From Candidatus Latescibacterota bacterium (GTDB taxonomy: Bacteria; Latescibacterota; UBA2968; GCA-2709665), in the NCBI GenBank assembly GCA_965219455.1, contig OZ244744.1, positions 5,312,001-5,376,000 on the forward strand: DNA of 64,000 bases, read 5' to 3'. The position numbers and the translations under genes are program-made. Below the pieces are notes generated by a model. The model was given only the letters and a program-made list of their open reading frames with translations. It was not told the origin of the DNA and ran no database searches. This document shows, piece by piece, positions 1 to 64,000 of this stretch; within the stretch, counting starts at the first letter, position 1, and the number at the start of each line of letters is the position of its first letter.

Positions 1-798
1 TCGTCCACAAGCGGGCCTACGCCAACCTGGTGCTGAACCACGAACACGTGGCCGAGTTCAACTACCAACCCACGCGCTGTAAACGTGGGTATCGCGTCGT
101 GGTCCTGCGCAAGAACATCAGCAAAATGAAGGGCGACCTTGTCCTGTTCGACGAATGCCGTTATTTCTTCTATATCACGACACGCACGGACGTGACCCCC
201 CAAGAGATCGTCGCCTGCGCCAACCAACGCTGCGATCAGGAGAACGTCATCGAGCAACTCAAAAACGGCGTCAACGCCTTGCGCGTGCCCCTGTATGACC
301 TGGTCAGCAACTGGGCCTATATGGTCATCGCCGCCCTGGCCTGGAACCTCAAATCCTGGTTTGCCATGATGATGCACAGACACCGTGATCGACAGCAGTA
401 CGTCTGCATGGAATTCCGGCGCTTCATCCACAGCATTATCTTGATTCCCTGCCACGTCATCCAACGCGCGCGCACCACCACGTTACGGCTCATCGGCTAT
501 CAACCCACCCTCGATCGCCTCTTCAGCACCTGGCGTATCATTGAACGCACCGGATTTGGATAACACCAATGCAGCACCACCGATGACACACAAACGCGGC
601 GCCATCCCCACACCCCTCAACGGACCGGTGTGTCCACCACGCGTCTCAACGCCACTTCGGATACTCAATTTACCATAGCGACCACGACAAACACGGCCCT
701 AAAAACCATCCAAAACGCCAATTCCATATAAATCGACACCAACGCCTCAACACAAACACAAATCACTGTGGCGCACACGATACTCGCTTATTTTAGGT
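1..798 (+). mobile_element. IS1380-family insertion sequence, right-hand part (runs off window start)
   Basis: Transposase C-terminus at 3-563, a non-coding tail, then a likely terminal sequence ...CTCGCTTATTTTAGG(T) at ~783-798. CTAG follows at 799-802, where the interrupted R-M gene resumes. The exact end is inferred. Confidence 0.7.
3..563 (+). CDS. IS1380-family DDE transposase, C-terminal part (partial)
   Basis: Motifs RYFFYITT...NQRCDQENVIEQLKNG...NWAYMVIAALAWNL match the DDE_Tnp_1_4/IS1380 C-terminus. The frame is open from the window edge. Confidence 0.85.
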   Translation, partial: VHKRAYANLVLNHEHVAEFNYQPTRCKRGYRVVVLRKNISKMKGDLVLFDECRYFFYITTRTDVTPQEIVACANQRCDQENVIEQLKNGVNALRVPLYDLVSNWAYMVIAALAWNLKSWFAMMMHRHRDRQQYVCMEFRRFIHSIILIPCHVIQRARTTTLRLIGYQPTLDRLFSTWRIIERTGFG

Positions 799-2872
799 CT
801 AGTGTGTAGTGGAGTTTTCTGAAACCGTCGCCCGCCCCCTGTGTCTTGAATACGCTCTGAGTGATAACAAACCCAAGGCGTCCCTTCTACTTTAGATAGC
901 TATCGACCGCGGAATATGTGAACAGCATGGAAATGTCTTTCTTGCCCCCACCTAAGCGGCCTTCGGAACCCGACAGCGTGAAAAGACCGTATGTCTGCCA
1001 GAGCGGTTTCATGTCGTCGCGGTACCCTTCGGGCAGATGCTCCCAATTTACCCACGGTGGATTACCAGCCACGTAGTCCACTTTGCCAATGAAGAGAGGG
1101 GCGAAGGCGTTCTTGATGATGCGTGCCCAGATGCCGTTTCTGTTGTCGGCATTAAGCCGTTGGAGGTAGCAATAGAGTTGCTTGTGGAGTCTAGCTTCAG
1201 TCGCGGGTATGGCCTCGGCCTCGCATCGTTCCAGGAATTCTTCGGGCGAGTATCCATTGCCAACGCAAAACTCGAGCGTATCGGCATAGCGACCTAAATG
1301 TATAGGGTTTCCAGTAACTTCAGTCGGAATGTTGAAGTCGCCAGCACTGGTCTTGAGTTGCCGCGCCTTGCCCCAGGCTCCCGTGAATACATCGCCGTAT
1401 TCCGATGGGGTCATGATGGAATCGCACAGATACACCGGCAGTTCGACGTTGGCCGCATGAAGCAATAGCTCGCGAATGGCCATCAGGTAGTTGGTACGGG
1501 CAGCCATGACCGCAAGCGGATTGAGGTCAAAGCCGATGATGTTGCGCAGTATTTTTTGTAACAACTCGTCTTCGCCAAAGCCGCATTCGTGGCGGTGTTC
1601 CTCGTACCACGTCTTGACGCGATTTAGCGCCATTACAAGAAAGGTGCCCGATCCGCAGGCGGGATCAAGAAGCCGCTTGTCCGGGTTGCCATCATAGCCG
1701 AGTTCTTCGAGCACGAGTTCGGCCAGCCAATCGGGAGTGTAGTATTCGCCAAGGTCGTGGCGGACGGATCTGGGGAAGAGTTGCTGGTATAGTTGCTTGA
1801 GCAAGTCGCGTGATTCGGCGGGTTCGACGCTCAGAGTAGTCGGGTCGAATCGGTCGAGTGCTTGCGTCATAGTACGGACGGCGTCTGCGCAATCTTCGTT
1901 CCAGGCGTCGAGATACCAGGAGAAGAGATCGCCTTCGAGAAAGTTGCGAATGCCGATTTGCGACCAGATGCCTCCCTGTTCAAGATTCCGCAATTCGTCC
2001 CGCAGTTTGGCCGAAGTAGGTGCGGAAATGAGTTTTTTGAGGGTTGAGGTCCCAAGTGGCGAAAAGGACGAGACAATTTCGGCGGCCAGAATCTTCATAA
2101 ATATGGCATAGTAAGTATGGACAGCGAAGAGGAGTTCGGCCGGATCAGGGTTGGTCACGTTATAGTGATTGGCCAATTTGTTGACTTTGGCGTTCTAACC
2201 GTGGATGTCGTAACCGCATACCTCGCCGAAGAGAATCTGCCACTGGCGGAAAAATGTGTTAGCCTTCGGGCTCTCGGTTGCGTGGATTGAGGCATGAATG
2301 TGCCGAACGCCATCTTGTGCGCTCTGGCCTTCGGAACCAAAGTAAGCTGCCAAATTTTCGGGCGTTAAGGAAAGTCCTCTTGCGCCTAGCGAGACAATGG
2401 CCCTGAGCAGGCGTTGGACTGTGTACGTCGTGACTGGCTGCGGATCCTCGGTATCGAGCTTGGCACCGCGTTTACGCACAAAGACAATCGTGTCGCCATC
2501 GCAGCCCACGCCAAGGATACGCTCCATACCGACATGCTCTTTTGCCTGAAAGTCCCGGAAACGCTTGTTGAGCTGTTCGACGACGGCCTTTACGCCCGGC
2601 GCGTTCTTGTCTTCTGTAATTCTTCCGGAACCCTTTGGGTCTTTGTATTCGATGACCACACCGCCGTATTTCGAGTCAATACGTCCTCCCGCCAAACCGT
2701 ATTCGTGTTGACCTTTAATGGCCAGCCCCGCTTTCTTGATGAACTCGTCGATAAGCTTATTGCACTCATGCCGAATGTCTTCTTCCGAGTTGGCCCAGAC
2801 AGCAGCACTTCTCATCTGATCGGCCATGATCCTGGCGTGCTCTTCAATTAGCCATTCGAGGTTCGTATTCAT
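799..2872 (-). pseudogene. Fused restriction endonuclease/N6-adenine methyltransferase (type IIG/Eco57I-like), interrupted
   Basis: N-terminal GRIDSKYGGVVIEYK (PD-(D/E)xK-like), MTase motifs DPACGSGTF and NPPW. ORFs 2195-2872 and 887-2176 share one frame, separated only by TAG (2195-2197). After a second TAG (887-889) the frame continues KGRLGFVITQSVFKTQGAGDGFRK up to the IS junction. Confidence 0.85.
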
Positions 2873-3089
2873 TGAGTGTATCGCTTTCTCTGGCGGTTGG
2901 ACTTCCCTAAAGTGTATGCGCGACGGCAGTGTGCCAGCTTGCTTAAACCGCCTCCCGGCCTCGCTATGGCTCGGTCAATACAATCTAAATGGGCTTTCAA
3001 CGAACAGGGAGGACAATCTCGTCGGCAAGGATTGACCTCCCGAAGGTGTTGAAAACGGTGGCAGTACGAGACTGAGAGTTCCACATTGG

Positions 3090-3950
3090 TCAATTCTCAT
3101 TGTATCCATGCTGTCTCGACTGGAGAACATCCTTCCAATGCCCTTCGCGCACTAAAATTAATTCGTCGCTAACTTCCGTTGCCCAATATTCCAAAAGACT
3201 GAATCGAAAATTTCTCTTGGCGTACTCCATTCCGCCATTCTCCTTGAGCAGATTTTTTAGTCCCGCGTTGCCACCATGCCCATCGCCTAATAAGTAGTCG
3301 TTCCATCTTCCCCAAATGCGCCCGTCGCCCGTCGCGGAACCGACGTAATTTTTGCCGTTAGACCTATCTGTGATCGGATAGACCCCCTTCAGATTTTTCA
3401 AAGCGGTTTTCCAATCTGGTTTTTGAATGGTCCATATATGCTCGAGCTCGGAAAACGGGTGGCATATTTTCTCATATCCACAAAATGACTGCCCTGTGTA
3501 GGGTTCGCGCAATATTTCGGCAACAATCAACTTGCAATAGTGGTTTTCGAAGTTCACTCTCGTTGCTCGCTCGCGATACGACGACGATAGTTTAAGACGC
3601 CCAACGAAGGCAGCCCCTTGTTCCGTGAGTTCAACACTAAAACGCTTTGAGTTGTCTCGTTCAACGACACCTAAGACCTCGAACACGCCACCAAATAGCC
3701 ATGTATCGGTTTGATGGTAGAAGTCCATAAGTGAGAAGATGTAACGTCGGTTGAAATCATTCCTTCTTGGCCAGTACTGTTGCCACCCAACCCAGTTTCT
3801 TCTATCCTCTGCAAAGGCCTGAAGGGGCTGCTTGTCACCATTCCATCGCGCGAAGTGCACTTTGTATTCGCAGAAATTTTCGTTCGGCCAGATATGTTTC
3901 AGCATTATCGGTGTTTTGTTCTCCATGTGGCTCTCCCCGTGGGATGACAC
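3090..3950 (-). CDS. GIY-YIG nuclease domain protein
   Basis: C-terminal GVYPITDRSNGKNYVGSA...RW motif and ILVREGHWK; defence-island context. Confidence 0.8.
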   Translation of the reverse strand: MSSHGESHMENKTPIMLKHIWPNENFCEYKVHFARWNGDKQPLQAFAEDRRNWVGWQQYWPRRNDFNRRYIFSLMDFYHQTDTWLFGGVFEVLGVVERDNSKRFSVELTEQGAAFVGRLKLSSSYRERATRVNFENHYCKLIVAEILREPYTGQSFCGYEKICHPFSELEHIWTIQKPDWKTALKNLKGVYPITDRSNGKNYVGSATGDGRIWGRWNDYLLGDGHGGNAGLKNLLKENGGMEYAKRNFRFSLLEYWATEVSDELILVREGHWKDVLQSRQHGYNEN

Positions 3951-5145
3951 AAATTCCTATTTTATATAGGTCAGTCACTTTGCTCTGGACATGACCTTGA
4001 CATCGGAATCGAGATTGAATATAACTCATCACGGACCGTCCACGGTCACTTCCGCCACTCCGATTCGACGTAGTCGAGCTGCCTTAGGGTTTGGCTTGGG
4101 TTTGCCCTCCTTCGGCTTATGGGCGGCACACTATATATCTTTAGTGCGGAGATCTGTTTTAACGGCATAAAGGGCATTCTCAGCTTTCTCTGCCCGCTGC
4201 AAGTATAGGGCCCTGAATGCCGTCGGTCAACGACTGACATTGCACGGCTGACTCATTATCATACGACATCTTCGATGTTATCAGCGGGCTTGTATCCTTC
4301 TCTGGACCGTATGATTCTTTGGATCTCATCCACACAGGAATTCTTGAGATCCAGGATGGGCTGCCGTTGATATGGTTCAGTGTCGATTTCCCGACATTTG
4401 AGCTATCGCGGAAATCGTAACTCCTTGATGGAGTGTTCCGAATTTCGTTTGTTGGTGAGTGATAACCTACAAGGTGGGTTCGGTCAAGAGCCACTGCGGG
4501 ATGCAGGCGGAAATCAGATCACGCCGAAAGCGTTTGGGTGACCTGCTATGGCATTTTGTGGCATGTTTCGTCAAGTGTGGCGCGTTGCAGTTGGAAGTGG
4601 ACATATAGCAATGAGAATCGCGTTTACGCAGACGCTTCAAATTGTTTCGTGAAGGTATTCCGACAAGTCACCAATGATGACGATATTCTCGTCATTATGA
4701 CTGATTCGCCGACCTGCGTGTTCCTTTGGCACGCAGGCAGCCAGGTCACGGCGAGGCCGTTCCGCAGTTACTGATGCATCTCGATATTCTGGCCTGCTAC
4801 AGCAGGCCTCGCGTATCCGACGAGAACCGGTAATCTGAGAACAAATTCGAGCCGCTCAGATACACGCCGCTGCAACCAGCGCGCTTCCAGGGTATCCAGT
4901 ACGCCCGACACAGTGCATAATGGGCTGACACATCAGTTTCAGGTCGCCAGACAACGGACGCTCGACCCTGACTATCACACTCACCCTGGATGATTTGTCG
5001 ATGGAAAACCTCAACCTCCACGCATTCCCGACGAATTGTGGATTATCCGACCTCGGAGCACCAACCAATGACACCATCAGTTAATTCAGTAAATTCCCAC
5101 GAGAGTTGCGATATTTTTATTGACACGTTCCGCCAGTTTCTTGTC

Positions 5146-5862
5146 TCACTTTGATATTGGCAAGTAGTGTGTTGCAAGAGTTGTGTGATCAATCGCAATT
5201 GAGAAAAACACAACGGTGGCAATTAGTGGATATGCCAATACTCCCAGTATCAGAAGTGCAAAAAACGAGCGCCATTTACTCAAATCATTCAACCGTCTAT
5301 AGGCACCCCAAGCCACGAAGCACCATATCGAGACAGCGGCGAAACCAACCAATTGGATAAACAGATAAACCTTAGACACCCAGATATCCGCGTTCGTTGA
5401 ATCGGATATACCCGCCTGTAGTCCAGAGATAATCATTGTATATAAACAAGGTGCGAGTAATTTTAGAAACCCAGTCCCAAGAACTTCAAAGAAGACCAAT
5501 ACAACGCACGATACGCCAAAGAAATATGCGTACGTCACGAAAAAACTACGGACGTCCGCTCGCCCGCCAACCAGACGCCATGCTATACGAAGAGCGATCG
5601 CATATAGAAAAACCGAAAGCAAGCTTGTAACGCCAGTCGCGGCAGCGTGGACCCATAAACTTTTCCCAGCAGGAAGGAGCGGCGCGTGCATAATTGTCAC
5701 CAGCACTAATGAGAATCCCAAGAATGCAAGCGAGCGGGCGAAGGCAGTTTGTTTAGTGGTGTTTTGGCGAGCCATGAATCGTTTGGGACCCGACAGAAGA
5801 GAGCCGAAGTCCCTAATGTACCGAGGTATGTACCTCACAACTGTCCAATTTAGATTTCCCAT
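5146..5862 (-). CDS. Yip1-like multi-pass membrane protein
   Basis: About 5 hydrophobic helices; LLSGPKRF N-terminal segment, AWRLVGGRA and AYRRLNDLSKWRS resemble YIP1-family bacterial proteins. Confidence 0.6.
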   Translation of the reverse strand: MGNLNWTVVRYIPRYIRDFGSLLSGPKRFMARQNTTKQTAFARSLAFLGFSLVLVTIMHAPLLPAGKSLWVHAAATGVTSLLSVFLYAIALRIAWRLVGGRADVRSFFVTYAYFFGVSCVVLVFFEVLGTGFLKLLAPCLYTMIISGLQAGISDSTNADIWVSKVYLFIQLVGFAAVSIWCFVAWGAYRRLNDLSKWRSFFALLILGVLAYPLIATVVFFSIAIDHTTLATHYLPISK

Positions 5863-5943
5863 ATTCTACCCTTTTTTTTGTGATTGTCACTGCGTAAGTC
5901 AGTAAGGACAAAGACCATATAAGAATAGAACCGTCCAATGTGT

Positions 5944-6110
5944 TGGAAGTGGACCCCATGGTCAAGACCAATTAGAGGCGAATTTAAGGTGGATTGAATT
6001 TCTGTTCTGGAGAGGGCTCTCCATTCTGAAGTAAAGATCAGCGTGTAGCCGACTGCACACGGGGTAGTGCGTGCATTCCTCGTTGTAGAAGACGAGGTAG
6101 TCGGACCGTT
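5944..6110 (-). mobile_element. IS3-family remnant (right end plus integrase-core C-terminus fragment)
   Basis: TGGAAGTGGACCCCATGGTCAAGACCA resembles an IS3-family terminal repeat. The adjacent minus-strand DYLVFYNEECTH resembles the Y..FYN..R.H motif of IS3 OrfB. Confidence 0.6.
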
Positions 6111-6462
6111 CCCTCTCGTCTGCCGGATTACATCGGTCTGGTGACACTGGATGGGCGCGGTTAGACTTCATTATGTAGACGATCCTCACCGCGTCAACCC
6201 GGGATACGCATTCGGTTTTCACAATGTCCTCCTTTCGACAATCGTCTGAGAGTCCGCCTTGGACGGCGGCGCGTGGTCCGTTCATTGAGCAAGGACGGCC
6301 GCGAAGCGTTCGTGGGCTCAGGACGATTCCCGAGCAGGCCGCATTTGTGACCGCCGCGAACGGCGAAACGCAAGAACCGGTCAGAATCCAGTGGCGGTAG
6401 CGGGGGAGTTTGGTACGACACGAGATCGAGCAAAGGGTCTACTCCGAGCAATGCGGAAGGCT

Positions 6463-6563
6463 GCCCTGATTTGCATTACGACAAGCGTCCTTATCGTGCT
6501 TAAGAAGACACCGAAAGAAATCCCTAAACCCATCTTCCTGCTCATCCCACGATCCTGAAAATC
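6463..6563 (+). repeat. Diverged third copy of the rpn-downstream repeat (R)
   Basis: GCCCTGAT...ATCGTGCTTAAGAAG...CATCTTCCTGCTCATCCCACGATCCTGAAAATC aligns by eye with ~17127-17232 and ~19329-19435. Confidence 0.75.
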
Positions 6564-7001
6564 AGCAGAGGCTGGGGTTCCGTTCGTCCTGAAAACAAGC
6601 TCGACGAGCTTGCCCTCGCCGCTGGCGCCCTGGCCATCCACTTTCACGGCGCCAATTTCCAGTTGGCCCGGCGTCCGGCTTGAAGACAGGAACAGCGTTT
6701 GCTGTCCGGGAACTGCGTTGAGCAGATTGCCCTCCAACTCCCTGGCTTCCAGGAACGCATACTTCACGGGATCGAATTGAAGCGAAAATCCGTATCCTTT
6801 GAGGTTTTTCGTCTCTGACAACGAGACGTGGAGCTTGAGCACGCCGCTCTCGGCCGCCGGGTCGTTTACGCGCTCGAGGGTGAGCGTTGCGAAGGCGTTC
6901 TGCCCTCCGGTAATCGTCAAACCGCGCGTAAGTTCGCCGGCCGATGCAGCGGCGACCGTTGACAAGACCGCGCACATGGATACGACAAGCCGTTTCAACA
7001 T
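6554..7001 (-). pseudogene. Truncated cohesin-domain partner protein (paralog of 10673-11482, missing the FlgD/sorting C-terminus)
   Basis: Near-identical to the 10673-11482 protein up to ...ADFQ, then the frame runs into repeat R. The ORF extension to 6381 is chimeric. Confidence 0.85.
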
Positions 7002-7181
7002 ATCATCCTCCCTGCGATAAAGTGGACGTGGGCGACAAGGGATGTCGGAGATGAATTCACAGTAAACCGCGTCTTGGTTTACAACTGGCGCCTCGCTATT
7101 TCCAAGACGTGTCGAACGTGAACGTCTTTACAGAAGCGCTGGAGAGGGTGGTCCGTGTAATGGAAATCGCCTGGGTAACGC

Positions 7182-10100
7182 CTATTGTGAACAATTCGGG
7201 CCACCGGTCTCCCTGATCCCCTGCAACCACGTCTGAAAGTCCGAATCGAGCGGCGCACACAGGCCTCCTTCCCCTCCGAAGTGAAATACCTCCAGCTTTG
7301 CAAGCGCCGTCAGGCTTTGAGGAAGCGCACCACTCAGCTGATTGAGGCTAAGCCATAGTTGAGTAAGGTTGGCCAGGTTGCCCAATTCCGAAGGTACCAT
7401 ACCGCTTAACCGATTGCCTGCAAGACTCAGTTCCTCCGTCAGGCTGGTCAGATTGCCCAATTCCGATGGAATCACGCCACTCAATTGATTTCCGCCAAGA
7501 TCTAGGTAAGTGAGACTGGTCAAATTGCCCAATTCTGTCGGGATCACTCCACTCAACCTATTGCTGTCGAGACCCAGAAACTCCAGGTTTGAGAGGTTCC
7601 CCAATTCTACGGGTATCGAACCCCTCAACTCGTTTCCGCTCAGATCCAACTCACTAAGATTGGACAGGTTCCCCAATTTAGCAGGAATCGTGCCACTCAA
7701 CTCATTGAAGTCCAGAGTCAGCTCCTTAAGGTCGGACAGGTTACCGAATTTCTCTGGAATACCACCACTCAGCTGATTGCCGCCAAGCCTCAAGCTCCTG
7801 AGGTCGGTGAGGTCTCCCAGTTCCGGGGGAACCTGACCGCTCAATGCATTGCCGCCAAGCTGCAGCTCCGTAAGATTGGTCAGGTCGCTCAGTTCCACGG
7901 GAATCGTTCCGCTCAACTGATTGGAGGGAAGATGCAGAACTTCAAGCTTGGTCAAATTGCCCAGTTCAGCCGGAAGCTCACCCGTCAAGTTATGGTTTCT
8001 CAGGTCAAGGTCTGTAACCCAACCGTTAGAAACGCCAACGCCATGCCAAGTGGAAATGTCATTGTCTGACAGCCAGTTGGTGTTGTTCGTCCAATTGTCT
8101 CCATCCGTCGCATTGTACAGCGCCACCAACGCCTCGCGCTGGGACTCCAGGGCGCAGGTCGGGCCGTTGGACTCTTTGATGCCCCGCAGCCATCGTTGAA
8201 AGGCTTCATCAGCCGGCGCGCACAAACCTGTGCCCTCAAAGAGGAATTTCTCCAGATTTGTCAGCCCTGTCAGGCTTTGAGGCAGCGTGCCCGCTAACGA
8301 CGCGCTGTACTGGAACTCCAATATCCTGAGGTTCGTCAGGTTACCCAGTTCCACGGGAATCGCACCGTTCAGCTGTGTACTCCAGAGTTTCAGTTCTGTG
8401 AGTTTGGACAAGCTCCCCAGTTCCACGGGAATGGCGCCACTCAACGGATTGCCGCCAAGTACCAGTACGCTGAGGCTGTCCAGGCCGCCCAGTTCCACAG
8501 GGATCGGACCGGTCAATTGATTGTCGTAAAGACCCAGCCGTGTGAGGTTGGATAAGCTGCTTAATTCCACGGGAATCGAACCGGTCAACTGATTGTCGCC
8601 AAGATTCAGGAAAGTGAGGTTGGATAAGCTGCTTAATTCCACGGGAATCGAACCACTCAACTGATTCCCAATTAGATACAGCAGTTCCAGGTTTTCCAGG
8701 TTGCTCAATTCGGATGGAATTGGTCCACCCAACTGATTCCCAATTAGATACATCCGTTCCAGGTTGGACAGGTTGCCCAATTCGGATGGAATTGGGCCAC
8801 TCAACTGGTTACCGTGAAGATACAGCTGCTCCAGGTTTTCCAGGTTACCCAATTCGGGTGGAATTGGGCCACTCAACTGATTCCCAATTAGATACATCCG
8901 TTCCAGGTTGGACAGGTTGCCCAATTCGGGTGGAATTGGACCGCTCAATTGCGTCTGGCTAAGAGTCAGATGCTCCAGGTTGGCCAGGTTGGACACTACG
9001 GACGGTATCGAGCCGCTAAACCCTTTTCCACCAAGTGAAAGGCGCTTCAACTTGGTCAGGTTGAACAATTCGGATGGTAGCGAGCCAACCGATTGAATCC
9101 CCGAGAGTATCAAAGTCTCCAGATTGATCAGGTTGAACAATTCGGATGGTATCGGGCCAACCAACTGTTCCGAGCTAAGAAACAGCGTCTCCAGGTTGGT
9201 CAGGTTGCCCAATTCCGGGGGTATCACGCCACTTAACTGATTCTGATCGAGGCTAAGATAAATCAGGTTGGATAGTTTGGCCAACTCGACGGGAATCGGC
9301 CCGCTCAACCCATTCCAGGCGAGGTTGAGAATCGTAAGGGAAGACAGATTACCCAGCTCCACGGGTATCGGCCCCGTCAACGCATTACCGTTGAGTTTCA
9401 GGCTGTCGAGGCTTGCCAGGCTGCTCAACTCCGGAGGGATCGGGCCGGTGAGATTGTTCCGGGACAGGCTCAAGCCCGTGACGCGACCGTTCCCCACTGT
9501 TACGCCGTGCCACGTATCGAGCGGGTTGTCCGTCAGCCAGTTGGTCTGGATCGTCCAGTTGTCCCCGCCGGTTGCGTTGTAAAGCGCCACCAGCACGTCG
9601 CGGTCCGGCGCCGTGGGGGTAGGCGGCGCCACTTCTTGTCCATATAGCCCCGCAAACGCCAGAAAATCCGAAAATCCTACGGCCCCGTCTCCGTCCAGGT
9701 CAAATCGCGCGTCGTAAGTCCCATCACCCTCTTGCGACCCATAGTTGCCCGCGAATTGCACAAAGTCAGTAAACCCAACCGTACCATCGCCGTCGAAATC
9801 CGGCGAAGGACCGGCCGGAAGGGGTCGCAGAACGACATTGATATTCGGCATCAAGGTTTCCTGTTGGCCGCCCCTGCCCAGCGTGGCTTCCACGAAACGG
9901 ATCGTCGTGCCCGTGAACGTGGCTGACGTGCGAAACCGGACCGTGCCGACGAGACCAGCCGTCGCTGCAGCCCGGCCGCCCATCGACGCGACGCCCAGGG
10001 TGACTGACGTCGGGTTCGTCCCGGTCTCCACAAGCACCTGGGCATTGGGAAACAGGTCGCCCGGGTCGGTACCGTCGTAGACGACCTGACCCGCATCGTA

Positions 10101-10370
10101 TACCAAACGAATGGACACGCCCTGCGCCTGGCTCACGTCGCTCGCGTAAACCTGGATGGAAACCGTCGCGTCAGGGGATACCTCCACTGTCATGACCCCC
10201 TGGTCGCCGGCGGCGCCATCCACGTCCGCGGACAGTGAAAAACTGTCCTGTGAAGAAAGAGGCAGCGGGCTAAGCAAAAGGACGATCGACAGGATTGTAA
10301 ACATCGACGTCCGCGCCGCGCCAGGGCGATGGGGCGGCCAACCGGTCAGATGAATTAGTGGTTTGCGCAT
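7182..10370 (-). CDS. Secreted cohesin-like + dockerin/EF-hand + two-block plant-type LRR protein (paralog 1)
   Basis: SD AAAGGAGA before ATG 10370; signal peptide; beta-rich cohesin-like domain; DFDGDGTVGFTDF/DLDGDGAVGFSDF pair; ALYNATGGDNW caps; 17+10 LRRs of ~24 aa (LxxLxLxxNxLSGxIPxELGNL), counted by eye. Confidence 0.9.
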   Translation of the reverse strand: MRKPLIHLTGWPPHRPGAARTSMFTILSIVLLLSPLPLSSQDSFSLSADVDGAAGDQGVMTVEVSPDATVSIQVYASDVSQAQGVSIRLVYDAGQVVYDGTDPGDLFPNAQVLVETGTNPTSVTLGVASMGGRAAATAGLVGTVRFRTSATFTGTTIRFVEATLGRGGQQETLMPNINVVLRPLPAGPSPDFDGDGTVGFTDFVQFAGNYGSQEGDGTYDARFDLDGDGAVGFSDFLAFAGLYGQEVAPPTPTAPDRDVLVALYNATGGDNWTIQTNWLTDNPLDTWHGVTVGNGRVTGLSLSRNNLTGPIPPELSSLASLDSLKLNGNALTGPIPVELGNLSSLTILNLAWNGLSGPIPVELAKLSNLIYLSLDQNQLSGVIPPELGNLTNLETLFLSSEQLVGPIPSELFNLINLETLILSGIQSVGSLPSELFNLTKLKRLSLGGKGFSGSIPSVVSNLANLEHLTLSQTQLSGPIPPELGNLSNLERMYLIGNQLSGPIPPELGNLENLEQLYLHGNQLSGPIPSELGNLSNLERMYLIGNQLGGPIPSELSNLENLELLYLIGNQLSGSIPVELSSLSNLTFLNLGDNQLTGSIPVELSSLSNLTRLGLYDNQLTGPIPVELGGLDSLSVLVLGGNPLSGAIPVELGSLSKLTELKLWSTQLNGAIPVELGNLTNLRILEFQYSASLAGTLPQSLTGLTNLEKFLFEGTGLCAPADEAFQRWLRGIKESNGPTCALESQREALVALYNATDGDNWTNNTNWLSDNDISTWHGVGVSNGWVTDLDLRNHNLTGELPAELGNLTKLEVLHLPSNQLSGTIPVELSDLTNLTELQLGGNALSGQVPPELGDLTDLRSLRLGGNQLSGGIPEKFGNLSDLKELTLDFNELSGTIPAKLGNLSNLSELDLSGNELRGSIPVELGNLSNLEFLGLDSNRLSGVIPTELGNLTSLTYLDLGGNQLSGVIPSELGNLTSLTEELSLAGNRLSGMVPSELGNLANLTQLWLSLNQLSGALPQSLTALAKLEVFHFGGEGGLCAPLDSDFQTWLQGIRETGGPNCSQ

Positions 10371-10672
10371 GATATCTCTCCTTTGTTGCATTTCGCTACA
10401 TATCGTTGCGTTTTGCAACAGTTGTTCCGTCGAGGGTTGTTGTCATTAAAGTCCACGGCGTTACCTTCCGGGAGTCACGGCCGCGGGCACCGGGCGGCGG
10501 CAGTGTTTCGGAGCGAGCAAATGGCACCGGTTCCGGCAAGACCGCGGCCACGGCAGAAGGCAGAAGGACACGTTGCCCCGCCGCTTCCCGCTTGTTGGCA
10601 GGTCAGGCAGCAACAAGGACCTCGACCAGGGGTGTCCGGTACAGCGGTTCGAGGGTAATTATCGGTCCGCGC

Positions 10673-11482
10673 CTATTTCAACAATAACATCCGCCTGGAG
10701 GCGGAGACATCGCCGGCCTGGATCCGATACAGATAGATGCCGCTGGCGACCCGCCTGCTCAGCTCGTCCGTGCCATCCCAGGTCGCCGTGAATGAACCGG
10801 CTTCCATCCGCTCGTCGACCAGCACGCGAACCTCCTGGCCCAGCAGGTTGTATATCGCCAGCCGCACCCGACCGGCGTCGGGCAACTGATATCCGATGAC
10901 GGTGGCGGGGTTAAAGGGATTCGGCATATTCTGATCCAGAGCAAACCGGTCGGGCAACGGCTTCAAATCGCCCACTTCAACGCGTGCCGCCGCGTCCAGC
11001 TTACCGTCCAGCCCCACCAGCACGCTCTCCGAGACCTGAAAATCAGCAGAAACCGGTGTGCCGCTCGTCCGGAAGACAAGCTCGACGAGCTTTCCCTCGC
11101 CGCTGGCGCCATGGCCATCCACTTTCACGGCGCCGATTTCCAGTTGGCCCGGCGTCCGGCTCGAAGACAGGAACAGCGTTTTCTGACCGGGAACCCCTTT
11201 GAGCAGATTAACCTCCAACTCCCTGGCGTCCAGGAACGCATACTTCACCGGATCGAACTGAAGCGAAAATCCGTATCCTTTGAGGTTTTTCGTCTGGGAC
11301 AACGAGACGTGGATCTTGAGCACGCCGCTCTCGGCCGCCGGGTCGTTTACGCGCTCGAGCGTGAGCGTTGCGAAGGCGTTCTGTCCTCCGGTAATGGACA
11401 ATCCACGCGTCAGTTCTCCAGCCGATGCGGCAGCGACCGTTGACAAGACCGCGCACATGGATACAACAAGCCGTTTCAGTAT
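10673..11482 (-). CDS. Secreted cohesin-domain protein with C-terminal FlgD-Ig/T9SS-like sorting domain
   Basis: LKGYGFSLQFDP cohesin motif; C-terminal FALDQNMPNPFNPAT...WDGTD...VASGIYLYRI...RRMLLLK. The start equivalent to the paralog's ATG is ATA (11480-11482); the next in-frame ATG is 11458. Confidence 0.85.
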   Translation of the reverse strand: MLKRLVVSMCAVLSTVAAASAGELTRGLSITGGQNAFATLTLERVNDPAAESGVLKIHVSLSQTKNLKGYGFSLQFDPVKYAFLDARELEVNLLKGVPGQKTLFLSSSRTPGQLEIGAVKVDGHGASGEGKLVELVFRTSGTPVSADFQVSESVLVGLDGKLDAAARVEVGDLKPLPDRFALDQNMPNPFNPATVIGYQLPDAGRVRLAIYNLLGQEVRVLVDERMEAGSFTATWDGTDELSRRVASGIYLYRIQAGDVSASRRMLLLK

Positions 11483-11665
11483 ATCATCCTCCCTGCGATA
11501 AAGTGGACCTGGGCGACAAGGGATGTCGGAGATGAATTCACAGTGAACCGCGACCTTGATTGCATTTGGCGCCTCGCTATTCCCGAGACGTGGCGAACGT
11601 GAACGTCTTTACAGAAGCACCGGCGAGGGTGGTCCGTGCAATGGAAATCGCTTGGTGGGTAACGC

Positions 11666-14600
11666 CTATTGCGAGCAATTCGGCCCTCCTTTGTCACTGA
11701 TTCCCTGTAGCCACGTCTGGAACGCCGTATCGAGCGGCGCACATAGCCCTCCTTCTCCCCCAAAGTGAAATATCTCCAGTTTCGTCAGGCTGGTAAGGCT
11801 CAGAGGAAGGGAACCACTCAACTGATTCTCGTTAAGATGCAGTTCAGTGAGATCTGTCAGGTTGCCCAATTCGACAGAAATCGTGCCACTTAACTGATTG
11901 CTCCAAAGAGATAGCGCCCTAAGGTTAGACAGGTTGCCCAATTCTGTTGGGATCCGACCACTCAAATTATTGTCTCCAAGATTCAGATCCGTAAGCTTGG
12001 AAAGGTTGCCCAACTCTGCTGGGATCGGACCTGTCAACTCATTTGCGACAAGATGCAGGACCTCAAGTTTGGGCAAGTTGCCCAATTCGACGGGTATCCC
12101 ACCGCCCAACCCATTTTTAGAAAGATGCAGGTCGGTGAGGTTTGTCAGATTGCCTAGTGACGCTGGTATACCCCCACTTAGTTGATTTTCGCCAAGACCC
12201 AGGAATTCGAGCTTGAAAAGGTTGCCCAATTCTGTTGGGATCGGACCACTCAAATTATTGTCGCCAAGATCCAGTTCCGTAAGATCGGACAGGTTGCCCA
12301 ATTCTGTTGGGATCGGACCTTTCAACTCATTTGCGATAATATGCAGAACCTCAAGTTTGAGCAAGTTGCCCAATTCCACGGGTATCCCACCGCTCAATTC
12401 ATTCTTGTACAGCCATAGGTGAGTAAGCTTGGAAAGGTTGCCCAATTCCACGGGAATTCGACCGCCCAACCCGTTTTGGGAAAGATGCAGGTGCGTGAGG
12501 TTTGTAAGATTGCTTAGTGACGCTGGTATACCCCCACTTAATTGATTGTCGCCAAGACCCAGGTAATCGAGCTTGGAAAGGTCGCCCAGTGCTACCGGGA
12601 TCGTTCCGCTCAACTGATTGAGTCTAAGGTCCAGAGTCAACAGGTTGGACAGATTCGCCAATTCGACGGGAATCGTACCACTCAACTCATTATCGTAAAG
12701 CCACAGGCGAGAAAGATTCGTCAGGTTGCCCAATTCCACGGGTATCTTTCCGCTTAACCCATTTTCGGGAAGATGCAGAGTCTCAAGGTTGGTCAGTTTG
12801 CCCAGTTCCACGGGCAGTTCACCCGTCAGATTATTATCTCTCATGTCCAGGTGTGTAACCCAACCGTTAGAAACCCCGACGCCATGCCACGTGGAAATGT
12901 CATTGTCTGACAGCCAGTTGGTGTTATTCGTCCAATTGTCTCCATCCGTCGCATTGTACAGCGCCACCAACGCCTCGCGCTGGGATTCCAGGGCGCAAGT
13001 CGGGCCGTTGGACTCTTTGATGCCCCGTAGCCAACGTTGAAAGGCTTCATCAGGCGGCGCGCACAGACCTGTGCCCTCGAAGAGAAATTTCTCCAGATTT
13101 TTCAGCCCTGTCAGGCTTTGAGGCAGCGTTCCCGCTAACGACGCGCTGTACTGGAACTCCAATATCTTGAGGTTTGTCAGGTTACCCAGTTCCACGGGAA
13201 CCGCCCCGTTCAGCTGTGTACTCCAGAGCTTCAGTTGTGTGAGTTTGGACAATCTCCCCAGTTCCACGGGAATCGAACCACTCAACGGATTGCCGCCAAG
13301 TACCAGTACGCTGAGGCTGTCCAGGCCACCCAGTTCCACAGGGATCGGACCGGTCAATTGATTGTCGTAAAGCCAGAGGTGTGTGAGGTTGGATAAGCTG
13401 CTTAATTCCACGGGAATCGAACCGGTCAACTGATTGTCGCCAAGATTTATGGCCCTGAGGTTTTCCAGGTTGCCCAATTCGGGTGGGATTGCACCGCTCA
13501 ACTGGTTAATGGAAAGATGCAGCCGTTCCAAGTTTTCCAGGTTGCCCAATTCGGGTGGGATTGCACCGCTCAACTGGTTAACGGTTAGATTCACCTGCTC
13601 CAGGTTTTCCAGGTTGCCCAATTCGGGTGGAATTGGGCCACTCAACTGATTGAAAAATAGATACAGCCGTTCCAGGTTTCCCAGGCTGCCCAATTCGGGT
13701 GGAATTGGACCGCTAAATTGCGTCTGGCTAAGATTCAGCTGCTCCAGGTTGGCCAGGTTGGACACTTCGGACGGTATCGAGCCGCTAAACCCTTTTCCGC
13801 CAAGTGAAAGGTGCGTCAACTTTGTCAGGTTGAACAATTCGGATGGTATCGAGCCAACCGATTGAATCCCCCGGAGGCTCAACCTCTCCAGATTGGTCAG
13901 GTTGCCCAATTTGGATGGTATGGGGCCAACCAACTGTTCCGAGCTAAGAAGCAGTGTCTCGAGGTTGGTCAGATTGCCCAATTCCGATGGTATCACGCCA
14001 CTCAGTTGATTGGAGGTTAGATACAGTCGCTTCAGGTTGGCCAGGTTGCCCAATTCCCGTGGAATCGGACCACTCAACTGACTGCCAAGGAACAGATTCT
14101 CCAGGTTGGTCAGGTTGCCCAATTCTGATGGTATCGTCCCACTCAACTGATTCTGATCAAGGCGCAGATACGTCAGGTTGGATAGTTTGGCCAACTCGAC
14201 TGGAATCGGCCCGCTCAACTCAGTCCGGACGACGTTGAGAATCGTAAGGGAAGCCAGATTACCTAACTCGATGGGTATCACTCCTCTCAACGCATTACCG
14301 TCGAGTTTCAGGCTGTCGAGGCTGGCCAGGCTGCCCAACTCGGGTGGGATCGGGCCGGTGAGATTGTTTCGGGACAGGCTTATCCCCGTGACCCGACCGT
14401 TCGCCGCGGTGACGCCGTGCCACGTATCGAGCGGGTTGTCCGTGAGCCAGTTGGTCTGGGTCGTCCAGTTGTCCCCGCCGGTTGCGTTGTAAAGCGCCAC
14501 CAGCACGTCACGGTCCGGCGCCGTGGGGGTGGGCGGCGCCACTTCTTGTCCGAATTGCCCGGCAAGTGCCAGGAAATCCGAAAATCCCACGGCCCCGTCT

Positions 14601-15280
14601 CCGTCCAGGTCAAACCTCGCGTCGTAAGTCCCATCACCCTCTTGCGACCCATAGTTGCCCGCGAATTGCACAAAGTCAGTAAACCCAACCGTACCATCCC
14701 CGTCAAAATCCGGCGAAGGCCCGGCCGGAACCGGTTGCAATTCAATATTGATATTCGGCATCACGGTTTCCTGTTGGCCGCCCCTGCCCAGCGTGGCTTC
14801 CACGAAACGGATCGTCGTGCCCGTGAACGTGGCTGACGTGCGAAACCGAACCGTGCCCACAAGGCCCGCTGACGCCGCGGCCCGACCGCCCATCGACGCA
14901 ATGCCCAACGTGACCGACGTCGGGTTCGTCCCGGTCTCCACCAGCACCTGGGCATTGGGAAACAGGTCGCCCGGGTCGGTACCGTCGTAGACGACCTGAC
15001 CCGCATCGTATACCAAACGAATGGACACGCCCTGCGCCTGGCTCACGTCGCTCGCGTAAACCTGGATGGAAACCGTCGTTTCAGGGGATACCTCCATCGC
15101 CGTGACCTCCTGGTCGCCGGCGGCGCCATCCACGTCCGCGGACAGTGAAAAACTGTTCTGTGACGAAAGAGACAGCGGGCTAAGCAAAAGGGCGATAAAT
15201 ATGATCGCACAGCCTGAGACAGGCGCGAAAATAAATTCCCCGTTCACGAAACATGTGAGACGATCTCGAAGCGCACGCAT
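11666..15280 (-). CDS. Secreted cohesin-like + dockerin/EF-hand + two-block plant-type LRR protein (paralog 2)
   Basis: Same architecture as 7182-10370 with 18+15 LRRs; SD AGGAG upstream of ATG 15280. Confidence 0.9.
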   Translation of the reverse strand: MRALRDRLTCFVNGEFIFAPVSGCAIIFIALLLSPLSLSSQNSFSLSADVDGAAGDQEVTAMEVSPETTVSIQVYASDVSQAQGVSIRLVYDAGQVVYDGTDPGDLFPNAQVLVETGTNPTSVTLGIASMGGRAAASAGLVGTVRFRTSATFTGTTIRFVEATLGRGGQQETVMPNINIELQPVPAGPSPDFDGDGTVGFTDFVQFAGNYGSQEGDGTYDARFDLDGDGAVGFSDFLALAGQFGQEVAPPTPTAPDRDVLVALYNATGGDNWTTQTNWLTDNPLDTWHGVTAANGRVTGISLSRNNLTGPIPPELGSLASLDSLKLDGNALRGVIPIELGNLASLTILNVVRTELSGPIPVELAKLSNLTYLRLDQNQLSGTIPSELGNLTNLENLFLGSQLSGPIPRELGNLANLKRLYLTSNQLSGVIPSELGNLTNLETLLLSSEQLVGPIPSKLGNLTNLERLSLRGIQSVGSIPSELFNLTKLTHLSLGGKGFSGSIPSEVSNLANLEQLNLSQTQFSGPIPPELGSLGNLERLYLFFNQLSGPIPPELGNLENLEQVNLTVNQLSGAIPPELGNLENLERLHLSINQLSGAIPPELGNLENLRAINLGDNQLTGSIPVELSSLSNLTHLWLYDNQLTGPIPVELGGLDSLSVLVLGGNPLSGSIPVELGRLSKLTQLKLWSTQLNGAVPVELGNLTNLKILEFQYSASLAGTLPQSLTGLKNLEKFLFEGTGLCAPPDEAFQRWLRGIKESNGPTCALESQREALVALYNATDGDNWTNNTNWLSDNDISTWHGVGVSNGWVTHLDMRDNNLTGELPVELGKLTNLETLHLPENGLSGKIPVELGNLTNLSRLWLYDNELSGTIPVELANLSNLLTLDLRLNQLSGTIPVALGDLSKLDYLGLGDNQLSGGIPASLSNLTNLTHLHLSQNGLGGRIPVELGNLSKLTHLWLYKNELSGGIPVELGNLLKLEVLHIIANELKGPIPTELGNLSDLTELDLGDNNLSGPIPTELGNLFKLEFLGLGENQLSGGIPASLGNLTNLTDLHLSKNGLGGGIPVELGNLPKLEVLHLVANELTGPIPAELGNLSKLTDLNLGDNNLSGRIPTELGNLSNLRALSLWSNQLSGTISVELGNLTDLTELHLNENQLSGSLPLSLTSLTKLEIFHFGGEGGLCAPLDTAFQTWLQGISDKGGPNCSQ

Positions 15281-15567
15281 GGTCTCCTACCTTTCTGATT
15301 TGACGCCTTCTGGTTGGTGGAAGAGACGATTTTGAATGGACGTAGTCAGACGGACACGAAACAGACCGGATATGAAAGTTGGAAGAATATTTAAATGAGT
15401 GCGCATGTTGCACTGACGCCGGGAGGCACTTGGGAAGTGATCTCTCAGAAATTCGCCCAGCGGGTTCTCGAGCGAACGCCATGGCGTATAGCGGGGTTCC
15501 TTGACCGCGACGAGGAATTCGATACGCCGGTTCGGTTCTCCGGATGCTCGATTCCGGTTCGCCACAA

Positions 15568-15596
15568 TTGACACCACGACACAGGTTCCATATATT
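15568..15596 (+). promoter_or_regulatory. sigma70-type promoter for candidate sRNA copy 1
   Basis: TTGACA (15568-15573), 17 bp, TATATT (15591-15596). Confidence 0.75.
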
Positions 15597-15602
15597 TACA
15601 GA

Positions 15603-15721
15603 TAGTGATGGCCGCATCCCGTCCCGTGGCGCTATATTGCCGGGGAACACGCGGGCTGTGGACCTTCTTGAATGACCGTCGGTTTTCGACTTTGCGCGTC
15701 AGGGAACCGGCGGTCTTTTTT
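15603..15721 (+). ncRNA. Candidate novel two-hairpin small RNA, copy 1
   Basis: Own promoter, a 5' stem with a compensatory pair versus copy 2, and a 3' hairpin GACCGTCGGTT...AACCGGCGGTC followed by T6. No ORF is conserved between copies. 5' end approximate. Confidence 0.6.
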
Positions 15722-15790
15722 GTGCTCGGGCTATCGCCTGGATGAGGGGTTCCGAATTGAACGGGTCGGATTTCTGACGCGTTCAGCCAC

Positions 15791-15828
15791 AATATAACAT
15801 AATAGTCGCAAATTGCAACTATTATGTT
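15791..15828 (-). promoter_or_regulatory. Leftward promoter overlapped by a 33-bp palindromic operator-like site, copy 1
   Basis: AACATAATAGT-cgcaaattgca-ACTATTATGTT (15796-15828); minus strand reads TTGCAA, 16 bp, TATATT with extended -10 TG. Confidence 0.6.
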
Positions 15829-15965
15829 TCTTTATAATTTTTACGGTTTTCTCTACTATTTCCGCAAATATATCCAAATTCGGCGGGGCTATACGTCGAT
15901 CTCTCCTCCATGTGCCCAACGGGATACTCTGCACCAGGGTTCAGAAGGTCGTGACAATGCCCACT

Positions 15966-16019
15966 GGAAACACGGTGGGACGGGTCACCCGGCCCACTCA
16001 TCAGCCGGGGGGAAACGGT
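15966..16019 (+). repeat. ~54-bp repeat containing a REP-like GTGG hairpin (second copy 17422-17475)
   Basis: GGAAACACGGTGGGACGGGTCACCCGGCCCACTCATCAGCCGGGGG versus GGAAGCACGGTGGGACGGGACGCCCGGCCCGCTGATCAGCTGGGGG. Confidence 0.7.
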
Positions 16020-16215
16020 TAATGATCGCGTATATGCGGCCATTGCAGGATCGGCCTGATGCGGCCGGCTGAGGATCGGTCTATTCGGGCTGCCTGGCGG
16101 CGCCGGTTTACGAGTTTCCGATAATTCTCGGGGATGCAATTGACTTTCTACGGCGATCCCGTATCTTGTTTATACGGAGCCGCCCCCTCTCTCCCAAGGC
16201 CGCAGGGCATCTTGC

Positions 16216-17133
16216 ATGGCAGAATTCGATGCGATCTCCAAACACCTGATTCAATCCTATCCCAACGACTTCGCCGGCTTCGCCCTCGGGCGAGAGGACG
16301 TTGAGGTCCTTGAAGTCATTGATACCGAGCAACTCACGGTATCGGCAAGCCGCGCCGACAGCCTCATTCGCGTCCGCATCGATGGCCGCGAGGTATTGGT
16401 CCACAACGAATTTCAAACGACCGACAGTACGAATCCGGACATGCCGCGACGCATGGCCGGTTATATCGGGCGCGCCATTGAACGTCATGGCGTGTCCGTC
16501 TACTCGAGCGTCATCTACTTGCGGCCCGATGCGGGCAAACGGGATCCGGGCCAATATCTTCAGTCGCATCCCGTGTACCGGGTGCACCTGCAGTACGGGG
16601 TGATTCGGCTGAGTGAACTGGATGGTCAAGAGATTCTCGATGCAGGACAGGCGGGGCTGATCGCCTTTGCTCCCCTGATGAGGCCTCCTGCTGGGATGGC
16701 TTCACGGGCATGGTTGCGCCACTGTATGCACACGGCTCATGCGCGGCCAATGGCTACGCCGGCAAAAGCCGACTACCTGGCCGGCATGTCGCTGCTCAGC
16801 GGGCTGGTGTACGCTCCGGAAACCATTTCTGATATTGTTTCGAAGGAGGGCATGATGGACCTCATACGCGAATCATCCTTTGCACAATACCTTACCCGGC
16901 AGGGCGTCGAGCAAGGGATCGAAAAAGGTATCGAACAAGGCGTTGAGCAAGGGCTCCGGGAGAGTATCCTCGCCGTACTGGAGACTCGATTCGATCTCCC
17001 TGCGTCGCATCCTCTTACTGCTCGCATTGAGACGATTGACAACGTCCAACGCCTTAAAGCGTTGCTTCGCACGGCGGTCAAGGTATCCAGTCCGGAGGAA
17101 TTCGGGCAATTGTTGGATCAGGAACGGCCCTGA
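16216..17133 (+). CDS. Rpn/YhgA-like PD-(D/E)xK nuclease (recombination-promoting nuclease family) with C-terminal EQG-repeat domain
   Basis: RADSLI...VHNEFQT...MPRRMAGY...SSVIYL motifs; QGVEQGIEKGIEQG repeats; promoter-like TTGACT-16-TATCTT at 16140-16167. Confidence 0.85.
   Translation: MAEFDAISKHLIQSYPNDFAGFALGREDVEVLEVIDTEQLTVSASRADSLIRVRIDGREVLVHNEFQTTDSTNPDMPRRMAGYIGRAIERHGVSVYSSVIYLRPDAGKRDPGQYLQSHPVYRVHLQYGVIRLSELDGQEILDAGQAGLIAFAPLMRPPAGMASRAWLRHCMHTAHARPMATPAKADYLAGMSLLSGLVYAPETISDIVSKEGMMDLIRESSFAQYLTRQGVEQGIEKGIEQGVEQGLRESILAVLETRFDLPASHPLTARIETIDNVQRLKALLRTAVKVSSPEEFGQLLDQERP
16855..17133 (+). CDS. Putative intragenic small protein (RpnS-like antitoxin), in frame within rpn
   Basis: Strong internal SD AAGGAGG (16843-16849) followed by in-frame ATG ATG (16852, 16855); 92 aa MDLIRESSFAQ...; matches the established Rpn internal-translation architecture. 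Confidence 0.65.
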   Translation: MDLIRESSFAQYLTRQGVEQGIEKGIEQGVEQGLRESILAVLETRFDLPASHPLTARIETIDNVQRLKALLRTAVKVSSPEEFGQLLDQERP

Positions 17134-17361
17134 TATCCATTCCTTGACGAAAAGCCGCTTCATCGTGCTGAAGAAGAACCGGGAAGAGATCCTCGTATCC
17201 ATCATCCTGCTCATCCGACTATCCTGAAAATCCTGATCCGGACAGTTTCCACCGCCACGGTCTCTTGCAGTCCTGGCAGCGCATACACCCTTTGATTTGC
17301 CTCCTCTTCCTGCTTGCTGGCGCCCGGACATGGTATTCTGAGCTTTCGATTTGATGAATGT

Positions 17362-17386
17362 GAGCAGACAAGAATGTCTGCTCCAC
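17362..17386 (-). repeat. REP-like palindrome (second copy 19565-19589)
   Basis: Minus strand GTGG-AGCAGACA-TTCT-TGTCTGCTC: GTRG tetranucleotide plus hairpin. Confidence 0.6.
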
Positions 17387-17603
17387 CTTTTCAAGTATTC
17401 CGACGATATCCTGTTCGGACCGGAAGCACGGTGGGACGGGACGCCCGGCCCGCTGATCAGCTGGGGGATAACGGTCGTGGACACGCGTGAGCGGCTCAGG
17501 CGTGGCGACGTGGAGACCACCGCCGAGACGATTTAGGGCAAAAAAACAGTGGTGGCGACACTCCGTGATCCCTTTCAGGGACGTCACCACCACTTCGAGC
17601 ACA

Positions 17604-17633
17604 CAAAAAAACGCCCAAGCGTTGAGCCCGGGC
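17604..17633 (-). terminator. Intrinsic terminator after the coiled-coil gene
   Basis: Minus strand GCCCGGGC-TCAAC-GCTTGGGC followed by G and a T-run. Confidence 0.7.
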
Positions 17634-17643
17634 TTCCTGTTTG

Positions 17644-18030
17644 TCACCTGCCCTGTTCTTCAAGAGCGGTAACCCTCCCGTCGAGATTCAACAGGGCATC
17701 CCTTATTGCCTCTTGTGCTTGGATTCGTGCTTTGTCAATCTCGATATCGACCTTGTCTGATTTCTCAAGAGTAGTGAGCCTTTTATTGAAACCCAGGAGC
17801 GCGCGCTTTATTCCCTCGTAGATATCCTTCTGCAGCCTGTCCAATCTCATGGACTGCTGAGCATCTTCCTCGAGCGTGCTGACCCGCTGCTCCAGCGAAT
17901 CCAACATGTCGAAGATCTCGGTATCGTGGTTGTCGGATTCCGACTCGGACGTACCTTACGTGAGCGCGATAAGCAGGCAGACAGCCACACAAGCCAGCAC
18001 GATGAACGTGAACAGATTCCTTCGCAACAT
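17644..18030 (-). pseudogene. Small secreted/anchored coiled-coil protein with an internal TAA
   Basis: SD GAGGAG then MLRRNLFTFIVLACVAVCLLIALT*GTSES..., continuing in frame into ORF 17644-17907. Stop at 17956-17958. Three R-h-x-x-h-E motifs. Confidence 0.7.
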
Positions 18031-18223
18031 CTATTGCTCCTCTCGCAATCAGTATGGAACGGGGTCGTACCCATTGTCGGATAGACCTTCTCGTATAGCG
18101 TCGCGCAGCCATTTCGACGATGCCTCCTTTATTGGCCCCGAACGTAAAACCAGGAATTGCCGCCGCTATGACACGCTGCAGATTCCCGGTACAGAGGTGG
18201 GTGGCATTTTAGGGATGGTTCGG

Positions 18224-18252
18224 TTGACATACGAGGGGAGTCTCGGTATCTT
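18224..18252 (+). promoter_or_regulatory. sigma70-type promoter for candidate sRNA copy 2
   Basis: TTGACA (18224-18229), 17 bp, TATCTT (18247-18252); spacer unrelated to copy 1. Confidence 0.75.
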
Positions 18253-18258
18253 TTAAAT

Positions 18259-18375
18259 AGATAGGCCGCATCCCATCCCCTGGCGCAATGGCGCTGTGGA
18301 ACACGTGGGCTGTGGACCTTTTTGGATGACCGTCGGTTTTCGACTTTGCGCGTCAGGGAACCGGCGGTCTTTTTT
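18259..18375 (+). ncRNA. Candidate novel two-hairpin small RNA, copy 2
   Basis: As copy 1; terminator hairpin 18328-18369 identical, plus T6. Confidence 0.6.
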
Positions 18376-18444
18376 GTGCTCGGGCTATCGCCTGGATGAC
18401 GGGTTTCGAATTGAACGGGTCGGATTTCTGACGCGTCCAGCAAC

Positions 18445-18482
18445 AATATAACATAATAGTTGCACATTGAAACTATTATGTT
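18445..18482 (-). promoter_or_regulatory. Palindromic operator-like site and leftward -10 box, copy 2
   Basis: AACATAATAGTT-gcacattga-AACTATTATGTT (18450-18482). Confidence 0.6.
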
Positions 18483-18608
18483 TTTTTATGTTTTTATCTA
18501 CTAATTCCGTACAATATATACAAATTCGGCGGGACTATACGTCGATCGCTCCTCCATGTGCCCAACGGGATACTCTGCACCAGGGTTCAGAAGGTCGTGA
18601 CAATGTCC

Positions 18609-19335
18609 ATCGGGTGCACGTGCAGTACAGGGTGATTCGGCTGAGTGAACTCAATGGTCAAGAGATTCTCGATGCAGGACAGGCGGGGCTGATCGCCTTT
18701 GCTCCCTTGATGAGGCCCCCTCAAGGGATGGCTTCACGGGCATGGTTGCGGCACTGTATGCACGCGGCTCATACGCGGCCAATGGTTACGCCGTCAAAAG
18801 CCGACTATCTGGCCGGCATGTCGCTGCTCAGCGGGCTGGTGTACGCTCCGGAAACCATTTCTGAAATTGTTTCGAAGGAGGGCACGATGGACCTCATACG
18901 CGAATCATCCTTTGCACAATACCTTACCCGCCAGGGCGTCGTGCAAGGGATCGAGCAGGGGATCGAACAGGGGATCGAACAAGGCGTTGAGCAAGGGCTC
19001 CGGGAGAGTATCCTCGCCGTACTGGAGATTCGATTCGATCTCCCTGCGTCGCATCCTCTGACTGCTCGCATTGAGACGATTGACAAACGCCTTAACAGCC
19101 CGTTGAAAAAGTCCATCCGGGCTGCGTTCGGCCCTTGTGGCCGAAATACTGCGTTGCACTCCCTCCCCGAATCCCCCGATTCGACGCGGTCGCGCGCCTT
19201 GTCTTCGGCCACAATGACTCGGCCTCGCCTGCAGAGCGACTTTATCAACAGACTGTTAAAGCGTTGCTTCGCACGGCGGTCAAGGTATCCAGTCCGGAGG
19301 AATTCGGGCAATTGTTGGATCAGGAACGGCCCTGA
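18609..19335 (+). pseudogene. rpn paralog lacking the N-terminal nuclease half and disrupted by a MITE
   Basis: Matches rpn from RVHxQY onward; internal SD plus ATG (18887) retained; MITE at 19096-19255 shifts the frame. Confidence 0.85.
19096..19255. mobile_element. 160-bp MITE (IS5/IS1182-like ends)
   Basis: TIRs CAGCCCGTTGAAAAAGTC / GACTTTATCAACAGACTG; TTAA on both sides; empty site CCTTAAAGC visible in rpn copy 1 at ~17052. Confidence 0.9.
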
Positions 19336-19640
19336 TATCCATTCCTTGACGAAAAGCCGCTTCATCGTGCTGAAGAAGAACCGAGAAGAGATCCCTCGTA
19401 TCCATCATCCTGCTCATCCGACCATCCTGAAAATCCTGATCCGGACAGTTTCCACCGCCACGGTCTCTTGCAGTCCTGGCAGCGCCTAAACCCGTCGATT
19501 TATCTCCTCCTCCTGCTTGCTAGCGCCCGGACATGGTATTCTGAGGTTTCGGTTAGATGTATGTGAGCAGACAAGAATGTCTGCTCCACCTTTTCAAGTA
19601 TTCCGACGATATCCTGTTCAGCCCGATCGCTTTTGAACGG

Positions 19641-19680
19641 AAAAAACAAAGGAGGCCGATGTATTGGCCTCCTTTTTGTT
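19641..19680. terminator. Bidirectional intrinsic terminator downstream of tRNA-Met
   Basis: AAAGGAGGCCGAT-GT-ATTGGCCTCCTTT hairpin with A/T tracts on both sides. Confidence 0.8.
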
Positions 19681-19684
19681 TTTT

Positions 19685-19761
<77 letters not shown>

Positions 19762-19807
19762 ACCATCATGTCCCATATACTGAAATCTATCAATCCGAAG
19801 CGTTTTG

Positions 19808-21097
19808 TCAAGCGATTTCTTGGGTTTTGCCGTGCTTGCTCCGGTCAGGTTCCTGTTTGACAATCCGAACCGTGGTAATGCGTTGCCCAACCACTTCCTC
19901 CACCAACAGTGTGAGGTTTTCGAAAACAAAGGTTTCGTGGGGACCCGGAACGCGACCCAGGTGGTTGTATATGAAACCCCCCAGGGTTTCGTATCCGTCG
20001 CGCGGAAGTTCGATATTCAGGATCAGGTTGAGGTCGTCTATATCGAGTCGGGCGTCGGCAACCAGCACGTGCCCGTCTTCGTCCCAGTGGTACAGTTGCT
20101 CTTCCTCGTCGTATTCGTCGTGGATTTCACCGACAATCTCTTCAATCAGGTCCTCCAGCGTGACCAGCCCGGAGGTGCCGCCGAATTCATTGATAACAAT
20201 CGCCATATGCACCTTGTTGGTCTTGAACTCTCGCATCAACTCTGCGATTTTCTTGTTTTCAGGCACGAAAACCGGCTGGCGCATGGCGCCCTCGGGCGTC
20301 CAGGCCTGCCCCGTGCTGAGAAGTTCGAGCAGATCCTTGGCGTACACCACGCCTTCGATGTGGTCCACGCGTTCCCGATAAATCGGAATACGGGAATGCC
20401 GCTTCTGCTGAATCAGGGCCAGGATATCCTCCGGTTTGGAGGAGATTTCGGCGCACGCCATGTCAATGCGCGGCACCATCACTTCCTTCACAGTCGTATC
20501 GCCGAACTCGAAAATGCCGGCGATCATGTCCCGTTCTTCCTCTTCTATGGTACCTTCCTCGGTTTCAGTTTCCACGATCTGCCGCAGTTCCTCCTCCTTG
20601 ATGGCCCTGGTATCGGTTTCGCTGACAAAAAGGCTCCGTGTTTTCTGCAGGAGCAGCGCCGGGGCCAGAAGCAGCACATATAGTGGGTAGTAGATGGCAA
20701 TCAGGTGAGGCACCGGGCGGTCGGATCCCTCTTCGCGCCTGTAGAAAGAGATCGCATTGTCAATCAGCAGCGAAATCAGCACGAACGCGGCGATGCTCAG
20801 CAGATCTCGCAGAAGTGGCCAGGCGAAATCGTTCAGCCCGGATCTGGCGAGAAAGGCGAACGCAAGCCCGCCCATCGCTATGGACAGCGATTGGCCAAAC
20901 GTGACCGTCAGGCCCAGGGCGTATCTTGGTCGGTACATCGACAGCAGGAGGTTCGCGCGGGGGACGGCTTCGTCGCGGAGGCGTTCAAGCGTCGCCCGGG
21001 AAATCGTGCTTCCAATTGCGCCCACCCGGGCAATCAGAGCGGTGATGACCAGAGACCCACCCGAGACAAGTGCTGCCAACCATTCGGAGTCATCCAA
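19808..21097 (-). CDS. Hemolysin-family CNNM/CBS/CorC-HlyC domain membrane protein
   Basis: VKEVMVPRIDM, HSRIPIY, EFGGTSGLVTLEDLIEEIVGEIHDEYD, YETLGGFI. Confidence 0.93.
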   Translation of the reverse strand: MDDSEWLAALVSGGSLVITALIARVGAIGSTISRATLERLRDEAVPRANLLLSMYRPRYALGLTVTFGQSLSIAMGGLAFAFLARSGLNDFAWPLLRDLLSIAAFVLISLLIDNAISFYRREEGSDRPVPHLIAIYYPLYVLLLAPALLLQKTRSLFVSETDTRAIKEEELRQIVETETEEGTIEEEERDMIAGIFEFGDTTVKEVMVPRIDMACAEISSKPEDILALIQQKRHSRIPIYRERVDHIEGVVYAKDLLELLSTGQAWTPEGAMRQPVFVPENKKIAELMREFKTNKVHMAIVINEFGGTSGLVTLEDLIEEIVGEIHDEYDEEEQLYHWDEDGHVLVADARLDIDDLNLILNIELPRDGYETLGGFIYNHLGRVPGPHETFVFENLTLLVEEVVGQRITTVRIVKQEPDRSKHGKTQEIA

Positions 21098-21104
21098 AAT
21101 GGAT

Positions 21105-21557
21105 TCACGCTCCTTTCAGGAGTATGCCTGCTTGAAACCGGGCCATATACTCGCGTTCCCTGCATCGCATGGAGGCACAGGACCCGGGAGAGTCGTGGCG
21201 GTACCCGAGCAGATGCAGGGTTCCGTGAATGGCGAGCCACGCTATTTCGTCGGACACGCACCGGGAAGCTTCGCGGGCTTGTACCTCGGCTCGATCCAGG
21301 GAAACGTAGATTTCGCCCAGATCGTCGCTTCCGGGATGGACCGGATCCGCCAGATCGAAGGAAAGAACATCCGTGGGTACATATGCACCCTTGAACTCTC
21401 CGTTCAGACGGCATAGCGCCGCGTCGTCGGCCAGAACCAGGGTGACAGTGCCGTCCGCTCGGTGATCCTGGAGGACACTGTCAAGCAGGAGGTCGAGGTT
21501 CGTCAGGTCGAATGTTACCGGAAGCGGCGCCGCTTGTTCGATGCGAATCCGGGTCAC
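21105..21557 (-). CDS. ybeY: rRNA maturation endoribonuclease YbeY
   Basis: PTDVLSF, LGEIYVS, HGTLHLLGYRH; GTG start overlaps the upstream TGA. Confidence 0.9.
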   Translation of the reverse strand: MTRIRIEQAAPLPVTFDLTNLDLLLDSVLQDHRADGTVTLVLADDAALCRLNGEFKGAYVPTDVLSFDLADPVHPGSDDLGEIYVSLDRAEVQAREASRCVSDEIAWLAIHGTLHLLGYRHDSPGSCASMRCREREYMARFQAGILLKGA

Positions 21558-23869
21558 AGAACTTCCTTCCTGCGCCTGGATTGAACCCGCTTCTGTTCGT
21601 GCTGCCACGGATAGGCAACGCGGCTGTGCCAGGTGGCCTCGAGAATGGGCAGAAATGCTTCCTGAATTTGGGTCAGGTCTCTGAGTGTCAGGTCGCATTC
21701 GTCCAGCTCTCCGGCCGTAAACCTTCCCTTCACGAGCGTTTGAACCATGTCACGTGTTTCTTCGGGGGAGATCGCGTTGAGGCTGCGAATTGCGGATTCC
21801 ACCGCGTCGGCCAGGCTGACGATGCCGGCCTCCCTGGTCTGAGGCCTCGGACCAGGGTATCGGAAATCTGCGTCGCGTACCTCGTGCGGGGCGCTGCGTT
21901 CCAGGGCACTCTTTTTGAAACTTGCGATTTCGCTGGTACCGTGATGCTGGGATATCATATCGATGATGACCCTCGGCAGACCCTCCTCTTCGGCCATTCT
22001 GACGCCGTCCTTCACATGGGAGATCAGAATCAGGGCGCTTAGACGAGGCTGGAGTTCATCGTGCGGATTCACGCCTTTCTGGTTTTCGATAAAATAGTGG
22101 GGTCGGATCATTTTGCCGATGTCATGGTAATAACAGCCCACCCGCGCCAGCAGCCCGTTGGCACCTATACCTTCTGCGGCCGCCTCCGAAAGCCTGGCCA
22201 TGATGATACTGTGACTGTACGTGCCGGGCGCCCGAATGGCCAGATTACGCAACAGCGGCCGGTTCAGATCCGAGAGTTCCAGCAACGTGTAGGTTGTGAC
22301 CACGCTGAATGCGCTTTCGAAGATCGGCAGGAGGCCGATGGTCAGAACCGAGGATGCACAGGCCGTGAACGTCCCCAAAACCAGATCCCACCTGACCTTC
22401 TGGAAGAATTCGCCGAAACTGGGATAGCTGAACAACAGGGTGGCCGTGGCAAGGGTCGAGAGAAGATAGGCACCGACCAGGAAGGCGATGGACCGGTAGA
22501 AAAAGTCGCTGCGACGGTTGACCGGGCGCACGGAATATGCTCCCGCAGCCCCCGTGATCAAGTAGATCAGTCCAAACGAAAGGCTTCCCACGATGCTCGC
22601 GCACAGCGTGGCGCAGACGAACGAAACGACCAGGCCGACTTCGGTGTCGAAAAGTACGGTAGCCAGCATTACCGAAAGCGCAACCGGTACCAGCAGGGGC
22701 GTGACCGACGACACGGTTGCCGCATACGACGCAACCAGGCACGGCATGATGACCAGGATGACAAAGAGGACAAGATTAGACGTTGACGCGAAGACCGAGG
22801 GGCGGGACACCTGAAGAAACACGAATAAAATGGCAATCAGCAGGGCGCTGACAGCAGCCTGGGCGCCGACCTGGAGTTGATATAGATAGGGGACCCTATC
22901 GATCGCCCTGTTCATGTGGACGGCCAGAGAACGCAGTTGGTCCATGTGTTCGGAGGTCACGCGGTCGTGTTTGTCTATGATGCGCTCACCTCCCAGAACG
23001 GATCCCTTGTAGGGCGAGACCCTTGCCGCTGCCTCGTCCCTTCGCCGTTCAGTTTCTTCCGCGCTGTAGGTGAGATTGGGCGTTAGGAATACGACCACAA
23101 GCTCGTAAACGGTCTTTATCTCCACAGGTGTTCCCTGCGGAAACTGCCTGTCGATTTCATCCTGCAGGCTCCGCTCATACCATTCGAGGCCGTGGATGGG
23201 TGCTGCCGAAATTCGTCGCTCCAGGTCGTCCCGGACGAGGAATACCTCCTTGATGTCGTTTCCAAGGACTTCCGAGTCCTGGTTCAATACCCCAACCGTA
23301 TAACTGGATACGAGAAGTTCGCGTACGGTCGTGCGAAGCTTGTCGAATCCGGTGGGGTAGTTGGCCGCCTGATTGATGAGAAAACGAAGACTGGCCTGAG
23401 ATACCGACCCGATTTCCGAATGCGCATGTTGCAAATGGTAAACCGCCGAGTCCGAAATGGCGGAGACGCTCAACGCATTCAGATCTTCAAAGAATCCGTC
23501 CAGGGCGCGTCGTCGATCGGCCGACACCTCCGCGTTCAGGAATAAGACGGGAAGAACGTCGCTGACGGCTGTTTCCACTTCGCGGTCATATTCGGTTTCG
23601 TTTTTGAGCACTTTGAAGTTTTCCGGTGCGATCACTTCATAGGGCGCGATCGTGCCCTCGCTGAACGCACTGTGTTCGTAGTTTCGTCTGGCAATCGGGA
23701 AAAAATACGTCAGCAGGGCAACCAGAGTGAACATGAGCCCCCCACGCAACAGAATCCTTATGCGCAACCGCAGCTTGCGTCGGGATAGCGCCCCACGGTC
23801 GCCGCTGTTGGCGTCCGTTTCCACGAGGCCTGTGGACAGGAGCATTCGTCGGAGACTACGCATCATCAC
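21554..23869 (-). CDS. 7TM-HD family phosphohydrolase (PgpH/YqfF-like, putative cyclic-di-AMP phosphodiesterase)
   Basis: Extracellular domain, 7 TM helices, APGTYSHS, YYHDIGK, HHGT, LADAVES; conserved phoH-HD-ybeY-CBS synteny. Confidence 0.9.
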   Translation of the reverse strand: MMMRSLRRMLLSTGLVETDANSGDRGALSRRKLRLRIRILLRGGLMFTLVALLTYFFPIARRNYEHSAFSEGTIAPYEVIAPENFKVLKNETEYDREVETAVSDVLPVLFLNAEVSADRRRALDGFFEDLNALSVSAISDSAVYHLQHAHSEIGSVSQASLRFLINQAANYPTGFDKLRTTVRELLVSSYTVGVLNQDSEVLGNDIKEVFLVRDDLERRISAAPIHGLEWYERSLQDEIDRQFPQGTPVEIKTVYELVVVFLTPNLTYSAEETERRRDEAAARVSPYKGSVLGGERIIDKHDRVTSEHMDQLRSLAVHMNRAIDRVPYLYQLQVGAQAAVSALLIAILFVFLQVSRPSVFASTSNLVLFVILVIMPCLVASYAATVSSVTPLLVPVALSVMLATVLFDTEVGLVVSFVCATLCASIVGSLSFGLIYLITGAAGAYSVRPVNRRSDFFYRSIAFLVGAYLLSTLATATLLFSYPSFGEFFQKVRWDLVLGTFTACASSVLTIGLLPIFESAFSVVTTYTLLELSDLNRPLLRNLAIRAPGTYSHSIIMARLSEAAAEGIGANGLLARVGCYYHDIGKMIRPHYFIENQKGVNPHDELQPRLSALILISHVKDGVRMAEEEGLPRVIIDMISQHHGTSEIASFKKSALERSAPHEVRDADFRYPGPRPQTREAGIVSLADAVESAIRSLNAISPEETRDMVQTLVKGRFTAGELDECDLTLRDLTQIQEAFLPILEATWHSRVAYPWQHEQKRVQSRRRKEVL

Positions 23870-24884
23870 GTGCGTTACCCTTTACAATTTCCTGATGTTC
23901 CACGGCTTCATTCAGCCCAGACCCATCCGTTGCCTTCAGCCGTTTTTCACTTTCATGACGGTCGTATGCGGAGATGATCTTGCGTACCAGAAAGTGGCGC
24001 ACCACATCCTGTTCAGTGAAATAGACGAACCGGACGGCCTCAATATGCGAGAGAATCTGCTGAACATGTACAAGCCCGGACACAGGGTCTGGTGGCAGAT
24101 CGATCTGTGTGATATCGCCGTTGACAACGGCCTTGGAGTTGGCCCCCAATCGCGTGAGAAACATCTTCATCTGGCTGATGGTCGTGTTTTGAGCCTCATC
24201 CAGAATCACGAAAGCGTTGTTGAGCGTACGACCCCGCATGAACGCAAGGGGAGCGATTTCCAGTGTCCGGTTTTCGAGCAGATGTTGCATATGCTCGCCG
24301 GGAATCATGTCCCTCAATGCGTCGTATAGCGGTCGCAGATAGGGATCGACCTTTTCTTGAATGTCGCCCGGTAGAAATCCCAGGTTCTCTCCTGCTTCCA
24401 CCGCCGGACGCGTCAGAATAATCCTCGAAACCTCCTTGCGCTTCAGCGCGGCGGCGGCGCAGGCGACCGCGAGGTAGGTTTTGCCGGTCCCGGCGGGGCC
24501 GATGCCGAAAACGATATCGAAATTCTCGATTCCGGTCACATATTGTTTCTGGGCCGCCGAACGGGGCCGAATCACGCATTTCTGGGTGACCAGAACGGTC
24601 TCTGCGGCTTCAGATGGCCCATTGCCGGGGGTTTTTCCGCCCGGCACGTTTAATCGTTCGGGCGTGCCCCCGCGCCTCAGGCACGAGACCATCTCTTCCA
24701 GCAGGCCGGAAACATGCCTGACTTTGTAGGCGGGCCCCGTGATCGTGACGGTTTCGCCTCGGGCCGTAACGTGTACGCCGTAACGGGCTTCAAGCGCCAG
24801 GAGGTTGACGTCGTTGTGACCGTAGAGGGTCAGAGGATCGACGCCCTGGATGGAAAGCTGATGCGATAAGGTTGGATTTCTCAA
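23856..24884 (-). CDS. phoH: PhoH-like ATPase
   Basis: GPAGTGKTYLA, RPAVEAGENLGFLPGD, AFMRGRTLN, DEAQN. Confidence 0.95.
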   Translation of the reverse strand: MRNPTLSHQLSIQGVDPLTLYGHNDVNLLALEARYGVHVTARGETVTITGPAYKVRHVSGLLEEMVSCLRRGGTPERLNVPGGKTPGNGPSEAAETVLVTQKCVIRPRSAAQKQYVTGIENFDIVFGIGPAGTGKTYLAVACAAAALKRKEVSRIILTRPAVEAGENLGFLPGDIQEKVDPYLRPLYDALRDMIPGEHMQHLLENRTLEIAPLAFMRGRTLNNAFVILDEAQNTTISQMKMFLTRLGANSKAVVNGDITQIDLPPDPVSGLVHVQQILSHIEAVRFVYFTEQDVVRHFLVRKIISAYDRHESEKRLKATDGSGLNEAVEHQEIVKGNARDDA

Positions 24885-24906
24885 CAGGTCAGGTCTTTTC
24901 CCAAAT

Positions 24907-24951
24907 AAAAAAAGCCCCCGTTCCGGCCAGACTCCGGGAACGAGAGCTTTT
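24907..24951 (-). terminator. Intrinsic terminator after the LysM gene
   Basis: Minus strand GCTCTCGTTCCCGG...CCGGAACGGGGGC followed by T7. Confidence 0.7.
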
Positions 24952-25038
24952 CAGAAATCTTATTCGTGGTGTGAGTCGCTTTCCATTTTCTGAGGACGTA
25001 AATCTCCGTAGTTCGGAGCCTTGGTATCTGGAGATCGA

Positions 25039-25890
25039 TCAGTCTTCCGGAACGTCGATGACCTGTGCCGGGAAGATAAGGTCCGGTTTCATGATCTGAG
25101 ATTTGTTCGCACGATAAATGCGATGCCATTTCGAGGGGTCGTTGTAGACCATGCCGGCAATGCTCGTGAGCGTGTGGCCGCTCAGGACCAGATGTTGGCC
25201 TCTGTCTACGCCAAAAGGAATTTGAAGTACCCAGTCGGGAAAGATGAGATCGGGATCCTTGATCTTGTCGCGATTTTCGAGGTAAATGCGGGGCCAGAGG
25301 TAGGCGTTGTCGTATATTTCCCCGCTCCTGGCGATCTTCCAGAGACTGTCGTTCCGGAGCACCGTGTAGTCCTGGATCTTCTTCGCGGGCATCCGGGCGG
25401 CGATTCTCTCAACCAGTTGCGCTATGGTCTTCAGCTTCATCGACGCTTTTGGAATATGGCGGATCTTGTTCTGTTTGAGTCCCTCGACCTCTTCGGAAAT
25501 CGCATCGAAATGATCTCTCTGGTCGAAAAGATCGGCGTCGGGAAGATTCATCAGGGCTCTCAGCTGCCCCTCGACACGATCCAGGGCGGCCAGGTAGGCG
25601 TCGATGCACGATTGATCGGGACAACCAACCAGGTCCAGGAGCTCCTGCCTTGTGCTTGCAATTTGGTCTTCCACACCGGCGATCTGCTGTGCCACCTTGT
25701 CTCCCGCGTCTTTACACTCCTGTACTTTCTGCTTGATTTCCTGGACCTCTTGCTGCACGCTCGCAAGCTGCATTTCGTACTCTTCGTAGGTCATTCCGTC
25801 TTCCGACTGGGCAAAGACAGCCAGCGGGACCAGAGCCATCGCTAGCGCGGTGCAGAAGAGTGAAAACCCGACGTGTCTACGATTCTTCAC
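25039..25890 (-). CDS. Secreted coiled-coil protein with two LysM domains
   Basis: Signal peptide; YTVLRNDSLWKIA...WPRIY...PDLIFP; second repeat WHRIYRAN...PDLIFPAQ. Confidence 0.9.
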   Translation of the reverse strand: MKNRRHVGFSLFCTALAMALVPLAVFAQSEDGMTYEEYEMQLASVQQEVQEIKQKVQECKDAGDKVAQQIAGVEDQIASTRQELLDLVGCPDQSCIDAYLAALDRVEGQLRALMNLPDADLFDQRDHFDAISEEVEGLKQNKIRHIPKASMKLKTIAQLVERIAARMPAKKIQDYTVLRNDSLWKIARSGEIYDNAYLWPRIYLENRDKIKDPDLIFPDWVLQIPFGVDRGQHLVLSGHTLTSIAGMVYNDPSKWHRIYRANKSQIMKPDLIFPAQVIDVPED

Positions 25891-25906
25891 AGGAAACTCC
25901 TTTCCA

Positions 25907-26182
25907 TTACTGATTCAGGGCGTTCTGCACGGCGTCCCTATCGGCGGTCACTCCTTGAAGTTCTTGTTTCTTTTCGGCCAGCGTGCGTTCCAGTTCAGCC
26001 CGCTTCTGCCGACAGGCATCCAGGTCCGCTTCTGCCGCCCGCGCGTTGTTCCTGGCCTCTTCCAGCATCTGGAGATCTTCTTCGGAGGCCATTGCGATAC
26101 AGCCCGACAGAAGGGGGAGCAAGAACAGCGCCAGCACGACGCCAAATCCCGTGAAACGATCCATCAAATTGCGCTTAGCCAT
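25907..26182 (-). CDS. Small coiled-coil lipoprotein
   Basis: Lipobox LSGC followed by a heptad-rich helix. Confidence 0.8.
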   Translation of the reverse strand: MAKRNLMDRFTGFGVVLALFLLPLLSGCIAMASEEDLQMLEEARNNARAAEADLDACRQKRAELERTLAEKKQELQGVTADRDAVQNALNQ

Positions 26183-26396
26183 CGATGTCTCCTTAGGGAC
26201 ACGTGTTCACGCATTGAACGAACGTCGACTTGACATACAAACTGAAAACTGCGGCAATCGTTGAGCCATTCCGGAAAACGCGCAGAAAACACCGGTTTTC
26301 CGAGTTGCATTTAGTGCCTCCAAATTACTACAAGAAAGGGCTAAAGTCAAGAAAAAAATCTACATGATCCCTTGCAGGACAGCGTATATGCGAGGT

Positions 26397-28193
26397 TCAG
26401 GAATTGACCGATTCGCCGCCCAGTAACCGGATTCCGAGTTCTCTCAACTGGTCCGTGTCTACCTCCGACGGAGCGCCGTCCATCAAGGACGCGGCATTGT
26501 TGGTTTTGGGAAAGGCGATGACGTCGCGGATGTAATCCCGGCCCGCCATCAGGGCGACCAGGCGATCGTACCCGAAGGCGATCCCCCCGTGGGGAGGCGC
26601 GCCATAACGGAAAGCATCCAGGAGAAAACCGAATTTCTCTTCCGCTTCCGCCGGAGAAATATCCAGAAGGTCGAACATTCTTTCCTGCATTTCCCGGCGG
26701 TGGATACGAATGCTGCCGCCTGCTATTTCATTTCCGTTAAGCACGAGGTCGTAAGCCCGCGCCCGCACGCCTGACGGATCGGTGGCCATTTTTTTGACGT
26801 CTTCGTCCACGGGCGAGGTGAATGGGTGGTGGCACGCCGCATACCGTTTTTCGCGCGCATCCCATTCCACAAGGGGGAAATGGGTAACCCACCTGAAGCT
26901 GAAGCGATCGCGGTCCAGGAGGTTCAGGTGTCCCGCCAACCTCAATCGCAGATTGCCGAGTACCTCGGCCACAATATTGGGCTGGTCGGCCGCAAACAGC
27001 AGCAGATCCCCTGGCTCGGCCTGGAGGGCCTGCCGCAGAAGGTTCCGCGCCTGTTCCGGGAAGAATTTGACAATGGACGATTCCATGCCGCGGTCGGTGA
27101 CCCTGATCCAGGCGAGTCCCTTGGCGCCGAAGTCACGTACGAAAACACCAAGATCGTCTATCTGTTTGCGCGAGAACGTACCGCAACCCTTGGCATTGAT
27201 TCCGCGAACCTGACCTCCCGCGGAAAGCACACTTTTGAAGACCTTGAACCCGGAAGCTTCGGCTGCCACGGTCAAGTCGACGATTTCCAACCCGAAACGG
27301 GTGTCCGGTTTGTCGGAGCCGTAGGTGTCGATCGCCTCCTTGTGGGTGAGGCGGGGAAAGGGCCGAGGCAGGTCGATATCGAGAATTTCCTTGAAGACGT
27401 GGGCTGTAAGACGTTCCGCCGAGCACATCACGTCTTCTTCGTTGACAAAAGACATCTCGATGTCGATTTGGGTGAATTCCGGTTGCCGGTCCCCGCGCAG
27501 ATCTTCATCTCTGAAACAGCGCACGATCTGAAAATACCGGTCGAACCCGGCCACCATGATAAGCTGTTTGTAGGTTTGGGGGGATTGTGGCAGGGCGTAG
27601 AAGTGGCCGAGGTTGACTCGGCTGGGCACCAGATAGTCACGCGCGCCTTCCGGCGTACTCTTCATCAGAAACGGGGTCTCGACCTCGATGAAGCCGTTGT
27701 CCGAAAGGAATCGTCGCGTGGATTGCGATATGCGGTGCCGCAGCAGGATGTCGGATTGCAGGTCCGGGCGGCGGAGGTCAAGGTAACGATGGCGGAGGCG
27801 GATCTCCTCGTTGGCATCCGACTCGGCTTCGATGAGAAAGGGCGGAGTTTCGGATTCGTTCAGAATTTTCAGTTCGGATGCCTCGATATCGATTTCACCC
27901 GTTGACAGGTTGGGATTCGCCATGCCTTCCGGACGGGATTCCACCCTTCCCTTTACGGCCAACACGAATTCGTTCCGTATGGCTTCCGCCTTACCGTGTA
28001 CCTCCGGATTCAGGTCGGGGCGAAAAACGACCTGTGTGAGCCCGTGTCGATCACGCAGGTCGATAAAAATCACGCCGCCGTGATCCCTGCGTTTTGCGAC
28101 CCAGCCCATCAGGGTGACCTGCCCGCCGATGTCCTGGGCGCGCAGGCTGCCGCACGTGTGCGTGCGTTTCCAATCGCCGAGGGATTCCGCCAT
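26397..28193 (-). CDS. aspS: Aspartate--tRNA ligase
   Basis: RTHTCG, RRDHGGVIFIDLRD, TPEGARDYLVPSR, FRDEDLRGDRQPEFTQ, GAPPHGG. Confidence 0.98.
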   Translation of the reverse strand: MAESLGDWKRTHTCGSLRAQDIGGQVTLMGWVAKRRDHGGVIFIDLRDRHGLTQVVFRPDLNPEVHGKAEAIRNEFVLAVKGRVESRPEGMANPNLSTGEIDIEASELKILNESETPPFLIEAESDANEEIRLRHRYLDLRRPDLQSDILLRHRISQSTRRFLSDNGFIEVETPFLMKSTPEGARDYLVPSRVNLGHFYALPQSPQTYKQLIMVAGFDRYFQIVRCFRDEDLRGDRQPEFTQIDIEMSFVNEEDVMCSAERLTAHVFKEILDIDLPRPFPRLTHKEAIDTYGSDKPDTRFGLEIVDLTVAAEASGFKVFKSVLSAGGQVRGINAKGCGTFSRKQIDDLGVFVRDFGAKGLAWIRVTDRGMESSIVKFFPEQARNLLRQALQAEPGDLLLFAADQPNIVAEVLGNLRLRLAGHLNLLDRDRFSFRWVTHFPLVEWDAREKRYAACHHPFTSPVDEDVKKMATDPSGVRARAYDLVLNGNEIAGGSIRIHRREMQERMFDLLDISPAEAEEKFGFLLDAFRYGAPPHGGIAFGYDRLVALMAGRDYIRDVIAFPKTNNAASLMDGAPSEVDTDQLRELGIRLLGGESVNS

Positions 28194-28269
28194 ATAGAAG
28201 GCTCCGAAAAGGGGATGAATCGAGACTCGGAGATGCCGTCAGGACGTCCCCGCATACCGAATCTTGGCG

Positions 28270-29553
28270 TTAACGCTTTGTTTTTATGTGTTCTAAAAAC
28301 TTATCGATGTTGTCGGACGGCAGGACGGTCTGTACACCCGTTGCCAGGTTTTTCAACACAACGGTTTTCGACCTTAATTCGTCGGGTCCGATGATGGTTA
28401 CAAACGGGATCCCTTTACGGTGCGCGTATTTCAGTTGCCGGTCCAGTCGCTGGCCGGGCCTCAGACCCAGTTCGACGGCGAGCCCGCGGGATCGGGCCAC
28501 CCGCGCAAATCCGGCGGCGTGTTCGGCCATGTCTTCGGAAAAGACCGTAACCAGCACGTCTGCGATGGGAGCGCTTACGTCGGCAAGCAAATCCGATTCT
28601 TTCAACAGTTCGGTAACTGCCATGTCGCCAACGGCAAAGCCCACGCCGGGAACCGGCCTTTTGCCACCGACCTGAAGGGTCAGATTGTCGTATCGCCCGC
28701 CGCCGAACAAGGCGCGCCTGAGGGAATTTTTCGCCCAGGCTTCAAAAACAATGCCGGTGTAGTAGTCGAACCCACGCACGATTTTCAGGTCGGGTTCCAC
28801 GTATTCGGATACATTGTTCTTTTCAAGCAACCGGATGACCCGTTCAAGCCATGGCGAGAATCCCGGGTCTTTGCTCTCCAGGGTCTTTACAAGTTCGTCG
28901 ATCTGTTTTGAACTCAGGCCGAGGCTTTCCAGGTCGGCGCTGAATTTTCCGAAGGGCATCTTGTCGATCCGGTCGACAATGGAGAACAGCGGCCGAATCT
29001 GCCCGGAGGAAAGGCCCAGAGAGCGAATGAGGTGGCATTCGAGATCCTGCCGGTTATTCAGCCTCACCGACACCTTATCCGGAGGCAATCCGAGGATCTT
29101 GAACAGTTCACAGGCGATCGTGATGATTTCGACGTCGGCATAGAGGGTATCGATTCCGAGCAGATCGATGTTCCATTGAAAGAATGACCGCCCCCTGCCG
29201 CGCTGCGGGCGTTCGTACCGGTAGAAACGTCCGTAGGATTGCCAGCGCAAAGGAAAAACAAGCCGATCCTCCTGTTGGGCTACCATGCGGGCGAGCGTGG
29301 GCGTAAGCTCGGGACGAAGAACCAGGGTTTTCTCGTCGCGGCTGGCCAATGAGAACGTCTGCCGGCCCACGATCTCCTCGCTGGTCTTACCCAGGTAGAG
29401 GTCCATGTATTCAACGATTGGACCCTCGTATTCCTGGTAGCCGAAACCGGCGCCAAGCGCGATGCACTTTTCACCGAGCCATTTTTGTAGGGCCCAGTCT
29501 TCAGGGTAAAAATCCCTGACTCCTTTGACGCGAGGGATCAGTTCATTCGCCAT
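28270..29553 (-). CDS. hisS: Histidine--tRNA ligase
   Basis: KGVRDF, LRPELT, YRYERPQRGR, RGFDYYTG, GGGRYD. Confidence 0.97.
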   Translation of the reverse strand: MANELIPRVKGVRDFYPEDWALQKWLGEKCIALGAGFGYQEYEGPIVEYMDLYLGKTSEEIVGRQTFSLASRDEKTLVLRPELTPTLARMVAQQEDRLVFPLRWQSYGRFYRYERPQRGRGRSFFQWNIDLLGIDTLYADVEIITIACELFKILGLPPDKVSVRLNNRQDLECHLIRSLGLSSGQIRPLFSIVDRIDKMPFGKFSADLESLGLSSKQIDELVKTLESKDPGFSPWLERVIRLLEKNNVSEYVEPDLKIVRGFDYYTGIVFEAWAKNSLRRALFGGGRYDNLTLQVGGKRPVPGVGFAVGDMAVTELLKESDLLADVSAPIADVLVTVFSEDMAEHAAGFARVARSRGLAVELGLRPGQRLDRQLKYAHRKGIPFVTIIGPDELRSKTVVLKNLATGVQTVLPSDNIDKFLEHIKTKR

Positions 29554-29603
29554 GGTTTTCCGATTTCAAGTGGGTAAGCCCTTGATTTTCAGACAGATCG
29601 ACA

Positions 29604-29632
29604 AAGATAAACACAAGTTTACTCAATGTCAA
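29604..29632 (-). promoter_or_regulatory. sigma70-type promoter of hisS-aspS
   Basis: Minus strand TTGACA, 17 bp, TATCTT. Confidence 0.7.
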
Positions 29633-29638
29633 GATTTA

Positions 29639-30940
29639 TCAGGTTTCAGGTCGAAATGCCGCTTCGAGATGCCGAATCTGTGGCGAATTGTCCACAAAGC
29701 AAACGGAAATCACGTCGAAACGCGGAGCCATGTCGGGGGCGGGATGGCGTTGGAGATATGCCCGTGCGACCCGGACAATCTGTCGTTGTTTTTCGAGGGT
29801 CACGCGTGTTTCAGGGGGGCCGAAGCCCTGCACGGCGGTGGCTTTTACTTCGACAAACGCAAGAGTACGGCCCCTGGAAACGATCAGATCAATTTCTCCT
29901 CCCGACGCCCGGTAATTTCGACGGAGAATCCGGTAGCCCGTTCGTGCGAGCATGGCGGCGGCCGCGTTCTCACCCCGTTTGCCGGCCCAGGAAAGACGGG
30001 CTTGTGCATTTTCGATGCGGGGGAGGCGTCTATCCTCGTCCGCCTTCGGCGGCGCGTCTCGAGCCCGGACGCCCCCGCAGGCCGCGGAATCGGGATCGGC
30101 AGGGCCCGCCGCAGCCTCGGTTCTAACGGCGAAATCTCGGGAATTTTCGGTGTGGACGGGCAACGGCACCCCTTTGAAGGATCGGCGGTGTATCCGACAG
30201 GGGCCATATATTCGGAGGGCCCGCCGGTGGTCGGCGCTGCCATACCCCTTGTGGTCGGAGAAGCCGTATTCCGGGAATTCGTTATGGTAGGCGAGCATTT
30301 TGCGGTCTCTGGTTACTTTGGCGAGGATGGATGCGGCCGCGATGGAGAGGGAAGCGGCGTCCCCGTCGATGACGGCGGATTCCGGATACGGGCTTCCGGG
30401 AACGCCCGAGCCGTCCACAAGAACGCGGTCGGGTGGCACGCCAAGCCGCCTGATGGCGCGTCGCATGGCCAGATAGGTGGCCTGCAGGATATTGAGACGG
30501 TCGATTTCTTCCGACGAGGCTTCGCCGATGCCATAGGCGACAGCGGTCTCTTTGATCCGTTCGTAAAGGCTCGCCCGCTTAAGAGGCGTGAGCAACTTGG
30601 AGTCGTTCAGCCCCGGGATCAGGGTCTCCCTCGGAAAAATCACCGCGGCGGCTACGACCGGACCGGCCAACGGCCCTCTCCCGGCTTCGTCGACGCCGGC
30701 GATGCGGCAGACGCCCCGCGCGTGCAACCGGTTTTCCAGAACCCGCATTTTCTCAAGGCGTGCACGTTCGGCCGCGATGGATTTTCGACGTCGACGCTCT
30801 TTGAGAGCCAGAATGCGAACGCCGGCGCGAGGATCGGCATCCAGGACATCCAGCAGCGCCAGGTCGATATGTTCCCGGCGACGGAGGAGATCGCGAACCT
30901 CGGAAATGGTGAGATCTGACAGGTCCATGGGAACGGGCAT
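29639..30940 (-). CDS. rnhB: Ribonuclease HII fused to a C-terminal YraN/UPF0102 nuclease domain
   Basis: AGVDEAGRGPLAGPV, LNDSK, SIAAASILAKVTRD; linker; then GKRGENAA...NYR...GEIDLI...FVEVK...RFDVI. Confidence 0.92.
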   Translation of the reverse strand: MPVPMDLSDLTISEVRDLLRRREHIDLALLDVLDADPRAGVRILALKERRRRKSIAAERARLEKMRVLENRLHARGVCRIAGVDEAGRGPLAGPVVAAAVIFPRETLIPGLNDSKLLTPLKRASLYERIKETAVAYGIGEASSEEIDRLNILQATYLAMRRAIRRLGVPPDRVLVDGSGVPGSPYPESAVIDGDAASLSIAAASILAKVTRDRKMLAYHNEFPEYGFSDHKGYGSADHRRALRIYGPCRIHRRSFKGVPLPVHTENSRDFAVRTEAAAGPADPDSAACGGVRARDAPPKADEDRRLPRIENAQARLSWAGKRGENAAAAMLARTGYRILRRNYRASGGEIDLIVSRGRTLAFVEVKATAVQGFGPPETRVTLEKQRQIVRVARAYLQRHPAPDMAPRFDVISVCFVDNSPQIRHLEAAFRPET

Positions 30941-31356
30941 CCGTCCGGTGATACGAGTTTATGAAGCCAGAGAGAGGTATTCTGCCTGGAACGAACGCCA
31001 TACGTCAGAACCCCTGCGCTTTTCCGTTAAATTATGGTCGAATGCCAGTGAACATGCAAGAAAAAGCGGCCTGGCCGTCGCCAATGACGCGGCGAATCAG
31101 GAAGCTCGCTCCAAAACGAAGGACATCCGGGTCGGCCTTGGTGGATCCTGCGGTGTTGCGGCACTCGTTGCGCTCCCGGTTGCCGGGGGCAAATCCGCAG
31201 AAGGGTCAGGACCGCCTGGGCGTCCCGAAAAGTTGAATTCCGAAAGGTATATTTATATATTTGGATATCGTCGCCTGTTCGCGGGCTGCACGGGTCTTTC
31301 CGGATGGGCTCTCGAGTCGGCACCTCCAGAAGGTGCAATCGTTCAAGGAGAAAGTC

Positions 31357-33123
31357 GTGGAACCTCGTTCCGGAAACGACAACTTCCGAAAGCTGCTGCG
31401 GTTCGCCCGCCCCTACGCACCGCGTCTGGCGACAGCGCTGGGCCTGACCGTCCTGTTGGCGTTTCTGGAGATGGCGCCGCCGCTGATTACCATGTACATC
31501 GTGGACGAGGTTATCGTGGTGGGCAGGTGGGAAATGCTGGAGGCGGCACTGGCGTTACTGATCCTCGCACCGGCGCTCGCCGCGGGCCTGCGCGTGGTGA
31601 ACGCATTTACGTTTTCGTACGTCTCCAACCGACTGATCATGAATGTCCGCATGACGTTATATGAACATGTATTCCGGCTTTCCCTTGGGTACCATGAAGA
31701 AATGGGTACCGGAAAGGTAATGTCAAGGTTGATGGGGGACGTGGCAACGGTGCGGCAGATGGTCTCGATGCAAATGCTGCGCGTGATAACGGATTTCGTA
31801 TCGATCATCGCGGCGATGGCGATCTGTTACGGGCTGAACTGGAAGCTGGCGCTCCTGATGACCGTTCTGATACCCCTGTACTTTTTCAACTACAGGATTT
31901 TCGTAGGGCCGATACGCGTTTCAAGCCGGCGGTGGCGGCGGAAAATGGACGATGTGTCCGTGGGGCTGCAGGAGAGGCTGAGCGGGGCAATGCTGGTGAA
32001 GGCCTATGGGCGGGAAAGACGCGAGGACCGGGCGTTTGCGACGGAAACAAGGGAAAGCCTGACGTTCGCGATGCAGACGCAGACGCACCGGGCTTCGGCG
32101 AATACCGGCTTCTGGGTGGTGTCGGGGGTGCGCAATACCCTGATATTCTGTCTGGGCTGTTATTTCGTGATTCAGGGGGAAATGACGTACGGCGCCGTTA
32201 TGGCGTTCCTGTCGTACGCAATGCGGGTATTCCAGCCGATACTGAATCTGATGAACGTTGGCATTCTATTTGAACAGATGATGGTATCCGTGGATCGGAT
32301 CTATGAAGTGCTGGACCATCCGGTTGTAATACGGGACGCCGCTCACGCGGTGGATCTTCCCCCGATCCGCGGACAGGTCGTTTTCGACCGCGTCTGGTTC
32401 GAGTACAATGCCGGTGAACCCGTGTTGAAAAACATCTGCCTCGACGTAAAACCCGGTCAGATGGTGGCGCTGGTAGGGCATACCGGATGCGGAAAGTCCA
32501 CGCTGACCAGCCTGTTGATGCGATATTACGACGTTTCGGAAGGCGTCATCACGGTAGACGGCCACGATATTCGTGATGTCCGGTTGAAGTCTCTTCGGAA
32601 ACAGGTGGGCCAGGTGCTGCAGGACTCGGTACTGTTTAACATGACATTGCGCGAGAATCTCTGTTACGGCAATTCCCAGGTATCGGACCGGGAATTAATA
32701 GACGCCGCGAGGGTCGGCGAAATCCACGAATTCGCCATGCGAACGCGGGATGGATACAATTCAAAGGTGGGAGACGGCGGTATCAAGCTTTCGGTGGGAG
32801 AAAAACAGCGGCTCGCCATTGCCCGGGCGGTGCTGACCGATCCGGCGATAATGATTCTGGACGAGGCCACGTCGGCACTGGACTCGCTCTCCGAAGCCCT
32901 GATACAGAAAGCAATGGCCAACGTCCTGAAGGGACGGACGTCCTTCGTCATTGCGCACCGGCTGTCTACCGTTGTGAACGCCGATCTGATCCTGGTCATG
33001 GACCAGGGTGAAATCGTCGAACGCGGCAACCACGAGTCATTGATGCAAATCCGGAACGGGAAATACAAATGCCTCATCGATCAGCAATTTTCGGGCAGTG
33101 CGGCGTCGGACGCCGCGGGTTGA
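31357..33123 (+). CDS. ABC exporter, fused permease/ATPase (MsbA-like), subunit 1
   Basis: TM domain, GHTGCGKST, degenerate signature LSVGEKQR, ILDEATS; start chosen from SD AAGGAG plus GTG. Confidence 0.92.
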   Translation: MEPRSGNDNFRKLLRFARPYAPRLATALGLTVLLAFLEMAPPLITMYIVDEVIVVGRWEMLEAALALLILAPALAAGLRVVNAFTFSYVSNRLIMNVRMTLYEHVFRLSLGYHEEMGTGKVMSRLMGDVATVRQMVSMQMLRVITDFVSIIAAMAICYGLNWKLALLMTVLIPLYFFNYRIFVGPIRVSSRRWRRKMDDVSVGLQERLSGAMLVKAYGRERREDRAFATETRESLTFAMQTQTHRASANTGFWVVSGVRNTLIFCLGCYFVIQGEMTYGAVMAFLSYAMRVFQPILNLMNVGILFEQMMVSVDRIYEVLDHPVVIRDAAHAVDLPPIRGQVVFDRVWFEYNAGEPVLKNICLDVKPGQMVALVGHTGCGKSTLTSLLMRYYDVSEGVITVDGHDIRDVRLKSLRKQVGQVLQDSVLFNMTLRENLCYGNSQVSDRELIDAARVGEIHEFAMRTRDGYNSKVGDGGIKLSVGEKQRLAIARAVLTDPAIMILDEATSALDSLSEALIQKAMANVLKGRTSFVIAHRLSTVVNADLILVMDQGEIVERGNHESLMQIRNGKYKCLIDQQFSGSAASDAAG

Positions 33124-33172
33124 GAAGCGCAGCGGCCGCGCAACGCCGGTTGAGGCGCGGCAGGGGCGTACC

Positions 33173-35068
33173 ATGAACTCCAATATCGCTCGATTCTTCA
33201 GGATTTATGTACGGCCGTTCCGGTTTCGCGTTGCACTGGTAATGGGGCTGGCCGGTATATCGGGCTCGTATTTTTATGTTCTTGGATTCATAACCAAAAC
33301 AACGGTCGACGATGTACTGCAGATCCGGCCCGATACAAAGGCGGCGCCCGCCGCCGGCGCGATTACCGGCCCGCCTGCAGATTCGCAAAACAACCGCTCG
33401 GTGCGGGACCCGGAGCGGATCCTGCCACACGGCTGGGAGGTCGAACGTCCGGCGGCGACGAAAAGCCGGACCGAGAAAATCAGATGGCTCTGGGCGGTGT
33501 TTGCCCTGTACCTGACAGTGCGGTTCGTGTTCGCGGCAATGACCTGGTTCTTCAACTACAATATCGCTTTTGTGGGCAACCGAATTGTGTACCGCGTGCG
33601 GCTCGATCTGCACCAGAAGGTACAGAAGCTGCAAATGACTTTCTTTGACAGGAAGCAGACCGGCAAGATTATGTCGCGCATTCTGGACGATGTTCAACTG
33701 TTGGAAAACGAGGTAACCGCGACACTTGTAGATGCGTTCGGTCATTTGGCCAAGATCCTGATCGGCATTGTCGTCCTGCTTCTGATAAACGTGGAACTCG
33801 CGGCGGTGTCTCTTCTGGCGCTTCCCCTTTACGCAATCACCTACAAGTTGTTTCAACGGCCGATTTCGGAGACTTTCGCCCGGATGCGGGAAGCCTATTC
33901 GGACACGTACGGGATTCTGGAGGAACGGGTTCGAGGTATCCGGGTGGTCTATTCGTTTGCGAACGAACGGCGCGAACTTAGGATGTTCTTCAAACGCCTG
34001 GTCTCCATTTTCCGGCTTTCGGTGCGCAATTCAATGCTGAACGCGAGTCTTCGAGCCGCCTGCGCGTCCATAAGCGCTGTGGCCGTAGCGCTCATACTCT
34101 ACTGGGGTGTGCTGATGGTTCGGAGTGGCGGCCTGACGGTGGGCGAACTGATATTTTTCAATATGTCACTTTCCAATCTGTTTATGCCGCTTGTGGCACT
34201 GACCAACGTGAATATGGTTTTCCGGCAGATGGCGGTTGTCGTCTCGAGGGTATTCGAAGTCCTCGACGAGGAAATCTCGATCCGGGATCGGCCGGACGCG
34301 GTTCGCTTGAAGCGGGTGCGCGGACGGGTGGCGTTTCGGAACGTCAGGTTCCGGTACACCACCCAGGGAGACGACGTTATAAACGGGCTGACTTTCTCAG
34401 TCATGCCAGGCATGTCTGTGGCGGTAGTCGGTCCATCGGGAGCGGGCAAAAGCACGTTGCTGAGCCTGTTGCTTAGGCTCTACGAACCGACAAAGGGAAG
34501 TATTCTGCTGGACGACTACGATCTTCGCGACATACGCCTTTCGAGCATCCGGCGTCACATCAGCATGGTGCCGCAGGAACCGGTGCTATTCTCCGGTACG
34601 ATCGCCCAGAATATTGTTTACGGCCGGGATGGCGCAACGCCGGACCAGATTATGGAAGCTGGCAGGCGCGCGGAGTTGCACGATTTCATTATGAGTCTAC
34701 CGGAAAAATACGAGTCCAGGGTCGAAGAGGGCGGCAGCAATCTGTCCGGCGGCCAGAAGCAGCGCCTGGCGCTGGCTATGGCGATCTTGACCGACCCTGC
34801 CATCCTGATCCTGGATGATACGACGTCGGCGCTGGATGCCGGCACCGAGGCCCGTATCCAGAAGACGCTGGATCGGGTCATGGATGGGCGGACGACTTTT
34901 GTAATCACGCACCGGATATCAACGGCCACCCGTGCGGAACGGATTCTGGTACTGGACAATGGACGGATGGCGGGGTGGGGAACCCACGAGGCATTGCTGT
35001 CTGGGGGCGGGGTATACAGTCAGCTCTACGACGAGCAGCAGCGGTTGTCGACGGAGCCGGCAGGATAA
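33173..35068 (+). CDS. ABC exporter, fused permease/ATPase, subunit 2
   Basis: GPSGAGKST, LSGGQKQR, ILDDTTS (degenerate catalytic Glu); consistent with a heterodimeric exporter. Confidence 0.92.
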   Translation: MNSNIARFFRIYVRPFRFRVALVMGLAGISGSYFYVLGFITKTTVDDVLQIRPDTKAAPAAGAITGPPADSQNNRSVRDPERILPHGWEVERPAATKSRTEKIRWLWAVFALYLTVRFVFAAMTWFFNYNIAFVGNRIVYRVRLDLHQKVQKLQMTFFDRKQTGKIMSRILDDVQLLENEVTATLVDAFGHLAKILIGIVVLLLINVELAAVSLLALPLYAITYKLFQRPISETFARMREAYSDTYGILEERVRGIRVVYSFANERRELRMFFKRLVSIFRLSVRNSMLNASLRAACASISAVAVALILYWGVLMVRSGGLTVGELIFFNMSLSNLFMPLVALTNVNMVFRQMAVVVSRVFEVLDEEISIRDRPDAVRLKRVRGRVAFRNVRFRYTTQGDDVINGLTFSVMPGMSVAVVGPSGAGKSTLLSLLLRLYEPTKGSILLDDYDLRDIRLSSIRRHISMVPQEPVLFSGTIAQNIVYGRDGATPDQIMEAGRRAELHDFIMSLPEKYESRVEEGGSNLSGGQKQRLALAMAILTDPAILILDDTTSALDAGTEARIQKTLDRVMDGRTTFVITHRISTATRAERILVLDNGRMAGWGTHEALLSGGGVYSQLYDEQQRLSTEPAG

Positions 35069-35183
35069 GGAGACCGCAGCATCGCCCGGGGCATATCGAA
35101 GCGAAAATGAAATGATGTGTTGGGTGGGAGGGGCGGGCGGGATCGCCCACGCAATGTACAGTGGCCAAAAACCTGGCCTATCA

Positions 35184-35957
35184 TCATTCGTTTACGGACT
35201 CAAGATGGCTGAACTGGGTTTCGTCTTCGCCGCTGTATTTCTTGATGCAAAGGTCGCAATCCGGACATGGACGATTGTAGCAATTCTTGTGGACCCGGAC
35301 GGGGTACTGAACCTGAAAGGCTTCACAACAGTGTTTGGAACAGAAAACGTACCTGTCCTGGCAGCTCCCGAAAGCGGCGTAGACGACAATGACTTCCTCT
35401 TCGGCCAGCGTCAGGGCCTTTTCACACCAGCTGCAGATACCGGCCTGCTCCCTTGCCCGGGCGGTACGCTTTTTTTCGATTTCTTCTTCGGACCACAGGT
35501 ATTCTATGTGCTGGACGTTATCTTTGGTGACTTTCGTGCGCACCACGCCGTCGGTGATGCCCAGGATATGGTCGCCCTGCGTGTCGAAAGTGGTGCCGCA
35601 TTCGATCTTGTGCCCGGTTTTAAGGTGTATGATGGACTTGCCCTCTTCCGGCGAGATGAAAGAAAACCAGCCGCAGCTTGCGCAGACACTGGTGAAGAGA
35701 AACTGCCGCGTCTTGTGGCCGCACGACGGACAACGGCCTTCCTCCATCATACGGATGTCCTGGAGCGTGGCTTTGGCGGCATTCTTGACGGCAACGTTGA
35801 TTTCCTCCATCGTCTCGTCGAGATCGTCCGAGTCCTTCTCGCCAAGCAGACTCATGGCTTCTTCGGCTTCTTCCGCCTGTCTTTCAATAACGATCTGTTT
35901 CTCACGACTCGACGCCGGATTTTCTTCCTCGTCACGCTTGAAGATGCCCTTCAACAT
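35184..35957 (-). CDS. Hypothetical cysteine-rich multi-zinc-finger protein
   Basis: CPSC/CASC, CSWC...FCSKHC, HKNC...CPDCDLC; own promoter TTGACT-17-TATATT at 36126-36154. Confidence 0.75.
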   Translation of the reverse strand: MLKGIFKRDEEENPASSREKQIVIERQAEEAEEAMSLLGEKDSDDLDETMEEINVAVKNAAKATLQDIRMMEEGRCPSCGHKTRQFLFTSVCASCGWFSFISPEEGKSIIHLKTGHKIECGTTFDTQGDHILGITDGVVRTKVTKDNVQHIEYLWSEEEIEKKRTARAREQAGICSWCEKALTLAEEEVIVVYAAFGSCQDRYVFCSKHCCEAFQVQYPVRVHKNCYNRPCPDCDLCIKKYSGEDETQFSHLESVNE

Positions 35958-36186
35958 AAGGTCGCACCCCAATCTAAAGCCAACACGAACACGTTGTTGT
36001 CAACGTTGGGTTCGCAGGCGGACAGGCGGACTTCCAATGTAGTAAACACCGGTCCGGAATCTTGTGTTTTTCTCTCCGGCGCGGTCTATCGATAGAAAAT
36101 TAGAGGACACTGACGCACCTTGTTAAATATAACCATGGTCTACCGATAAGTCAATTTCCTGCGCACGAACCGGTATGTTGACAAAC

Positions 36187-36957
36187 TCAAAGGCGCCGCA
36201 GGTGGAAACCGCCGTCGACGGGAATCGCCGCCCCTGTCGTGAAGTCGAAATACCCCAGAGCGACAGCGGCTACCGCTTTCCCGACGTCTTCCGGCAAACC
36301 CCAGCGCCGGATGGGCGTTAGCCCGTCCGAAATCCGCCGGTCATATATTTCGCTGACCGGGGCGGTCATATCCGTCCTGATAATGCCGGGCTGGATCTCG
36401 TTGACGGTGATTCCGTGCTCGGCCAGCCGAACCGCAAAAAGCGCGGTCATCATGCTAAGGCCGGCCTTGGAGACACAGTACTCGCCTCTGGATGTGGAAG
36501 TTGCGAAGGCTGAAATCGACGTGACGTTTACGATTCTGGCCTTCGGCACAATCCCGTTCCTGGTGAGTTGGATCATGCGGTTGGCCGCCAGTTGAGTCAG
36601 GAAGTAGGCGCCTTTAAGGTTGGTACCGAGAACTTCATCGTAACTCTCGGGCGTGGCTTCCAGAATATCCGCGCGGGACCGCGGGGCAATGCCTGCGTTG
36701 TTTACGAGCAGGTCCAGACGGCCGAACGCGTCCATGGTAAATTCAACCAGGCGCCGTCTGTCTTCGGGAACCGCGACAGACGCCCGGCATATGCGCGCCC
36801 GGCGATTTCGCTTGTCGACCTCGCCGGCCGCCTGTTCCGCTGCTTCCCGGTTTTTTTCGTAGTTGACAATGATATCAAAACCGACGTCGGCCAGACAACA
36901 GGCAATGGCTCGGCCGATACCCCGGCTGGAGCCCGTAACGAGTGCGACAGGGGCCAT
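36187..36957 (-). CDS. SDR family oxidoreductase (3-ketoacyl-ACP reductase-like)
   Basis: TGSSRGIG, NNAG, YCVSK. Confidence 0.92.
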   Translation of the reverse strand: MAPVALVTGSSRGIGRAIACCLADVGFDIIVNYEKNREAAEQAAGEVDKRNRRARICRASVAVPEDRRRLVEFTMDAFGRLDLLVNNAGIAPRSRADILEATPESYDEVLGTNLKGAYFLTQLAANRMIQLTRNGIVPKARIVNVTSISAFATSTSRGEYCVSKAGLSMMTALFAVRLAEHGITVNEIQPGIIRTDMTAPVSEIYDRRISDGLTPIRRWGLPEDVGKAVAAVALGYFDFTTGAAIPVDGGFHLRRL

Positions 36958-37358
36958 GGTTTTTTCCTGCTTGATGTTGTGGGAATCCTGTGACGGGTCT
37001 GAAAAATGCAACGTTGCCCGCGGCGTCCGCCGAAATTGTTAATCTTGCGACGTTATTGCAACGAATCCCTACGTTGCAAGGGCGTTTGTACATATTCCCG
37101 GGCGGGTCGCGATTCAAGGAAGTCCGCCTTAAAGATATGAATTTCTTCGCTCTGGTGTGGGTTATTTTGGGGAGTGGGCATCGAATGGGTCAACCGATTC
37201 AACCCGCGTGCCGCGCCTGGAATGCAGGCGGTCAAAAGTCGTACTATAGAGTCCACATAACCGGTTTGTGTTCCGGAAGGGGGCTACTTCAATAGCTGCA
37301 ATACAGAAAGTAGACAAGATGAAGTAGAAAATTGGCATTATCGCTAGGGAGGCAGGCT

Positions 37359-38129
37359 ATGGAAAATCTCAAATCGGGACGGCTCGCGGGTAAGGTGGCC
37401 ATTGTAACGGGGGCATCATCCGGTATTGGGGAGGGTACCGCGATTCTGCTGGCCTGGGAGGGTGCCCGTGTCGCCGTGGTGGACGTGGACGTGGAGGGCG
37501 GTGTACGGACCGCGGACAGGATTGAAACAAGCGGCGGAGCGGCGATTTTTATCGAAGCCGACGTAAGCGAGGCTCTGCAGGTGCAAAAAATGGTGGCGCA
37601 AACGGTGGAAATATTCGGCAGGCTGGATATTCTGCATAACAACGCTATCTGGTACGACAATGCACCGGCCACCGAGTTGGAGGAAGCCGTGTGGGACAGG
37701 ACGTTGAACACGGGGCTGAAAGCAATCTATCTGGCGGCCAAGTACGCCATACCGGCAATGTTGAAGACAGGTGGCGGGTCGATTGTAAACACGGGTTCGG
37801 TGCACTCCCTTGTGGGGTTCGAGACCCATACGGCTTACGATGCCGCCAAAGCCGGGGTGCTGGGCATTACAAGGGTCCTGGCTTTGGATTACGGGCCCGC
37901 AATCCGCGTGAACGCGGTATTGCCCGGCGCGATTGAGACGCCCCTCTGGGAGCGGATGAAGGTCTCCTCGGAGGACCGGCGCAGAATGGCCGAAATGGTG
38001 CCGGCCAAACGGCTCGGCACCGCGGCCGACATCGCGTCCGCCGTCCTTTTCCTGGCTTCTGAAGAGGCGTCGTTCATAACCGGAACCTCGCTTGTCGTGG
38101 ATGGGGGAATGTTGGCGCGGACGATGTAA
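37359..38129 (+). CDS. SDR family oxidoreductase
   Basis: TGASSGIG, NNA, YDAAK. Confidence 0.92.
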   Translation: MENLKSGRLAGKVAIVTGASSGIGEGTAILLAWEGARVAVVDVDVEGGVRTADRIETSGGAAIFIEADVSEALQVQKMVAQTVEIFGRLDILHNNAIWYDNAPATELEEAVWDRTLNTGLKAIYLAAKYAIPAMLKTGGGSIVNTGSVHSLVGFETHTAYDAAKAGVLGITRVLALDYGPAIRVNAVLPGAIETPLWERMKVSSEDRRRMAEMVPAKRLGTAADIASAVLFLASEEASFITGTSLVVDGGMLARTM

Positions 38130-38295
38130 ATCATCACGCCAAATTGCCGGTATTGCTTCCCGTATCGCAGCGCAGGATCCGGAATTGGCGCAGAACAAGG
38201 TCGGACAGTCGCCAAATGCATCGTGCGCAGGGGCATGGGTTCACAGAACGACCCGCGCGCGGGCGTGAACGACGCTTCACGTCAGGTGGGTCGCG

Positions 38296-40131
38296 TTACG
38301 TGTCTGTACGCGTGGGTGAATTCCTCATCCGGGTTGTTGCCGGTCCGTCCACTTCAAGCGCTTCAGGTTCGATAACAACGCCGTATTCCGTTTCAGCAGC
38401 CTCCCTGCAGTAGTACCCCCGTCTCACGTCTTCCAGGACCGCTTCCGCCGATCGCATGCCGGGAGCGCCGTATCCACCACCGCCGGGGGTTTCAAGGCGG
38501 AGGCAATCACCTTCAACCATATGGATGCCTTCGTCCTTTGTGATGTGCGGAGGGCGGTATGCTTTGCCGCGGAGCGTGAAGGTGTGCACGGCCGGTTTAC
38601 CCGGTTTGCCGCCCAGCACCCCGAAGGGTCGGAATCGTCCCCGGTCTCCCAGCAGGGAAGCACTGGCGTCGCCCCGCCGGAGCCTGAATTCGAGTATCAC
38701 GCCAAATCCGCCCCGGCGGCAGCCGGGGCCACCGGAGTCTTCGCGAATGGCGTACGTTTTGAAAAGAACCGGATACCGGGATTCGAAGATCTCCAGAGCC
38801 TGTGTGCGGGCTACCGCAATGGTGGGATTGCCGTTGGTGAGCCCGTCCGTCAGGAAGTTGCCGCCGTAGCCCCCGCCAATAAAGGAGTAGAAGACGAAAT
38901 ATCCCCGTTCCGGATCGTTTCCGCCTACGGAGAGATTCGTGACGGTTCCCATGGGTCCGGCGTAACAGCGGTCCGGAAGGGCCTGGCTCATTGCGCCCAG
39001 TACCACGTCGATTATGCGCTGGCACACTTCCGCCGCGCAGCCGGAGACGGGACGCGGCGGCAGGGCGTGAAGAAAGGTGGTGGATGGAATATTGAAGGAA
39101 AAGGGTTTGAAACAACCCCTGTTGATGGGTACATCCGGGAAGAAATGTTTGAAGGCGATATAGACGCCGGCCATTGTCGTGCTCAAGACGCTGTTGAGCG
39201 GCCCTCGACATGCCGGGCTGCTGTCCGAGAGGTCGATGTGAACGCTGTCGACGTCAATTGTCATCTCGAGATGGATATGTAGCGGCTTCCAATCCACGCC
39301 GTCGCTGTCCATGTACTCGTCAAAGGTGTAACGTCCGTCGGGAATGGTTGAGATGTGCTTCCGCATCAGCCTCTCGGAACGAAGCTCCAACTCGTTGACA
39401 GTCTCGAACACGGTCGCTTCTCCGTAGCGATTCAATAAAGCCGCCAGCCGATCTGAACCGAGGTTCAGCGACGCGACCTGAGCGATGATATCCCCCTGGC
39501 GTTCGTCGGGTACCCGTACGTTGTGCAAAATGATGTCGACCACTTCCTGATTGAGTTTGCCTTTGTCCATAAGCTTGAGCGGGGGCAGCCGCAGGCCTTC
39601 CTGATATACCTCCGTGGCTTTCGAAGAAAAGCCGCCCGGAACGCGTCCGCCAATGTCCGGCCAGTGTCCGCTATTGGCCAGGTAGAACGCGAGTTTTTTT
39701 CCGTAAAAGAAAGGTTTGATCAATTTGACATCCATCAAATGGGTGCCGCCAAGATAGGGGTCATTGACAATATAGAGGTCGCCCTCGGCGGGCGCTTTGA
39801 AATGGTCGATGGTTGCACGCACGGTGTGTTGCATCACGCAGATGAAATTCGGCAGGCCGCGCGGCCCCTGCACGATGACCGAGCCGTCGATCGCGGCATA
39901 AATACCGCTGGCCCGGTCGAAGCCGTCCGAAATCACCGGCGAAAAAGCCATGCGTTCCAGCGTGGCATCCATTTCATCCGCGATTTGTTCCAGGCTGCCG
40001 CGAATTACAGCCAGCGTGATCGGGTCCATGACAGAGGTGCTCCCGGTCGAAATTACCACGGACGGCGGCCGTTCGCCCGGCCAGCGGCTACGCTGGCGCG
40101 TGGCGTGTATGCTCCGCACGGGTTGATTCAA
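38296..40131 (-). CDS. Hydantoinase B/oxoprolinase family protein
   Basis: DPITLAVI, NDPYLGGTHLMD, HWPDIGG, ETPGGGGYG; true start may be MDPITL (~40029). Confidence 0.92.
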   Translation of the reverse strand: MNQPVRSIHATRQRSRWPGERPPSVVISTGSTSVMDPITLAVIRGSLEQIADEMDATLERMAFSPVISDGFDRASGIYAAIDGSVIVQGPRGLPNFICVMQHTVRATIDHFKAPAEGDLYIVNDPYLGGTHLMDVKLIKPFFYGKKLAFYLANSGHWPDIGGRVPGGFSSKATEVYQEGLRLPPLKLMDKGKLNQEVVDIILHNVRVPDERQGDIIAQVASLNLGSDRLAALLNRYGEATVFETVNELELRSERLMRKHISTIPDGRYTFDEYMDSDGVDWKPLHIHLEMTIDVDSVHIDLSDSSPACRGPLNSVLSTTMAGVYIAFKHFFPDVPINRGCFKPFSFNIPSTTFLHALPPRPVSGCAAEVCQRIIDVVLGAMSQALPDRCYAGPMGTVTNLSVGGNDPERGYFVFYSFIGGGYGGNFLTDGLTNGNPTIAVARTQALEIFESRYPVLFKTYAIREDSGGPGCRRGGFGVILEFRLRRGDASASLLGDRGRFRPFGVLGGKPGKPAVHTFTLRGKAYRPPHITKDEGIHMVEGDCLRLETPGGGGYGAPGMRSAEAVLEDVRRGYYCREAAETEYGVVIEPEALEVDGPATTRMRNSPTRTDT

Positions 40132-42184
40132 TGAGAAAGCTGCCGCCGCCCAACACGCGGGCGCGGATGGATGGATCCAGCCAGACGGTTGTGTCGGATT
40201 GTTCGATAACCGCCGGCCCGGTCACTTCAGAATCCCAGGGAATTCTGGAACGCTCGTATGTGGGGCACCGGACGAAACGGTCGTCCACCCAGACATCGCG
40301 GCTTCCCTTGTAGGCCTGATCCAGCGTTGTCGGCGGCGGGGTCAGCAATGAACCCAGAGAACGGTGTTTCCTTATGCCTATAATGGAGGTCCGCAGGTTG
40401 AGCAGTCGAACGGGAATGCCGTCCAGCAACGCCTCCAGGTGGCCAAACCCCCCGTGGGCACTCCCGTAACGCTGAAGGTACGCGGTTCTGAAGCGCGACG
40501 CGATGCGCTCGGGACTCACATCGTCATCCGGCAACGCGGTACGGATAACGTGGGTCTGGCCTTCGTAGGCGATGTCAGCTTCACGGAGCAGATGAATACG
40601 GCTCAGGGGCAGATTTACCTGTTTCAGAAATGCTTTTCCCTGCGCCTGGTCATCGTCGAAGATACGTCGGATTTCGGTCGGGTCCAGGTCGTCGATACGG
40701 CGGTTGACCATTGTCACGTAGTCGCGCTTCACGTCTGCGATGGCGCAGCCCCACGCGGACGCGATGCCCGGGTGATAAGGGACGAGACCCCGTGGGATAC
40801 CGAGTTCATCCATCAGAAAACCAACCAGAAGGGGTCCGCTTCCGCCAAAGGCGAAGAGGGCGAAGTCTCTGGGATTCCGGCCGCGATCGATAGAGATTCG
40901 CCGGAGGCTGCCTGCAATACGGTTGTTGGTTACGGCGACGACGGCCCGGGCGGCCTCCTCGGCTGAGAGGCCAAGTGGACCGGCGACGTGTTCTTCCAGC
41001 GCGAACCTGGCTTTCGGCATGTCAAAGGAAAAACCTTCCTTACCGGCGATGGGGTATTCGGGGTTGATCCGCCCCAACACAAGGTTCGCATCGGTCAACG
41101 TCGGAAGGTGGCCGCCTCTTCCATAACACGCCGGTCCCGGGTCCGCGCCGGCGCTTTCCGGGCCAACCTGAAGGATGCCGCCCTCGTCGATGCGTGCAAT
41201 GCTGCCTCCGCCCGCGCCCACGGTCTGGATGTCGATCATGGATAGCAGGATCGGAATGCCGAAATCCAGCTCGGTCCCGTGGGCCTGCACCGGGATCCCA
41301 TCCGTAACCAGCGAGACGTCCAGGCTGGTACCGCCCATATCGTAGGCGATGAGATTTCGGATGTCGCTCTCGGCGGCGATGGCCGTTGCGGCGATTACGC
41401 CCGCTGCCGGCCCTGAAAGCACGGTCTGAACGGCGTATCTTCCTGCCTCATCGGCAGGTACCATGCCTCCGTTGGATTGCATAACGAGCAGATTGGTCCG
41501 ATAACCCCTCCGCTTCAGGCTGCGTTCCAGGTTGGTTAGATAGCGGCTTACAACCGGTTGGACGTACGCGTTCACGACGGCTGTACTGGTGCGCTCGAAT
41601 TCCCGAATCAGCGGGAGGACGTCCGCAGATGCAACCACGTACAGTTCCGGATAGCGATTCTCGATAAGCGATTTCGCCCGGCGTTCGTGGATCGGGTTGG
41701 CGTACGAGTTCATAAACGAGATTACGATGGATTCGACGTCTTTGGCAGTAAGTTTCTCTGCGCAGGCAATGACTGCGTCCTCGTCGAGCGGGACAAGCAC
41801 TTCGCCCTCCGCGGAGATGCGTTCGGTAACCTCCAGGCGGCGGTCGCGTGGAATAAGAGGTTCATAGGTTCCGGTCAGCCCGTAGAGATGGGGCCGGTCC
41901 CGTCGCCGGAGTTCCAGGATATCTCTGAATCCCCCGGTGGCGATCAGACCGCATCTCCCGCCCTTACGTTCGAGGACGGCGTTCGTCGCTACGGTGGTCC
42001 CGTGTATGACGAGTTCGATTCCACTATTAGCGGCGCACAGGGCCTCTATACCTTCAATCAACCCCTGCGAAGGATCTCCGGGTGTCGTGGGGACCTTCCT
42101 GACGACCAGGGACGGCCCGGAATCATCCAGTATCAGGATGTCCGTGAAGGTGCCCCCGATGTCGACGCCAACAAGCCTGGACAT
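40088..42184 (-). CDS. Hydantoinase A/oxoprolinase family protein
   Basis: VDIGGTFTD, HGTTVATN, SGPAAG, DMGGTS, GAGGGSIA. Confidence 0.93.
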   Translation of the reverse strand: MSRLVGVDIGGTFTDILILDDSGPSLVVRKVPTTPGDPSQGLIEGIEALCAANSGIELVIHGTTVATNAVLERKGGRCGLIATGGFRDILELRRRDRPHLYGLTGTYEPLIPRDRRLEVTERISAEGEVLVPLDEDAVIACAEKLTAKDVESIVISFMNSYANPIHERRAKSLIENRYPELYVVASADVLPLIREFERTSTAVVNAYVQPVVSRYLTNLERSLKRRGYRTNLLVMQSNGGMVPADEAGRYAVQTVLSGPAAGVIAATAIAAESDIRNLIAYDMGGTSLDVSLVTDGIPVQAHGTELDFGIPILLSMIDIQTVGAGGGSIARIDEGGILQVGPESAGADPGPACYGRGGHLPTLTDANLVLGRINPEYPIAGKEGFSFDMPKARFALEEHVAGPLGLSAEEAARAVVAVTNNRIAGSLRRISIDRGRNPRDFALFAFGGSGPLLVGFLMDELGIPRGLVPYHPGIASAWGCAIADVKRDYVTMVNRRIDDLDPTEIRRIFDDDQAQGKAFLKQVNLPLSRIHLLREADIAYEGQTHVIRTALPDDDVSPERIASRFRTAYLQRYGSAHGGFGHLEALLDGIPVRLLNLRTSIIGIRKHRSLGSLLTPPPTTLDQAYKGSRDVWVDDRFVRCPTYERSRIPWDSEVTGPAVIEQSDTTVWLDPSIRARVLGGGSFLIESTRAEHTRHAPA

Positions 42185-42438
42185 GTTCTCCCCTTTGCGG
42201 GGGTGGTACGGTTTGTGTATTGGACGACAGGCAGAACTTAGACGATCCACAGGTGCGCGTCAACTCAAAAAACAGATGTTCGCGGGAATACCGGCTTCCG
42301 GCGATGCTCTGGAATCGCAAGCGTGCCGAAGGGCGCAGTTCCGCCTTTTCAATCTTGACCCGACCGGGTTCTTCTCTTAAATTTGAAAGGATCTGTCCAG
42401 GGGTCGACGCGATCTTTCGCACGTTGAGGGGAATCCGT

Positions 42439-43194
42439 ATGCCAAGAGGCCGTTGCCATTTTGCGTTGCTGTCAGCGCTGCACGAACGATTTTACGCGGA
42501 AAGTCCCGAGGCGGCCACGCTAGCGGATGAACATACGCCGGAGTTGCTGGCCGGGGTGTGCGCGCCCGATGGACTGCGGTTTGTGGGCAAGAGAGGCAAA
42601 TTCGCCACCCACTTTTATACGGACGATCGCCGGGAGACGTGGGGGCGGTCGGTTGCGGGACTGTTCGGCACGCATCCCGACCTGGCCGATCCACGGCACC
42701 TATCCAGTGCGGATGTGGCGGTGCTGCTCGGGTACATTTCCCATTTGACCACAGACGAAGCATTTCGAGATGAAGTGACCGTACACGTTTACGGGGTCAA
42801 AAACTGGCGACCGGTCGTTATGGGTCTTTGGTCAATGGTCGACGAGTGTTCGATCGACAATACCTCCTACCTGACCGAGGTTCACCGTTTCGGACGCGAG
42901 GACTGCGTTGGCTTTATCGATTGCAAGGTTGTGGGCCAATACCTGGACCTGGTCAAGCCCTGGGCACTCGAGGACGATCCCTGGGAATTGGAACGCATAT
43001 TTCTTCGATTGAGACGTTGCGATATGCCGGAAGACGAAGCGCGGCGGACCTGGGAAAAGAACGTAGAGATCGCGGCGCCATTCCTCGATGACAATCGGCG
43101 GATGCGGTTTTACAAGGCAGCCGTGGACGCGGGGATGGCGGAGGCCGTTCGATATCTGAACGGGAATTACACATTACAGGAAAGGGGTAACTGA
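42439..43194 (+). CDS. Zinc-dependent phospholipase C/S1-like hydrolase (hypothetical)
   Basis: N-terminal His, GxxAPD, THF and GYISHLTTD motifs. Confidence 0.6.
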   Translation: MPRGRCHFALLSALHERFYAESPEAATLADEHTPELLAGVCAPDGLRFVGKRGKFATHFYTDDRRETWGRSVAGLFGTHPDLADPRHLSSADVAVLLGYISHLTTDEAFRDEVTVHVYGVKNWRPVVMGLWSMVDECSIDNTSYLTEVHRFGREDCVGFIDCKVVGQYLDLVKPWALEDDPWELERIFLRLRRCDMPEDEARRTWEKNVEIAAPFLDDNRRMRFYKAAVDAGMAEAVRYLNGNYTLQERGN

Positions 43195-44201
43195 TGTCAA
43201 CGTACCGCGTCGGTGTGATCGGATGTGGAGGAATTGGCGTTGCGCATGCATCGGGCCTGGTCGGACTACGGAATGCGACCCTGACGGCCGCGTGCGACCT
43301 GGCGGAGTCGGAGCTTGCGAGTTTCAGAGAACACTGGCAGCCCGAATGGCCCGGGCTCAATCTCTATACGGATCACCGGGAAATGCTGGCGAGGGAGGGT
43401 CTCGATATTGTCACCGTGGCGACATCCGACCACCGGCACGCGGACCTGGTCGTGAATGCGGCCAATGCGGGCGTAAAGGGGATTTTCTGCGAAAAACCCC
43501 TGGCAACCAATCTGGCGGACGCCGACCGGATGGTGGATGCTGCCCAACGCAACGGCGTCATTCTTTCCGTCGATCACACGAGACGCTTCCAGCCGCTGTG
43601 GCGCCATATCAAGGAGCAGATTGTGGATGGCGGAGAGATCGGGGCGGTGCAGTACGTCGTGGGGACGCTGAATGGCCCGCGTGCCATGTTGTTCAGGAAC
43701 GGCACGCACCTCGTGGATTCGATCTGTTATTTTGCAAATTCGGATCCGGAATGGGTGTTCGCGGAATTGGAGGCCGGGTATGGGGATTATTCGGAGTACA
43801 GGGGCGATGGCGGTCACGACCCGGCAACCGAGCCGTCGACCAGCGGCTATATCCATTTCGCCAACGGCGTGCGCGGATTCTTCGTGGGAGGCTCGAAATT
43901 CTCCGCAGATCCGAAGTTCAGGTGTGAAATTGTGGGTACAACCGGATACATAGAAGTCAGCAGAGACGATGCGGTGCTCATTCGCGGCGGTGAAAGAGAG
44001 ATGATCCAGGCACCCGAGTGGCCAGTACGCGGCATTCCTGCCGGGGTACGGGAATTGGTGTCACTGATCGATGAAGGCGGCGTACCGGTCTCGCCGGCAA
44101 AAGATGCGCACCGGGTTGTCGAGATTATGGTCGGATTTCTGGAGTCTCAGCGGCTGGGAAACGCGCGGGTGGATTTACCGATTCCTCGCGATGGAAGGTG
44201 A
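43194..44201 (+). CDS. Gfo/Idh/MocA family oxidoreductase
   Basis: IGCGGIG, CEKPLA, NGTH. Confidence 0.92.
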   Translation: MSTYRVGVIGCGGIGVAHASGLVGLRNATLTAACDLAESELASFREHWQPEWPGLNLYTDHREMLAREGLDIVTVATSDHRHADLVVNAANAGVKGIFCEKPLATNLADADRMVDAAQRNGVILSVDHTRRFQPLWRHIKEQIVDGGEIGAVQYVVGTLNGPRAMLFRNGTHLVDSICYFANSDPEWVFAELEAGYGDYSEYRGDGGHDPATEPSTSGYIHFANGVRGFFVGGSKFSADPKFRCEIVGTTGYIEVSRDDAVLIRGGEREMIQAPEWPVRGIPAGVRELVSLIDEGGVPVSPAKDAHRVVEIMVGFLESQRLGNARVDLPIPRDGR

Positions 44202-44466
44202 ACGTAACCAACAGAACGTGCAGTAAACCGTGGATAGCGCTTGCCCGGTTTCACAAAAGGACCTATTTTATGCAGTCTTGATCGAAATCGAACTCACAGA
44301 ACCCGATACGTTTGTCAGCGAGGACAATCAAGTGTCCTGTCTCAGGAATAGAGTAAGCCGTCTCTCTGAGATGGTCCGGTTCATCCGGACAGAATCGAAG
44401 CGCCGCTGAGTTCGATTTCGGGTTGTCGTCCGGAACAAAGCATCTTTTCGAGAGGAGCACCCGGTT

Positions 44467-44856
44467 ATGTTGAACTTTGAGCACACGGCATTTCTCGTTG
44501 ATGATACGAGGGCCGTCGCCGATTGGTGGTGTAAACATCTGGGTATGGAAGTGGTCCGGTACGGCGGGCCGCCTTCGCACATGACCTTTCTGAGGGATGC
44601 CTCGGGAAAAACCATGTTTGAGATTTATGAGAAAGATACGCTGAATACACCCGACTACGCATCGATGCATGTCTCAATTCTCCACTTCGCATTTTACACC
44701 GACGACATCGAAGGGGAACGGGATCGGCTGCTTGCCTCGGGCGCCACACTCGTGGACGACGTGAATGTGACGGACGCGGGGGACCATCTGGCCATGCTGC
44801 GGGACCCATGGGGGGTGGCCATTCAGGTCCTTAAGCGTATGGATCCGATGGACTGA
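44467..44856 (+). CDS. VOC/glyoxalase family protein
   Basis: EHTAF, LHFAF, RDPWG. Confidence 0.88.
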   Translation: MLNFEHTAFLVDDTRAVADWWCKHLGMEVVRYGGPPSHMTFLRDASGKTMFEIYEKDTLNTPDYASMHVSILHFAFYTDDIEGERDRLLASGATLVDDVNVTDAGDHLAMLRDPWGVAIQVLKRMDPMD

Positions 44857-44910
44857 AGTTCAACCGGTTGTGAGTGACGGGTGTCGTCGCGCTCGCAATG
44901 GTTCGGAGGG

Positions 44911-45969
44911 ATGATGCCAGTCATCGAGGTTGGAACGTTGGAGCAGGTTTGTGCGGGGGTAATGCAAGGGGCAGGATTATCCGAAACAGAGGCCCGAAGG
45001 ATCGCCCATTCGCTTGTTCTGGCGAATTTGATGGGCCACGATTCACACGGTGTGATCAGGCTTCCGCAGTACGTGCAGGCCCTGGAGGACGGTATTGTAA
45101 AGGCCGGGCGGATCATTCGCGTCACTCAAGAGGCGGATGCATCGGCGGTGGTCGACGGGCAGTGGGGCTTCGGGCAGACGGTTTGCGCTCAGGCCATGGA
45201 ACTGGCGATGCGAAAGGCACGCGAGAGATCCGTCGCGGCAGTGGAGTTGTTCAATAGCAGCCATATCGGACGTCTCGGCGAATACGTGGAACAGGCCGCC
45301 GTGAGCGGCATGATCGGTGTCGTCATGTGCAACAACCACGGCGGCGGCCGGCTGCTTTCCCCGTTCGGCGGGATCGACGCCCGGATGTCTCCCAATCCTG
45401 TAGCCATTGGCGTGCCGACGGGCGGTGCGTTTCCGATTGTCGTGGATATGACAACCAGCGTGGTTGCGGAAGGCAAGATCCGTGTGAAACGTAACCGCGG
45501 CGAACCCCTGCCGCAGGGTTGGGCGATTGACTCGGAAGGCAGACCGGCGGAACAGCCCGAAGATTTCTACGGTCCGCCGCGAGGGGCAATTCTGCCATTC
45601 GGTGGGAATTCAGCGCATAAGGGATACGCGCTGGCGGTCGTCATCGACATTCTCTCCGGCGCTCTGGGCGGCGGCGGATGCAGCCGCGACGGCGCGCCTT
45701 CCGGCGGAAACGGGGTTTTTTTGATGGCGATCCGGATAGAGTCGTTTACATCGCCGGACCGGTTCCGCGACGAAGTGGATGGCTTTGTCGAATATCTGAA
45801 GAGTTCAAGGCTGTTGCCCGGGTTCGACCGGATCCTGCTGCCCGGTGAAATCGAACACCGCCTGCGCCGAAAAGGCGAAACCGAGGGCGTATTTGTGGAT
45901 GACGAAACCTGGCGGCAGATCGGCGAGACGGGTGACAGAGTAGGCGCGGTGGTTTCGATACCCTCCTGA
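44911..45969 (+). CDS. Ldh_2 family (malate/lactate/ureidoglycolate) dehydrogenase
   Basis: GHDSHG, SHIGRLG, NPVA, DMTTS, HKGYAL. Confidence 0.92.
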   Translation: MMPVIEVGTLEQVCAGVMQGAGLSETEARRIAHSLVLANLMGHDSHGVIRLPQYVQALEDGIVKAGRIIRVTQEADASAVVDGQWGFGQTVCAQAMELAMRKARERSVAAVELFNSSHIGRLGEYVEQAAVSGMIGVVMCNNHGGGRLLSPFGGIDARMSPNPVAIGVPTGGAFPIVVDMTTSVVAEGKIRVKRNRGEPLPQGWAIDSEGRPAEQPEDFYGPPRGAILPFGGNSAHKGYALAVVIDILSGALGGGGCSRDGAPSGGNGVFLMAIRIESFTSPDRFRDEVDGFVEYLKSSRLLPGFDRILLPGEIEHRLRRKGETEGVFVDDETWRQIGETGDRVGAVVSIPS

Positions 45970-46177
45970 CCGAAGGTAGAAGCCACGGCGCCCCCATCAT
46001 ACGAAATCGAAACGTGTTGCCTCGACGATCGGGGCGTACCGCGAGTCTTCCGGTGAACGAGTGGCTGCCGGATGGGAGACCACTTTCCGACAACGACGAA
46101 TGCCTGGGGCGCAATGGCAGCGTCCGTCGGAAAACGATCAGCCAGTGATTCGAATCTGCAAACGGGAGGTCACACCG

Positions 46178-46975
46178 ATGGCGACCATAAAGATCACGCT
46201 GCTGGGACACGCGTCTTTCCGCCTGGAACCCGATACGGGCGAGGTGGTCTATTTTGACCCGTGGTTGAACAACAACCCCACCACCCAATTGCGTGTGTCA
46301 GACATAGAGCACGCCGACGTGGTGATTGCGACGCATGGGCACGACGATCATATCGGTGATTCGTTTGCGATCTGCAAACGGACGGGAGCCACATTCGCTG
46401 GCAACTACGAACTCTGCCTGACCGCCGGGAAGAACGGTCTTGTGCTGGGCGAACAGGCACGACCGATGAATCCCGGCGGCACCATCGAGGTGAACGGCGT
46501 GCGCGTTACCGCGACCCAGGCATTCCATTCGCTGTCCATGTCGCCAAACCAGGCGTTGGGCGATGCGCCGGAGGATGAGTACTTTCGGCCTGACGGCGGT
46601 GTGTGCGGGATCGTGATGCAGTTTTCGAATGGGATTTCGGTTTACGATACGGCGGATACGGCACTGTTCAGCGACATGCAACTAATCAGCCAGATGTACG
46701 GCCCACAGGTGGCCATTCTTCCGGTAGGAGGCCTGTACACGATGGGTATCCGGGAGGCCGCCCGGGCTGCGAGTCTTATTCGTCCGGACATTGTAATACC
46801 GTGTCACTACGGCGAGGCGGTGGGTCAGCCTGCCGATATCGATGCTTTCTCGGAAATGGTCGGTTTCTTATCGCCCAATACGAAGGTCGTGAAGCTCGAA
46901 CCCGGGCAGGCAGTGACGTATGCGTCCGCCAGTTATCAAGTTACATCGTGTTCTGCCCCGGGAAGTCAGCCGTAG
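46178..46975 (+). CDS. Metallo-beta-lactamase-fold hydrolase (UPF0173-like)
   Basis: LGHASF, FDPW, THGHDDHIGD, IPCHY. Confidence 0.9.
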   Translation: MATIKITLLGHASFRLEPDTGEVVYFDPWLNNNPTTQLRVSDIEHADVVIATHGHDDHIGDSFAICKRTGATFAGNYELCLTAGKNGLVLGEQARPMNPGGTIEVNGVRVTATQAFHSLSMSPNQALGDAPEDEYFRPDGGVCGIVMQFSNGISVYDTADTALFSDMQLISQMYGPQVAILPVGGLYTMGIREAARAASLIRPDIVIPCHYGEAVGQPADIDAFSEMVGFLSPNTKVVKLEPGQAVTYASASYQVTSCSAPGSQP

Positions 46976-47123
46976 AATCGCGAAACGGCGAGCGAAGGAT
47001 CGGGACATCAACGGACGTGTAATCATGTTTCACCCGTCACAAGGACCGCATCCGGAAGTCCGGCTACCACAGATGTGAGGTTATCGGAAGCTACGTTAAA
47101 GCCAGAGAAACAGGGAGGTTCGT

Positions 47124-47939
47124 TTGGCGCAGGATCTTACCAACGCCATTGTGTCTCGGAAAATTGCAGTTACTCCCGAGTTGATCATTCTGCAGGTGAA
47201 GGCGGACGGCTGGGATCTGCCGGTGTTCGAGCCGGGGCAATTTGCCGTTCTGGGTCTTCCCGGCGTGGCCCCCAGAAGCGAATGTTCCGATCCTGAAGAA
47301 GACACGCCGGATCCGAAACGGCTGATACGTCGGGCGTATTCGATTGCGTCGTCATCCATGGCGCGGGAACATATGGAATTCTACATAAATGTCGTACGAT
47401 CGGGCGCGCTCACACCCAGGTTGTTCGCACTGGAACGGGGTGACCGTGTCTGGCTGGGGCCCAAGGTTTCCGGTGCGTTTACGCTGGAACAGGCGCCCCA
47501 GACCGCAGATGTTGTGCTCGTGGCTACGGGAACGGGACTCGCGCCGTATATGAGCATGTTGCGCACCCACTTGCCGCACGACAACGGACGGCGCTTTGCG
47601 ATTCTACACGGTGTCCGGCATTCCTGGGATCTGGGTTACCGGTCGGAACTGACCATTATGCAGCAACTCTGCATCAATCTGACCTATTTGTCGTTGATCA
47701 GCCGCCCCGCCAACGAGCCCATACCCTGGAGCGGCATGACAGGATATGTTCAGGATCTCTGGGCAGGTGGTTATCTGGAGAAAGCCTGGGGGAAACAACC
47801 GAAGCCGGATGATACAGAGATTTTCCTGTGCGGAAACCCGCAAATGTGCGAGGATATGCTGGCCCTTCTCGAAGCCGAAGGATTCAGAGAGCGTACTCGA
47901 AAAACAAATGGTCAGGTGCATATCGAGCGTTACTGGTAA
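47124..47939 (+). CDS. fpr: Ferredoxin--NADP(+) reductase (bacterial FPR type)
   Basis: RRAYSIAS, ATGTGLAP, LCGNPQM, terminal ERYW. Confidence 0.9.
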   Translation: MAQDLTNAIVSRKIAVTPELIILQVKADGWDLPVFEPGQFAVLGLPGVAPRSECSDPEEDTPDPKRLIRRAYSIASSSMAREHMEFYINVVRSGALTPRLFALERGDRVWLGPKVSGAFTLEQAPQTADVVLVATGTGLAPYMSMLRTHLPHDNGRRFAILHGVRHSWDLGYRSELTIMQQLCINLTYLSLISRPANEPIPWSGMTGYVQDLWAGGYLEKAWGKQPKPDDTEIFLCGNPQMCEDMLALLEAEGFRERTRKTNGQVHIERYW

Positions 47940-48028
47940 AGAACGGCAGTTCACAAACCAGGGGGTCGCCTGCATCACGGCTGCGGAGAAGAACGGCGAT
48001 TCACCCAGCGGTCCCCGTAGAGGGCGTG

Positions 48029-49657
48029 ATGGAAAGTGGGACTTCCCTGATTTACGATGGCATTATCGTCGGCGCCGGCCATAACAGTCTGGTTTTGCAG
48101 GCCTATCTCGGACGGGCCGGACTCAAGGTACTGTGCATCGAGCGGCGCAGCGTCGCAGGCGGTGCGCTGGTGACGATTGAAGACGCCAGGAATCCGGATT
48201 TTCTGCACAATACGCATTCGTTCTACCATCGCGCACTGAACAGGATGCCGTGGTATCACGATCTGGACCTCGAACGGCACGGCGCGGTATATCTGGAGCC
48301 GGTATTGAATGTCGCCCTCTTGTCAGAGGCCGGCGAAGCGCTCGAGTGGTGGACGGATTTCGAGAAGACGGTCGACTCCTTCGCGCGTTTCAGCAACACG
48401 GATGCGGCAACATTGGGGAGGTGGCGGGACGCGTTCCTGCCCATCGTTGAACGGATCCTTATTCCGGAAGCGCAGGCGCCGCCGCTGGAGCCAACCCGAC
48501 GCCGCGCCTTACTTGAAAGAAGCCCGGAGGGGCGATTGCTGCTGAAAATCAGCCGACTGTCGCCCCTCGAATTTGTCCGCAGGGAATTCAGACATCCGGT
48601 GATACAGGCCGGATTGCTTTTTTTTAACGGGTTGCGTGAGGTTGATCTCCGGTGCCCCGGGTTCGGTCACCATATCGCGGCCCTTCTGGCCAGTTCGGGC
48701 AAGGCGCAGATGTGCCGGGGAGGGTCGGTCGCACTTGCTCGGGCGCTCGTCGCCACGGTTGAGGAGAGCGGTGGTGAACTGCGCCTGCAAACGGAACCCA
48801 AACGGTTCATTCTGGAGGGAGACCGCGTTGTCGGGGTGGAGACGGCATCGGGTGAGCGTTTCATGTCCCGGCATTTTGTCGTATCGGGATTGAACCCGCA
48901 CCAGACGTTTCTGGATCTGCTGGATAAGGATGCGCTTCCACGGAATTGGCGGGACCGTGCGAGTGCGTTCAGGTACAATCTCGTCGCTCCGCTTTTTGCG
49001 TTGAATCTGAACCTGAGAGAACCGCCACGTTACACGGCCGCTGGAACACAACCGGGTCTTCAAGAAGCGTTTATGGTCATTCTGGGATTGGATCACGTGG
49101 ACCGGTACCTGGAGATGGTGACGTGCCATCAGGAGGGACGAAAACCGCCGAACATTATGTGGGGCAGTTGTCCCACCCTGTTCGATCCTTCTCAGGCGCC
49201 GCAGGGAAAGCATACCGCGTTCATGTGGGAGAAGACACCGTACCGGCTGAATGGAGATCCGACGCTTTGGGATTCGGAACGGGACCGCCTGGGTCAGGAG
49301 ATGCTGGACGTGTGGGCCCGATATGCGCCGAATCTGACGGAAAACCTGATTTCGTGGTTCACGCGAAGCCCGCTGGACGTGGAACGCACGTTTCCGAATA
49401 TGCGGGAGGGGGACCTTCTGGTCGGCGCGTTCACGAACGGTCAGATCGGTTACAACCGTCCGTTTCCGGGAGCCGGGCATTACAGGACGCACCTGCAAGG
49501 ACTGTATCTGTGCGGCTCCTGTTGCCACCCGGGCGGCAACATTACGGGACTACCGGGCTATAACTGCGCGCAGGTCATTCTGCGGGACCTCGGTATCGAC
49601 GCAAACTGGGCGCCTGAGCCGATTGAAACGCAATTGGAACGGCTATCAGCCCGTTGA
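48029..49657 (+). CDS. Phytoene-dehydrogenase-like FAD-dependent oxidoreductase
   Basis: IVGAGHNSL, LYLCGSCCHPGGNITGLPG; the last three residues and stop come from the MITE. Confidence 0.88.
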   Translation: MESGTSLIYDGIIVGAGHNSLVLQAYLGRAGLKVLCIERRSVAGGALVTIEDARNPDFLHNTHSFYHRALNRMPWYHDLDLERHGAVYLEPVLNVALLSEAGEALEWWTDFEKTVDSFARFSNTDAATLGRWRDAFLPIVERILIPEAQAPPLEPTRRRALLERSPEGRLLLKISRLSPLEFVRREFRHPVIQAGLLFFNGLREVDLRCPGFGHHIAALLASSGKAQMCRGGSVALARALVATVEESGGELRLQTEPKRFILEGDRVVGVETASGERFMSRHFVVSGLNPHQTFLDLLDKDALPRNWRDRASAFRYNLVAPLFALNLNLREPPRYTAAGTQPGLQEAFMVILGLDHVDRYLEMVTCHQEGRKPPNIMWGSCPTLFDPSQAPQGKHTAFMWEKTPYRLNGDPTLWDSERDRLGQEMLDVWARYAPNLTENLISWFTRSPLDVERTFPNMREGDLLVGAFTNGQIGYNRPFPGAGHYRTHLQGLYLCGSCCHPGGNITGLPGYNCAQVILRDLGIDANWAPEPIETQLERLSAR

Positions 49658-49970
49658 AGAAGTCCATCCGGTCTGCGGCCGGCTCTTGTGACCGAATTAC
49701 TGCGTTGCGCTCCCTCCCCGAATCCACCGATTCGGCTCGGTCGTGCGCCTTGTCTTCGGTCACAATGGCAAGTGTTCTGTCCCGGAAATAGATTGCCGAG
49801 ATTCGGCCGCCGAGTCGCCCGGTTGGCAAGGCGCCTGAGCGAGGCGACCTGCGCAAGGTCGACAAGCGATGGAAACGCAGCGAGACGGGATGAATCGGCG
49901 GATGATTGGTGACATATTTCTGGGACGGGACACAACACCTCGCCTGCAGAGCAACTTTTTCAACGGACTG
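49647..49970. mobile_element. MITE of the same family as 19096-19255, carrying a nested second MITE
   Basis: TIRs CAGCCCGTTGAAGAAGT / ACTTTTTCAACGGACTG; internal similarity to the 160-bp element; 324 bp total. Confidence 0.88.
49772..49933. mobile_element. Nested 162-bp MITE (IS630-like ends)
   Basis: TIRs GTGTTCTGTCCCGGAAATA / TATTTCTGGGACGGGACAC flanked by AA on both sides; removing it and one AA restores 160 bp. Confidence 0.8.
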
Positions 49971-49972
49971 TT

Positions 49973-51091
49973 ATGATTCAGCCGACGATTTCCTATCTGA
50001 CGGATATATATTTCGGATTCGGCGCCGCCGGCAATTTGGCAGACCTGCTGTACAGCCTCGGAATTCGCCGGCCACTGCTGGTGACGGACCGGGGCCTGTC
50101 GGATCTGGGCATTGCGAATCTCGTCGGCCTCGACGACGCGCCCGTGTACTGCGGCGTCAGGACCAATCCCTCGGAACAGCAAGTCCTGGACGCGCTGGGC
50201 CTCTACCGGACAGAGAGGTGCGACGGAATGGTCGCGGTGGGAGGCGGTTCGTCCATAGACCTCGCGAAATGCGTTGGAATTCTGGTCCGGCACGAGGAGC
50301 CGCTCGAGTCGTATGCGTTGCGTCGGGGCGGCGCGACGCGGATCACGCGCCGGATTCCTCCCGTTGTGGCCGTGCCGACCACGGCTGGCAGCGGAAGTGA
50401 GGTGGGGAGAGCCGCACTGGTGACGTTGTGTTCCGGCGACAAGGTGGGTTTCCTGAGCCCCTTTCTGACACCCGCGGCCGCGGTTTGCGACCCGGATTTG
50501 ACGCTGACGATGTCGCCTTCTCTGAGTGCCGGTACGGGGATGGACGCTATTTCGCACTGCGTGGAGACCTTCTGCAGCACGCGCTGCAACCCTGTCGCGG
50601 ATGCGATCGCGCTCGACGGACTGGAACGCGGCTGTCGTCACATTTCCACCGTATTTCGGGATGGGACCGACAGGGGGGCGAGGAAGGGGATGATGATGTG
50701 CGCGCTGCAGGGCGGCCTGGCGTTTCAGAAAAGTCTGGGTGCCGTGCACAGTTTGAGCCATCCGTTGGGGGCATTGGACAGATCATTGCATCACGGCACG
50801 TTGAACGCCCTGTTTCTTCCTGCCGTATTAAGGTTCAACGCCGATTTTTGTGCGGATAAATTCAACGCAATCGCGCTGCGGCTGGGCCTGAAGAAAGGGT
50901 CCGATGTGCCTGACTTCTTTGATGCACTGAACAGGCATTTGGGGTTGCCGTCTTCTCTATCCGAATTGGGGGTGACTCCGGAAGAACTGGAACCGCTCGC
51001 GGCGAAGGCTGCGGCGGACCATTGCAGCCCGACAAACCCGAGGCCGTTGGATGAAGCCGCGTGCCGGAATCTGTATCTGTCCGTCCTATAA
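49973..51091 (+). CDS. Iron-containing alcohol dehydrogenase
   Basis: GGGSSID, PTTAGSGSE, GMDAISHCVE, HSLSH, HHG. Confidence 0.93.
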   Translation: MIQPTISYLTDIYFGFGAAGNLADLLYSLGIRRPLLVTDRGLSDLGIANLVGLDDAPVYCGVRTNPSEQQVLDALGLYRTERCDGMVAVGGGSSIDLAKCVGILVRHEEPLESYALRRGGATRITRRIPPVVAVPTTAGSGSEVGRAALVTLCSGDKVGFLSPFLTPAAAVCDPDLTLTMSPSLSAGTGMDAISHCVETFCSTRCNPVADAIALDGLERGCRHISTVFRDGTDRGARKGMMMCALQGGLAFQKSLGAVHSLSHPLGALDRSLHHGTLNALFLPAVLRFNADFCADKFNAIALRLGLKKGSDVPDFFDALNRHLGLPSSLSELGVTPEELEPLAAKAAADHCSPTNPRPLDEAACRNLYLSVL

Positions 51092-51101
51092 AGGGGGCCT
51101 T

Positions 51102-51953
51102 ATGGCAAACTTCACGCAGGTAGATGAAGCCGATCTGAAGGAGGCGTTCAATCGTGACGGTTATGTGATAATGAAGACGTTTCTGGCGCCTGCCGTGATT
51201 GAAGGTGTTCGGGAGGAACTGAACGTCCTGGTTGACCGCGAAGCGGAGCGTTTAGGGGCCGCGGGCCGAATAACGGACGATTTCAATGATGCGCCGTTCG
51301 AAACGCGCATCGCACGGCTGTTCGAACACTGTATGGACATGGCGCCAACGTCATTTCGGCCCCAGTTGCACGGACCCGGGCTATTCGATCTTTTCTTTCA
51401 CTCGCGCCTTCTGGACATCGTACAATTGCTCCTCGGCCCAGAGATCAGGTTGTATCCGAATTACACGGCACGCCCGAAGTTCCCGGAGTGGAAGGGAACG
51501 CTGGTTCTGTGGCATCAGGACGGGGGATATACGGCACAGGCCGCCGAAGGTGTGGAAGAACTTAAGATGGTAAACGTTTGGGCGCCCCTTGTGCCCGCCA
51601 GAGAGAAGAACGGCTGTATGCAGTTCGTGCCGGGCACGCACAAACTGGGGGTCGTACCGCACGAAAAGCGCGAGTATTACCTGGAGATTGCAAAAGAGGC
51701 GTTGGATTTGCGCCTGGGACAGGCGGTTTCTATCGAAGTGGATCCTGGCGACGTGGTCCTGTTTCATAACCTGATGTTTCACTGTGGACTGCCCAACAGG
51801 ACCCGCACGGTGCGCTGGAGCATGGACTGGAGGTACCAGGACGCGACTCAACCGACGATGCGGCCGCACAAGGGGCATCTGGCCAGGAGCAGGGAGGCGC
51901 CGGAGAACGTCGTCAGAAGCCGGAAGGATTGGGCGGATCGTAAATTTCAATAG
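51102..51953 (+). CDS. Phytanoyl-CoA dioxygenase (PhyH) family protein
   Basis: WHQD, NGCMQFVPGTH, GDVVLFH...FH. Confidence 0.9.
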   Translation: MANFTQVDEADLKEAFNRDGYVIMKTFLAPAVIEGVREELNVLVDREAERLGAAGRITDDFNDAPFETRIARLFEHCMDMAPTSFRPQLHGPGLFDLFFHSRLLDIVQLLLGPEIRLYPNYTARPKFPEWKGTLVLWHQDGGYTAQAAEGVEELKMVNVWAPLVPAREKNGCMQFVPGTHKLGVVPHEKREYYLEIAKEALDLRLGQAVSIEVDPGDVVLFHNLMFHCGLPNRTRTVRWSMDWRYQDATQPTMRPHKGHLARSREAPENVVRSRKDWADRKFQ

Positions 51954-52084
51954 GCCGTCCCGGCGAACCCGCGAACGCATTTCACGGTCATCGGATTGAA
52001 CCGGCTATCAATGAGAAAATCGGCTGGCGGGCATAAATTCAAGTACTGGATACGGACGGGTCAGGGGTCGTGACATGCCGATAT

Positions 52085-52900
52085 CTAAAGGCCCCATAAG
52101 GCGTCATACAAAGACAGAGCGAAGCCGGCTCCGGTGATCAGGAGAAGGATCAGGGCGACCACAACGGTGAGGCGGCCTTCGCGCCAGCGCGCATTCGAGA
52201 CGAGCAGCCGCGAGGCGATCCATCCCCCTCCGAATCCGCCGAAGTGAGCCCAATTGTTGACGCCTTGTACGAGAAAGCCAAAAATAAAAAGCATGATGGC
52301 CCACTGCCAAACCTGACGGGTCATCAGTGTGGCAAGGTTGGTCTTCTGGCTTCGACCATAGACGATGAGGGCGGCCAGAAGTCCGAAAATCGAGCCGGAG
52401 GCGCCAAGGGTCGGGTAGCCGGATACGGCATTGGAGAGGAGAAAACCAACAACGCCGCCAGTGGTAAAGATGATAAAATATCGTGTCGGTCCGTACAGCT
52501 TGCCGACTTCGGGACCCAGTTGCCGGATCCACAGCACATTGAATAGTATATGGAACAACCCTCCGTGCAGGTAAATGGCCGTGAAAAGGGTCCACCACGG
52601 GGCGTTGCCGTATGTCAATCCCAGGGCGATCATCGGAAAACGACCGGGTGAGAGCATGTTGAAGAAGCCGCCCGTCAGTGTCAGAGCCGCATCCAGGTCC
52701 AGGAGCAGACTGAGTACATAAAGGGTGACACACGCCGTGGGTATTAACGTAAGAACGTCAATTTTCGATCCAAAAAGCCGATTCAGCGCGGGGCCGAGCC
52801 CCCAGAGACCCGGACGGTGGGCGCCACAGTACGGACATTTTTTTTCTTCCGTGCTAATGAGGTTGCGGCAGTCAGGACAGACCATCGAGGCATTAGGCAT
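52085..52900 (-). CDS. Rhomboid family intramembrane serine protease with N-terminal zinc ribbon
   Basis: CPDC/CPYC, HGGLFHILFN, GASG, AHFGG. Confidence 0.93.
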   Translation of the reverse strand: MPNASMVCPDCRNLISTEEKKCPYCGAHRPGLWGLGPALNRLFGSKIDVLTLIPTACVTLYVLSLLLDLDAALTLTGGFFNMLSPGRFPMIALGLTYGNAPWWTLFTAIYLHGGLFHILFNVLWIRQLGPEVGKLYGPTRYFIIFTTGGVVGFLLSNAVSGYPTLGASGSIFGLLAALIVYGRSQKTNLATLMTRQVWQWAIMLFIFGFLVQGVNNWAHFGGFGGGWIASRLLVSNARWREGRLTVVVALILLLITGAGFALSLYDALWGL

Positions 52901-53064
52901 AACGACCCTCGGCTTTTATTGTCATCCATAAGTTTCACTATCGGCACGCGGCCTGAAGATATTCAGACCCTTTGCCACGTTCAGGCGTTTCATGCCGATA
53001 CCGCCGACATCGGCCTTCGGGTGAGTCGGTTCCGGCAAAATGATCGGGCGCAGACGGTTATCGA

Positions 53065-54246
53065 TCAGGTTCCCCCGGGCGGCGTACCGGAAGCGCCGCG
53101 ATTGGTGGGACGATTGTGCGCCCGATGCTCAAAAATCAGCGAGAGCCCCGCCAGAACCCGCTCCATTTCTGATTCCGAGGTGTTTCCCATCGCGGCTATC
53201 CGGATGGCGGTATCCCGCATCGGGCCGTAACCCGATGCGATCTGGACGTTCAGCAGTTGCTTCGCCGCATGGACAAATTCCGACGCCGGGACGGAATCGG
53301 GCATCAGGATGGTGGTGACCGTGGGGCTGTAAAATCCCGGTTGTGCGAGCAGATCCAGACCGTGTTTTTCTGCCCAATCCCGCTGCATTCGCGCGAGGAT
53401 TCGGTGCCGCTCAAAGCGGGCTTCTCCTTCGTCCAGCATCTCCTCGAGGCGGGCGATCAGACACCGCATCATAAGGTCGGATACGGTCACTGGCGTCTGT
53501 GCGGCTTCGGCGCGGGAGTGCCATTCCATCAGGTCCAGCACGTATCCACGTCGCGTGACGCTCGTTGCGGCCTGGAGCGCGCGTTCTGAGACGATCATCA
53601 CCGAACCGATGGCGGGAATCGCGAAGTCCTTCTGGAGGCTCCAAAGATAGTAGTCCGGTCGCAGCAAGCCAATGTCGAGTTCAACCGCCCCGGCGATACT
53701 TACCCCGTCAATGGCGATCAACGTCTCCGGTGCGCAGCGATGCGCATCCTCGCAAAGGGTGTCGACGGGTAGCATAGCCCCGGTAGCGGTTTCGTTGTGT
53801 GTCAGCAGCGCGATGTCGTATCCACCTTGCAATGCGCTCCGCCATGTATCGGACTCGATACCATGTCCCCAGGGCACTTTCAGAACGTCGATCGAGCGGC
53901 CAAGCCGCTTGAATACACCTGCCCACCGGGCGGAGAAAGCCCCCATATCGAGGCCCAGGGCGCGATAGCAGGATGGTGTGTTGACGGCGATCATTTCCCA
54001 ATTGTAGCTGGCGGAGTGTCCAAAGATGAGTGGCGTGAATTCTTCTGAAATGCGGAATGCCTCGCGCAGGAGGGCCACCGCCCGCGCGTATAGGGTTTTG
54101 AAGTCGGCCGAACGGTGGGAATACGTTGCCCGGTAGGTCCTGATTACCCGTTCGACAGCCGGCGTGAGCGCGTGTGGTCCTGGGGTCCAAAGGGCAATAC
54201 CCGGCAGGCGAAGGTGCTTGAATTCGTCGTGCCGTTCAGAATCCAT
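53065..54246 (-). CDS. Class V PLP-dependent aminotransferase (serine-pyruvate/alanine-glyoxylate-like)
   Basis: TPGP, HNETATG, DGVS, SLQK, IRIAAMG. Confidence 0.9.
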   Translation of the reverse strand: MDSERHDEFKHLRLPGIALWTPGPHALTPAVERVIRTYRATYSHRSADFKTLYARAVALLREAFRISEEFTPLIFGHSASYNWEMIAVNTPSCYRALGLDMGAFSARWAGVFKRLGRSIDVLKVPWGHGIESDTWRSALQGGYDIALLTHNETATGAMLPVDTLCEDAHRCAPETLIAIDGVSIAGAVELDIGLLRPDYYLWSLQKDFAIPAIGSVMIVSERALQAATSVTRRGYVLDLMEWHSRAEAAQTPVTVSDLMMRCLIARLEEMLDEGEARFERHRILARMQRDWAEKHGLDLLAQPGFYSPTVTTILMPDSVPASEFVHAAKQLLNVQIASGYGPMRDTAIRIAAMGNTSESEMERVLAGLSLIFEHRAHNRPTNRGASGTPPGGT

Positions 54247-54307
54247 GCGAGCGCCTCAGGGAACGTATCCCACGGGTAAAGGGGTGGACCGGATAAATAA
54301 TAAGAGC

Positions 54308-54335
54308 GCCCGTTAAACATGCAGGTTTAACGGGC
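54308..54335. terminator. Hairpin downstream of tRNA-Gly (terminator or processing stem)
   Basis: GCCCGTTAAAC-ATGCAG-GTTTAACGGGC perfect 11-bp stem. Confidence 0.55.
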
Positions 54336-54351
54336 TTTCGCGTGCAGTAAA

Positions 54352-54427
54352 TGGAGCGGGAAACGGGACTCGAACCCGCGACCCCAACCTTGGCAAGGTT
54401 GTGCTCTACCAGCTGAGCTATTCCCGC
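54352..54427 (-). tRNA. tRNA-Gly(GCC)
   Basis: GCGGGAATAGCTCAG...CTTGCCAAG...GGTTCGAGTCC...CCA. Confidence 0.97.
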
Positions 54428-54655
54428 TCCCAATCGCTTGCAATATCAGGCGGAATGGAAAACTAAGTAATGGCCAGCATGATGTCAAGGCATAATACAT
54501 ATTCTTTGCCCCAACGGGAACGCGGATTCACCCGGGGCCAACTTCCCGGACAAGTATGACGGTGTTGTTTCCGGACACCGGCGGGCCCAACGTGATTCTC
54601 AGCTGAGGAACACGCGTTTGAGTTGACATTCATGGTTGCGAGACGCATATTTACG

Positions 54656-54775
54656 GTTCCCACGGCAGCCGGGTGTCATCCGTATCCGACCTTTAGCGGG
54701 TCACGACGTCCTGCCGGAATTCAATACCGGAAAGGACAACGCGTGAGACGCCGGGTACCGGCACCGTGTGTGGAC
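54656..54775 (+). ncRNA. Candidate structured RNA (rod-like hairpin with side loop)
   Basis: Promoter TTGACA-17-CATATT (54623-54651); nested stems CACGG/CCGTG, GCCGG/CCGGC, GGTGTC/GACGCC, TCACG/CGTGA, GTCCT/AGGAC, CCGG/CCGG. Confidence 0.45.
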
Positions 54776-54899
54776 ATATACGTGCCCCAGGGAGGCGGAG
54801 ATTTGTGACTCGTGTCGGGTTTTTCTGTCTAACGTGCCGCCAATTCGAGGGATATTCTTAGCGTGGATGCCGTTGGGTGTCTAAATGGAGCGAGGCGGG

Positions 54900-56987
54900 A
54901 TGGTCGAAGATAAATATGTCCTGGCAATCGACATCGGGGGCACCTTCACAGATCTCGTTTATCTGGATTGCCATACGGGTCGGCAGGCGGTTGCCAAGGT
55001 GCCTACGAGTTATCCGGATCCTTCCGAAGCCGTCCTGACCGGGATCAACTTGGTACTGGGTTCCGACAACACCGGGTCCGTTCAACGCGTAATCCACGGC
55101 ACGACGCTGGTGACCAACGCGCTTATCGAGCGAAAAGGCGCACGCACCGGGCTGATCACTACGGCCGGGTTTCGAGATGCGCTGGAAATCGGGCGCGAAG
55201 GCCGGTACGATATTTACGATTTGCGACTGGAGTTGCCCGAACCTCTCGTGGAACGCAGATTGAGATTTGGCGCACCGGAACGGATGAATGTAAGAGGAGA
55301 GGTACTAGAGAGCCTGAATGAGGCTTCAATCCTCGAAGCGTGCCGTATGTTTCTGGATGAAGGGGTCGAGGCAGTTGCAATCTGTTTTCTGCACGCATAC
55401 GCCAATCCGGAACACGAGCGCCGGGCGAAGCAGGTTGTTCAAGAAACGATGCCCGGAGTTCCGATTTCGGTTTCACATCAGGTGTCGCCCGAATTGCGGG
55501 AATACGACCGGACCTCCACCACCGTCGCCAATGCTTACGTGCAACCGCTTGCCCGGCGATATTTGGTAGGATTGTCCAAAGGACTGGAAACAAAAGGGAT
55601 AGCGGCACCGTTGCATATTATGCTATCCAACGGCGGTGTTTGCTCGGCCGAGACGGCCGCGGCCTTTCCGGTTCGTCTTGTGGAATCGGGTCCCAGCGGC
55701 GGCGCGTTGTCCGCCGCCTATTGGGCCGACCGGTCAGACCGCCAGGACGTCCTGGCGTTTGATATGGGCGGCACGACGGCAAAAGCGGTGCTAAGCAGCG
55801 ACGGCGGGTTTCCCATCACGACCGAATCCGAGGTGGCGCGTGTCTATCGTTTCAAGCGCGGCAGCGGATTGCCGCTGCTGGTACCGGTACTGGACATGAT
55901 TGAAATTGGCGCAGGTGGCGGCAGTATCGCACATCTGAACGAGTTGGGGCTGCCCACGGTTGGCCCCGAAAGCGCGGGATCGGTTCCCGGCCCCGCCTGT
56001 TACGCACACGGCGGCGAGGAGCCGACCGTGACGGATGCCGACCTGATACTGGGAATGCTGAATCCCGACTATTTCCTCGGTGGAAAGATGGCGCTGGACT
56101 TGCGCCGTGCACGGTGCGCCGTTCATCGGTTCGCCACGGGTCTGGGCGTGGACGTGCACCGTATGGCGTGGGGTATACACAGGATGGTTAATGAGAATAT
56201 GGCGAATGCCGCTCGGGTTCATGCGGCCGAGCGCGGAATCGATGTCCGGGGATATACGATGGTGGCGACCGGAGGCGCGGGTCCCGTTCATGCCTGTGGC
56301 GTGGCTGAGAGGTTGGGAATCGGTACTGTGATCGTGCCGCCCGCGGCAGGCGTGAGTTCGGCCTTCGGGTTGATGCTTGCGCCGATTTCGTTTGACTTTG
56401 CAAGGAGTTACGTAGCCCGGCTCCAGGCGATGAATTACGAACGGCTGAACGGCATGTTTAATGAGATGGAAACTGAAGGCGAGGACGTGTTGCGAGAGGC
56501 GGGCGTGACCCCGGTTGAGATGCGGATTGAGCGGACTGCGGACATGCGCTACGTGGGACAGGGCCACGAAATTCGAGTTCCAATTTCGGGCGGCAGACTG
56601 AGTCCCGAACGGCTGGATGAGATACGGGAGGAGTTTGACAGGGAATACAAACGCAGATTTACACGCACGTGCGAAGGCGTTGAAATCGAGTCCGTTCACT
56701 GGCGTGTTCGGATGTCCGGACCGAAACCCGATCTCGGCGACCTGGAGACGGCGTCATCAACGGCTGGGGACGCTTGCAAAGGCGTTCGCGAGGTGTTGTT
56801 CAATGCGGAATCCGGTCCGGAACAGACGCCGGTATTCGACCGGTACAGGATAACGGCCGGTTTTCGAGCAACGGGTCCGGCAATCGTGGAAGAGGCCGAG
56901 TCCACGGCCGTCGTACCGCGCGGCTGGGCGATTGCCGCGGAGGCATGTGGCAACTTGCTCCTGACACGCCAGGAGGATTCGAGATGA
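54900..56987 (+). CDS. Hydantoinase A/oxoprolinase family protein
   Basis: IDIGGTFTD, HGTTLVTN, ESGP, DMGGTT. Confidence 0.93.
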   Translation: MVEDKYVLAIDIGGTFTDLVYLDCHTGRQAVAKVPTSYPDPSEAVLTGINLVLGSDNTGSVQRVIHGTTLVTNALIERKGARTGLITTAGFRDALEIGREGRYDIYDLRLELPEPLVERRLRFGAPERMNVRGEVLESLNEASILEACRMFLDEGVEAVAICFLHAYANPEHERRAKQVVQETMPGVPISVSHQVSPELREYDRTSTTVANAYVQPLARRYLVGLSKGLETKGIAAPLHIMLSNGGVCSAETAAAFPVRLVESGPSGGALSAAYWADRSDRQDVLAFDMGGTTAKAVLSSDGGFPITTESEVARVYRFKRGSGLPLLVPVLDMIEIGAGGGSIAHLNELGLPTVGPESAGSVPGPACYAHGGEEPTVTDADLILGMLNPDYFLGGKMALDLRRARCAVHRFATGLGVDVHRMAWGIHRMVNENMANAARVHAAERGIDVRGYTMVATGGAGPVHACGVAERLGIGTVIVPPAAGVSSAFGLMLAPISFDFARSYVARLQAMNYERLNGMFNEMETEGEDVLREAGVTPVEMRIERTADMRYVGQGHEIRVPISGGRLSPERLDEIREEFDREYKRRFTRTCEGVEIESVHWRVRMSGPKPDLGDLETASSTAGDACKGVREVLFNAESGPEQTPVFDRYRITAGFRATGPAIVEEAESTAVVPRGWAIAAEACGNLLLTRQEDSR

Positions 56988-58702
56988 TGCCGGCGGACAA
57001 GCTGGACGCCGTTCTTCTCGAGGTGTTGTGGAACCGGCTCATTTCAATCGTAAACGAACAGGCCGCAGCGTTGGTGCACGCCTCGTTTACAACCGTCGTC
57101 CGGGAGGCCGGCGACCTGTCCGCGGGCATATTCAACCGGGGCGGTGATATGGTTGCACAGGCGGTGACGGGCACTCCGGGCCACATCAATACCATGGCAA
57201 CCTGTGTCCGACATTTCGCGAAAACGCATCCGATAGACAGCCTGAAACCCGGCGACAGCCTGCTCACCAACGATCCTTGGTTGGGATCGGGCCATCTACA
57301 CGACATTACCGTGGTCACTCCCGTTTTTCATCAAGGGAAGGCCGTGGGTTGGTTCGCCAATACATGTCACGCAATGGATATTGGAGGGCGGACGCTTGGC
57401 GCCGATGCACGCGAAGTATTTGAAGAGGGACTCCATATTCCGATCATGTTCCTGTTCCGAGAGGGCAGGGTCAATCGCGATCTGATGGAAATCATCCGCA
57501 CCAATGTCCGCACCCCGGATGCCGTGGTGGGCGACCTTTATGCGCAGCAGGCGGGCAACGACGTGGGTGCCGCCAAGCTGTCTGAAATGATGGTGGAATA
57601 CGAAATGGAGGACATTGAGTCCCTCGCCGCGTTGATTCTGGATCGTTCAGAAGCCGCCGCACGGGATGCGATCGCGGAAATTCCGAATGGTACGTATAAG
57701 GACGAGGTGGTCATCGACGGGTTCGATCATCCGTTGAAGATCCTGGTTTCCATTCACGTAAGAGATCGGGACCTGGTAGTCGACTACGATGGCACGTCAC
57801 CGCAGGTGGACCGTGGAATCAACGTGGTCTACAACTATACGCACGCATATACAACCTATCCTCTCGCGTGTTCGATCTATCCCTCCGTCCCGAACAACGC
57901 GGGCAGTTTCCGCCCGGTCACGGTGACGGCCACGGAGGGGAGTGTACTGAATGCCAGGTTTCCCTGTGCCGTTGGCGCCCGGCATCTGATCGGGCACTTC
58001 CTCTCCCAGGCGGTATTCGGCGCTTTATCCGGGGCAATTCCCGAACGGGTGCTTGCGGATGGTTCGGCTGGGCTCTGGAACACGCAACTGGAGGGTTATG
58101 AACGGGATGGACGGGTGTTCTCCTATATCTTTTTCTCCGCCGGCGGTATGGGCGCCAGGCCCTCATCAGACGGGCTGTCGGCTACGGCCTTTCCCAGCGG
58201 GATCAAAGGGGTGCCCGCCGAAGCCATCGAAGCGGTTTCACCCGTGTTGATGCTCAAGCGGGAGTTGCGTCCGGATTCCGGCGGCGCAGGCCGGTTCCGA
58301 GGCGGGCTGGGGCAGGAGATGGTGCTGAGAATGGATACCGATTCGGCGGTGCTGCATTCGTGTATGTACGACCGTACCAAAAGCCCGGCGCGCGGTTTTA
58401 TGGGCGGAGCGAGCGGCGCCGTTGGCGAGTTGATCCTTTCCGACGGGTCGCGTCCGCACCCGAAGGGAAAATACGAACTTCAGCCGGGGCAGACGGTAAC
58501 GCTGAGACTGCCCGGCGGAGGTGGTTTCTTCTCTCCGATGGCTCGCGATCCACAGCGGGTGCTGAACGACGTACGGCAAGGACGCGTGTCCGAGGAAGCG
58601 GCCAGGAATGGGTACGGTGTGGTGCTGGACACTCTGAATTGGGAGGTGGACGCGGCCGCCACGGAAGCGGTCAGGGCAGCCTCCACCAGGATGGAAGGGT
58701 AA
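56984..58702 (+). CDS. Hydantoinase B/oxoprolinase family protein
   Basis: NDPWLGSGHLHD, HAMDIGG, LPGGGG; ATGA coupling to the upstream gene. Confidence 0.93.
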   Translation: MMPADKLDAVLLEVLWNRLISIVNEQAAALVHASFTTVVREAGDLSAGIFNRGGDMVAQAVTGTPGHINTMATCVRHFAKTHPIDSLKPGDSLLTNDPWLGSGHLHDITVVTPVFHQGKAVGWFANTCHAMDIGGRTLGADAREVFEEGLHIPIMFLFREGRVNRDLMEIIRTNVRTPDAVVGDLYAQQAGNDVGAAKLSEMMVEYEMEDIESLAALILDRSEAAARDAIAEIPNGTYKDEVVIDGFDHPLKILVSIHVRDRDLVVDYDGTSPQVDRGINVVYNYTHAYTTYPLACSIYPSVPNNAGSFRPVTVTATEGSVLNARFPCAVGARHLIGHFLSQAVFGALSGAIPERVLADGSAGLWNTQLEGYERDGRVFSYIFFSAGGMGARPSSDGLSATAFPSGIKGVPAEAIEAVSPVLMLKRELRPDSGGAGRFRGGLGQEMVLRMDTDSAVLHSCMYDRTKSPARGFMGGASGAVGELILSDGSRPHPKGKYELQPGQTVTLRLPGGGGFFSPMARDPQRVLNDVRQGRVSEEAARNGYGVVLDTLNWEVDAAATEAVRAASTRMEG

Positions 58703-58870
58703 GTTGGATCCGCATCGCTTATCGCCGGATTGCCGCGCCGGGTGTATAGGGTGCGGCGGCGCCTATCCGCCAGGGCGGCCTGCGTTTCGAGATATCGGAT
58801 CGCATTGAATCGGAACTTGAATTTAGATTTGAAACTAACTGAATAGCAGCAATCTCCACAGGAAGTACCA

Positions 58871-60241
58871 ATGGGAAAATGCGAGACCGATGACGGCTAT
58901 CGGGGGATCTGGTGGTGGGACACACCCGTGGACAACGAGTACAAATACGTCTATTACAGCGGCGGATTTGCGACCTACACCGCGAAACACATTCCGCTCG
59001 CACACTATTCCGATACGGCACGTAAGACGTTTTTCTGTTACGGCGGGACGTACAAGCACAAGAACCAGATCCTGGCAATGGTCTCCTATTACGATCACGT
59101 CACCGGGAAGGTTCCGCGTCCGACCATCCTGATGGACAAAGGCACGGCCGACGCACACGACAACCCAGTCCTCATGCTGGACGAAAAGGGCTACATCTGG
59201 GTTTTCGTGAGTGCGCACGGAACCGTCAGACCCGCCTATATTTACAGGAGCGACGAGCCCTACTCCGTCGATGCATTCGAATGCGTGCTGGAAACGAATT
59301 TTTCCTATCCTCAGCCCTGGCATATAGCCGGCAATGGATTTCTGTTTCTGCACACAAGATACCTCGGAGGCCGGTTTCTCTACGCGCTCACCAGTCCGGA
59401 TGGCGCAAACTGGTCCGAACCCAGGGCGTTGTCGCGGATCTGCCAGGGTCACTATCAGGTCAGTTGGCGAGCCGGAAGGCGGGTGGGTACCGCGTTCAAC
59501 TACCATCCTGTCAAAAAGCCCGGTCCCCCCAGGACCAACCTGTATTACCTTCAGACAGACGATTTCGGCGATACCTGGAAGAATGCACGGGGAGAACGAA
59601 TGGACCTCCCTCTGGAAATTCCCCGAAATGGCGCGATCGTCCGGGACTACGAAGCACAGGGCCTGCAGGTGTTTGTGAAAGATCTGAATTTCGACGTTCA
59701 CGGTCATCCCGTCATCCTGATTCTCACCAGCCGCGGGATGGAGACCGGCCCCAATAACGACCCGCGAGTATGGACGACCGTTCGGTGGTCAGGTGATGCC
59801 TGGGAAATCAGAGATGCGTTCCCGTCGGACAATAACTATGACGCGGGCGGCCTTCATATCGAACCGGATGGGACCTGGCGAATTATCGCGCCTACCGAGA
59901 CGGGTCCTCAACCTTACAATACAGGCGGTGAGGTGGCGGTGTGGACCAGCGATGATGAGGGGGCCACGTGGGAGAAAACCCGCCTGGCTACCCGAAACAG
60001 CAACTTCAACCACACCTACGTGCGCCGTCCCGTAAACGCGCACCCGGAATTCTACGCGTTCTGGGCGGATGGACATGCGCGGGAACAGTCGGACTCCAGC
60101 CTTTATTTCTGCAGCAAGACCGGTGAACACGTGTTCCGGCTACCTGCTCTGATGACATTGGATCATCAGGAACCCGAGAGGGTGGTTTCCTTCACTGGCT
60201 CCGAGGGTCCCGCTGGCGCCAGTGAAGTGGGCGGTCGTTAA
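58871..60241 (+). CDS. BNR-4 repeat (sialidase-like beta-propeller) protein
   Basis: DAHDNP, FSYPQ, Asp-boxes TSPDGANW, TDDFGDTW, SDDEGATW. Confidence 0.85.
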   Translation: MGKCETDDGYRGIWWWDTPVDNEYKYVYYSGGFATYTAKHIPLAHYSDTARKTFFCYGGTYKHKNQILAMVSYYDHVTGKVPRPTILMDKGTADAHDNPVLMLDEKGYIWVFVSAHGTVRPAYIYRSDEPYSVDAFECVLETNFSYPQPWHIAGNGFLFLHTRYLGGRFLYALTSPDGANWSEPRALSRICQGHYQVSWRAGRRVGTAFNYHPVKKPGPPRTNLYYLQTDDFGDTWKNARGERMDLPLEIPRNGAIVRDYEAQGLQVFVKDLNFDVHGHPVILILTSRGMETGPNNDPRVWTTVRWSGDAWEIRDAFPSDNNYDAGGLHIEPDGTWRIIAPTETGPQPYNTGGEVAVWTSDDEGATWEKTRLATRNSNFNHTYVRRPVNAHPEFYAFWADGHAREQSDSSLYFCSKTGEHVFRLPALMTLDHQEPERVVSFTGSEGPAGASEVGGR

Positions 60242-60261
60242 CTGTCCGGAAAGGCGGTCAG

Positions 60262-61134
60262 ATGAAAGGTATCATTCTGTCGGGAGGGCTGGGAACCCGG
60301 CTTTACCCGCTCACGATTTCACTTTCAAAACAGATCATACCCATCTTCGACAAACCCATGATCTATTATCCGCTCTCGGTGCTGATGCTGGCCAATATCC
60401 GCGAATTCCTGATCATTTCGTCGCCTGAGCATATTGAGCTTTACCGAAACCTTTTGGGTGACGGCAGCCGCCTGGGTCTGCGGTTCGACTATGCGATCCA
60501 GCCCCGTCCGGAGGGCGTCGCGCAATCGTTTCTCATTGGGGAGGAATTCATCGACGGAGGGCCTTGTGCGCTTGTATTCGGGGATAATTTCTTCTACGGC
60601 CACGGTCTTTCCGGGTTGTTGGAGCACGCGGGCAGGCTCGATGAGGGCGGGTTGGTTTTCGCGTATTACGTGCAGGATCCCGAGCGATACGGTGTGGTTG
60701 AATTCGACGCTCACATGAACGTGGTGGGTATTGAAGAAAAACCGAAACGTCCGAGGTCGAATTATGCGGTGACCGGACTTTATTTCTATGATGGATGCGT
60801 GGTGGATATAGCGAAGGGATTGAAGCCTTCGGATCGCGGAGAATTGGAAATCACCGATATAAACAACGAATACCTCAAGCGGGGCAAATTACGTGCCCAG
60901 TTGCTGGGCAGGGGCATTGCGTATCTCGACACGGGAACCCACGAGAGCCTGCTGGAAGCGAGCAATTTTGTGCAGATTGTCGAGAACCGGCAGGGGTTGA
61001 AAATCGCGTGCCTGGAAGAAATCGCGTTTCGAAAAGGGTACATCAGCGCGAGGCAGCTTGAGGACATCGCGAATTATTCACAAGAAAATGAGTATTGTCA
61101 GTACCTGAAAAGGTTGCTAGCATCCGAAAACTGA
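60262..61134 (+). CDS. rfbA: Glucose-1-phosphate thymidylyltransferase
   Basis: MKGIILSGGLGTRLYP, EEKP, RGELEITD. Confidence 0.97.
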   Translation: MKGIILSGGLGTRLYPLTISLSKQIIPIFDKPMIYYPLSVLMLANIREFLIISSPEHIELYRNLLGDGSRLGLRFDYAIQPRPEGVAQSFLIGEEFIDGGPCALVFGDNFFYGHGLSGLLEHAGRLDEGGLVFAYYVQDPERYGVVEFDAHMNVVGIEEKPKRPRSNYAVTGLYFYDGCVVDIAKGLKPSDRGELEITDINNEYLKRGKLRAQLLGRGIAYLDTGTHESLLEASNFVQIVENRQGLKIACLEEIAFRKGYISARQLEDIANYSQENEYCQYLKRLLASEN

Positions 61135-61325
61135 TCCCGCTGATGGCAAAAACGGCCTCGAACCGACGGCCGCAAGTCATCCGGATAGCGACTTTAAAGG
61201 GTTCGGATACTATCGCTGAGATCTTCGGGTTTCCGCGGCCCGCCGGGGGCCGGGAGTTACGGACGAAATTTCGCGTGTCCCATGCACAACGTCACCGGCA
61301 TGCAAGTATCCACGGAAGCCTCTGA

Positions 61326-61664
61326 ATGATGCGAGCTTTCTGCATTATAGCACTTCTTGTGCCGCTTATCCGCTGTGGCAGCGCTCCGGTGGCGCCTGAA
61401 GACGCGATATTGGGTACGTGGAAGCTGACCCTCGCGAGGAACGAGCCGGTTACGGTGAATTATAGGCTGGTCTTCGAAAAAAACGGGATTTATACGTTCA
61501 TCAATACGATATTCGACGGAAGCCAGATAACGACAACCGGAAGTTGGCGAATCGAAAATCTTACCATTTACCTGGACAGCCTGGATTTCGGATTCTCCGT
61601 CGACAACGTCGAACTTACTCTGTACGCACGAGACGGCACTGTATTTGTCTATACGAAACAGTAG
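61326..61664 (+). CDS. Small exported/lipocalin-like hypothetical protein
   Basis: Signal peptide ending in Cys; ILGTWKL...TGSW motif. Confidence 0.6.
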   Translation: MMRAFCIIALLVPLIRCGSAPVAPEDAILGTWKLTLARNEPVTVNYRLVFEKNGIYTFINTIFDGSQITTTGSWRIENLTIYLDSLDFGFSVDNVELTLYARDGTVFVYTKQ

Positions 61665-61840
61665 TCGCGGATGGGATTTTCGACACAGGATGTGGAATGA
61701 TATAGGGGCGGCAAGGAATTGGCATCGAATGGTCATGTTCGAAAGACCGGAAGACAAAGATGCAGGGACGCGACGCGTGAACGATCCGCGCCGAGTCATG
61801 AAAGACCGGGTGGAGCGCCCCGGCTTTTCGAGGAGGGGCC

Positions 61841-63217
61841 ATGCGGGTTGATCCTTCCATCCGGCTGAGGGATCTGGATTCCAGACTGGACCGGTGTTTC
61901 GATCTTGCAGGACAAAAAGCCACGTCCGTTTCCGAGACATGGGATCCGGGGCGGGGGGCGCCGGTTTACACCGTTGGAGGGCAATACACCACACGGGGTT
62001 GGACGGAATGGACGCAGGGATTCCAGTTTGGCTGCGCGATATTGCTGTTCGACGCGTCAGGAGACCGGCAGTTTCTGGAAATCGGTCGCCGCGGGACGGT
62101 CGAACGGATGGCCGCACACGTGACCCACACAGGTGTGCACGACCACGGATTCAACAACATATCAACCTATGGCAACCTCAGGCGGCTGATGCGTGAAGGC
62201 GCGATATCGGGCGATCTGTGGGAACAGCACTTTTACGAGCTTGCACTGAAAGCATCCGGTGCGGTGCAGGGCGCGCGTTGGACGACGATTCGAGACGGGA
62301 AGGGGTTTATTCCCTCCTTTAACGGTGCCCACTCGCTGTTTTCAGACACGATCCGCACCTGCCGGTCCCTGGGGCTCGCACACAGTCTGGGCCACGTGTT
62401 GATGGTGGAGAACGACCGCGCGATTTCGCTCCTTGATCGCATGATCCAGCACGCGGAAACAACGGCGCGGTTCAATGTGTACTACGGCGACGGACGCGAT
62501 ATCTACGATACTCGAGGGCGGGTGGCGCATGAGTCTATTTTCAACGTGGAGGACGGAAATTATCGTTGTCCAGGCACCCAACAGGGATATTCGCCCTTTT
62601 CCACGTGGACGCGAGGCCTTGCATGGGTGGTAACGGGATATGCCGAACTGCTTGAATTTCTCGAGGTCGTCGTCGATGAGGACCTTTCGGCTTGCGGCGG
62701 TCGGGAACACATAACGGGAATCATGACAAAGGCGGCAACAGCGACCGCTGACTACTTCGTTGATGGCGCGTCCGCGGCCGACGGTATACCGTACTGGGAT
62801 ACCGGCGCCCCCGGGTTGGCCCGAATGGGAGACTATCTTGGTCGGTCGGCGGATCCGTTCAACGAATTTGAACCCGTGGACAGTTCAGCCGCTGCTATTG
62901 CGGCTCAGGGCCTCTACCGGTTGGGCAAGTACCTGGACGGAGAGGCCGGCGCGTATTACAGGAGGGCGGCGTTAACGGTCGCACGCACGCTATTCGACGC
63001 CCCGTACCTGTCCGACGATGAGGATCACCAGGGATTGATCCTGCATTCCGTATATCACCGACCCAACGGCTGGGACCGTCGTCGGGCGACGCAGCGAGTG
63101 CCAAATGGAGAGGCTTCCATGTGGGGAGACTATCACGCACTGGAACTGGCGGTACTGCTTAAGCGTGAAATTACCGGGGAGCCCTATTTGACGTTCTTCG
63201 ATCGGACGACGGAATAA
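61841..63217 (+). CDS. Glycoside hydrolase family 88 (unsaturated glucuronyl hydrolase-like)
   Basis: WTQGF, HDHGF, WTRGLAW, PYWD, DSSAAAI, WGDY. Confidence 0.85.
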   Translation: MRVDPSIRLRDLDSRLDRCFDLAGQKATSVSETWDPGRGAPVYTVGGQYTTRGWTEWTQGFQFGCAILLFDASGDRQFLEIGRRGTVERMAAHVTHTGVHDHGFNNISTYGNLRRLMREGAISGDLWEQHFYELALKASGAVQGARWTTIRDGKGFIPSFNGAHSLFSDTIRTCRSLGLAHSLGHVLMVENDRAISLLDRMIQHAETTARFNVYYGDGRDIYDTRGRVAHESIFNVEDGNYRCPGTQQGYSPFSTWTRGLAWVVTGYAELLEFLEVVVDEDLSACGGREHITGIMTKAATATADYFVDGASAADGIPYWDTGAPGLARMGDYLGRSADPFNEFEPVDSSAAAIAAQGLYRLGKYLDGEAGAYYRRAALTVARTLFDAPYLSDDEDHQGLILHSVYHRPNGWDRRRATQRVPNGEASMWGDYHALELAVLLKREITGEPYLTFFDRTTE

Positions 63218-63325
63218 CGGCCCGAAAAGACGAATATCTGGGTGCGGTGTTCGACTGGAGCCGTGTCTGAAACAGAAATCCATTTCGGTCTTCGAAAACG
63301 ATCGCGGGCACTGAGGCGAGAGACT

Positions 63326-64000
63326 ATGAAGCGCAAATTGAACACAGTCAAACCATGGGTAGGGCGGAAAGCGGGATCGAAGACGTTCGGATACGCACCG
63401 ATGGTCATACTGGTAATTGTATTGTGTTCGGCACCTGCGCGGAGTGGAGAAGCAACACCGTTCGATTTCGGACCGCTGGACCGCCTGTTGGGAAAGTTTG
63501 TGGATTCAAGGGGATGGGTTGACTACGCCGGCATAAAGGCCGAGCCGGCCGAACTCCGGCATTTGTTGGCCCGCCTGAGGGAGGTAAGCCCGGAGAGCCA
63601 TCCTGCGATGTTTTCCGAGCGGGAAGATCGGCTGGCATATTGGATCAACGCGTACAACGCGCTTGTGATTAGCGGGGTGGCCAATGCGTATCCCGTAACG
63701 AGCGTCAAGGAGATCCATCCACAGCCCGGATTCTTCAAGGTATACCACGTCCTCGGTGGAAAGTCCTATTCACTGGATAATATTGAACACAAGATCATCC
63801 GGAAAAAGTTTGGAGATCCTCGTATCCATGCCGCATTGAATTGTGCCGCTGCATCCTGTCCCAGGTTGCGACCGGAGGCATTCCGTTCCGAGCAACTCGA
63901 AAATCAGCTGGAGGCTGCCGTTAGGGACTTCATCCGCGATCCGCGGCATGTCAAGGTGGACCGAGACAGCGGGACTTTGGTCCTTTCGAAAATTCTTGAA
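63326..64000 (+). CDS. DUF547 domain protein (partial, runs off window end; absent from the ORF track)
   Basis: Open frame from ATG 63326 with VDYAG, LAYWINAYNA, SLDNIEH, DPRIHAALNCAAASCPRL. Confidence 0.88.
   Translation, partial: MKRKLNTVKPWVGRKAGSKTFGYAPMVILVIVLCSAPARSGEATPFDFGPLDRLLGKFVDSRGWVDYAGIKAEPAELRHLLARLREVSPESHPAMFSEREDRLAYWINAYNALVISGVANAYPVTSVKEIHPQPGFFKVYHVLGGKSYSLDNIEHKIIRKKFGDPRIHAALNCAAASCPRLRPEAFRSEQLENQLEAAVRDFIRDPRHVKVDRDSGTLVLSKILE

Follow-up and report, generated by a model that had tools for sequence, protein, structure and literature searches.

Does the intergenic DNA upstream of an rpn-like gene in this Latescibacterota genome encode a small RNA (sRNA), and if so, which gene might that RNA act on? 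A sequence-only reading of the window, that is, of the whole 64-kb stretch of DNA analysed here, had described a candidate novel sRNA that is present twice, follows conserved promoter boxes, ends in a terminator and is carried by an rpn-linked module. The reading favoured here, to which a probability of about one half is assigned, is that of a cis-antisense sRNA that would be encoded in the leader of the gene facing it and would have spread as a portable promoter-leader cassette. It is built on comparisons of sequence and gene arrangement.

Two copies of a structured RNA in the window

In each window copy the sRNA sequence of about 117 nt begins approximately 7 nt past the -10 box of a promoter (Table 1) whose boxes and 17-bp spacing are kept at 15568-15596 and 18224-18252, while the spacers are unrelated. 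TTGACA-N17-TATNTT sites occur three times in the window against an expectation of 0.01, and none of 100 shuffles reaches three. The third site (29632-29604, minus strand) lies upstream of hisS (28270-29553, minus strand; TIGR00442, 301.7 bits with a cut-off of 286.75), as the sequence-only reading had pointed out, and this promoter type therefore serves a housekeeping gene in the Latescibacterota host. Both copies are more stable than shuffled sequences (0/200 shuffles equal either fold), and copy 1 reaches -56.4 kcal/mol in the sense orientation vs -42.5 kcal/mol in the antisense orientation. Copy 1 has CCCGT/GCGGG where copy 2 has CCCAT/GTGGG; this G:C to A:U swap is paired in both minimum-energy folds, the apical hairpins of the two copies are unlike each other, and the 3' hairpin with its T6 run is identical (15674-15721 and 18328-18375). 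The swap, the unlike apices and the identical 3' ends had been noticed beforehand, and the results support a predicted plus-strand structured RNA of about 117 nt with its own putative promoter, a terminator and a variable apex. The terminator needs one correction: the hairpin and T6 are present, but the 42-nt, bulged and strongly conserved hairpin is not a plain terminator.

The description of the RNA as present twice holds for the window but partly reflects segmental duplication, as copies 1 and 2 sit in a longer repeat in which 15610-15974 corresponds to 18264-18620 and 16579-17422 to 18611-19625, and the genome as a whole carries 13-14 copies. A tRNA gene (19688-19761, minus strand) lies directly past the second repeat module, which ends near 19625.

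Table 1 Positions in the window of the two sRNA copies, their signals and the adjoining genes
Feature	Position	Strand	Remarks
Cohesin and LRR protein gene	11666..15280	-	1204 aa; Pfam LRR_1, LRR_14, LRR_4, LRR_8, Cohesin; AGGAG before ATG
Regulator remnant	15287..15577	-	Open, 96 codons; GTG start overlaps sRNA -35 box; stop 6 nt before LRR ATG
sRNA copy 1 promoter	15568..15596	+	TTGACA-17-TATATT; 11/12 in promoter scan
sRNA copy 1	15603..15721	+	Covariance-model match 15605-15721, 108.7 bits; -56.4 kcal/mol, z -4.06
Copy 1, 5' hairpin	15607..15667		
Copy 1, linker	15668..15673		
Copy 1, 3' hairpin	15674..15715		
Copy 1, T6	15716..15721		
X block of copy 1	15722..15880		Small hairpin, AT-rich palindrome, AT-rich tract
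Opposite-strand promoter-like site	15791..15818	-	TTGCAA-16-TATATT with TG; points back through sRNA gene to LRR gene
rpn-like gene	16216..17133	+	305 aa; downstream of copy 1; own promoter-like site 16140-16167
sRNA copy 2 promoter	18224..18252	+	TTGACA-17-TATCTT
sRNA copy 2	18259..18375	+	Covariance-model match 105.1 bits; -53.8 kcal/mol, z -4.19
X block of copy 2	18376..18530		Weakened opposite boxes TTTCAA-16-TATATT at 18472-18445 (-), missed by regex

A family of sRNAs in Latescibacterota

The source genome, a single contig of 5.84 Mb rated 100% complete, contains 13 copies of the sRNA by blastn and 14 matches to a covariance model that was built from 12 of these copies. The copy at 1671347 is degenerate in its 5' half, and the match at 1059197 is weak. 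A strict regular expression finds TTGA(C/A)A-17-TATATT at the same distance from the RNA in 11 of the 13 genomic copies, and the same boxes are equally placed in 24/36 members of the family, which range in length from 83 to 130 nt.

Beyond the source genome two models were searched against related genomes. Model R1 finds the RNA in 10/61 genomes with the source genome counted: 6/14 further genomes of the genus, 8/21 genomes of the family and 1/31 of the sister family. Model R2, built from all members, extends this to 13/132 genomes of the class, or 12/131 without the source genome, with 10/21 and 2/31 in two families of one order and 0/79 in two other families, counts that may include misses since covariance searches use strict filters and score few candidates. 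Scans with a pattern for the 3' hairpin yielded few new sequences: ten stretches when one genome per species was covered, all in records of Candidatus Latescibacterota metagenome-assembled genomes except for one of Gemmatimonadota, and only four stretches in JGI metagenomes.

Rfam 15 matched only two tRNAs across the whole window at the gathering threshold. When the interval 15000-19000 was searched with E values up to 10 the sole overlap was Bp1_684 on the opposite strand, at 16.5 bits against a threshold of 44, and the same search of seven related loci with E up to 1 gave nothing at the sRNA positions. No family thus matches either window copy, and a limited search of the literature found no description of sRNAs in the uncultured phylum Latescibacterota. 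The core of the sequence-only reading, a functional sRNA absent from Rfam, is supported.

Fold, strand and coding potential

RNAalifold recovers a two-hairpin fold on plain MAFFT alignments. About 60 nt make up the 5' domain, a hairpin with four helical segments, an A-rich internal loop and a variable apex, and distant members carry a shorter unrelated hairpin in its place. The 3' hairpin (consensus ACCGUCGGUUUUCGACUCUGGCNGGUCAGGGAACCGACGGU) is the signature of the family and is kept from the short to the long form. Its loops and bulges are conserved well past the needs of a terminator or of plain antisense pairing, which may point to a binding protein or to action in trans.

Compensatory changes are present among homologues: in an alignment of 37 distinct members 90.5% of cells pair, 23 of the 41 pairs show double changes, none of 500 shuffles reaches any of five covariation measures and slid controls are 36-51% paired, but these strong figures all come from an alignment fitted to the model, which leans towards structure. 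Compensatory changes are more modest (5/30 pairs) when 22 full-length members are aligned without the model, and covariation among the 12 copies of the source genome alone is not significant, with two double-changed pairs that shuffles equal. The sense strand is the more stable one in all 37 distinct members (means -50.7 vs -39.3 kcal/mol), because many pairs are G-U and turn into A-C on the opposite strand.

The element is non-coding. Single-base insertions and deletions separate the copies. No open reading frame of at least 12 codons is common in frame, start and stop to the 13 genomic copies on either strand, in agreement with the earlier statement that the two window copies share none. A coding frame across the 3' hairpin (..RRFST..) was considered and rejected owing to 1-nt indels and varying starts and stops.

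Another idea is that the element could work in cis as the leader of whichever gene follows it on its own strand, for instance as a riboswitch or attenuator, or else could supply the antitoxin RNA of a type I toxin-antitoxin system. An attenuator would indeed have this layout, with promoter, structured RNA and terminator ahead of a gene, and the convergent promoters of many copies resemble type I loci. The genes downstream on the same strand are however unrelated or absent (rpn-like, AAA-ATPase/PDDEXK_9, WD40 or none), the merR/sigma loci described below have a convergent gene in next position, a conserved small frame is lacking on both strands of the 13 copies, and the copies differ by 1-nt indels. 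This is the least probable of the explanations, at a few chances in a hundred.

Repeats and the rpn-like neighbour

The proposal that the RNA is carried by an rpn-linked module is not borne out in the rest of the genome. An rpn-like gene lies downstream of just three of the 13 copies, a closely related trio made up of copy 1, copy 2 (where the gene is truncated) and the copy at 5655976, and the rpn-like genes at 5076488 and 5307822 have no sRNA copy alongside. The identity of the gene is itself weak, as it has no Pfam match and reaches 22.2 bits against TIGR01784, with a cut-off of 52.1. The rpn-like gene is a neighbour of copy 1 and stands outside the RNA unit.

Several repeats were noted around it. 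A 57-nt direct repeat (15963-16019 and 17419-17475, 84% identical) brackets the intact rpn-like gene and has just three blastn matches genome-wide. The second rpn-like copy is without an equivalent of 15975-16578, which includes the first approximately 120 codons, and has been interrupted by a MITE-like repeat of about 165 nt (19085-19254). This repeat has 93 blastn matches, the great majority of the 60 listed being near full length at 88-97% identity, and one of them lies downstream of the sRNA copy at 3054873. Two other sRNA copies are followed by genes with AAA-ATPase_like and PDDEXK_9 domains (L020:5007-6608 and L021:5119-6696), a second nuclease-type neighbour beside the rpn-like gene. 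A 548-aa open reading frame without Pfam match (L017:5669-7315, minus strand, equal to 1669668-1671314 of the source genome) sits exactly between the degenerate copy at 1671347 and its downstream block (1669458-1669617) and looks like the insertion of a mobile gene.

In such a repeat-rich genome, as the 93 matches of the MITE-like element illustrate, the sRNA copies could be debris, an intergenic piece without a function of its own that segmental duplication or a mobile element has multiplied. The repeat unit does include a piece of a regulator pseudogene and its flanks, and there are degenerate copies (1671347, 1059197) as well as downstream blocks that stand alone. Debris would hardly be expected to persist as single-copy, syntenic members in five genera, to keep its promoter at a fixed distance or to show compensatory changes, and this explanation is considered quite improbable.

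The sRNA between merR and sigma factor genes

The short members of the family (83-99 nt) have a MerR-family gene on one side and a gene for a group-2 sigma-70-family protein of about 280 aa on the other. The two genes are co-directional and the RNA occupies the other strand of their 100-190-nt spacer. This order is found in genomes G015, G016, G017, G018 and G050 and in three metagenome contigs, the latter with one and the same sequence at the locus, and merR followed by an opposite-strand sRNA and the sigma gene was seen in 6 of the 11 loci examined. No U run was seen by eye on the merR strand of the hairpin. These members are single-copy, syntenic and span five genera. The short merR/sigma form is probably ancestral, and the RNA family apparently originated beside the sigma factor.

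The sigma orthologue of the source genome (2190284) was rejected as a further sRNA locus; the sequence upstream of it holds only a degenerate look-alike at 7.8 bits. Besides this orthologue the genome encodes six more group-2 sigma paralogues of 40-44% identity, and a MerR partner was not found there with the query used (E 1e-8).

Response regulators, their remnants and surface-protein genes

A second context is provided by AraC-type response regulators, from which the RNA is divergent in the source genome (copy at 1376706) and in genomes G006, G011, G012 and G013; regulators at least 45% identical adjoin the RNA in these four other genomes. The ATG or GTG start of the regulator overlaps the -35 hexamer of the RNA (TTGACAT/C read backwards) in all five regulator-linked loci, and three of the five offer no later start codon ahead of the receiver domain. 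More distant paralogues of the regulator (in G009, G003, G058 and G017, and the second copy of G013) have no RNA alongside, the best match being 8.8 bits in a search run with filters off. The RNA also occurs without this regulator, in G002, G014 and G015. A histidine kinase downstream of a regulator-linked copy was tried as a linked gene and dropped, as it is not conserved in other genomes. In the source genome two sRNA copies bracket the intact regulator (L015:7495-7613 and 8707-8824, at 1375494 and 1376706), one of them head-to-head at its start and the other, which immediately follows an rpn-like fragment, convergent with its 3' end.

In the dispersed copies a remnant of the AraC-type regulator lies upstream of the RNA promoter. 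The remnant at copy 1 can be aligned by BLASTP to the intact regulator (L015:7910-8680) in two parts, residues 2-29 with residues 1-28 (46%) and residues 14-93 with residues 120-203 (33%, E 5e-12). Directly behind it, and head-to-head with copy 1, comes the gene for a large protein with cohesin and LRR domains, which shows a 72-nt (24-codon) tandem periodicity at 13159-14357 with at least 13 units that are 61-100% alike. The frame of the remnant continues into the large protein in four other copies. Altogether 10 of the 13 copies face a gene head-to-head, in eight cases one for an LRR, fn3 or cadherin protein, and a cohesin-type N-terminus is common to five of these eight. Copies in G006 and G013 are placed likewise, facing fn3 (L044), LRR (L045) and Big_9/He_PIG (L040) proteins. 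The general linkage of the family is thus to the facing head-to-head gene, whose product is either a regulator (sigma factor or response regulator) or a large surface protein.

The overlap of the facing start codon with a near-consensus -35 box raises the question of whether the promoters alone matter. A strong sRNA promoter could compete with the facing gene or occlude its expression, and the RNA would then be a by-product. This leaves no role for the conserved body of the RNA, its compensatory changes and its strong strand bias in folding, nor for the retention of the 3' hairpin from the short to the long form while the 5' domain was replaced, and such a reading is therefore held to be unlikely.

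The downstream block and the opposite strand

The cis-antisense reading calls for a transcript that enters the sRNA gene from the other side. A block of about 160 nt past the terminator, termed X, is common to most of the dispersed copies and to copies in other genomes, and six X blocks occur without a good sRNA. Its minus strand shows TTGnAT-16/17-TATATT after a conserved AT-rich tract in the alignment, and in 17/36 copies the -10 box ends 63-81 nt past the 3' end of the sRNA; the promoter scan found the site independently in L018 as well. At copy 1 the site matches the consensus in 9 of 12 positions and is the sole minus-strand sigma-70-like site that the scan reports between 15281 and 16300. 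No minus-strand promoter-like site was seen in the GC-rich sRNA body or between sRNA and facing gene in the loci scanned, and the stretch from 15791 to 15280 holds no minus-strand terminator-like site. The five intact-regulator loci are without the X block, and their nearest minus-strand candidates are weak and 225-320 nt away. By eye, the X-only block at 1268583-1268735 has no clear promoter boxes, and a plus-strand promoter in the AT-rich block was dropped for its poor spacing.

Proposed antisense control of the facing gene

It is proposed that a sigma-70-type promoter of its own would drive the sRNA, with the long conserved hairpin and U run as terminator. The sRNA gene would be embedded, on the other strand, in the 5' leader of the facing gene or in the intercistronic spacer before it. 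This facing gene may be a group-2 sigma gene behind a MerR-type gene, an AraC-type regulator gene or a surface-protein gene joined to the regulator remnant. The facing start codon lies on the -35 box or within about 45 nt of it, and the facing mRNA is therefore expected to begin in or beyond the RNA gene. To judge from this geometry the facing transcript would cross the sRNA gene, and the sRNA would be fully complementary to the facing leader or to the merR-sigma spacer. Convergent transcription from the sRNA promoter may interfere with the facing gene, and pairing of sRNA and leader, probably with cleavage by RNase III, which is encoded in the source genome, would hold down or gate its expression. 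Exact runs shared between copies measure 11-86 nt (median 18, 78 pairs), so that the sRNAs could also act on the leaders of sister copies. Facing genes could alternatively start at non-consensus promoters, or at ones that give short leaders, coinciding in part with the sRNA promoter, and the two RNAs would then not overlap.

Action at a distance is an alternative explanation. Like Qrr or OxyS, the sRNAs could act in trans and pair with distant mRNAs, with the CU-rich linker CCUUCCUGG as a possible short seed, and the divergent regulator beside which each is encoded, a sigma factor or response regulator, might control them. That multiple near-identical copies retain their promoters would agree with this, as would the RNA adjoining regulators in conserved loci, the conserved linker and loops, and the TCGAT..CCGGTTCG repeats seen by eye upstream of the -35 box. 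The linker CCUUCCUGGAU is indeed conserved, yet the CU-rich stretch is mostly paired in helix P1. Neither Hfq (PF17209) nor ProQ (PF04352) gave a match in the 100%-complete source genome, with searches to which control genomes responded, and G002, G014 and G015 have the RNA without the regulator. Action in trans would also leave the overlap of the facing start codon and the -35 box unexplained, and it is regarded as possible, with perhaps one chance in four.

A broader version of the cis-antisense reading is more speculative and rather doubtful. A cassette composed of an outward promoter, a leader with a convergent antisense sRNA gene and the start of a decayed regulator would have been recruited repeatedly to eukaryote-like LRR, fn3, cadherin, cohesin and dockerin surface genes. 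The sRNAs would then form one cross-reacting network that could set surface display or switch it bistably, and their origin would be an antisense RNA guarding a stress sigma factor.

For sponge-associated Latescibacterota, excerpts of the literature discuss a role of large repeat-domain surface proteins in interaction with the host. The family provides a testable handle on the control of a group-2 sigma factor, of a two-component regulator and above all of such surface proteins, and a regulatory unit that is copied with a pseudogene fragment and re-used as a cassette would be an uncommon and traceable route of regulatory evolution. If only the plain reading is true, the family is one more lineage-specific group of sRNAs, worthy of an Rfam entry.

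Comparison with known systems

The merR/sigma loci recall GadY of E. coli, a single-copy, Hfq-binding cis-antisense sRNA encoded in the spacer between gadX and gadW, which has been proposed to base-pair with the transcript of the operon and so to guide its processing by RNase III. In both cases the sRNA gene occupies the opposite strand of a spacer between two co-directional regulator genes. The sRNAs are unlike GadY in that there is no relation in sequence or structure, the family is multicopy and Hfq was not found in the source genome.

The regulator-linked loci invite comparison with Qrr1-5 and the luxO-qrr1 pair, OxyR-OxyS and SgrR-SgrS, whose sRNAs are trans-acting, rely on Hfq and use conserved single-stranded seeds. 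Shared features are paralogous copies with conserved promoters, one of them divergent beside a regulator gene. The present family differs from these systems by the overlap of the neighbour's start codon with the sRNA promoter, and again by the lack of a detectable Hfq.

The dispersed copies are reminiscent of the Correia elements of Neisseria, which are portable, promoter-bearing repeats. Both are short repeated units with promoter-like boxes that lie upstream of diverse genes. No bounding inverted repeats were seen in the present unit, in which, unlike in Correia elements, part of a pseudogene accompanies the gene of a structured RNA, and which probably has a single-copy, syntenic ancestor.

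Further parallels in arrangement are AsflhD of E. coli and MtlS of Vibrio cholerae, which the available excerpts of their reports describe as antisense RNAs to 5' leaders whose regulation is linked with target transcription and RNase III (PMC9600491; PMC6597380). The likeness is that of a short RNA arising on the other strand from within a 5' leader region, here judged from geometry. As far as these excerpts go, AsflhD and MtlS are single loci of well-studied bacteria, whereas the family described here is a multiplied unit that faces unrelated genes and has a conserved long 3' hairpin.

Judged by sequence and predicted structure, neither of which matches, and with no Hfq found, the family belongs to none of the sRNA systems compared. 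What is new is the family itself, its putative dispersal, along with part of a pseudogene, as a promoter-leader cassette before large surface-protein genes, and its apparent origin at the side of a sigma factor.
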